Of a stretch of DNA of 32,000 nucleotides, positions 1-32,000 are shown in pieces. The notes under the pieces were generated by a model. The model ran no database searches. It was not told the DNA's origin and saw only the letters and a list, made by a program, of their open reading frames with translations. The stretch is from Dickeya dadantii NCPPB 898 (GTDB taxonomy: Bacteria > Pseudomonadota > Gammaproteobacteria > Enterobacterales > Enterobacteriaceae). The DNA lies in contig NZ_CM001976.1 in the NCBI RefSeq assembly GCF_000406145.1, forward strand, positions 43,186 to 75,185. Direction: 5' to 3'. How positions within the stretch are numbered: position 1 is the stretch's first letter; every line of letters begins with the position of its first letter. Both the position numbers and the translations under genes were made by a program.

Positions 1-1
1 G

Positions 2-598
2 CCGGGGGATCGGGTCAGCATCAGTCTGGCGGGATTGGGGATTCCCCGGCTGGACGCCGTGGTCTGGCGCGGTGCGGTGCGTGAAGCGATAACCGTCCCG
101 GCGACATCGCCCTTTGATGTTTTCAGTTGCTTGCAATGGAGCCGCGAGTGCCAGCCGCAGTTTCTGGCCCGACTGGTATGGATGAGCGGGCGCAACGGGT
201 TGTCGCTCAGCGGCATCAGCGAAGCCACCTGGCTGCGCCTGACACAGCGAGGCGCGCTGGTCGATGTGGTGTCCTGGCTGGCGCTTGAACCGGCGCAACT
301 GGCGGCGGCCGGTGATTTCGGCGAACAACAGGCGGAACGGATTCATCATCAGTTTCAGTTGGCGCGTCGCCAGCCGTTGCGAAACTGGTTGCTGGCGTTA
401 GGGTTACCGGTGCCATCCCGCGTCCGGCACGCGCTGGATGGCGCATCGCTCGAACAGTTGCAGCAGCGTTCCACGGCGGAATGGCAGCAGTTTTCCGGTA
501 TTGGCGTTCGTCGGGCGCAGCGCATTCGAGACTTTCTGCACCACCCTGATATCGTCAGGCAACTGGCATGGCTCAATGAACACGGCGTGAAATCATGA
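2..598 (+). CDS. ligB: NAD-dependent DNA ligase LigB, C-terminal part (5' end outside the window)
   Basis: The frame of ORF 35..598 stays open back to nt 2 (PGDRVSISLAGLGIPRLDAVVWRG...), so the TTG at 35 is not the true start. The C-terminal sequence resembles enterobacterial LigB. Stop codon at 596..598. Confidence 0.65.
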   Translation, partial: PGDRVSISLAGLGIPRLDAVVWRGAVREAITVPATSPFDVFSCLQWSRECQPQFLARLVWMSGRNGLSLSGISEATWLRLTQRGALVDVVSWLALEPAQLAAAGDFGEQQAERIHHQFQLARRQPLRNWLLALGLPVPSRVRHALDGASLEQLQQRSTAEWQQFSGIGVRRAQRIRDFLHHPDIVRQLAWLNEHGVKS

Positions 599-902
599 CG
601 GGAATAATTGGTCTGACGGGAAATATGAATATTCTTTATGTAATAACCAGAGTGATGAATTAAACGGAAAAAATAGTCAAAATAACAAGCAGGAAAATAG
701 CAATAATCCGGAAAACCAGTTCGGCTGGTATTTAAAAGAAAAGGGTATCTAAAAACGTTTCTGTCTTGTTTTTCCGTGCGATTCACTTATTAGCCGAAAA
801 GATAAGCTGATTGTTTATAAGGGCGTTAAACTGCCGGCGTAAGGTTTTTTCAGGAAAAGGGCGAATGGCATAAGAAAAAACCGGAATACGCTGATGGCAC
901 CT

Positions 903-929
903 GAACTTTCGAACATATCATCGGTCTGT
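903..929 (+). promoter_or_regulatory. Candidate sigma-E (RpoE) promoter of eptB
   Basis: GAACTT (903..908), a 16-nt spacer, then TCTGT (925..929). This closely resembles E. coli rpoH P3 (GAACTT-N16-TCTGA, including the CGG immediately before TCTG). It lies 37 nt upstream of the ATG at 966. Confidence 0.45.
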
Positions 930-965
930 TTACAGGATATTTTTACCTCTGGAGCACGGTCTGTA

Positions 966-2648
966 ATGAAATCCCTGCTGGCGTTGTCACAATCTACATT
1001 GTCCTGGTTGCTGGCAATCTATATTGGCTTTTTTTTGAATCTGCCGGTTTTTTACCGGCGTGTAGATGCATTCCCGTTTTTTACTGAGAATCCGGTCGCC
1101 AAATATATTCCCCTGCTGGTGGAATCAATGGCTTGCATTCTGTTTACCTTTTTCCTGATGCGGCTTTTGTCGCTCGGCGGTCGCCGTTTTTTTCGTGTTA
1201 TGGCCTCATTGCTGGTATTAATTTCAGTGGCCGCCAGTTACTACATGACTTTTTTTAATGTCGTGATTGGCTATGGCATTATCGCCGCGGTAATGACCAC
1301 GGATATTGATTTATCCAAAGAAGTGGTCGGCCTGTTTTTTGTGCTGTGGGTAGTGGCGCTTAGTCTTCCGCCAGTGTTTCTCATTTGGAAAAACCGCCTG
1401 CAGCAAACGCTGATTGAACAATTGCGTACTTCCGGACGTCGGCGTATCGCGCTGTTGGGGCTGGTGGCGTCTGCTGCACTGGTATGGTTGCCGCTACGCT
1501 ATCTGGCTCAGATAAATACTTCGGCGGAGAAACTGTCTAATCAGGATTTGCCGAGTTACGGCGGGGTGGTGGCGCATTCTTATTTACCGGCCAACTGGTT
1601 ATCGGCATTCGGTTTGTTTGCCTATGCCCGTTATGATGAAAATCAGGATGACGACGAGCTGATTGACCCCAGCAAGCAGTTTACCTATCAGGCGCCGCCG
1701 GGCATTGACGACACTTACGTCGTCTTCATCATCGGCGAAACCACCCGCTGGGACCATATGGGGCTGCTGGGCTACGAGCGTGATACCACGCCGCAACTGG
1801 CGAAGGAAAAGAATTTGCTGGCGTTTCGCGGCCATTCCTGCGACACCTCCACCAAACTGTCGATGCGTTGCATGTTCGTGCGGGAGGGCGGCACCTCCGA
1901 TAATCCGCAACGAACGCTGCGGGAAAAAAATATCTTTGCCGTCATGAAGTCGCTGGGGTTTTCGTCTGAACTGTTCGCGATGCAGAGCGAGGTCTGGTTC
2001 TATAACAACATTCAGGCCGACAATTACGCCTTTCGTGAAATGATTGCCTCGGAAAAGCGCAACGAGGGCAAAGCGGTGGACGACATGCTGCTGGTCGACG
2101 AAATGTCGCAGTCGCTGATGCGTTACCCTAACGGCAAGCACCTGGTGGTGCTGCACACCAAAGGCTCCCATTACCTGTATTCGATGCGCTATCCGCGCAG
2201 CTATGCCCGTTATCAGCCGGAGTGTATGGGCGTGGACGCTTCCTGTTCCCGTGAACAGTTGATCAATGCCTTCGATAACAGCGTGTTGTATACCGATGCC
2301 GTCATCAAGCGAGTCATTGACCAACTGCGCGACAAGAAGGCGCTGCTGGTGTATTCCTCCGATCACGGTGAATCGATCGACGACAACTACCATTTGCATG
2401 GCACGCCGCGCCAGATGGCGCCGCCGGAGCAGTTCCGTTCGCCGATTATGCTGTGGGCTTCGGACAAATATCTGGCACAGCCGCGTAATCAACAGGCGTT
2501 TGAGCAACTGCGGGCGCAGCAGCAGCAAGGAAAGGTGCTGCGTCATGAGGAGATTTTCGACTCCATGCTGGGGTGTCTGGGATATACCTCGCCGGATGGC
2601 GGCATTCAGGAGAAAAATAACTGGTGCAATATGCCGGGGCGCGGATAA
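966..2648 (+). CDS. eptB: Kdo2-lipid A phosphoethanolamine transferase EptB (sulfatase-family inner-membrane enzyme)
   Basis: The 560-aa product from ATG 966 (MKSLLALSQSTLSWLLAIYIGFF...) is colinear with E. coli EptB as I recall it (GYGIIA.VMTTDIDLSKEVVGL, YVVFIIGETTRWDHMG, HTKGSH, DHGES, GCLGYTSPDGGI). The 894 start in the ORF track is an upstream extension that would contain the promoter. eptB is also adjacent to proK in E. coli. Confidence 0.9.
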   Translation: MKSLLALSQSTLSWLLAIYIGFFLNLPVFYRRVDAFPFFTENPVAKYIPLLVESMACILFTFFLMRLLSLGGRRFFRVMASLLVLISVAASYYMTFFNVVIGYGIIAAVMTTDIDLSKEVVGLFFVLWVVALSLPPVFLIWKNRLQQTLIEQLRTSGRRRIALLGLVASAALVWLPLRYLAQINTSAEKLSNQDLPSYGGVVAHSYLPANWLSAFGLFAYARYDENQDDDELIDPSKQFTYQAPPGIDDTYVVFIIGETTRWDHMGLLGYERDTTPQLAKEKNLLAFRGHSCDTSTKLSMRCMFVREGGTSDNPQRTLREKNIFAVMKSLGFSSELFAMQSEVWFYNNIQADNYAFREMIASEKRNEGKAVDDMLLVDEMSQSLMRYPNGKHLVVLHTKGSHYLYSMRYPRSYARYQPECMGVDASCSREQLINAFDNSVLYTDAVIKRVIDQLRDKKALLVYSSDHGESIDDNYHLHGTPRQMAPPEQFRSPIMLWASDKYLAQPRNQQAFEQLRAQQQQGKVLRHEEIFDSMLGCLGYTSPDGGIQEKNNWCNMPGRG

Positions 2649-2730
2649 CGCCGTTGCTTGCTAGCGGGCTGGGACGGTGCGCATTCAGACGGCAATAGCG
2701 GTGTTTTTCCAACCCGTCGGACACTTTGTC

Positions 2731-2748
2731 GCCAACTTGTTGGCTTTT
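2731..2748 (+). terminator. Possible Rho-independent terminator after eptB
   Basis: Short hairpin gccaac/gttggc (2731..2744) followed by TTTT. Confidence 0.4.
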
Positions 2749-2760
2749 ATAAAAAAGGGA

Positions 2761-2789
2761 TTGACGCTATGTTAGGGGCGCAGTAATAT
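2761..2789 (+). promoter_or_regulatory. Sigma-70 promoter of proK (stable-RNA type)
   Basis: TTGACG (2761..2766), a 17-nt spacer, then TAATAT (2784..2789). An A-rich tract lies upstream and a GC-rich discriminator GCGCCCCGC lies just before the tRNA 5' end, as in stringently controlled tRNA promoters. Confidence 0.6.
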
Positions 2790-2801
2790 GCGCCCCGCAT
2801 T

Positions 2802-2878
<77 letters not shown>

Positions 2879-2915
2879 AATTTTAAAACGGTAAAACCCG
2901 GTTACCGTTAACATG

Positions 2916-2947
2916 AAACTCGCATCCTCTGGATAGCGAGTTTTTTT
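2916..2947 (+). terminator. Rho-independent terminator of proK
   Basis: Stem aaactcgc(atcc)/(ggat)a gcgagttt followed by a T7 run (2941..2947). Confidence 0.7.
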
Positions 2948-3309
2948 GTTTCCGCATTTCGATGTGGCGATTTTTTCGCCTTTCCCCCGGCTTTTTGGGC
3001 ATGTTGATGCCAAATCTTGCTTCAGGCCCTATTTCCCCGATATTTTGTCGCAGCGCGATGCTTTTTCGTTGTGAATGTTTTCCCTGTCTGACTCGCTAAT
3101 TTTTTGTTTCGTCTTATCTTTTTATTCACGATGAGTGATTTATCCCATCTTTTACCTTTTTTTACATTTAGGCGGGATGACGGTCAGTTTCATCATGAAA
3201 ATATTAGGGGTTTTAATCTGTGTGCGATGATAAAAGATGAAAAAAACAACACGGATAGGCGGTGCTTTCCCGCCAGGCAGAAGCACTGCGCACGGCGGGT
3301 GAGATCCCA

Positions 3310-3972
3310 TCAGTATTTCAGTTGCACCAACGCTTTTTCGGCTTCCGCGCGGCGGCCCAGATCGGCGATTTCGCGTCCCGGACGGGGCGCGGCGTTCTGT
3401 GCGGCGGTCAGGTATTGTCTGGCTTCGTTCTTGCGTCCCGCTTTCAGCAAAAAGTCGCCGTAAAAGAAGTTTGCATCAATACTGGCAGGATTGATTTTCA
3501 GCGCCATTTTCAGGTACTGCTCCGCTTTTTTCTCATCGCCAAACCCCAACGGCCAGCCCGGTACCTGATAATAGAGCACGCCAAGGATGGTGTAAGCCGC
3601 GCCATTCAGCGCATGCGGGTCAAGGGCGATGGCTTTTTCCAGCGTACTTTTGGCCTGTCCGGCCAGATTGAGCGCCTCCATGCCGTCTTTGACGCCCGCC
3701 CAACTGCTGTCGACCATCGCCGACCAAATCAGATAATCCGCGCGGTCAGGATGGCTTTCCGTCTGTTCCTGCGCCTGCTGGCTCAAGGCGGCGAAACACT
3801 CCTCTTTACGAGATGCCAGCGTCTTGTACTGGCAGACTGACCATTGCCGGTGGATATCCATCGACGTATCGCTGGCATGGCCCATGTTTACCGTCAGCAG
3901 CCCACCGAGCAGTAGCATTGCCGTTCGAAGAATCGTGTGTGAGCGAATAATCATGTGTGCCCGGAGAACCAT
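3310..3972 (-). CDS. Secreted tetratricopeptide-repeat (TPR) protein
   Basis: N-terminal signal-like segment (MLLLGGLLTVNMGHA). TPR-like helical repeats (EKAIALDP..., AEQYLKMALKINP..., ARQYLTAAQ). AGGGA RBS before ATG 3972. Last gene of a three-gene operon, 5 nt downstream of the SDR stop codon. Confidence 0.7.
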   Translation of the reverse strand: MVLRAHMIIRSHTILRTAMLLLGGLLTVNMGHASDTSMDIHRQWSVCQYKTLASRKEECFAALSQQAQEQTESHPDRADYLIWSAMVDSSWAGVKDGMEALNLAGQAKSTLEKAIALDPHALNGAAYTILGVLYYQVPGWPLGFGDEKKAEQYLKMALKINPASIDANFFYGDFLLKAGRKNEARQYLTAAQNAAPRPGREIADLGRRAEAEKALVQLKY

Positions 3973-3983
3973 ATGTGATTTCC

Positions 3984-4778
3984 CTATTTTTTCTGCGCCT
4001 TGGCATAATGCTGAATAGCGGCAAGCTGACGACGGATGGCATTATCCACCACGGCAGGCACCAGCGCATTAAGCCGCACGAATAGTTTTTCCGGCCAACC
4101 CAGCCAACGGCGCACGGTTTCCCGCTCCAGCGCATTGACTACCTGATCCGCCACCCAGGCCGGCTTGTCGCTGTGGTAGCCCAGCGCCTGGGTCAGAGCA
4201 TGGGTCTTCGGGGCGTTACGGCCGGCATCAATGGCTCTGGGAGCCAGATGCAGTACTTTAATCCCTTTCGATGACAATTCGCGATGCAGCGCTTCGCTGA
4301 ATCCGCGCAAGGCAAATTTGCTGGCGCAATAGGCGCTGTATCCTGGATAGCCGATCCCGTCCAGGGTAGAGCCGATGTTCATGATGATGCCGGGCTTGTT
4401 GATGCAATCGAGCAAGGAATGCGTCAGCAATATCGGTACTTCGGTATTCAGGGTGAGCTGCCGACGGATGACGTCGTGGCTCTGCTCTTCAAACAGGCCG
4501 AAGGTTGATGTGTCTATGTTGTTAATCAGCACATCCAGCCTGACGTTTTCCGGAAAACACTCCGCCAGCGCGTCGCGATCCTGTTCGTCGCAGAGGTCCG
4601 CCAGCAAAATATTGTGATGACCGGCGTCGGGTAATCGTTGCTGTAACGCCAGCAGCGCCTTTTCATTGCGACCGACCAGATACAGCCTGGCGCCTCTGGC
4701 GGCCAGCGACAATGCTAGTTCCTGGCCGGTGTTGCTGCTGGCGCCCGTTAGCAGGATACGTTTATTTTTTAGTTTCAT
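3984..4778 (-). CDS. Short-chain dehydrogenase/reductase (SDR) family oxidoreductase
   Basis: Start chosen at MKLKNKRILLTGASSNTGQELA (TGxxxxxG Rossmann motif). Catalytic YxxxK present (YCASKFAL). NNID motif present. The longer ORF to 4844 overlaps the upstream gene. Confidence 0.85.
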   Translation of the reverse strand: MKLKNKRILLTGASSNTGQELALSLAARGARLYLVGRNEKALLALQQRLPDAGHHNILLADLCDEQDRDALAECFPENVRLDVLINNIDTSTFGLFEEQSHDVIRRQLTLNTEVPILLTHSLLDCINKPGIIMNIGSTLDGIGYPGYSAYCASKFALRGFSEALHRELSSKGIKVLHLAPRAIDAGRNAPKTHALTQALGYHSDKPAWVADQVVNALERETVRRWLGWPEKLFVRLNALVPAVVDNAIRRQLAAIQHYAKAQKK

Positions 4779-4782
4779 GGCA

Positions 4783-5421
4783 TTAATGCTCCGTGAGGCT
4801 GCGCAGCATATCGCCATACAGCTGATAAACCACGTGAGCGGCATGAATAATCGCGGTCTGATCGGCCGAGTCGTTGATGTTGTCCATCAGCGCGGCAAAG
4901 ACGTTTGGGCATGGATCCTGCTCCTGCAGGCCGTTGATGGCGTTGACAGGCAGATCCTGCTCCGCGTCTATCTGCCTGATCATATCGGGCGCGATGTTGG
5001 CCTGGATACCTTCCAGTACGTGTATCAGGCCGAAGATGCTCATCGGGTTGTCGCGCTGGATCTGGTCATAGAGGTACGCCGCCATCAATTCAATCCACTG
5101 AGCGGCGGCGTTCTGGCCCAGCGTTTCCGTTTTGCCGCCACAGGCGCGAATCTTGTGAAGAATCGAGGCTTTGTGGTCGTATTCGGCATTAATGTACTCT
5201 TCAATGGCCTCACGCACCCACGCCTGATGCCGGGGAAGACGACCGCTCGCCGCCATCAACAGCGGTACGGTATAACTGACGTGGTGATAGGCCTGCGTCA
5301 GAAAGGCGATGTACATGTCCCCGGTGATGGTTCCCTGACGGCAGGCGTCAATAACCGGAGCGGACATCATCAGTTGTTGCGATGTTGATGTAGCGGATTG
5401 CAGTTGCTGGTAAAAGCTCAT
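4783..5421 (-). CDS. Heme-oxygenase-like fold (TenA/PqqC/CADD-type) iron-containing redox enzyme
   Basis: 212-aa all-helical protein with spaced His/Glu pairs (AYHHV, EAIEEYINAEYDH, IHVLEG, IIHAAH) of the kind seen in heme-oxygenase-like di-iron enzymes. Its stop codon is 4 nt upstream of the SDR start. Confidence 0.6.
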   Translation of the reverse strand: MSFYQQLQSATSTSQQLMMSAPVIDACRQGTITGDMYIAFLTQAYHHVSYTVPLLMAASGRLPRHQAWVREAIEEYINAEYDHKASILHKIRACGGKTETLGQNAAAQWIELMAAYLYDQIQRDNPMSIFGLIHVLEGIQANIAPDMIRQIDAEQDLPVNAINGLQEQDPCPNVFAALMDNINDSADQTAIIHAAHVVYQLYGDMLRSLTEH

Positions 5422-5670
5422 GTCTTACTCCTGAATGGCGCGTTGACAGTCGGGGTCGCCTCTGGGTGCGATGGTGTCATGCTAGCGAGGGAGCATTAAG
5501 AGAGACTTAAGACGGTTGAAAAATCACCTTAATATCGGTGTGCTATTTTAATTTTTTGATAAATAATGAAATTTATAATTACCGTTTGTAGCGATGGCAT
5601 GTATCGGCGTCGGAATCCGGTATCGGTATAGTAAGTCGCCTGATAAATCACGAAGGGACGGAGAAACGGC

Positions 5671-6849
5671 ATGTCGACATCGCGCCGCGCGCATCAACTG
5701 GCAATTTTGGTCGTGATGATCAGCGCCTCGCTGGTGGGGTTGGTTCAGGGGTATTCCATCCCGCTGGTGACGCTGAAACTGACCGCGCTGGGCTACGGCT
5801 CCGCGCTGACCGGCATGATGTCCGCGTTGCCGGCGATTGGCGTATTCGTCTCTTCTTGGGTAGCGGCGCCTGTGGCGATGCGCTTGCCGGTGGGCCGCCT
5901 GCTGGCGCTGTCGACATGGGGCATGGGCGTCAGCCTGACGCTGTCGTTTTACCTCGACAATGTGGCGCTGCTGGCAGCGCCGCGTTTTCTGATGGGATTT
6001 TGCTGCGGGCTGATTATCGTCATCGGCGAGTCCTGGGTCAGCGGCCACACCGCCGAGCATCGCCGGGGCGTGCTGGTGGGGTTGTACGCTACCGCGTTCA
6101 CCGGCCTGCAACTGCTGGGGCCGCTGCTGATTTCCCTCACCGGGCTGGACGATCCGACCGGGCTGTTGCTGATTTTGGCGCTGCATGGCGTATGCCTGCT
6201 GATGGTGCCCGGCTCGTCGTTTTCCGGACTGGCGCTGAGCGCCCATCGGCAACATAACCTGTTTTCGCTGTTGCTGGCCGCGCCGGCGTTGGCGGCGGCG
6301 GTGTTTGCGTTCGCTTTTTTCGACGGCGCGGTGCTGTCGATGCTGCCGCTGTACGGCATGGCGCACGGCTACGAGGAACAGCTGGCGGTGCTGCTGGTGA
6401 CGGTGTTGTTTATCGGCGATGCGCTGTTGCAGGTGCCGCTGGGTTGGGTTTCCGACAAGCTGGGCACCGTGCGGGTGCATCTGGCCTGCGGAGGGCTGTT
6501 CGTGCTGATGCTGGCCGGCCTGCCGTTCAGCTACGGCACCGGCTGGGTGTGGGCGAATGTCTTTTTGCTGGGCGCGGTGGCGGGCAGTATTTACACCCTG
6601 GCGCTGGTGCGCGCGGGCAAGCAGTTCAGCGGCGTCAATCTGGTGGCGATCAACGCCTTGTTCGGCGTTTTATGGGGCGTCGGCAGTTTCAGCGGTCCAC
6701 TGGTGAGCGGTTCGTTGATGCAGTGGTACGGGCGTGACGGGTTAATCGCCGTTTTGGGGTTGCTGGGGCTGCTGTTTCTGGCGGCCAACGCGCTTGCGGC
6801 AACGCAGCGGAATGCTGCCGGGCAGACGGACCCGGAACTGGCGGAATAG
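5671..6849 (+). CDS. MFS transporter
   Basis: 392 aa with about 12 hydrophobic segments. GGAGA RBS before ATG 5671. Divergent from the 3310..5421 operon. Confidence 0.85.
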   Translation: MSTSRRAHQLAILVVMISASLVGLVQGYSIPLVTLKLTALGYGSALTGMMSALPAIGVFVSSWVAAPVAMRLPVGRLLALSTWGMGVSLTLSFYLDNVALLAAPRFLMGFCCGLIIVIGESWVSGHTAEHRRGVLVGLYATAFTGLQLLGPLLISLTGLDDPTGLLLILALHGVCLLMVPGSSFSGLALSAHRQHNLFSLLLAAPALAAAVFAFAFFDGAVLSMLPLYGMAHGYEEQLAVLLVTVLFIGDALLQVPLGWVSDKLGTVRVHLACGGLFVLMLAGLPFSYGTGWVWANVFLLGAVAGSIYTLALVRAGKQFSGVNLVAINALFGVLWGVGSFSGPLVSGSLMQWYGRDGLIAVLGLLGLLFLAANALAATQRNAAGQTDPELAE

Positions 6850-6891
6850 CCCGACCGGCATGTTTGGGGTGGTGGGTCACCGGAGGAGCAA

Positions 6892-7782
6892 ATGGATCGT
6901 CTGGCAACGCTGGAAACGTTTATCTGTGTTTATGAGTGCGGGTCCTTTTCCGCTGCGTCGCGCCGTTTGGGCATCGGGCAACCGGCGATCTCCAAAGCCA
7001 TCATGCAGCTTGAGCAACAGCTGGCGGTCAAACTGCTGCTGCGCTCCACCCGTGGGTTAACGCCCACCGAGGCCGGGCAGCGGTTTTACGAGCAGGTCGC
7101 TCCGGCGTTGCAGCAATTGCATGAAGCGCAGGACGGGGTGCGCGGCGGCAACGGCGAGCTGAGCGGCTATTTGCGGGTGTCGGCGCCGGTGACCTTCGCC
7201 CGGCTGCATGTGCTGCCCCGTTTGCATGTGTTTATGTCGCAGCATCCGCAACTGAAGGTGGACATCATTCTGGATGACCGCCCGGTGGATCTGATCGCCG
7301 AAGGCATTGATGTGGCGTTGCGGCTGGGCGAGATGAAAGATTCCGGGTTGACTGCCAGGAAGATCGGCTCGGCGCCGATGCGGTTGCTGGCCACGCCGGC
7401 GTATTTCGCCGCCCGCGGCACACCGGCCTCGCCCGAGGCGCTGGAAGACCATGACGCGGTGATCTACCTGCAGACCGATGCGCCGGGCAACTGGCTGTTT
7501 TGTCGGGATGACCGGCAATGCCGGGTTACGCTGTCGGGACGCATCCGCACCAGCGCGGCGGAAGGGGTGCGGGAAGCGGTGCTGGTGGGCAACGGCCTGA
7601 CGGTGGCGTCGGCGTGGATGTTTGCGCCGGAGCTGGCGAGCGGTGCGGTGACGACGGCGCTGGCCGACTGGCATATCGGCGTGATGGATCTGTGGGCGGT
7701 TTACCCCGGCGGCCGGTTAACGTCGGCCCGCGCCCGGGCGTTTACCGAATTTGTGGCTCAGCACCTGTCTGTGCCGGCCTGA
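6892..7782 (+). CDS. LysR-family transcriptional regulator
   Basis: N-terminal wHTH (FSAASRRLGIGQPAISKAIMQLEQQLAVKLLLRSTRGLTPTEAG) plus a typical LTTR effector domain. GGAGGAG RBS. Confidence 0.9.
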   Translation: MDRLATLETFICVYECGSFSAASRRLGIGQPAISKAIMQLEQQLAVKLLLRSTRGLTPTEAGQRFYEQVAPALQQLHEAQDGVRGGNGELSGYLRVSAPVTFARLHVLPRLHVFMSQHPQLKVDIILDDRPVDLIAEGIDVALRLGEMKDSGLTARKIGSAPMRLLATPAYFAARGTPASPEALEDHDAVIYLQTDAPGNWLFCRDDRQCRVTLSGRIRTSAAEGVREAVLVGNGLTVASAWMFAPELASGAVTTALADWHIGVMDLWAVYPGGRLTSARARAFTEFVAQHLSVPA

Positions 7783-7796
7783 CCCTTCTCTCATCC

Positions 7797-7811
7797 ATTC
7801 CATTATGGAAT
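7797..7811. promoter_or_regulatory. Perfect 15-bp palindrome ATTCCATTATGGAAT (T-N11-A, LTTR-box-like)
   Basis: Read directly from the sequence. Lies between the LysR gene stop (7782) and the next MFS gene start (7951). Confidence 0.35.
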
Positions 7812-7950
7812 AAATATTATGGCTGATGGCGCTCTTCTGCGGTGAAGTCGCTTTGCCTATGCTGAACCCGTCCCCCACGTCGTGCCGTGTGATGGTGCTT
7901 CCGGCCTGAGGGGAACACCACCTTCAGACAGGCAACCACGGAGAATGACC

Positions 7951-9120
7951 ATGAGCACGTTATCTTACAGCGATGACACCGTACGGACGGGTAAACCGCT
8001 GATTTTTGCCATGGCGGCCGCCAGCGGTGTGGCAGTCGCCAATATCTATTACAACCAGCCGATGCTCGGCCTGATGACCGCCAGCTTTCCCGGCAGCGGC
8101 GCGACATCTATGATCCCCACCGCCACCCAGCTCGGCTATGCGCTGGGGTTACTGATGCTGGTGCCGCTGGGCGACAAATTCGAGCGGCGGCAGCTGATCG
8201 TCTGGCAATTTTTGTTGCTGGCGCTGGCCTCGGTATTGGCGGCGTTAGCGCCATCGGCGCCGGTGCTGCTGGTGGCGTCGGTATTGATTGGCGTCGGCGC
8301 GACGGTGGCGCAGCAGATTGTGCCGGTAGCGGCGACGGTGGCGAGTGAAGGCCAGCGCGGCGCGGTGGTCGGCACCGTGATGAGCGGGCTGCTGAGCGGC
8401 ATTCTGCTCAGCCGGACGTTGGCCGGACTGGTGGCGGACGCCGCCGGCTGGCGCGCCATGTTCTGGCTGAGCGTGCCGCTGGCGCTGGCGGGCGCGGCGC
8501 TGATGGGGCGTATGCTGCCGGTGTTGCCGCCGTCATCGGCGCTGTCCTGGCGTTCGCTGATGCGTTCACTGCTGACGCTGTGGCGCGCGGAACCGGCATT
8601 GCGTCGCGCCACCTGGATTCAGGGTGCGCTGTTCGCGTCGTTTAGCGCATTCTGGAGCATTCTGGCGTTGTACCTCGCCAGCGGCAGTCATCCGCTGGGG
8701 GCGGCGGCGGCCGGGCTGTTCGGCGTGATTGGCGTGGCGGGTATTACCGCGGCGCCGGTGGCCGGACGTCTGGCGGACCGCATCGGCAGCCGACCGGTGA
8801 TTCTGCTGGGGGCATTGCTGACGTTGCTGGCGTGGGGTGTGTTCGGCCTTTGGGGCGCGGTGGCGGGCCTGATTGTCGGGGTGATACTGCTGGATCTTGG
8901 GGTGCAGAGCGCGTTGATCGCTCACCAACATGTGATTTACGGCTTGCAGCCGACGGCGCGCGGGCGCATCAATACGCTGTTCATGGGCGGCATGTTCCTC
9001 GGCGGGGCGCTGGGTTCCAGCGGCGCGATGGCGGCCTGGCAGGCGGGCGGCTGGATGCCGGTAACGCTGTTTGCCGGCGGCGTGACCCTGCTGGCGCTGC
9101 TGGCGGCCAGCCGTCGCTAA
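7951..9120 (+). CDS. MFS transporter
   Basis: Start chosen at the second ATG of MTMSTL, which has GGAG 7 nt upstream. Multi-pass hydrophobic protein. The 7882 start of the ORF track is an unlikely extension. Confidence 0.85.
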   Translation: MSTLSYSDDTVRTGKPLIFAMAAASGVAVANIYYNQPMLGLMTASFPGSGATSMIPTATQLGYALGLLMLVPLGDKFERRQLIVWQFLLLALASVLAALAPSAPVLLVASVLIGVGATVAQQIVPVAATVASEGQRGAVVGTVMSGLLSGILLSRTLAGLVADAAGWRAMFWLSVPLALAGAALMGRMLPVLPPSSALSWRSLMRSLLTLWRAEPALRRATWIQGALFASFSAFWSILALYLASGSHPLGAAAAGLFGVIGVAGITAAPVAGRLADRIGSRPVILLGALLTLLAWGVFGLWGAVAGLIVGVILLDLGVQSALIAHQHVIYGLQPTARGRINTLFMGGMFLGGALGSSGAMAAWQAGGWMPVTLFAGGVTLLALLAASRR

Positions 9121-9143
9121 TCACGGGCGGGGCTCGCCCGTGA
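9121..9143. terminator. Hairpin between convergent genes (possible bidirectional terminator)
   Basis: tcacgggcg-gggct-cgcccgtga, a 9-bp stem. It begins immediately after the MFS stop codon and lies 22 nt from the phytase stop codon. Confidence 0.5.
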
Positions 9144-9164
9144 CGGCCGTGTTTAGGGTAAATG

Positions 9165-10445
9165 TTACAGCGAGTAGCGCACCGGCAGCAGCGCGGTGCG
9201 GTCTACCGCGCCGTTGAGGTGCTTCATCACCGCATCGTATGGGCACAGGGTGCCGACATCGGTTTTCTGGCAGCCGTTCATCGAGAACTCGCTGCGCAGC
9301 GGCGGATGGTCGTTATCCAGCGCGGTCAGCCCGCGAATCTGGTCCAGCGACTGCGCCTGGAAGTAGATGCGCACGAAGCGTTGACCGGACTGCGCGTTGC
9401 GCCAGCGTTCGAAAATCAGGCTGCCCGCGGGCGGGATATTACCGCGCGGGTAGTCGCCCATCTGCCAGGTGAAACCCAGCATGGCGCGCAATTTGGCGAT
9501 GTTGGTATCGTGCGCCACGTACAGCAGCCATTTGGCGTCGGGCGGGGCGTCCGCCTGATGTTCCGGGTTAAGCGCCAGGGCTATCTGATTCATCAGTACC
9601 GAACCGCCGCGCCGCGCCACGTAGGGCAGGTCGTTGGTGAAATCGTAGTTGGCGGTCAGCAACGACATTAGCGAACCCACCGCGGCGGCCGTTCTGGCGT
9701 TGCCGAACGCCACCTGACCGAGCGGGTTGTTGTTGCTGTAGGCCAGCCGGATGGTTTCCGCCATGTTGGCCAGCGCCTCCGGGCCGTGCAGCGAGGTATT
9801 CCCTTTTTTGCTCTCTTTCAATTCCCATTTGGCGCTGAACGCCGGGCAGGGTTTATCCGGCAGGCAGACCGCCTGTTTCAGGCGATCGATCGCCGGTTGC
9901 CACTCCGCCTGAATCTGTTCGGCGCTTTTGCCCTGCATCGCTTTTTGCAGGTCGACCTTCACCTGTTCCTGATCCACCAGCACGCCGGCGGTTTCGGCAT
10001 GGAACAGCGGGTCGTTGTCTTCACTCTCCGGGCCGCGAATCACGACGCCGCAGCCAGGAAATACGCCATCCATCAACGCCATGGCGGTTTCCTGCGTGCG
10101 TTGCAGCGGGCTGGCCCAGACAAATACGTCGTCGGGCGCCGGGCAATTGCGGGTCAGCAGTCCGTGCTGGCGCAGGTACTGCCCTTCGTATTGCCCTTTT
10201 AGTACCGCCGCCGCATAACCGTGACCGGTCAGCTCGCCGTAATGGGTCAGCCAGGTCGGCCAGTCGCGCCCGGTGCCTTCCTGAATGGTTTTGACGTTGC
10301 CCTCGGTCGGCGGGCGTACGCCGTGGCGGCTTATTTCCACCACTTTTTCCAGTGCCCAGCCTGACGGAGCGGTTTCCGCCTGCGCGCCCAGCCAGGGCAA
10401 CGCCGACAACAACAGCCCGGCGACGGTATTGCGTGTGAATAACAT
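9165..10445 (-). CDS. appA: Periplasmic histidine acid phosphatase, AppA-type phytase / acid phosphatase
   Basis: Signal peptide (LLLSALPWLGAQA). RHGVRPP catalytic motif. HDTN motif (VAHDTNI). The C-terminal region is colinear with E. coli AppA (GSLIFERWR...CSL-type end). GAGGA RBS. Confidence 0.85.
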   Translation of the reverse strand: MLFTRNTVAGLLLSALPWLGAQAETAPSGWALEKVVEISRHGVRPPTEGNVKTIQEGTGRDWPTWLTHYGELTGHGYAAAVLKGQYEGQYLRQHGLLTRNCPAPDDVFVWASPLQRTQETAMALMDGVFPGCGVVIRGPESEDNDPLFHAETAGVLVDQEQVKVDLQKAMQGKSAEQIQAEWQPAIDRLKQAVCLPDKPCPAFSAKWELKESKKGNTSLHGPEALANMAETIRLAYSNNNPLGQVAFGNARTAAAVGSLMSLLTANYDFTNDLPYVARRGGSVLMNQIALALNPEHQADAPPDAKWLLYVAHDTNIAKLRAMLGFTWQMGDYPRGNIPPAGSLIFERWRNAQSGQRFVRIYFQAQSLDQIRGLTALDNDHPPLRSEFSMNGCQKTDVGTLCPYDAVMKHLNGAVDRTALLPVRYSL

Positions 10446-10598
10446 AGTTGATCCTCGGGTACATGCCTTTTGGCTACCGCAAGGCTAAGCGATGGCGGTA
10501 GCAGGAAGAATGTTTTTTCTATGTAAGAATCGTGGGATTTTTTTCAGCCTGTAAATAAGTTTGTTGAAGAGAAAATATCTTTTTGAGCCGTGTAATGA

Positions 10599-10614
10599 TG
10601 TGAACCGTATCACT
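10599..10614. promoter_or_regulatory. CRP-like site TGTGA-N6-TCACT
   Basis: TGTGAACCGTATCACT in the AT-rich divergent intergenic region between appA (start 10445) and the ABC operon (start 10745). 9 of 10 core positions match the consensus. Confidence 0.35.
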
Positions 10615-10744
10615 TCTACTCTGAACGCCGAGAGATCAAAAAAGAAAAGTTTGAATCATAAAACTGTCTTTTTTTTGCCGGTCTGTTGTCACAGAGCGAT
10701 TTTAGGCTTTGCGGATTAACCGGGGTGTGATTTACGGAGACGTC

Positions 10745-11653
10745 ATGAAGGCCAATAAAATACCGACGCTATTTAACCGTGGTGGGTTTGGTGGCTCAGG
10801 ATTTATTGGCTTCGGGTTTATTGCCCCGTTGCTGATCCCGTTATTGCTATTTTGGGTGATTCCTTTTTTTTGCAGCCTCTATATCAGTCTCACCGACTGG
10901 GATTATATTTCGCCGGATTATCATCTCGTCGGTGTGGATAATTATCGAGATTTGTTACTGAGCGACGATTTTACCGGCGCGCTGGTTAACACGCTGACGT
11001 TCGCCATCGCGGTGGTGATGCCGGTGGTGGCGCTGGGGCTGGGATTTGCGCTGCTGCTGCACCGCCAGTGTCGCGGGCAGCGCTGTTATCAGGCGATGAT
11101 CTTTTCTCCGTGGATTACCCCGACGGTAGCGGTTTCCGTGGTGTGGTCATGGGTGTTCGATTCCCGCGCCGGGCTGGCGAACCAACTGCTTGGGCTGTTC
11201 GGCGTAGCGGGCGTACCCTGGCTGGAGCGGCCGGGCAGCGCCATGCTGGCGGTAGTGATTGTCACGGTATGGCAAGGCATCGGCTGGACGATGATGTTCT
11301 TCATCAGCGCGCTCAACCGCATTCCCGCCGAGCTATACGAAGCCGCACGGCTGGACGGCGGCAGCCGCGCCAGGCGCTTGTTAACCATCACCTTACCGCT
11401 GATTTCTCCCACCACCTTCTTCCTGTTGATCGTCAATCTGGTGAATGCCGTTCAGGCGTTCGATCAATTTCAAATGCTGACGCAGGGTGGCCCCGGCAAT
11501 AGCACCCGCACGCTGATGTATCTGTTTTATCAACAGGCGTTTCAGCAGTTCAGCATGGGGCCGGCGGCGGCCACCGCGGTGATGATCCTGCTGCTGGCGG
11601 GTTCGCTATCGCTGGTCAACACGCTGATTGCCCGTCGTTGGGTCTATTTTTAA
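10745..11653 (+). CDS. CUT1-family ABC transporter permease (UgpA/MalF-like)
   Basis: Start at MKANKIPTL with a GGAG RBS. EAA-loop region (EAARLDGGSRARRLLTITLPLISP). Six TM segments. Confidence 0.85.
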   Translation: MKANKIPTLFNRGGFGGSGFIGFGFIAPLLIPLLLFWVIPFFCSLYISLTDWDYISPDYHLVGVDNYRDLLLSDDFTGALVNTLTFAIAVVMPVVALGLGFALLLHRQCRGQRCYQAMIFSPWITPTVAVSVVWSWVFDSRAGLANQLLGLFGVAGVPWLERPGSAMLAVVIVTVWQGIGWTMMFFISALNRIPAELYEAARLDGGSRARRLLTITLPLISPTTFFLLIVNLVNAVQAFDQFQMLTQGGPGNSTRTLMYLFYQQAFQQFSMGPAAATAVMILLLAGSLSLVNTLIARRWVYF

Positions 11654-11658
11654 GGAGC

Positions 11659-12570
11659 ATGGGGATGGTGTCGTCACCGATAACGCTTGCCGAACCGGTT
11701 GTTTCCGCTGCCGCCCGTCGCCCGGCCTTTCGCGGACGGGGGATGCTGAAACATTTACTGTTACTAAAACATCCGCTGTTGATGATGGCCGGTCTGCTGA
11801 TGGTATTCCCGTTTGTGTGGATGCTGTCCGGCGCGCTGAAAACCAATGACGAAATTTTCCGCCATCCGCTGCAACTGTTGCCGTCGCATCCCGATTTTTC
11901 CTCGTTCGCCGCGGTATGGCGCGAGACGCATTTCGGGTTATTCATGTACAACAGCCTGACGGTGGCGCTGCTGACGTCGCTGTTGGTGGTGGTCAACAGC
12001 GTGCTGTTTGCCTACGCCATCGTGCAGTGGCGCGGTAAAGCCAGCCGTTTGCTGTATGGCGTAGTCATGGCCTGTTATATGTTGCCCGGCGCGGTGACCT
12101 ATATTCCCTGTTACATCATTCTGGCTAAATTGCATTTGCTGGATACCCATATCGGCCTGATTTTTTCCAACGCGGTAAGTGCGATGGGGGTGTTTTATTT
12201 GCATCAGGCGCTGAAAAAAATTCATCCGTCATTACTGGAAGCGGCGCGCATTGACGGCGCCGGAGAATGGGCTTTGCTGCGAACCATTGTGCTGCCGCAA
12301 ATAAAGCCGGTGCTGGCTACGCTGTTTCTGCTTATTTTCATCACCAATTACAACAGCTACATGTGGCCCAGTCTGGTGATTACCTCGCCGTCGCTGAATT
12401 TAATTTCCATTGGCATCCGGCAGTATTTTATTTCCGGCGGAGACTATGGCTTTAACTGGTCGAATATCATGGCGGCCAGCGCCATTGTGGTGATGCCGAT
12501 GCTGTTTTTATTCCTGTTGTGCCAACGAATCATCCTGTCCGGCTTTTCCGATAATGGAGTGAAAGAATAA
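11659..12570 (+). CDS. CUT1-family ABC transporter permease (UgpE/MalG-like)
   Basis: EAA loop (EAARIDGAGEWALLRTIVLPQIKP). AGGAG at 11653..11657, so the start may be ATG 11659 or 11665. The exact start is uncertain. Confidence 0.8.
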   Translation: MGMVSSPITLAEPVVSAAARRPAFRGRGMLKHLLLLKHPLLMMAGLLMVFPFVWMLSGALKTNDEIFRHPLQLLPSHPDFSSFAAVWRETHFGLFMYNSLTVALLTSLLVVVNSVLFAYAIVQWRGKASRLLYGVVMACYMLPGAVTYIPCYIILAKLHLLDTHIGLIFSNAVSAMGVFYLHQALKKIHPSLLEAARIDGAGEWALLRTIVLPQIKPVLATLFLLIFITNYNSYMWPSLVITSPSLNLISIGIRQYFISGGDYGFNWSNIMAASAIVVMPMLFLFLLCQRIILSGFSDNGVKE

Positions 12571-13850
12571 TGATGACCGTATGCAAAGGGTTGCGATTTG
12601 TGGGCGGCGCGCTGTGCGCGCTGCTGCTGATCGCGCAGGCGCAGGCCGCCACCGAGGTGAACTTCTGGTATTCCGGCGGCACCAAGCCGCAAAAGATGAT
12701 GCTGACGCTGATCGACGAATTTAACCGTAGTCAGGATCAATACGTGGTGAAAGGCGCGTTGCAGGGGAATTACGATGAAACCTGGCAAAAAATGCAGGCC
12801 GGAATGGCGGCGCAAAACGCCCCGGCGTTCGCGCTGCTGACCGCTTCGCAGGGAACGGCGCTGGCGGAGCGCAAATTGCTGCGCGATCTGCGGCCGTACA
12901 TGGATGATAGCTTCCACTTCACCGATTTTATCGGCGCGTTCCGCCGTCAGGTCACCCGGCCGGACGGCAGCGTTTACGGTCTGCCCGCCTACGGCACCAC
13001 CCAGGTGCTGTACTACAACAAGGCGGTGCTGGCGCAGCACGGCTTTACGCCGGACGACCTGAAAACCTGGCAGGGGCTGGCGAAAGTGGCGACGGCGGTC
13101 ACCCAAAAAGACGCCGGCGGCGACACCCGCTATTACGGTTGGGAGCCGATGTGGGGGCCGGGCAATCTGATTGACGCGGCGCTGTCCAACGGCGGGCGCA
13201 TTCTCAGCGAAGACGGTAAAAAAGTGCTGATCGATTCGCCGGCGTGGGTCGAGGTTTGGGACAGCTTCCGCCGCTGGATTCATGACGAGCGCATCATGCG
13301 TATCTACCACGGCGGTCAGGGCTGGGAATACTGGTATAAAACCATTGATGACGTGATGAAAGACCGGGCGCTGGGGTATACCGGTTCGTCCGGCGATCAG
13401 GGCGATCTCGACTTCCAGCGGCTGGCGGCGTTGCCTCAGCCGGGCTGGGGCAACCATCCGGCGGCGCCGCAGGCGGGCGCGCTGATTTTCGTGATGCCCA
13501 CCGGCACGCCGGACGCGGCGGCGAAGGGCGCCTTTGCCTTTATGCGTTTCTACACCAGTGCGGCCAATACCGCCCGCTGGTCGATGTTCACAGGCTATAT
13601 TCCGGTGCGTGAAAGCGTGTTGCAGGACGCGGACTATCAGAAATACGTCGCCGCCAACCCGCAGGCTGCCGTGCCGGTGCAGCAGGCGAAATCCGCCAGC
13701 ATGGATTTCATCGACCCGACCAAAGGCAAAATTCTGGATGCGCTGACCGTTGCCGCCGATCAGGTGGAAATCGAAAACAAACCGGCGCAGCAGGCATTAA
13801 CCGAGGCGGCCCGCAAAGCGCAGAAAGCGCTGGACCGCATTAATGAATAA
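12570..13850 (+). CDS. ABC transporter periplasmic substrate-binding protein (family 1)
   Basis: Signal peptide (ALCALLLIAQAQA). SBP-1-like sequence. TAATG start/stop overlap with the upstream permease. Confidence 0.85.
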   Translation: MMTVCKGLRFVGGALCALLLIAQAQAATEVNFWYSGGTKPQKMMLTLIDEFNRSQDQYVVKGALQGNYDETWQKMQAGMAAQNAPAFALLTASQGTALAERKLLRDLRPYMDDSFHFTDFIGAFRRQVTRPDGSVYGLPAYGTTQVLYYNKAVLAQHGFTPDDLKTWQGLAKVATAVTQKDAGGDTRYYGWEPMWGPGNLIDAALSNGGRILSEDGKKVLIDSPAWVEVWDSFRRWIHDERIMRIYHGGQGWEYWYKTIDDVMKDRALGYTGSSGDQGDLDFQRLAALPQPGWGNHPAAPQAGALIFVMPTGTPDAAAKGAFAFMRFYTSAANTARWSMFTGYIPVRESVLQDADYQKYVAANPQAAVPVQQAKSASMDFIDPTKGKILDALTVAADQVEIENKPAQQALTEAARKAQKALDRINE

Positions 13851-15273
13851 GCCGGAGCTGACCCTTGCCGGTTGCCTGACGACGGGGCGCGGGCAGGTAG
13901 CGTTTACCGTGCCGGAAGGGATCGACTGCCTGACCCTGACTGCGCACAACCGCAACAAAAGCTACCTGTACGCGTTTGTCTACGACGCCCGCCAGCAACT
14001 GCGCGCCAACCTGCTGATTGAACCGGCCGCCAAGTCGGTAACCATCGCCGCACGGCGGGCGCTGCCGTTGGGCGGCATACCGGGGCCGTTGCCGCCGGGG
14101 GAGTGGCGGCTGGCGCTGTGCAGCATTCCGGCGCAGGCCAGTCATCCGACGCAGGCGGATTACCAGATTACGGTGGCGTTCGACCCGCCGTTGCCGCCGC
14201 CGGATGAAATGCTGCTGACGGTGGCGCTGCGCGGCGACCATCAGGTGTGTTTCGACTATTCCGCCTGCCTTGAACCGGCTTCCCGCTGGTATCGCGGCGA
14301 CCTGCACGCTCACACCCGGCTGTCGGACGGGCACAACAGCCTGACGGCGGCGGTGGCGCTGGCGCAAGCGCAGCAGCTTGATTTTCTGTTCCTGACCGAA
14401 CATAACCTGTGTCACCCGGCGCTGCCGACCGGAGGCCGTACCCTGTTCCTGCCCGCGCTGGAGGTGACCACCGATATCGGCCACTTCAATGTGCACGGCC
14501 CGCGCCGGGTGCTGACGCTGGAAGACGGGGACATGGCGCCGGAAACGCTGATCCGTCAGGGTTTGTCGCTGAACGTGACGGGCGACGGCAACATCAGCAT
14601 CAACCATCCGATGATGCCGCCGTGGCACTGGCAGTATGCGGCGATGCCGCTGGCGCGCATCAACACGCTGGAAGTGTGCTGCGACCCGAGCTGGCCGACG
14701 TCGGCCGCCGCCACCGAGCGGGCGTTGCAACTGCTGAGCACGTTGTGGAACGGCGGCTGGCGTATCGCCGCCGTCGGCGGCAGCGATTGCCATCTGCGAC
14801 CGGACGAGCGCTATGACGGCACCACCCAACCTTCGGTGTACGGCGACCCGACGACGCTGGTGTTTGCCCACGGCCTGAGCGGTGACGCCATTCTGCATGG
14901 CTTGCGGCAAGGCCGGGTGTATATCGACCGGCAGTGCGGCCTGCGTTTCCGGTTCGACGACGGCGAGGTGCTGCCGGGGCAGAATGTCGGCGCACGCACG
15001 GTGCAGGCGACCCTCGCCATCGAAGACGATCGGCCGGGTTACATCGCGGAGTGCGTGGCGGGCGGAACGGTGATTTCTCGCCATGCGCTGGGGCGCGACG
15101 AGGTGAGCGTTGCGCTGCCGCTGACGAGCTGGCCGTGGTGCCGCATTGATATCTGTGGCCCGGATGGCGGCTTTGCCGGGCTGATCAACCCGCTGTATAA
15201 CGGCACTCACCCGATATTCTCCTGCCAGACCTTCACCACCTGGGGTGAAGCGGTGGCGCGCCTGCCGAAATAA
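13843..15273 (+). CDS. PHP-domain (CehA/McbA-like) metal-dependent phosphoesterase/hydrolase, cytoplasmic
   Basis: PHP signature GDLHAHTRLSDGHNS and FLFLTEHN, later GGSDCH. An N-terminal extra domain of about 150 aa. No signal peptide. 8-nt overlap with the SBP gene. Confidence 0.75.
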   Translation: MNKPELTLAGCLTTGRGQVAFTVPEGIDCLTLTAHNRNKSYLYAFVYDARQQLRANLLIEPAAKSVTIAARRALPLGGIPGPLPPGEWRLALCSIPAQASHPTQADYQITVAFDPPLPPPDEMLLTVALRGDHQVCFDYSACLEPASRWYRGDLHAHTRLSDGHNSLTAAVALAQAQQLDFLFLTEHNLCHPALPTGGRTLFLPALEVTTDIGHFNVHGPRRVLTLEDGDMAPETLIRQGLSLNVTGDGNISINHPMMPPWHWQYAAMPLARINTLEVCCDPSWPTSAAATERALQLLSTLWNGGWRIAAVGGSDCHLRPDERYDGTTQPSVYGDPTTLVFAHGLSGDAILHGLRQGRVYIDRQCGLRFRFDDGEVLPGQNVGARTVQATLAIEDDRPGYIAECVAGGTVISRHALGRDEVSVALPLTSWPWCRIDICGPDGGFAGLINPLYNGTHPIFSCQTFTTWGEAVARLPK

Positions 15274-15419
15274 CGCAGGAAGACGCGCTGTCGGCGTCGC
15301 CGCGTCGGGCCATCGCCGGGTAATGACGCGGGCGAACGATGGGCGGCGGGTGGTGCCTCGCCGTGATTAATGGCATAGTCAGCGCCACCTGTCGGACGAA
15401 AGACATCAACGACGCCCTG

Positions 15420-16433
15420 ATGCCAACCTCATTATTATCACGTTGGAGCGGCTGGCTGGAACGCCGCCAAACCGTCATTTATCTGCTGACCCTGCTGGTC
15501 GCCGCCGTGCTGGCGTGGCGCTGGCCGCCATCGGATGCGGACGCGCTGGCGTCGGCGATTAACCCCGCGCTGGCGCTGATGCTGTTCGTTACCTTTCTGC
15601 AATTGCCGCTGTCCCGCCTGCTGGCGGCGCTGACCCACCTGCGTTTTATGCTGGCGCTGGTGGCGACGAATTTTGTGGCGATACCGCTGCTGGTGGCGGT
15701 GCTGCTGCGTCTGTGGCCGCTGGAACCGCTGGTGGCGGTGGGCGTCGCCATAGTACTGCTGTGCCCCTGCGTCGATTATGTGGTGACCTTTTCGCATCAG
15801 GGCGGCGCGGATTCCCGCTTACTGCTGGCGGCGACGCCGGTATTGCTGGTGTTGCAAATGTTGCTGCTGCCGTTGTGGTTGCCGCTGCTGTTGCCGCAGG
15901 CCACGGCGGTCGACATCGGGATGGCGCCGTTTCTGCACGCGTTCATCGTCCTGATGGCGTTGCCGCTGTTGCTGGCCGCTGTCGTTCAGCGCTGGGCGGC
16001 GCGATATGCTGCCGGCGCGGCGGTAACCAACTGGCTCGGGCTGTTGCCGGTGCCGGCTACCGCGCTGGTGCTGGCGCTGATCATCGCGTTTGTGGTGCCG
16101 CAACTGGGGCTGGCGACCGGCGCGGTGCGGCAGGCGTTGCCTGTTTATCTGCTGTTTGCCATGCTGGCGCCGGCGCTGAGCTGGCTGATGGCGAGACTAT
16201 GGTCGCTGCCCGCGCCGTCGGGGCGGGCGCTGGTGTTCAGCGGCGCCACCCGCAACGCGCTGGTGATTTTACCGCTGGCATTGGCGATACCCGATGCGTT
16301 GCCGGTGATACCGGCGGTGGTGGTGACGCAAACGCTGGTGGAGCTGTTGGCGGAACTGGTCTATATACGCTGGGTACCGCGCCTGCGTTTTGCCGGCGGA
16401 CAGCCGCACTCCAGCGCGCCATCCGGAAAATAA
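15420..16433 (+). CDS. ACR3/BASS-superfamily permease (arsenical-resistance-3-like)
   Basis: 337 aa from MPTSLL. About 10 hydrophobic helices rich in Leu/Ala/Pro. The start is uncertain because there is no clear RBS. Confidence 0.6.
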   Translation: MPTSLLSRWSGWLERRQTVIYLLTLLVAAVLAWRWPPSDADALASAINPALALMLFVTFLQLPLSRLLAALTHLRFMLALVATNFVAIPLLVAVLLRLWPLEPLVAVGVAIVLLCPCVDYVVTFSHQGGADSRLLLAATPVLLVLQMLLLPLWLPLLLPQATAVDIGMAPFLHAFIVLMALPLLLAAVVQRWAARYAAGAAVTNWLGLLPVPATALVLALIIAFVVPQLGLATGAVRQALPVYLLFAMLAPALSWLMARLWSLPAPSGRALVFSGATRNALVILPLALAIPDALPVIPAVVVTQTLVELLAELVYIRWVPRLRFAGGQPHSSAPSGK

Positions 16434-16445
16434 CAAGAAGGAACC

Positions 16446-17501
16446 ATGAAAGCATTCAAACCATTACGCGGGCCGGAACGGCTGATTCGGATGGGACAGT
16501 GGGCCGTCGCGCTGCTGTTCGCCTATTTTCTGGTGATGATCAGCGCCGCGGTGCTGGAAGACCTGCCGTCGCTGACCCGTGAGCCGGATCGCGGCAGTTT
16601 TATCGACCAGACGGCGGTGGACGCCCAGAAAGCGCGCATGGCGCCGATTCAGGCCGCGCAGGAAGCGCTGGATAACGCGCTGGCGGACAAGCGCGAGGCG
16701 CGCGAGATGGCGACTAACGATTACGCCAAAGCCAAAGCCAGTTTCGACAACTGGCGCGCCACCCGCAGCAGTACCGAGCTGTCCGACCAGAATCCGGAGG
16801 TGATTAAGCGTAACCATGAGCTGGATCGTCTGCTGGCGCTCCAGCAGCGGCTCGACGGACAACTCGCCGATCTGCAAAAACAGCGCGCACAGTTGCAGCT
16901 TCAACTGGCGCCGATAACGCTGGCGGTCAGCCGGTTATACGGTGATGCGGACGCGCGCTATGGCGAGGCGCTGCGTAAGGCGGAGTTGCAGGCGTTCTTC
17001 ATTCGGCTGGCGTTTGTCGGCCCGCTGCTGCTGGCGGCGTTATGGCTGTTTCGTCGTTACCGCAAGGGCAACCAATGGCCGTTCGTGTGGGGGTTCATTT
17101 TGTTTGCCCTGTTCGGCTTCTTTGTCGAGCTGGTGCCGTATCTGCCGAGTTTCGGCGGCTACATCCGTTACGGCGTCGGGGTGGTGCTGACCTATTTCGG
17201 CGGGCGGGCGCTGCTGCGCTGGTTGCAGGCGTACCTGGAGCGCAAGAAACAGGAGCAGGCGGCGTCGCAGGAAGAGCGCAAAGAGTCGATTCATTACGAA
17301 GCGGCGTTGACGTCGCTGGCGCGCAACCAGTGCCCCAGCTGCGATCGCCCGCTGATCCTGCAAAACGGCGCTACCCCGGCGTTTTGTATGCATTGCGGTT
17401 TACAGCTGCTGTCGCCGTGCCCGTCCTGCGGGTTGCGTAAAAACGCTTTCTACCACTACTGCCCGGACTGCGGCGAACCGGCAGAAACGTCGAAAAGCTG
17501 A
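16446..17501 (+). CDS. Membrane protein with a long coiled-coil segment and a C-terminal double zinc ribbon
   Basis: AAGGAA RBS. One N-terminal TM, about 120 aa of heptad-like sequence, three further TMs, then CPSCD...CMHCG...CPSCG...CPDCG. Confidence 0.7.
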   Translation: MKAFKPLRGPERLIRMGQWAVALLFAYFLVMISAAVLEDLPSLTREPDRGSFIDQTAVDAQKARMAPIQAAQEALDNALADKREAREMATNDYAKAKASFDNWRATRSSTELSDQNPEVIKRNHELDRLLALQQRLDGQLADLQKQRAQLQLQLAPITLAVSRLYGDADARYGEALRKAELQAFFIRLAFVGPLLLAALWLFRRYRKGNQWPFVWGFILFALFGFFVELVPYLPSFGGYIRYGVGVVLTYFGGRALLRWLQAYLERKKQEQAASQEERKESIHYEAALTSLARNQCPSCDRPLILQNGATPAFCMHCGLQLLSPCPSCGLRKNAFYHYCPDCGEPAETSKS

Positions 17502-17517
17502 GGCATTACCGCGTCAG

Positions 17518-17575
17518 GCGCATGACGGTATCAAGCGCATGACGTTATCAAGCGCATGACGTTATCAAGCGCATC
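17518..17575. repeat. Tandem 17-bp repeat GCGCATGACG(G/T)TATCAA, 3 full copies plus a partial fourth
   Basis: Copies at 17518..17534, 17535..17551 and 17552..17568, with a partial copy from 17569. Read directly from the sequence. Confidence 0.9.
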
Positions 17576-18146
17576 GTCGTCAGTTCCAGCCCCTGATCGC
17601 CAAAGGGAGCGGTGGCGGTGATATGAAAGCCGAGCGACTGGTAGCAGCGTAGCGCGCTGTGGTTATGGCTATACCCGTCATACTTCAAGTTGCAGGTGCG
17701 TTGGCTTTCCTCGCTCACCCCAGTCACTTACTGATGTAAGCTCCTGGAGATTCGCTGCGTCGCCGCCTTCCTGCAACTCGAATTATTTTGGGTATAAACA
17801 CCGACAGCGATACGGCTTGCGCCTCAAATCGCTCTACCGCCTGTCGGATAGCGGCTTGCAACATCGCGCGCGCCAGCCCGCGCCTGCGGTACGCCGGGTC
17901 GATAAACACCCGGCACAGCCGGCTGTGGCGCGGCTCCACCTGATACAGCTCGACAAACCCCACGACGTTGCCCTGATGCTCAAACAGATAAGGCACAAAC
18001 TGCGGGTTAGCCAGATGATCGGTAATCTGCGTGGCGGTGAGCGGGAACGAATAGGTGGGACCACCCCACAGCAGATTCAGTTCGGCGCTGTCTACCCAGC
18101 GAATCAGGCGCGGGTAATCCGCCGGCGTAAAATCGACAAGAGACAT
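17548..18146 (-). pseudogene. GNAT-family N-acetyltransferase interrupted by the ERIC element (extant ORF 17724..18146 ends in an ERIC-encoded tail)
   Basis: The N-terminal 116 aa carry the GNAT core (VGFVELY..., RRRGLARAML). After ...AVSLSVF the ORF runs into ERIC (IPKIIRVAGRRRRSESPGAYISK*). Deleting 17672..17796 in silico joins it in frame to SHNHSALRCYQSLGFHITATAPFGDQGLELTTMRLITSCA*, with the stop at 17548..17550. Confidence 0.8.
17670..17796 (-). mobile_element. ERIC (enterobacterial repetitive intergenic consensus / IRU) element, 127 bp
   Basis: The reverse complement contains ...CCAGGAGCTTACATCAGTAAGTGACTGGGGTGAGCGAGGAAAGCCAACGCACCTGCAACTTGAAGTATGACGGGTATA. This matches the ERIC core, including the ERIC1R/ERIC2 primer sites. 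Terminal inverted repeats TATACCC are present. Length is the canonical 127 bp. Confidence 0.9.
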
Positions 18147-19519
18147 CAGGGCGTTTCCTTACCGTTTAAACGACTGGCGGCGCCGGCTTGCAGATAGCGC
18201 ATCATCTCCTCTTCCGGCACCATACCGCCGCCGGTGGCCCAGATAACATGGGTGCCTTGCCGGCAACGCTGCGGCGTCAGCGGCGCACGCTGGCGATAGC
18301 CCTGATTTTCCTGCAACAGACGCAGAAATCCCGGCGCGCCCGCCAGCGCGGACGGCTCCAGCAGAATCTGCTGGGTGTCGTGCATCACATGCAGCAACGC
18401 CAGCATGTCGTCATCCGTCAGTGTGTAGTAGCCATCAATCAGCCGCTGCATAGCCTTGCCGACAAAGCCGGAAGGGCGGCCGACCGCCAGCCCGTCCGCC
18501 GTGGTGCGGTTGCTGATGCCGAAATCCTGCACCGCCAGTTGGTCGTGTAGGCCGGTGTAGACGCCCATTAGCATGCAGGGGGATTCGGTCGGTTCGGCGA
18601 AAATGCAGTGGACGTGATCGCCAAACGCCAGTTTCAGCCCAAAGCTGATGCCGCCGGGCGCGCCGCCGACGCCGCACGGCAGATAGACGAACAGCGGGTG
18701 TTCGGCGTTCACCACCCGGCCCTGCGCGGCAAACTGCGCTTTCAGCCGTTCGCCCGCCACCGCGTAGCCCAGAAACAGCGAGGTGGAATTTTCGTCGTCG
18801 ATAAAGTGGCAGCTCGGGTCGGACTGCGCCTCCCGGCGACCCTGCGCCACCGCCTGACCGTAATCGCCGTCGTACTCCACCACTCGCACGCCGTGTGCGC
18901 GCAACCGGTCTTTCTTCCACTGGCGGGCGTCGGCGGACATGTGCACCGTGGTGTCAAACCCCAGTCGAGCGCTGGCGATGCCGATCGACATCCCCAGATT
19001 GCCGGTAGAGCCGACCGCGACTTTGTGGCGGCGGAACCACTGCTGGCAGTCGTCGTCCAGCAGTCGGCGATAGTCATCGCTTTCCCGCAGCAGTCCGTGG
19101 CGCAGCGCCAGCTGTTCGGCGTGGTACAGCACCTCATAAATGCCGCCGCGCGCTTTGACCGAACCCGCCACCGGCAAGTGGCTGTCCAGCTTCAGTAAGA
19201 CTGAGGGCGGCGCATCCAGCCCCGCCTGGCGGGCGATCGCGGCGGCAAACGTCGGCACCGGCACCAGTTCGGACTCGATGATGCCGTGGCTGGCTTCCAG
19301 TTCCGGAAATGCCTGACGCAGAAAAGGCGCGAACCGCTGCAAGCGCTGGCTGGCGTCGGCCACGTCGGCGCTGGTTAGCGGCACGTCGCCCAGCGCATCG
19401 CTCACGGAAGCCGCCGCCGGATTGAACCAGCACACCGGCTGGCGATTAACCAGCGGTTCCAGCAGCGGAAAATCGTGGAACCATTGCGGCAAGGATTTAC
19501 CGTATACGGCGTCGGCCAT
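18146..19519 (-). CDS. dsdA: D-serine ammonia-lyase (D-serine dehydratase)
   Basis: Colinear with E. coli DsdA ([72 protein letters not shown]). Start at MADAVYGK with an AGGAGA RBS. TGATG overlap with the GNAT start. Confidence 0.92.
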
Positions 19520-19892
19520 TATCGTTGTCTCCTGTAAACGGCGGGCGTACCCGCTGCCAATCATCGACGTTTATCATGCCTGCGTTAGCCGGGATTTGCC
19601 TACCGCCATCGCCGGACGGGTGTTTGTTTATAAGAATTTATTTTTTCTAATCATAGAGATATGACAGCTTTTCTACCCTATACAGAATTTTTATACCCGC
19701 ATAACCGGCTTTTACGACAAATTTACCGCCTGACCGGTAGCCTGACTGCGTGTCTCCGGATGCAGCGCTAACCGAACGCGGGCGGGGCGCAGCGAACCGG
19801 CTGTGGCACGGCTCAGATACGCTGTGCGGCAGGCCCATTTCATGGGGAGAGTGAGCCTGCCATAGCGGATCTCCCGAGGGGAGGAGGTAATC

Positions 19893-20174
19893 ATGAAAGT
19901 AAACAGGCTGGCGGCAGGCGGATTGTTGCTGATGCTGCCGTTGTGCGGGCTGGCTATTGCGCCTTATCCGGCGGATGGCAATCGTGAATTTACCGAGGCG
20001 CAGCGGGCGGAGATCCGCCGGATTGTGACGGAATATTTGCTGATGCACCCGGACAGGGTGCAGGCGATAGGCCAGACGCCGGCGATCGACGGATGTATGC
20101 CGGCGCGTCCGGCTGCCGGCAACGGCAAGCTCAATCCGTGCGGCAACACGCTGTGGGTGTGCCCGCCGCAGTAA
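19893..20174 (+). CDS. Small secreted Cys-containing protein (93 aa); its N-terminal part resembles the leader region of DsbA/ScsC-like thiol-disulfide proteins
   Basis: Strong GGAGG RBS 5 nt before the ATG. Signal peptide (LLLMLPLCGLA). FTEAQRAEIRRIVTEYLLMHPD is reminiscent of ScsC/DsbA-family N-terminal helices, but no thioredoxin CxxC domain follows. May be a gene remnant. Confidence 0.4.
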   Translation: MKVNRLAAGGLLLMLPLCGLAIAPYPADGNREFTEAQRAEIRRIVTEYLLMHPDRVQAIGQTPAIDGCMPARPAAGNGKLNPCGNTLWVCPPQ

Positions 20175-20352
20175 ATCCGGTGGAAGACAGGGTGGGGAAA
20201 AGATGGATAAATAATGTTCATATTTTTTGAAAGATATCTGCAAATAAACCCGATTTTAACGTCGGGTTAACAGGTCTATTATCACTTCCATCGAAAGCGA
20301 AGACGCTTTCAGAAAAGACAAACAACCGAATTCAACGTGAAGGATATTGACC

Positions 20353-20619
20353 ATGAAAGCTATCAAAAACTTTGTTGCAGTTATCGCCCTGGCTACTGTT
20401 TCTTTCGGCACTTTCGCGGCTACCACGTCCAACGCGACTGAAGTACAGCAATCCGCCAGCCTGTCCGCCGGCACCGTTAGCGCAACTGCCAATACGCTGG
20501 ACGGTTTGCAGGCCAGCCTGTCTGAAAAAGCGAGTGCTGCCGGCGCCAAATCGTTCCGCATCATCTCCGCTACCGGCAACGAAAATCAGATGCGCGGCGT
20601 GGCTGAACTGTATAACTGA
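20353..20619 (+). CDS. DUF1471 (YdgH/BhsA/McbA-like) small periplasmic stress protein, paralog 1
   Basis: 88 aa. Signal peptide MKAIKNFVAVIALATVSFGTFA. C-terminal ...GAKSFRIISATG...GVAELYN is typical of the family. GAAGGA RBS. Confidence 0.85.
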   Translation: MKAIKNFVAVIALATVSFGTFAATTSNATEVQQSASLSAGTVSATANTLDGLQASLSEKASAAGAKSFRIISATGNENQMRGVAELYN

Positions 20620-20667
20620 TAATCAGTTTCTGGTTATCATCAGCAACAATTATCCATACGAGCAATG

Positions 20668-20694
20668 GCCGCCTTCGGGCGGCTTTGTTGTTTT
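20668..20694 (+). terminator. Rho-independent terminator
   Basis: gccgcc-ttcg-ggcggc followed by TTTGTTGTTTT. Abuts the stop codon of the convergent ROK gene. Confidence 0.8.
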
Positions 20695-21797
20695 CAGTAC
20701 TGATTAAGCGCCAGCGCGGCGGCGCCGAAGGCGGCGCTGTTTTGTGTCGGTAGCGTTGAGAGGCGCACCGGCGGTAGCGTCAGCGGCGCGTCGTCGTCCG
20801 GCGCGGGCGTCTGAGCCATAACGGCGGCCTGTAACCCGGCCATGAAGGGAGCGGGCAGCGTGCCGCCGAGGTAGAGACAAGGCGGGTCGAGCAGTGCGGT
20901 GACGCTATAGAGCAGCCCATACAGTTCCCCCGCCGCGCGTTGGACCCAACTTTTTCCGGCCGGCGAGGCCGCCAGCGCCTGCCAGTCCGCATCGGCGGTA
21001 TTGGAAGGTAACGGCTCGCCCGCCGCCAGCAGGCAGTCATGCAGATCGTCAAACGACGGGCGTGACTGCGCCCGGGTGCGCAGCGCGCCAATCTCCCCCG
21101 CGTTGCCTTGCTTGCCCCGATGAAGTTCGCCATTCAGGATCAACGCGCCGCCAATCCCCTTGCCGATATACAGGTAGAAAAAGCTGTCGTCCGGGGCGGC
21201 GGAACCGAAATGCAACTCGCCGATGGCGGCGCAGTTGGCGTCGTTTTCCACCAGCACCGGGCAGCCCAGCCGGTCGCTCAACTGCCGGGCGATATCTACC
21301 CCGCGCCAGGCCGCCAGACCGGGGGCGATCCACACCGGCATGGCGCCGCCGTCAAATCGGGCGGGCAGCGCCAGGCTGACGGCCAACAGCCGATCGCGGG
21401 CCTGCGGCTGAGCGTCGAGCAGGGTGCGGATAGCATCGGCCAGCGTATTCGCCACTGAGTCAACGATCCGGAAATCGCCGCGCAGGGTGGTTTCCGCCAC
21501 GCACTGCCCGGCATAGTCCATCAGGATCAGGCAAATCAGGTCGTATTCCGCGTACACCCCCAGTACATAGCCCGCGTGCGCCGCCGGTCGCAGGTTGATT
21601 TGCGGCGGGCCACGCCGCCCCTGCGCCCGGTCGCTCTCTTCCAGCAGGCCGAGGTTGAGCATGTCCCGCGTCATCATGCTGACGGCGGCGGTAGTCAGGC
21701 CGCTGGCGGCGGCCAGCGCGCTGCGCGACAGGCTGCCCGAACGGCGCAGCAACCCCAGCAGTTTGCGGTGGGTGGCGGTGAGTTCTCGCTTTTCCAT
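20694..21797 (-). CDS. ROK-family transcriptional regulator (NagC/Mlc-like)
   Basis: Start at MEKRELTATHRKLLGLLRRSGSLSRSALAAASGLTTAAVSMMTRDM (wHTH). ROK sugar-kinase-like fold (ENDANCAAIGE, GIGGALILNGELHRGKQGNAGEIG). Confidence 0.85.
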   Translation of the reverse strand: MEKRELTATHRKLLGLLRRSGSLSRSALAAASGLTTAAVSMMTRDMLNLGLLEESDRAQGRRGPPQINLRPAAHAGYVLGVYAEYDLICLILMDYAGQCVAETTLRGDFRIVDSVANTLADAIRTLLDAQPQARDRLLAVSLALPARFDGGAMPVWIAPGLAAWRGVDIARQLSDRLGCPVLVENDANCAAIGELHFGSAAPDDSFFYLYIGKGIGGALILNGELHRGKQGNAGEIGALRTRAQSRPSFDDLHDCLLAAGEPLPSNTADADWQALAASPAGKSWVQRAAGELYGLLYSVTALLDPPCLYLGGTLPAPFMAGLQAAVMAQTPAPDDDAPLTLPPVRLSTLPTQNSAAFGAAALALNQY

Positions 21798-21847
21798 GGG
21801 TATCCCTTGTCCCGGTTCTGTCCGGTTTCCTTCACACGTCTGCAATA

Positions 21848-21866
21848 TAATTAAGTTACTTAATTA
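21848..21866. promoter_or_regulatory. Perfect 9-1-9 palindrome TAATTAAGT-T-ACTTAATTA, candidate operator
   Basis: Read directly from the sequence. It occupies the centre of the 91-bp divergent intergenic region between the ROK regulator and the SBP gene. Confidence 0.5.
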
Positions 21867-21888
21867 ATTCGTCAACCTCAATAACAGG

Positions 21889-23268
21889 ATGGTGCCCGTG
21901 CGTAAACTTGTTTCGTTATCCCTGTCGGTGTTACTGGCGAGCGGGCTGATAGCCCACAGTGCGGTGGCGGATGTCATCAAACTCAAACTCTGGACCCTGA
22001 ATGACAGAAATGCGCCGATGCGCACCGTCAACATCGAGGAGGCGGCCGGGGTGCTCAACCAGCAATTCGCCGCGGCGGGGGTGGATCGCAAAATCGTTAT
22101 CGATACCCATGCCAGCGCGGTGCAGGGCTGGGACGATCTGGCGCTGGATACGCTGAAAGCCTTCGGCGTCAATCAGGGGCCGGACATCGTGCTGCTGCCG
22201 CATGAGTGGATCGGCGAGTTTGCCCGCAACGGTTACGCCATGCCGATGGACGGGCAGATTAAGGCGAATCCGTGGGTGTACGCCGATATTTTGCCGGTGC
22301 TGTGGGAGGCGATGAAGTACCAGGGCAAGGTGTACGGCGTCCCGCAGGATGCCGAGATCCGCATGTTTTTCTATAACAAGGACATGCTGCGCAAGATCGG
22401 CAAGGACGAGGCTTTTATCGATAGCCTGCCCGCCCGCGTGGACAGCGGTGAGTTCACCATGGATGACCTGACGGCGCTGGCGAAAGAGGTGGTAGACCGC
22501 CACGCCGCGCCGATCGGCATGCTGCATCGCCCGAATGTCGGCATCGATTATCTGATGGTGTTTGCCGCCTGCGGCGCGAAATTCATGGATGAGAAAACCG
22601 GCAAGCTGCTGTTTGCGAAGAAAGAGGTTGAAACGGCGCTGAGCTGGTACGCCCGCAATGTGGCGGCCGGCGTAACGCCGACCGACAACACCGCCATGAG
22701 CTGGGACACCATCCAGACCGCGTTCAAGCAGGAAAAAGCTTTCCTGTTCCATCAGGGCATCTGGGCGATGGCCTGGCAGGTGAACGATAACTTTGGCCCG
22801 GCGTGGCCCGCCGATAAAGCGGGTTACACCCACAAGATCGGCTGGATACCGGCACCGGCGGCGGTGAAGGGCGGCAAGCCCGCCAACCTGTCGCACCCCA
22901 TCGCCTACGTGGTCAGCAATAAGAGCCAGTACAAAGATCTGGCGGCGCAGCTGGTGGCTATCGCCAGTCTGCCGTACTACAACAATCGCCACGCCGTCAG
23001 TTCCTATCACACCGCCATCAGCTATGCCCAGACCGCGATGCCGCAATACACCGACAACTGGGCGCTGAGCGAAGCCGGCAAAATGATGAAAAACATTACC
23101 TTTGTGCCGAATCACGCCCGCTTTGGCGACTATAACCGGGTGCTGTTCAAAGGCTTGCAGGCGGTGGAAACCAAACGCATGACCCCGGCGCAGGCGGTGG
23201 ACTTTATCGCCGACGAGCTGGAAACCCAACTGGGCAAGGACGTGGAAATCGTGGATAGCCTGCATTGA
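21889..23268 (+). CDS. ABC transporter periplasmic substrate-binding protein (family 1, sugar type)
   Basis: Signal peptide (LSLSVLLASGLIAHSAVA). 459 aa. The start may instead be GTG 21898, which is better spaced from AGGA. Confidence 0.85.
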   Translation: MVPVRKLVSLSLSVLLASGLIAHSAVADVIKLKLWTLNDRNAPMRTVNIEEAAGVLNQQFAAAGVDRKIVIDTHASAVQGWDDLALDTLKAFGVNQGPDIVLLPHEWIGEFARNGYAMPMDGQIKANPWVYADILPVLWEAMKYQGKVYGVPQDAEIRMFFYNKDMLRKIGKDEAFIDSLPARVDSGEFTMDDLTALAKEVVDRHAAPIGMLHRPNVGIDYLMVFAACGAKFMDEKTGKLLFAKKEVETALSWYARNVAAGVTPTDNTAMSWDTIQTAFKQEKAFLFHQGIWAMAWQVNDNFGPAWPADKAGYTHKIGWIPAPAAVKGGKPANLSHPIAYVVSNKSQYKDLAAQLVAIASLPYYNNRHAVSSYHTAISYAQTAMPQYTDNWALSEAGKMMKNITFVPNHARFGDYNRVLFKGLQAVETKRMTPAQAVDFIADELETQLGKDVEIVDSLH

Positions 23269-23321
23269 TTGAAGGCGCGGCCGGAGAGCGCGCTTCTCCG
23301 GCCCTGACGAGTGAGGTGGCT

Positions 23322-24239
23322 ATGCCTGTGACGTTGTCGAATCGCCCGGCCGGTGTGCATCCTGCGCGCTGGCTGGCCCCCGCCATCTCGGTGCTGGCGG
23401 TGTTTTTTGTCGCGCCGATGCTGCTCAATCTGGTGATTGCCTTTAGCGACATGGGCAGCAATTTGCAGATAAGCGCCTTTGGCACCGACAACCTGATGCG
23501 GTTGCTGGTGGCGGACAAACGCCTGCCGGCGATCCTGCTGACCACGCTGGTGTACGTGGTCAGTACGCTGCTGTTGTTCAATCTGGGGCTGGGCATCGTG
23601 CTGGCGATCGCCACCACCGCGGTGCCGCCGGCGCTGGGGGCGCTGTTTCGCGGCATCTGGTTTCTGCCGCGTATTTCGCCGTCGGTGCTGTACGCGCTGT
23701 TGTGGATCTGGGCGGCGGACCCGTCGCCCCACAGCCTGATCAATCAGGTGGTGGTCGGCGTGTTCGGGCTGCCGCCGCTTAATCTGCGCAACGACCATCC
23801 GATGATACTGATTGTGGTGGCTAACGGCCTGGTGGGCGCTTCGTTTGCGATGGTGATTCTCGCCTCCACCATTCGCGCTATTCCGGCCCACCTGTGGCAT
23901 GCCGCGCGGGTAGACGGCGCCGGGGAGTGGTCGGTGATTCGCCATGTGGTGCTGCCGGCGCTGAAAAGCCCGGTGTGTTTCATCGCGTTGTATCAGGCGC
24001 TGTCGCTGATGGTGACTTACGAATACATCCTGCTGATTACCGGCGGCGGCCCGGTGTACGACACCACCACCTATGCGCTCTACATTTATCGACGCGCCTT
24101 CGAGTCCGGCGCTTATGGCTACGGCGCCATGCTGGCGCTGGGGCTGATGGTGTTCGGAGGGCTGCTGACGCTGTTGCAGTGGCGGATGATGAACATGCGC
24201 GCGCAGTTTACCCCGCCGCGTATCGAGGTGATGCGATGA
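23322..24239 (+). CDS. CUT1-family ABC transporter permease
   Basis: Start at MPVTLSNRPAG with a GAGGTGG RBS. EAA loop (HAARVDGAGEWSVIRHVVLPALKSP). Confidence 0.85.
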   Translation: MPVTLSNRPAGVHPARWLAPAISVLAVFFVAPMLLNLVIAFSDMGSNLQISAFGTDNLMRLLVADKRLPAILLTTLVYVVSTLLLFNLGLGIVLAIATTAVPPALGALFRGIWFLPRISPSVLYALLWIWAADPSPHSLINQVVVGVFGLPPLNLRNDHPMILIVVANGLVGASFAMVILASTIRAIPAHLWHAARVDGAGEWSVIRHVVLPALKSPVCFIALYQALSLMVTYEYILLITGGGPVYDTTTYALYIYRRAFESGAYGYGAMLALGLMVFGGLLTLLQWRMMNMRAQFTPPRIEVMR

Positions 24240-25282
24240 CGACGATGAACGCTGTCGACTGGGCGCGTCAGGCGGCGCGCTCGCGCTGGAACCGGGTGGG
24301 TTTTCTGGCGAGCGTGGTGCTGTTTCTGACGCTGGTATCGATACCGATTGTGACCCCTTATCTGTGGCTGCTGGCTATCTCGTTTACCCATCGGGATGGC
24401 GACAGCGAGTATCAGGTGCTGTGGCGATTGCTGACGATCGCCGCGCTGGCGTACGGCTTGCTGCTTGCCGTCGCCTGGCGGGCGCGTACCGAACAACGTG
24501 CCCGCCGCTTGCGGTGGCTGGTTGGGCTGGCGGCGCTGCTGGTATTCGGCCTGTGGGTTGCTCCGCAACTCACGTTGCACAACTACCGCTTTCTGTGGAA
24601 CCCGGATGTGCAGGCCACCGGTATGCAAAGCGGCACGCTGCCGTCTGTCTGGACCGCGCTTGGCAACTCGCTGCTGTTTGCTGGCGGCCACACGCTGCTG
24701 GTGACGCTGCTGGCGGTGCCTGCCGCCTATGCCTTGTCCCGGCTTGGCTTCCGACGGCGCGAAGGGGTGCTAAAAGCCCTGCTGCTGTTGCACGCCTTTC
24801 CGGTGATGGCGTTGACGGTGGCTCTCTTTATTCAGCTCTACTGGATGGGGCTGCTCAACAGCCTGTGGGGCGTGATGCTGGTGATGTGCGCGCTTGAACT
24901 GCCGTTCGCCATCTTCGTGATGAAGAATTTTTTCGACGGCGTGTCGTGGGATATCGAAATGAGCGCCATTACCGACGGTGCCAGCCGCTTTCAGGCCTTC
25001 CGGCTGGTGGTGTTGCCGCAGGTGACCGGCGGCATTATCGCCATCGCCACCTTTGCCTTTCTGCGCGGCTGGGAGGAGTACATTTTTGTGCGCACCCTGC
25101 TGATCGACAGCGGCAGGATGACCATGAGCCTGTACCTGTTCTGGGCGTCGCAGGACAGCATGGGCGCGGATTCCGGGCTGATTGCCGCTGTGGGCGTCAT
25201 CTACATCCTGCCGGTGCTGGCGCTGTATCTGTTAACTCAAAAATACCTGACGCAAATGAGCGTCGGTGGAATTAAAGGCTGA
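24236..25282 (+). CDS. CUT1-family ABC transporter permease
   Basis: ATGA start/stop overlap with the upstream permease. Begins MTTMNAVDW... EAA-type loop (MSAITDGASRFQAFRLVVLPQVTGG). The ORF-track start at 23894 is an out-of-context extension. Confidence 0.85.
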   Translation: MTTMNAVDWARQAARSRWNRVGFLASVVLFLTLVSIPIVTPYLWLLAISFTHRDGDSEYQVLWRLLTIAALAYGLLLAVAWRARTEQRARRLRWLVGLAALLVFGLWVAPQLTLHNYRFLWNPDVQATGMQSGTLPSVWTALGNSLLFAGGHTLLVTLLAVPAAYALSRLGFRRREGVLKALLLLHAFPVMALTVALFIQLYWMGLLNSLWGVMLVMCALELPFAIFVMKNFFDGVSWDIEMSAITDGASRFQAFRLVVLPQVTGGIIAIATFAFLRGWEEYIFVRTLLIDSGRMTMSLYLFWASQDSMGADSGLIAAVGVIYILPVLALYLLTQKYLTQMSVGGIKG

Positions 25283-25283
25283 A

Positions 25284-26390
25284 ATGATGGCGGAGATTGT
25301 ACTTGATGGCGTAACCAAAGCCTGGGGCGATACGCCGGTGCTGCACCCGGTTAATCTGACGCTGGCTGACGGCGAGTTTGTGGCGATCCTCGGGCCGTCC
25401 GGCTGCGGCAAATCCACCACGCTGTTTCTGCTGGCCGGACTGTATGCGCCGACGCAAGGGCAGATTCTGTTCGACGGCCAGCGGGTGAACGGCGTGGACG
25501 CGCGCGACCGCAACGTTGGCGTGGTGTTCCAGTCTTACGCGCTGTACCCGCATCTGAGCGTGTACGACAACATTGCGTTTCCGCTGCGTTTCAAACCCGC
25601 GGAACGTGCCGAGCGCGACCAGCGGGTGCGGGAAGCGGCGGCGCTGGTACAGGTGACGGAACTGCTGGAGCGCAAGCCGTCGGCGCTGTCCGGCGGACAG
25701 CAGCAGCGGGTAGCGCTGGCGCGGGCGTTGGTTAAGCGGCCGTCGCTGTTATTGCTGGACGAGCCGTTGTCCAACCTCGACGCCACCTTGCGTATGACGA
25801 TGCGCACCGAACTGAAAGCGATTCACGCCCGTTCGCGCGCCACCACGCTGATGGTGACGCACGATCAACTGGAAGCCATGACGCTCGCCAGCCGCATTAT
25901 CTGTATGAATCAGGGGCGGGTGGAGCAGATCGGCACCCCGCAACAGCTCTATCGCCAGCCCGCTAATACCTTTGTCGCCGGCTTTATCGGCTCGCCGCCG
26001 ATCTGCCTGCTGCCGGGGCAGGCCAGCGGCCGTCGGTTGACGGTGGGCGAAATAAGCTGGGGGTTGTCATCGACGTATCACGGCGCGCTGACGCTCGGTA
26101 TCCGGCCGGAAGACGTCACCCTGACGCCGCTGGGCGCCGGCCCGCTGTCCGGGCGCATCGAACACATTGAGCCGATGGGGCGGGAGGTCTTGTACCGCCT
26201 GCACACGTCGCTTGGGCCGTTGCAGGCGCTGGCGGCCGGTTCGACGGCGCAGTATGACGCGGGGATGCTCGTCGGGGTGTCGCCGTCGGTGGATGCTCTG
26301 CTGCTGTTTGACGCCGACGGCAATCGTCTGCCCGATGTCGGCGTGGTACTGCCCGCCGATGTCGTTTCCGCCTGCCGGACGGCAGGTTAA
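25284..26390 (+). CDS. ABC transporter ATP-binding protein (MalK/UgpC-like)
   Basis: Walker A GPSGCGKST. Q-loop. Signature LSGGQQQRVALARAL. Walker B LLLLDEPLS. H-loop VTHDQ. C-terminal regulatory (TOBE-like) domain. Confidence 0.92.
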   Translation: MMAEIVLDGVTKAWGDTPVLHPVNLTLADGEFVAILGPSGCGKSTTLFLLAGLYAPTQGQILFDGQRVNGVDARDRNVGVVFQSYALYPHLSVYDNIAFPLRFKPAERAERDQRVREAAALVQVTELLERKPSALSGGQQQRVALARALVKRPSLLLLDEPLSNLDATLRMTMRTELKAIHARSRATTLMVTHDQLEAMTLASRIICMNQGRVEQIGTPQQLYRQPANTFVAGFIGSPPICLLPGQASGRRLTVGEISWGLSSTYHGALTLGIRPEDVTLTPLGAGPLSGRIEHIEPMGREVLYRLHTSLGPLQALAAGSTAQYDAGMLVGVSPSVDALLLFDADGNRLPDVGVVLPADVVSACRTAG

Positions 26391-26417
26391 TATCCACATC
26401 TACCAACAGGTTGCCTC

Positions 26418-27281
26418 ATGCATATTGTTAGCTACAACATTCAATACGGTCTTGGCCGCGACGGTCGCTACGATCTGGCTCGCATCGCCGATGAAGTGCG
26501 CGGTGCGGATATCATCTGTATGCAGGAAGTGGAACGCTTCTGGCAACGCTCCGGCATGATGGATCAACCGGCGGAGCTGGCGGCGCTGCTGGGTGAGTAC
26601 CACTGGGTGTACGGCGCCAATCTGGACGTGGACGCCAGCACCGTGGCGGCGGACGGTCGGGTCGTCAATCGTCGCCGCCAGTTCGGTACTCTGACGCTGT
26701 CCCGCCGGCCGATTCTCTCCAGCCGCAACTTTCCGCTGCCGAAATTCGGCACCCTGACCCAGCACTCTATTCAGCAAGGCGTGCTGGAAACGGTGATCGA
26801 CACCGGTGCCGGGGCGATCCGCGTCTATAACACCCATCTCAGTCATCTGTGCGCCGGCACCCGGTTGCCGCAGGTGGAGGCGATGCTGGCGCTTTTCGCC
26901 CGCGCCCCGGATGAAGGCGGTGCCTGGTGCGGCGGACATCCCGACCCGAGCGCGGGCTGGACCGAAGGCCGGATGCCGCTGATGCCGCTGGAGATGATCC
27001 TGATGGGGGACTTGAACTGCCTGCCGGACAGTGAGGAGTACAGCCGTCTGGTTGGGCCGGTGTCGCCGCATCACGGCCGGCTGGTTCGCCACCGTGGGCT
27101 GATGGACGCCTGGGTCGCCGCCGGTCAGCCGGAGAGCAGCGGTTCTACTCATCCGGATGTCGGCGGCCGTATCGATCACTGCCTGTTGACGCCATCGCTG
27201 GGGCTGACGGTGCGCCGTTGCTGGGCGGATACCGAGAATCAAGGCTCCGATCACCACCCGCTGTGGGTCGAATTGCAATAA
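26418..27281 (+). CDS. Endonuclease/exonuclease/phosphatase (EEP) family protein, cytoplasmic
   Basis: N-terminal SYNIQYG...ICMQEV. NTHL. GDLN. C-terminal SDHHPLWVEL, which is typical of the EEP fold. No signal peptide. Confidence 0.8.
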   Translation: MHIVSYNIQYGLGRDGRYDLARIADEVRGADIICMQEVERFWQRSGMMDQPAELAALLGEYHWVYGANLDVDASTVAADGRVVNRRRQFGTLTLSRRPILSSRNFPLPKFGTLTQHSIQQGVLETVIDTGAGAIRVYNTHLSHLCAGTRLPQVEAMLALFARAPDEGGAWCGGHPDPSAGWTEGRMPLMPLEMILMGDLNCLPDSEEYSRLVGPVSPHHGRLVRHRGLMDAWVAAGQPESSGSTHPDVGGRIDHCLLTPSLGLTVRRCWADTENQGSDHHPLWVELQ

Positions 27282-27293
27282 CCGACACGTCTG

Positions 27294-27319
27294 TCACCCG
27301 CGGCGAGGTCTGCGGGTGA
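27294..27319 (+). terminator. Hairpin after the EEP gene (weak terminator candidate)
   Basis: tcacccgc-N10-gcgggtga. A T-rich tract follows only after a gap. Confidence 0.3.
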
Positions 27320-27478
27320 TAGTCGATTTATGGTTATTTTTCATTCATTTTTTTTGAAAGATATCTGCAAATAAACCCGGTTTTAACGTCGGGTTAACAG
27401 GTCTATTATCACTTCCATCGAAAGCGAAGACGCTTTCAGTAAAGAAATCAACCGAATTCAACGTGAAGGATATTGACC

Positions 27479-27745
27479 ATGAAAGCTATCAAAAACTTTG
27501 TTGCAGTTATCGCCCTGGCTACCGTTTCTTTCGGCACCTTTGCTGCGACCACGTCCACTGCGACTGAAGTACAGCAATCCGCCAGCCTGTCCGTCGGCAC
27601 CGTCAGCGCGACTGCCGCTACGCTGGATGGCCTGCAAGCCAGCCTGTCTGAAAAAGCGAACGCCGCCGGCGCCAAATCGTTCCGCATCATCTCCGCCACC
27701 TCCGGCGAAAACCAGATGCACGGCGTGGCTGAACTGTACAACTAA
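27479..27745 (+). CDS. DUF1471 (YdgH/BhsA/McbA-like) small periplasmic stress protein, paralog 2
   Basis: 88 aa, with 7 aa differences from paralog 1. Same RBS and leader. Confidence 0.85.
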   Translation: MKAIKNFVAVIALATVSFGTFAATTSTATEVQQSASLSVGTVSATAATLDGLQASLSEKANAAGAKSFRIISATSGENQMHGVAELYN

Positions 27746-27805
27746 TCCCATCGATATAAAAAATAACGCCGATATTCGCTAACACCAGTATCACGTGCAG
27801 CAATG

Positions 27806-27833
27806 GCCGCCTTCGGGCGGCTTTGTTGTTTTT
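27806..27833 (+). terminator. Rho-independent terminator (same hairpin as at 20668)
   Basis: gccgcc-ttcg-ggcggc followed by TTTGTTGTTTTT. Confidence 0.8.
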
Positions 27834-27869
27834 AGAGAAGAGCAATGAGGAGAAATGGTCGTGGATTTT

Positions 27870-28502
27870 TTATGCCGACAGCCATCCTCTCAGGATGTTG
27901 ACCAGCACTGGTGCGTAAGGCGTCAGCCTGCCGTTTTGCGGGGAACTGAAATCGTTAATGACGGCTGTTAACAGATCGTCGTCTTCCAACCCTTCGTCAG
28001 GATCGATACCGTTAGTCCATAACAGGCTATCGATAAACTGTTTGCGTATCTCAATTAGCTTTTTGTTATGGGTTTCATTGTCGCCAAGGTTAAGTACCCG
28101 AATAGCATCCTGCGCGCGTGCTGTCGTGCCGCTGACGCGTCCGCTAATCATAAATTGCAATTCGGTTTCGCATTCCGCCATTAGTGGAGTAAGGGAAAAC
28201 GGTTGTGAACCGTGGGCGGCGTCGCACTGATTTGGCGTAGTACAACTGGCGGCGATATTGGTGAAATCGAGGCTACGGTGAGGCGCTAATTTTCTTGCCT
28301 GCACGTGCTCATTCATGGTGTCGCTGTTATCACCGCTAATCGGTTTGCAGCAGTAGGCGCACAGGTAAAACTGCTCTTTGGCGCAGGCATCACGGATGTC
28401 CTGCCGCTCGGTTTCTGTCAAATCGTCGTACCGGCCTGTGGGATTGGCGCGTTTCCAGACTGTCAGGCTGGCAGGTTCCGTACCTTTAGTGATTTTTCTC
28501 AC
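27870..28502 (-). CDS. ptuB: HNH-type nuclease of the TIGR02646 / PtuB-like family (Septu-like partner protein)
   Basis: 210 aa. Motif LCAYCCKPI...NEHVQARKLAPH...ASCTTPNQCDAAHG (Cys pairs plus His residues of an HNH/zinc-finger core). 17-nt overlap with the upstream ATPase ORF. Low GC. Confidence 0.55.
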   Translation of the reverse strand: MRKITKGTEPASLTVWKRANPTGRYDDLTETERQDIRDACAKEQFYLCAYCCKPISGDNSDTMNEHVQARKLAPHRSLDFTNIAASCTTPNQCDAAHGSQPFSLTPLMAECETELQFMISGRVSGTTARAQDAIRVLNLGDNETHNKKLIEIRKQFIDSLLWTNGIDPDEGLEDDDLLTAVINDFSSPQNGRLTPYAPVLVNILRGWLSA

Positions 28503-29920
28503 CGCGTAACTCCTGTTTGCGCAGTAATAGGCGGGCTTTGGTCAATTCCAGATTGGTGGCGGGCAACTCCGCGGTCAGTTCATCCAATAACGCTTTGGCT
28601 GGCGTTAATTGCTGGCGCTGGATCATGTCCAGCAGGTCACTAAATTTTTCCGCGATTCGCGCGTTACGGATATGGGTATCCATCACCTCCAGCAACACGC
28701 TATTGGCATCCTGACCGTATTGGGATGGCACCACGGTCAGTTCGCCGTTATCCAGTGAATACACCAACACATCTTTGTAATCGCTGATCACCAGCGGCGA
28801 GTGGGTGGTCAGAATAAACTGGCAGTGGGGGAAGGTGGTGGTCAGCCGTTCGATAATGCTGCGCTGCCACGACGGATGCAGGTGCATATCCACTTCATCG
28901 ATCAGCACAATGCCTTGCCCGTGCAACGGGTTGTCCAGCGTCGGATTCATAATCGCCAGACGACGCGCGATATCACCCACCAGCGCCATCAGCGATTTTT
29001 CGCCCTGCGACAGTTGCAGCACGTTAAGCGGCTTTCCCTCTTTATTGATGGACATATGCAGGCGGGGTTTGCGGCGTACTCGCAGATTGGAAAAACCCGG
29101 CATAAAGCGATAAATAGCCTGTCGAACGGCATCAAGCTGTGGGTCTTTATTCGATTTTAATGTTGCCAACCCATTCTTTATTTTTGTTAATTGTTCTTCA
29201 ACATTGATATTTTTATTTTTGTTGTTTGGGCTGAGAATTTGAGTAATAAACTGATCGGGATCGTTTTCGATCATATTAGAAAGGATGTCTGCCAAGGATG
29301 ACTCAGTTTTCGTTTTCAATATCTTCCTGCTCACGAAACCATTCGAAAAAACGCCGGAAATCCACCCCCTGATTGAGCGCGTTGTCATACCCATCTACCT
29401 GTTGAAAATGATGTTTATTTTTTATTTTCAGCGGAATATCCAGCACGCTGCGTTCGACTGGATAAAAGGCGATTAGCGGTAAGCTGCTTTGCTCGTTTTG
29501 CGTTAATGCGGAGCGATAATGATCCGCCAGCGCGGAAACCGCATTCAACTGGCTGGTGTGCTGCCCTTTTTTACCGCTGCGGGTTTTTGCCAGCGTCCAA
29601 TGGTATTCAGCGTCGTTGTCGGCAGCATGGCCTGAGAGCGGAGGAGTATCTTGTGCCATGACCTCAATCGCGGCGGAAGTATGGCCATTGGTAATGGTGC
29701 CTTCGTTGATGCCGCTACCGCTGCCTTTTTCACTGCGCACCCGTGCTACCAGCCAGCTGAGCGAGGTTGCCAGCGCTTGCAAAATGGAGGTTTTCCCGGC
29801 GCCATTATTGCCGACCAGCACCGTTACGTTGGAAGGATAATCAGCCGTTGGCGCGATGAGGGCATCAAGAGAAGTAAAGCGCCCGACGTTGTGCAACCTG
29901 AATTGCTTTATTTTCATCAT
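28486..29920 (-). pseudogene. ptuA: PtuA-like ABC/SMC-type ATPase with a broken reading frame: N-terminal fragment 29303..29920, C-terminal fragment 28486..29394
   Basis: The N-terminal fragment carries Walker A GNNGAGKTS (start MMKIKQFRLHNVG with an AAGGAA RBS). The C-terminal fragment carries LSQGEKS, Walker B VLIDEVDMHLHP and TTHSPLV. The two frames overlap over 92 nt and differ by +1. Confidence 0.6.
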
Positions 29921-30014
29921 CCGTTCCTTAGGTAAACGTTGAGTCGCCTGCGCAGTGTACAAATCTTCTGGCAATGATACATCCATTTCCGGGATTCATT
30001 GCGGGGATCACGTC

Positions 30015-31223
30015 TTACCCCAGCGCCTGTGCGCACGCCCAGGCGGAGCTCCAGGCCCACTGGAAGTTGTAACCGCCGAGCCAGCCGGTGACGTCCACCA
30101 CTTCGCCAATGAAGTACAGGCCCGGCACGTTGTTGGCTTCCATCGTTTTTGACGACAACTCGCGGGTGTCAACGCCGCCGAGCGTCACTTCCGCCGTGCG
30201 GTAGCCTTCAGTGCCGTTAGGCTGGACCCGCCACTGTTGCAGCGTGGTTTCCACCTCGGCCTGTTGCGGCTTGTTGAGCTGTTTCAGCGTGACGTCCGGT
30301 AATTGCCCCAGCGCCTGCAGGCTTTCCACCAGCCGTTTCGGCAGCCATTGCGCCAGCGTGTTTTTCAGGCTTTGATTCGGGTGTGCCAGACGTTCATTGT
30401 TAAGGCATTCGGTCAGATCAAGGTTGGGCAACAGGTTGATGGTGACGAATTCCCCCGGTTGCCAGTAGCTGGACAGCTGTAGGACCGCCGGGCCGGACAG
30501 GCCGCGGTGGGTAAACAGAATATTTTCGCGGAAGGTGGTGCCGTTTTCGGCCGTAACCACCGCCGGTACCGACACGCCGGAGAGCGTCTGCAACTGTTCC
30601 AGCAGCGGTTTGTGCAGGGTAAACGGCACCAGCGCGGCGCGGGTCGGTAACACCTTGAGGCCAAACTGCGCCGCCAGTTGATAGCCGAACGGGGTGGCGC
30701 CCAGCCCCGGCATCGACAGCCCGCCGGTGGCGATCACCACCGCCGGCGCCTGCATCACCCCGGTGTTGAGCGTCACCTGAAACTGCTCGCTTTTTTCCAC
30801 CGACAGCACCTCGCTGCGCAGGCGCAGCGTCACCTTGCCGGTTTCACACTCTTTCATCAGCATATCGACGATCTGCTGCGCGGAATCGTCGCAGAACAGC
30901 TGGCCGAGGGTTTTTTCGTGGTACGCGATGCCATGACGGTTGACCAGATCGATGAAATCCCACTGGGTGTAGCGGGCGAGGGCGGATTTACAGAAGTGCG
31001 GGTTGTTCGACAGATAGGCCGCGGGTTCGGCGTACAGATTCGTGAAGTTGCAGCGCCCGCCGCCGGACATCAGAATCTTGCGGCCCGGTTTTTTGCCGTT
31101 GTCCACCAGCAGCGCCCGCAGCCCTTTCTGGCCTGCCTGCGCCGCACAGAACAGCCCGGCCGCGCCCGCGCCAATGATGATTACGTCAAACTGTTCCACA
31201 TTACACTCCCGTTGTTCCGCCAT
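30015..31223 (-). CDS. yhiN: NAD(P)/FAD-dependent oxidoreductase, YhiN (HI0933/BaiN-like) family
   Basis: FDVIIIGAGAAGLFCAAQAGQKG dinucleotide-binding motif. KILMSGGGRCNFTN. C-terminal GGYNFQWAWSSG-like end. Adjacent to and divergent from pitA, as in E. coli. The true start may be GTG 31199, which has GGGAG 6 nt upstream. Confidence 0.88.
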   Translation of the reverse strand: MAEQRECNVEQFDVIIIGAGAAGLFCAAQAGQKGLRALLVDNGKKPGRKILMSGGGRCNFTNLYAEPAAYLSNNPHFCKSALARYTQWDFIDLVNRHGIAYHEKTLGQLFCDDSAQQIVDMLMKECETGKVTLRLRSEVLSVEKSEQFQVTLNTGVMQAPAVVIATGGLSMPGLGATPFGYQLAAQFGLKVLPTRAALVPFTLHKPLLEQLQTLSGVSVPAVVTAENGTTFRENILFTHRGLSGPAVLQLSSYWQPGEFVTINLLPNLDLTECLNNERLAHPNQSLKNTLAQWLPKRLVESLQALGQLPDVTLKQLNKPQQAEVETTLQQWRVQPNGTEGYRTAEVTLGGVDTRELSSKTMEANNVPGLYFIGEVVDVTGWLGGYNFQWAWSSAWACAQALG

Positions 31224-31502
31224 GCCATCGCCCCACAGGGCGGCCGATTATAGGCGATGTCCCGACGCCGGTCATCGCCCGGCGCGCCTTGTTTCTGACG
31301 CCATGCCGCGCCGCCGCCGTTTGCCGGTAACAAAGTGTGTGGATGGGTAAAAACAATAATGCTTTGATTTTTATTAACTAAATCATTGTCACCGGCAGAA
31401 GTGGCGTAAATTAAGTCAAAATAATGTCATATTTTGCTTTTCCCGTTTCCGCTTGTCACCGATAATGCGCCGCGTTCATGACCACTACATGGCCTAACAC
31501 TT

Positions 31503-32000
31503 ATGCTACATTTATTTGCCGGGCTTGATTTCCACACCGGTCTGATGCTGGTTCTCGCCCTGCTGTTTGTTCTGTTCTATGAAGCCATTAACGGCTTTCA
31601 CGATACCGCCAACGCGGTAGCCACCGTTATCTATACCCGTGCGATGCGTGCCCAACTGGCGGTTGTTATGGCCGGGGTTTTCAACTTTCTTGGGGTATTG
31701 CTGGGCGGCCTGAGCGTTGCATACGCCATTGTTCACCTGTTGCCGACCGATTTGCTGCTGAACGTTAGCTCCACCCACGGGCTGGCGATGGTGTTTTCGA
31801 TGCTGCTGGCGGCGATTATCTGGAATTTGGGCACCTGGTATTTCGGGCTGCCGGCTTCCAGCTCGCATACGCTGATCGGTTCCATCATCGGCATCGGTCT
31901 GACCAATGCGCTGGTGACCCATACCTCGGTGGTGGATGCGCTCAATATTCCCAAAATGGTCAGTATCTTCCTGTCGCTGCTGGTTTCGCCGGTGGTCGGC
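31503..32000 (+). CDS. pitA: Low-affinity inorganic phosphate transporter PitA, N-terminal part (runs off the window)
   Basis: Translation from ATG 31503 gives [48 protein letters not shown]..., the conserved PitA N-terminus (GFHDTANA motif). It is absent from the ORF track because no stop codon falls inside the window. Confidence 0.9.

What the first reader, a model, noticed from the sequence alone, without database searches (positions are those of the whole stretch)
27870..29920. Low-GC ATPase + HNH (Septu/PtuAB-like) defence cassette wedged in front of yhiN-pitA
Two overlapping minus-strand genes make up the cassette. The first is an ABC/SMC-type ATPase (Walker A GNNGAGKTS, signature-like LSQGEKS, Walker B VLIDEVDMHLHP, H-loop TTHSP). 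The second, overlapping it by 17 nt (28486..28502), is a 210-aa Cys/His-rich protein with an HNH-like core (LCAYCC...NEHVQARKLAPH...CTTPNQCDAAHG) of the TIGR02646/PtuB type. This ATPase + HNH pairing is the architecture of the Septu anti-phage system. The roughly 2.1-kb cassette is visibly more AT-rich than its flanks. By my count 29161..29220 has 14 G/C in 60 nt, against 38 in 60 at 26161..26220. It has no integrase or transposase. It sits exactly between a Rho-independent terminator (27806..27833) and the stop codon of the core gene yhiN. It therefore looks like a compact horizontally acquired defence islet rather than part of the surrounding metabolic loci.
Basis: partly seen in the sequence, partly recalled or inferred. 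Interest (0 to 1): 0.7.

Follow-up and report, generated by a model that had tools for sequence, protein, structure and literature searches.

The report
Frameshifted Septu (PtuAB) defence islet
This is a small two-gene anti-phage module of the known Septu type (an ATPase plus an HNH nuclease), present in only some Dickeya strains just after the core gene yhiN, and here its ATPase gene is broken by one extra base, so it is an ordinary and probably dead member of a known family.

Summary
On the minus strand, 27870..29920 encodes a PtuA-type ABC ATPase and a PtuB-type HNH nuclease whose genes overlap by 17 nt. PADLOC Septu profiles match at E 1e-63 and 1e-103 (PtuA halves) and 5e-101 (PtuB). A predicted PtuB structure matches only solved PtuB chains.

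The window is Dickeya dadantii-like. The same cassette sits at the same yhiN | DUF1471 junction in D. zeae, D. chrysanthemi, D. dianthicola and some D. fangzhongdai. It also follows yhiN in Pectobacterium versatile. It is absent (clean empty site) in another D. dadantii and in other D. fangzhongdai genomes. One genome carries a different 7-kb cargo there. It is a strain-variable islet of 2183 bp with no mobility genes or flanking repeats, GC 0.51 against 0.60.

New points:
- ptuA is split by one extra A in GAAAAC|GAAAAC|TGA (29317..29303). All five intact orthologues lack it, so the system is probably inactive.
- The frameshift lies at the edge of a hypervariable, recombining PtuA segment (29113..29309), which accounts for the most AT-rich stretch.
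- The terminator belongs to the neighbouring gene.

The closest studied relative is an E. coli Septu (about 60% identity) that cleaves tRNA-Tyr.

Verdict: new member of a known kind, low interest.

The parts
27832..30014 (-). Segment present here but absent from the empty yhiN|DUF1471 junction of another D. dadantii genome (2183 bp replacing 54 nt)
   Evidence: Alignment of the window with L087. Comparison of L089 (empty) with L092 (occupied) shows that about 30 nt after the yhiN stop and about 35 nt after the ptuB stop are the old spacer. No flanking direct or inverted repeats.
29921..30014 (-). Non-coding leader between the yhiN stop and the ptuA start. It is 77-91% identical among the five Dickeya cassettes compared. 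Shine-Dalgarno AAGGAA at 29924..29929.
   Evidence: No sigma-70 consensus was found on this strand, so the promoter is not identified.
29303..29920 (-). ptuA N-terminal fragment (205 codons plus TGA at 29303..29305). Walker A GNNGAGKT at 29789..29812, Lys43.
   Evidence: PADLOC PDLC00271 E 4e-63 and Pfam AAA_23 E 2e-19. 90% identical to residues 1-205 of D. chrysanthemi PtuA.
29302..29317 (-). Frameshift site GAAAAC GAAAAC TGA G. There is one extra A relative to orthologues, and deleting one A restores a 477-aa PtuA.
   Evidence: ptuA is the only gene out of 14 neighbours that is split into two frames.
28486..29304 (-). ptuA C-terminal part in the -3 frame (272 codons, stop TAA 28486..28488). 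Signature LSQGEK 28996..29013, Walker B VLIDEVD 28888..28908, H-loop TTHSP 28795..28809.
   Evidence: PADLOC PDLC00286 E 2e-103 and Pfam AAA_21 E 3e-17. Deposited at NCBI as WP_201765876.1 'AAA family ATPase [Dickeya dadantii]'.
29113..29309 (-). Hypervariable, AT-rich (GC 0.36) segment of ptuA (PtuA residues about 204-262), a helical insertion between the two ATPase lobes. Alleles are exchanged between lineages.
   Evidence: two allele classes, incongruent with the flanks. (least conserved and length-variable across 112 family members). with PMC12819146 (aligns with the 'helical flap' 261-274 of retron Ec78 PtuA).
27870..28502 (-). ptuB, an HNH nuclease (210 aa, GTG start, SD AGGAG at 28510..28514). 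HNH/zinc core at 28212..28361 (Cys48, Cys51, His66, Asn82, Cys87, Cys93, His97).
   Evidence: PADLOC PDLC00344 E 5e-101 over the full length. These residues are invariant in 33 homologues. AlphaFold model pLDDT 84, and the Foldseek top 10 are all PtuB chains.
27805..27832 (+). Flank, not part of the cassette: intrinsic terminator of the + strand DUF1471 gene
   Evidence: Present unchanged in empty sites.
30015..31223 (-). Flank: yhiN (HI0933-like flavoprotein), 97-98% identical to D. dadantii YhiN
27473..27745 (+). Flank: YdgH/BhsA-like (DUF1471) small protein gene
   Evidence: PF07338, E 2e-16

Best explanation
The region is a stand-alone Septu anti-phage module (ptuA ABC-type ATPase, ptuB HNH nuclease, translationally coupled) in a Dickeya dadantii-like chromosome. 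It lies in the short spacer between the yhiN stop codon and the terminator of a DUF1471 gene. That junction is variable in Dickeya. Some strains carry this cassette, some carry nothing and one carries a different cargo. The cassette is an accessory islet, probably gained or lost by homologous recombination through the conserved flanks rather than by its own mobility genes (inferred). By analogy with studied relatives, an intact version would form a PtuA-PtuB complex. On phage infection that complex would use ATPase-controlled HNH nuclease activity to stop phage growth, most likely by cutting host tRNA-Tyr in its variable loop as the about 60%-identical E. coli Septu does, or by nicking DNA as seen in vitro (inferred from the literature, not tested here). 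In this genome ptuA has one extra A at 29307..29310. This ends translation after 205 codons, before the signature, Walker B and H-loop motifs. The ATPase cannot be made as one chain and the system is most likely inactive. The lesion is recent: no other stop or frameshift occurs in the remaining 272 ptuA codons or in ptuB. It lies exactly where a swapped hypervariable segment begins, so it may be a scar of that exchange (inferred). I put the Septu identity at about 0.95 and the real inactivation at about 0.65-0.7.
For: Family: PADLOC PtuA and PtuB profiles; Pfam AAA_23/AAA_21/AAA_15; PDB sequence hits to retron Ec83 and Ec78 PtuA and to Septu PtuA 8ee4; PtuB fold hits to PtuB chains only at E<=1e-3; catalytic and zinc residues invariant. 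Closest studied system: an E. coli chromosomal pair, 62% and 59% identical, has K43, D316, H75 and N91 at exactly the positions mutated in Septu EcB88 (PMC13096335). Islet: occupied junctions in L082, L086, L092, L093-96 and L098; empty junctions in L087-L090; other cargo in L091. Composition. PtuB is 71% identical in a Nitrosomonas type I R-M island. Frameshift. The C-fragment is deposited separately at NCBI. The frameshift coincides with the point where identity to the 99-100% identical contig L081 collapses.
Against: Only one assembly carries this allele, so a single-base assembly error in an A-run cannot be excluded. No promoter was identified. Conserved parts of the cassette diverge about as much as the core flanks. 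This fits long residence with repeated loss as well as repeated transfer, so 'horizontally acquired' is shown for the family but not dated for this genome. No functional data exist for any Dickeya Septu in the literature searched.
Confidence: 0.65

Rival explanations
1. The same Septu islet, but the frameshift is a sequencing or assembly error, so the strain has an intact, working PtuAB.
For: The extra base is in a homopolymer (AAAA). The source is a single 4.83-Mb contig, known from one assembly only. The rest of ptuA and ptuB shows no decay.
Against: The 13 other neighbouring genes tested are each matched in a single frame without breaks. A run of four is short for a systematic homopolymer error. 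The lesion sits exactly at the junction of the swapped variable segment, although the gene contains many other A/T runs.
Confidence: 0.28
2. A remnant of a type I-A retron (Ec78/Ec83-like) that lost its reverse transcriptase and msr-msd RNA.
For: The PtuA sequence is closer to retron Ec83 and Ec78 PtuA (E 2.5e-65 and 5e-51) than to the solved Septu PtuA 8ee4 (1.6e-29). NCBI names some orthologues 'retron system putative HNH endonuclease'. It keeps an insertion at the position of the retron 'helical flap'.
Against: There is no room for an RT: 94 nt lie between yhiN and ptuA, and the terminator follows ptuB. None of the orthologous loci has an RT gene. There is no Rfam hit. PtuA lacks the retron N-terminal extension, since query residue 30 aligns with Ec78 residue 86 (PMC12819146). 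It scores below the NF041760 and NF041761 cut-offs. The top PADLOC hits are Septu models, not ATPase_I-A or HNH_I-A.
Confidence: 0.03
3. The two ptuA ORFs are expressed on purpose, either by programmed +1 frameshifting or as a split two-chain ATPase, and the system works as encoded.
For: Both halves are intact reading frames and overlap.
Against: All five full-length orthologues, and the L081 contig across this site, are single ORFs without the extra base. There is no Shine-Dalgarno or start codon serving the C-fragment near the break; the first in-frame ATG in the homologous part is at 29274 with no SD. AAC-UGA is not a known +1 slippery context (established knowledge).
Confidence: 0.03

Closest known systems
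Septu of an E. coli clinical strain (Septu EcB88; PMC13096335) and its chromosomal relatives in 276 of 5426 complete E. coli genomes
   Same: Two overlapping genes, ptuA then ptuB, with no RT. About 62% (PtuA) and 59% (PtuB) identity end to end to the E. coli pair in L097, which has K43, D316, H75 and N91 at the positions mutated in EcB88. The equivalent residues are all present here (K43, D341, H66, N82). It is also a bare two-gene insert between core genes (smrB and a fimbrial operon).
   Different: Different chromosomal site and host genus. The middle helical segment is 25 residues longer here and unrelated in sequence. ptuA is frameshifted here. I could not confirm that L097 is EcB88 itself, because the paper gives no accession.
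Solved E. coli Septu PtuAB complex (PDB 8ee4/8ee7/8eea; Li et al. 2024, cited in PMC13096335 and PMC12819146)
   Same: Stand-alone ATPase plus HNH pair. The predicted PtuB fold matches 8eea_G (E 6e-7, TM 0.59). PtuA matches at E 1.6e-29 over the C-lobe.
   Different: Much more distant in sequence than the retron-linked PtuAs. According to PMC12819146, that PtuA lacks the helical-flap insertion and has Leu at the signature-motif position that is Gln361 in Ec78. This PtuA has an insertion at the flap position and Glu307 (LSQGEK).
Retron type I-A effectors PtuA/PtuB (Ec78 = Retron-Eco7, Ec83; PDB 9kjx, 9nnh, 9e8z)
   Same: Best PDB sequence matches for PtuA (E 2.5e-65 to 5e-51). Same motif set. 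An insertion at the flap position. The PtuB fold matches.
   Different: No RT, no msr-msd RNA and no N-terminal extension of PtuA. Below NCBIfam equivalog cut-offs.

Membership tests
Septu (PtuAB) | PtuA: ABC/SMC-like ATPase with Walker A, signature motif, Walker B and H-loop | tested here: met
   All motifs are present. PADLOC PtuA profiles score E 4e-63 (N half) and 2e-103 (C half) and together cover the whole 421-position profile. Pfam AAA_23/AAA_21/AAA_15.
Septu (PtuAB) | PtuA encoded as one intact reading frame | tested here: not met
   +1 frameshift and TGA at 29303..29305. Orthologues are 477-488 aa single ORFs. This affects function here, not family origin.
Septu (PtuAB) | PtuB: HNH (beta-beta-alpha-metal) nuclease with H-N-H and zinc-binding cysteines | tested here: met
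   PADLOC PtuB PDLC00344 E 5e-101 over 1-209 of 210 residues. H66, N82, H97, C48, C51, C87 and C93 are invariant in 33 homologues. The model (pLDDT 84) matches ten PtuB chains at E<=1e-3, followed by Cas9 HNH domains. There is no Pfam hit, and TIGR02646 scores 46.6 against a cut-off of 52.15.
Septu (PtuAB) | ptuA immediately followed by ptuB on the same strand, with no further system genes | tested here: met
   17-nt overlap. The flanks are yhiN and a DUF1471 gene.
Septu (PtuAB) | Protects against phage; ATPase and HNH activities both required | not testable with these tools
   Shown for E. coli Septu EcB88 (PMC13096335) and for Ec78 PtuAB (PMC12819146), not for any Dickeya copy.
Retron type I-A (Ec78/Ec83) | Reverse transcriptase gene and msr-msd RNA next to ptuAB | tested here: not met
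   No ORF space on either side. There is no RT in six orthologous loci. Rfam finds nothing in 27300..30300 at E<=1.
Retron type I-A (Ec78/Ec83) | PtuA N-terminal extension that contacts RT and ncRNA | tested here: not met
   PtuA starts about 56 residues 'late' relative to Ec78 and Ec83 PtuA. The NF041760 match starts at profile position 40 and scores 135 + 228 bits against a cut-off of 500.
OLD / Gabija GajA-type ATPase-nucleases | TOPRIM nuclease domain fused to the ABC ATPase | tested here: not met
   No TOPRIM match in Pfam. An OLD-family PDB hit scores only E 3e-6 over the ATPase part.

The most novel reading that the evidence does not exclude
The AT-rich middle segment of stand-alone PtuA (residues about 204-262) sits at the position of the 'helical flap' that retron PtuAs use to hold msDNA and to oligomerise. 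It may be a swappable specificity or sensor module. Dickeya lineages may exchange it by short-patch recombination independently of the rest of the gene, and the frameshift here may be the scar of an out-of-register exchange. In addition, the 3' end of yhiN may be a dedicated cargo hotspot across Pectobacteriaceae.
Probability: 0.3. Interest if true: 0.5.

Novelty: new member of a known kind. Interest (0 to 1): 0.27.

Why it matters
Practically, it shows that this D. dadantii-like strain probably lacks a working Septu system while many other soft-rot Dickeya and Pectobacterium strains carry one at the same place. This is relevant when choosing phages for biocontrol of these plant pathogens. Conceptually it adds little. 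Septu is well described, and close E. coli relatives have been studied genetically and structurally. The modest added value lies in three points. First, there is a clean natural series at one chromosomal junction: empty, occupied, alternative cargo and freshly broken. Second, the cassette's variation concentrates in one recombining segment of PtuA, which would be a sensible target for specificity-swap experiments. Third, defence genes can be lost by a single-base lesion that automated defence-system finders may report as a complete system or miss, depending on how pseudogenes are handled.

Tried and rejected
1. Exact-protein look-ups of the window's PtuB, YhiN, and the deposited C-fragments P0241 and P0361 found no contig. 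The source assembly could not be inspected, and no independent copy of the frameshift allele was found.

2. Two metagenome scans found nothing. One targeted the frameshift junction, allowing AAA or AAAA. The other targeted the window's variable-segment allele.

3. The genome-contig scan with YhiN returned only species at 81% identity or less, none with the cassette. Dickeya loci had to be reached through the search for homologous proteins and the look-up of encoding contigs.

4. Deletion-scar idea. The L089 empty spacer seemed to align with the last 17 nt of ptuB. Comparison with the same-species occupied locus L092 showed that stretch is homologous to the spacer just after yhiN, so I dropped the idea. 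A 13-nt match between the L087 spacer and ptuB (E 0.04) is treated as chance.

5. The 98%-identical metagenome contig L081 has a yhiN only about 55% identical in protein and of different GC (0.66). I first read this as a recombination breakpoint. It is more likely a chimeric assembly joined in the conserved yhiN 3' end, so it was not used as evidence for transfer.

6. Programmed frameshifting, phase variation (the run is only 4 A) and a retron remnant were considered and rejected (see rivals).

7. A sigma-70 promoter for ptuA was not found by the consensus scan.

8. A literature search for Septu in Dickeya gave only noise.
Full report
**What is in the sequence**

On the minus strand between the stop codon of yhiN (30015..30017) and a hairpin at 27805..27832 there are three ORFs.
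- 29303..29986 is the N-terminal half of an ABC-type ATPase.
- 28486..29394 is its C-terminal half, in another frame.
- 27870..28502 is a 210-aa Cys/His-rich protein with a GTG start.

- Walker A GNNGAGKT, with Lys43
- signature LSQGEK
- Walker B VLIDEVD, with Asp341 and Glu342
- H-loop TTHSP

The 17-nt overlap of the ATPase stop with the start of the second gene (28486..28502) is correct. Orthologues begin MMKIKQF or MKIKQF, so the real ptuA start is ATG 29920 or 29917, behind AAGGAA.

**Family assignment**

Profile searches all point to Septu.
- PADLOC gives PtuA models as the best hits for both ATPase halves. PDLC00271 scores E 4e-63 on the N half and 3e-101 on the C half, and PDLC00286 scores 2e-103 on the C half. 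Together they cover the profile from position 1 to 420.
- PADLOC PtuB model PDLC00344 matches the third ORF at E 5e-101 over residues 1-209.
- Pfam sees AAA_23, AAA_21 and AAA_15 in the ATPase and nothing in the nuclease.
- NCBIfam finds the retron Ec78 PtuA and PtuB equivalogs and TIGR02646, all below their cut-offs.

In 33 homologues, His66, Asn82, His97 and Cys48, Cys51, Cys87 and Cys93 of the nuclease are invariant. An AlphaFold model built on that alignment has mean pLDDT 84 and pTM 0.82. With Foldseek it matches ten solved PtuB chains at E<=1e-3. These include E. coli Septu 8eea_G and the retron I-A, Ec78 and Ec83 PtuBs. The next matches are Cas9 HNH domains.

The ATPase, read with the frame repaired, matches solved retron Ec83 PtuA (E 2.5e-65), Ec78 PtuA (5e-51) and Septu PtuA 8ee4 (1.6e-29).

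The system is nevertheless stand-alone.
- Only 94 nt separate yhiN from ptuA.
- Rfam finds no RNA family.
- None of the orthologous loci holds a reverse transcriptase.
- PtuA lacks the roughly 56-residue N-terminal extension by which retron PtuA binds RT and ncRNA (PMC12819146).

**The frameshift**

Alignment with orthologues shows a single extra base in GAAAAC GAAAAC TGA G (29317..29302). Removing one A gives a 477-aa protein that is colinear, codon by codon, with intact PtuA of four species:
- D. zeae, 478 aa
- D. dianthicola, 480 aa
- D. fangzhongdai, 487 aa
- D. chrysanthemi, 488 aa

This rests. As encoded, translation stops after 205 codons, upstream of the signature, Walker B and H-loop motifs.

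Fourteen D. chrysanthemi proteins from this neighbourhood were aligned to the window. Only PtuA is split into two frames. NCBI holds the C-terminal ORF as a separate protein, WP_201765876.1, 'AAA family ATPase [Dickeya dadantii]', on a 4,829,443-bp contig. No second, independent copy of this allele could be found, so an assembly error cannot be excluded. The remaining 272 ptuA codons and ptuB carry no other lesion. If the frameshift is real, it is recent.

**Where the cassette sits, and in whom**

YhiN of the window is 97-98% identical to D. dadantii YhiN.

The same order of genes, pitA - yhiN - ptuA - ptuB - DUF1471 - EEP - ABC transporter, is found in:
- D. zeae (L082)
- D. chrysanthemi (L086)
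- D. dianthicola (L093-L096, plus 20 similar places)
- one D. fangzhongdai-type genome (L092)

Other genomes differ at the junction.
- A D. dadantii genome (L087, L088) has yhiN followed directly by the DUF1471 gene.
- Two genomes with the same YhiN protein as L092 (L089, L090) do too.
- One further genome (L091) has a different 7-kb metabolic gene set at that junction.
- In Pectobacterium versatile the cassette also follows yhiN, but the other flank differs.

Relative to the D. dadantii empty site, the window has 2183 bp (27832..30014) in place of 54 nt. Comparing empty L089 with occupied L092, the flanks are 97-100% identical. The first ~30 nt after the yhiN stop and ~35 nt after the ptuB stop are recognisable as the two halves of the old spacer.

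No target-site duplication, terminal repeat, integrase, transposase or adjacent tRNA is present. The hairpin plus T-run at 27805..27832 is a + strand terminator for the DUF1471 gene and is present in empty sites.

**Composition and history**

The insert has GC 0.506, against 0.603 +/- 0.04 for other windows of equal size. The ptu reading frames have GC3 of 0.57-0.59 (0.67 in the conserved C-terminal part of ptuA), against 0.76-0.79 in the flanking genes.

Family members occur in distant classes. PtuB of a Nitrosomonas is 71% identical and lies inside a type I restriction-modification operon. Relatives sit on Enterobacter and Paraburkholderia plasmids. So the module is horizontally mobile.

Within Dickeya, however, the conserved parts of the cassette differ between species about as much as yhiN and EEP do (0.85-0.96 against 0.86-0.95). 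The cassette has therefore been at this junction for a long time, with later losses or recombinational exchange. It is not a recent arrival in this strain.

**A hypervariable, recombining segment**

The most AT-rich stretch (29113..29309, GC 0.36) is one segment of ptuA, residues about 204-262. It occurs in two allele classes.
- D. zeae and D. dianthicola share one (0.91 identity).
- D. chrysanthemi and D. fangzhongdai share the other (0.93 identity).
- Identity between the classes is about 0.4.

In the N-terminal part of the same gene, D. fangzhongdai groups with D. dianthicola instead (0.96). The window carries a divergent version of the first class (0.67).

The metagenome contig L081 is 99-100% identical to the window on both sides of this segment but carries a second-class allele. 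Across 112 family members, this segment is the least conserved and the only strongly length-variable part of the protein besides a loop at residues 91-105.

In the alignment to Ec78 PtuA, the segment covers the 'helical flap' (residues 261-274). That helix-loop-helix insertion encircles msDNA and mediates oligomerisation in the retron system. It is reported as deleted in the solved stand-alone Septu PtuA (PMC12819146).

The frameshift lies on the last bases shared with L081: identity ends after GAAAACGAAAAC, and the TGA is the first triplet of the divergent part. An out-of-register junction of an allele exchange is therefore a plausible origin. This is inference only.

**How it most likely works**

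This part rests on the literature, not on tests done here.
- In E. coli Septu EcB88, defence needs PtuA Walker A and B (K43, D316) and PtuB H-N-H (H75, N91). Infection by T-even phages triggers cleavage of tRNA-Tyr in the variable loop, and phages escape by over-producing tRNA-Tyr (PMC13096335).
- An E. coli chromosomal pair found here carries exactly those residues at those numbers. It is 62% (PtuA) and 59% (PtuB) identical to the Dickeya proteins. Relatives of this pair occur in 276 of 5426 complete E. coli genomes, where sampled between smrB and a fimbrial operon.
- For retron-linked PtuAB, the PtuA-PtuB complex is the toxic unit, and neither protein alone arrests growth (PMC12819146). This fits the survival of an intact ptuB next to a broken ptuA.

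An intact Dickeya cassette is thus expected to act as an abortive-infection-type ATPase-gated nuclease. The copy in this window most likely does nothing.

**Verdict**

- ptuA is broken.
- The cassette is an old resident of a variable junction, not a recent arrival.
- The AT-richness is concentrated in one variable segment.
- The terminator belongs to the neighbouring gene.

It is a new, probably defective, member of a known and well-studied kind. Interest is low to modest.

Noticed in passing
L091 9231..16232 (Dickeya fangzhongdai-type genome GCA_003049805.1): At the same yhiN|DUF1471 junction this genome carries a different, roughly 7-kb cargo instead of ptuAB: a PrpR-like sigma-54 activator, an amidohydrolase, a Na/sulfate-citrate family symporter, an RraA-like protein and a 2-hydroxyacid dehydrogenase. 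The junction therefore behaves as a general variable spot.
   Followed up: partly
L081 1..1454 (JGI metagenome 3300014786 contig): This contig is 98-100% identical to the window from the last ~50 nt of yhiN through ptuAB, DUF1471 and EEP. Its yhiN body is only about 55% identical in protein and has GC 0.66. It also holds two N-runs. It is probably a chimeric assembly joined in the conserved yhiN 3' end.
   Followed up: partly
window 20217..20697 and 27341..27830: There are two paralogous YdgH/BhsA-like (DUF1471) genes, 20353..20619 and 27473..27745. Their surroundings are about 85% identical at the DNA level, and they bracket the ROK / sugar ABC transporter / EEP block. Such a repeat pair could support rearrangements.
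   Followed up: no
window 601..2878: This is the only other region as GC-poor as the cassette (0.503 over 2.18 kb). It holds an EptA/EptB-like phosphoethanolamine transferase gene (894..2648) directly followed by tRNA-Pro(CGG) at 2802..2878.
   Followed up: no
L097 5576..7577 (E. coli OkiPb01713 chromosome): A homologous bare ptuA-ptuB pair (452 and 219 aa) lies between smrB and a yfc-type fimbrial operon in this genome. DNA matches of about 70% identity occur in 276 of 5426 complete E. coli genomes, always chromosomal and one per genome.
   Followed up: partly
L099 2132..12532 (Nitrosomonas sp. Is37): A PtuAB pair lies nested inside a type I restriction-modification operon (HsdM, HsdS, PtuA, PtuB, unknown, RhuM-like, HsdR). 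Its PtuB is 71% identical to the Dickeya one, an example of the module riding in a classical defence island.
   Followed up: no
window 5548..6849: Two long overlapping ORFs lie on opposite strands, 5548..6480 (-) and 5671..6849 (+). The minus-strand one has no Pfam match at E<=1e-5, and the plus-strand one was not examined.
   Followed up: no
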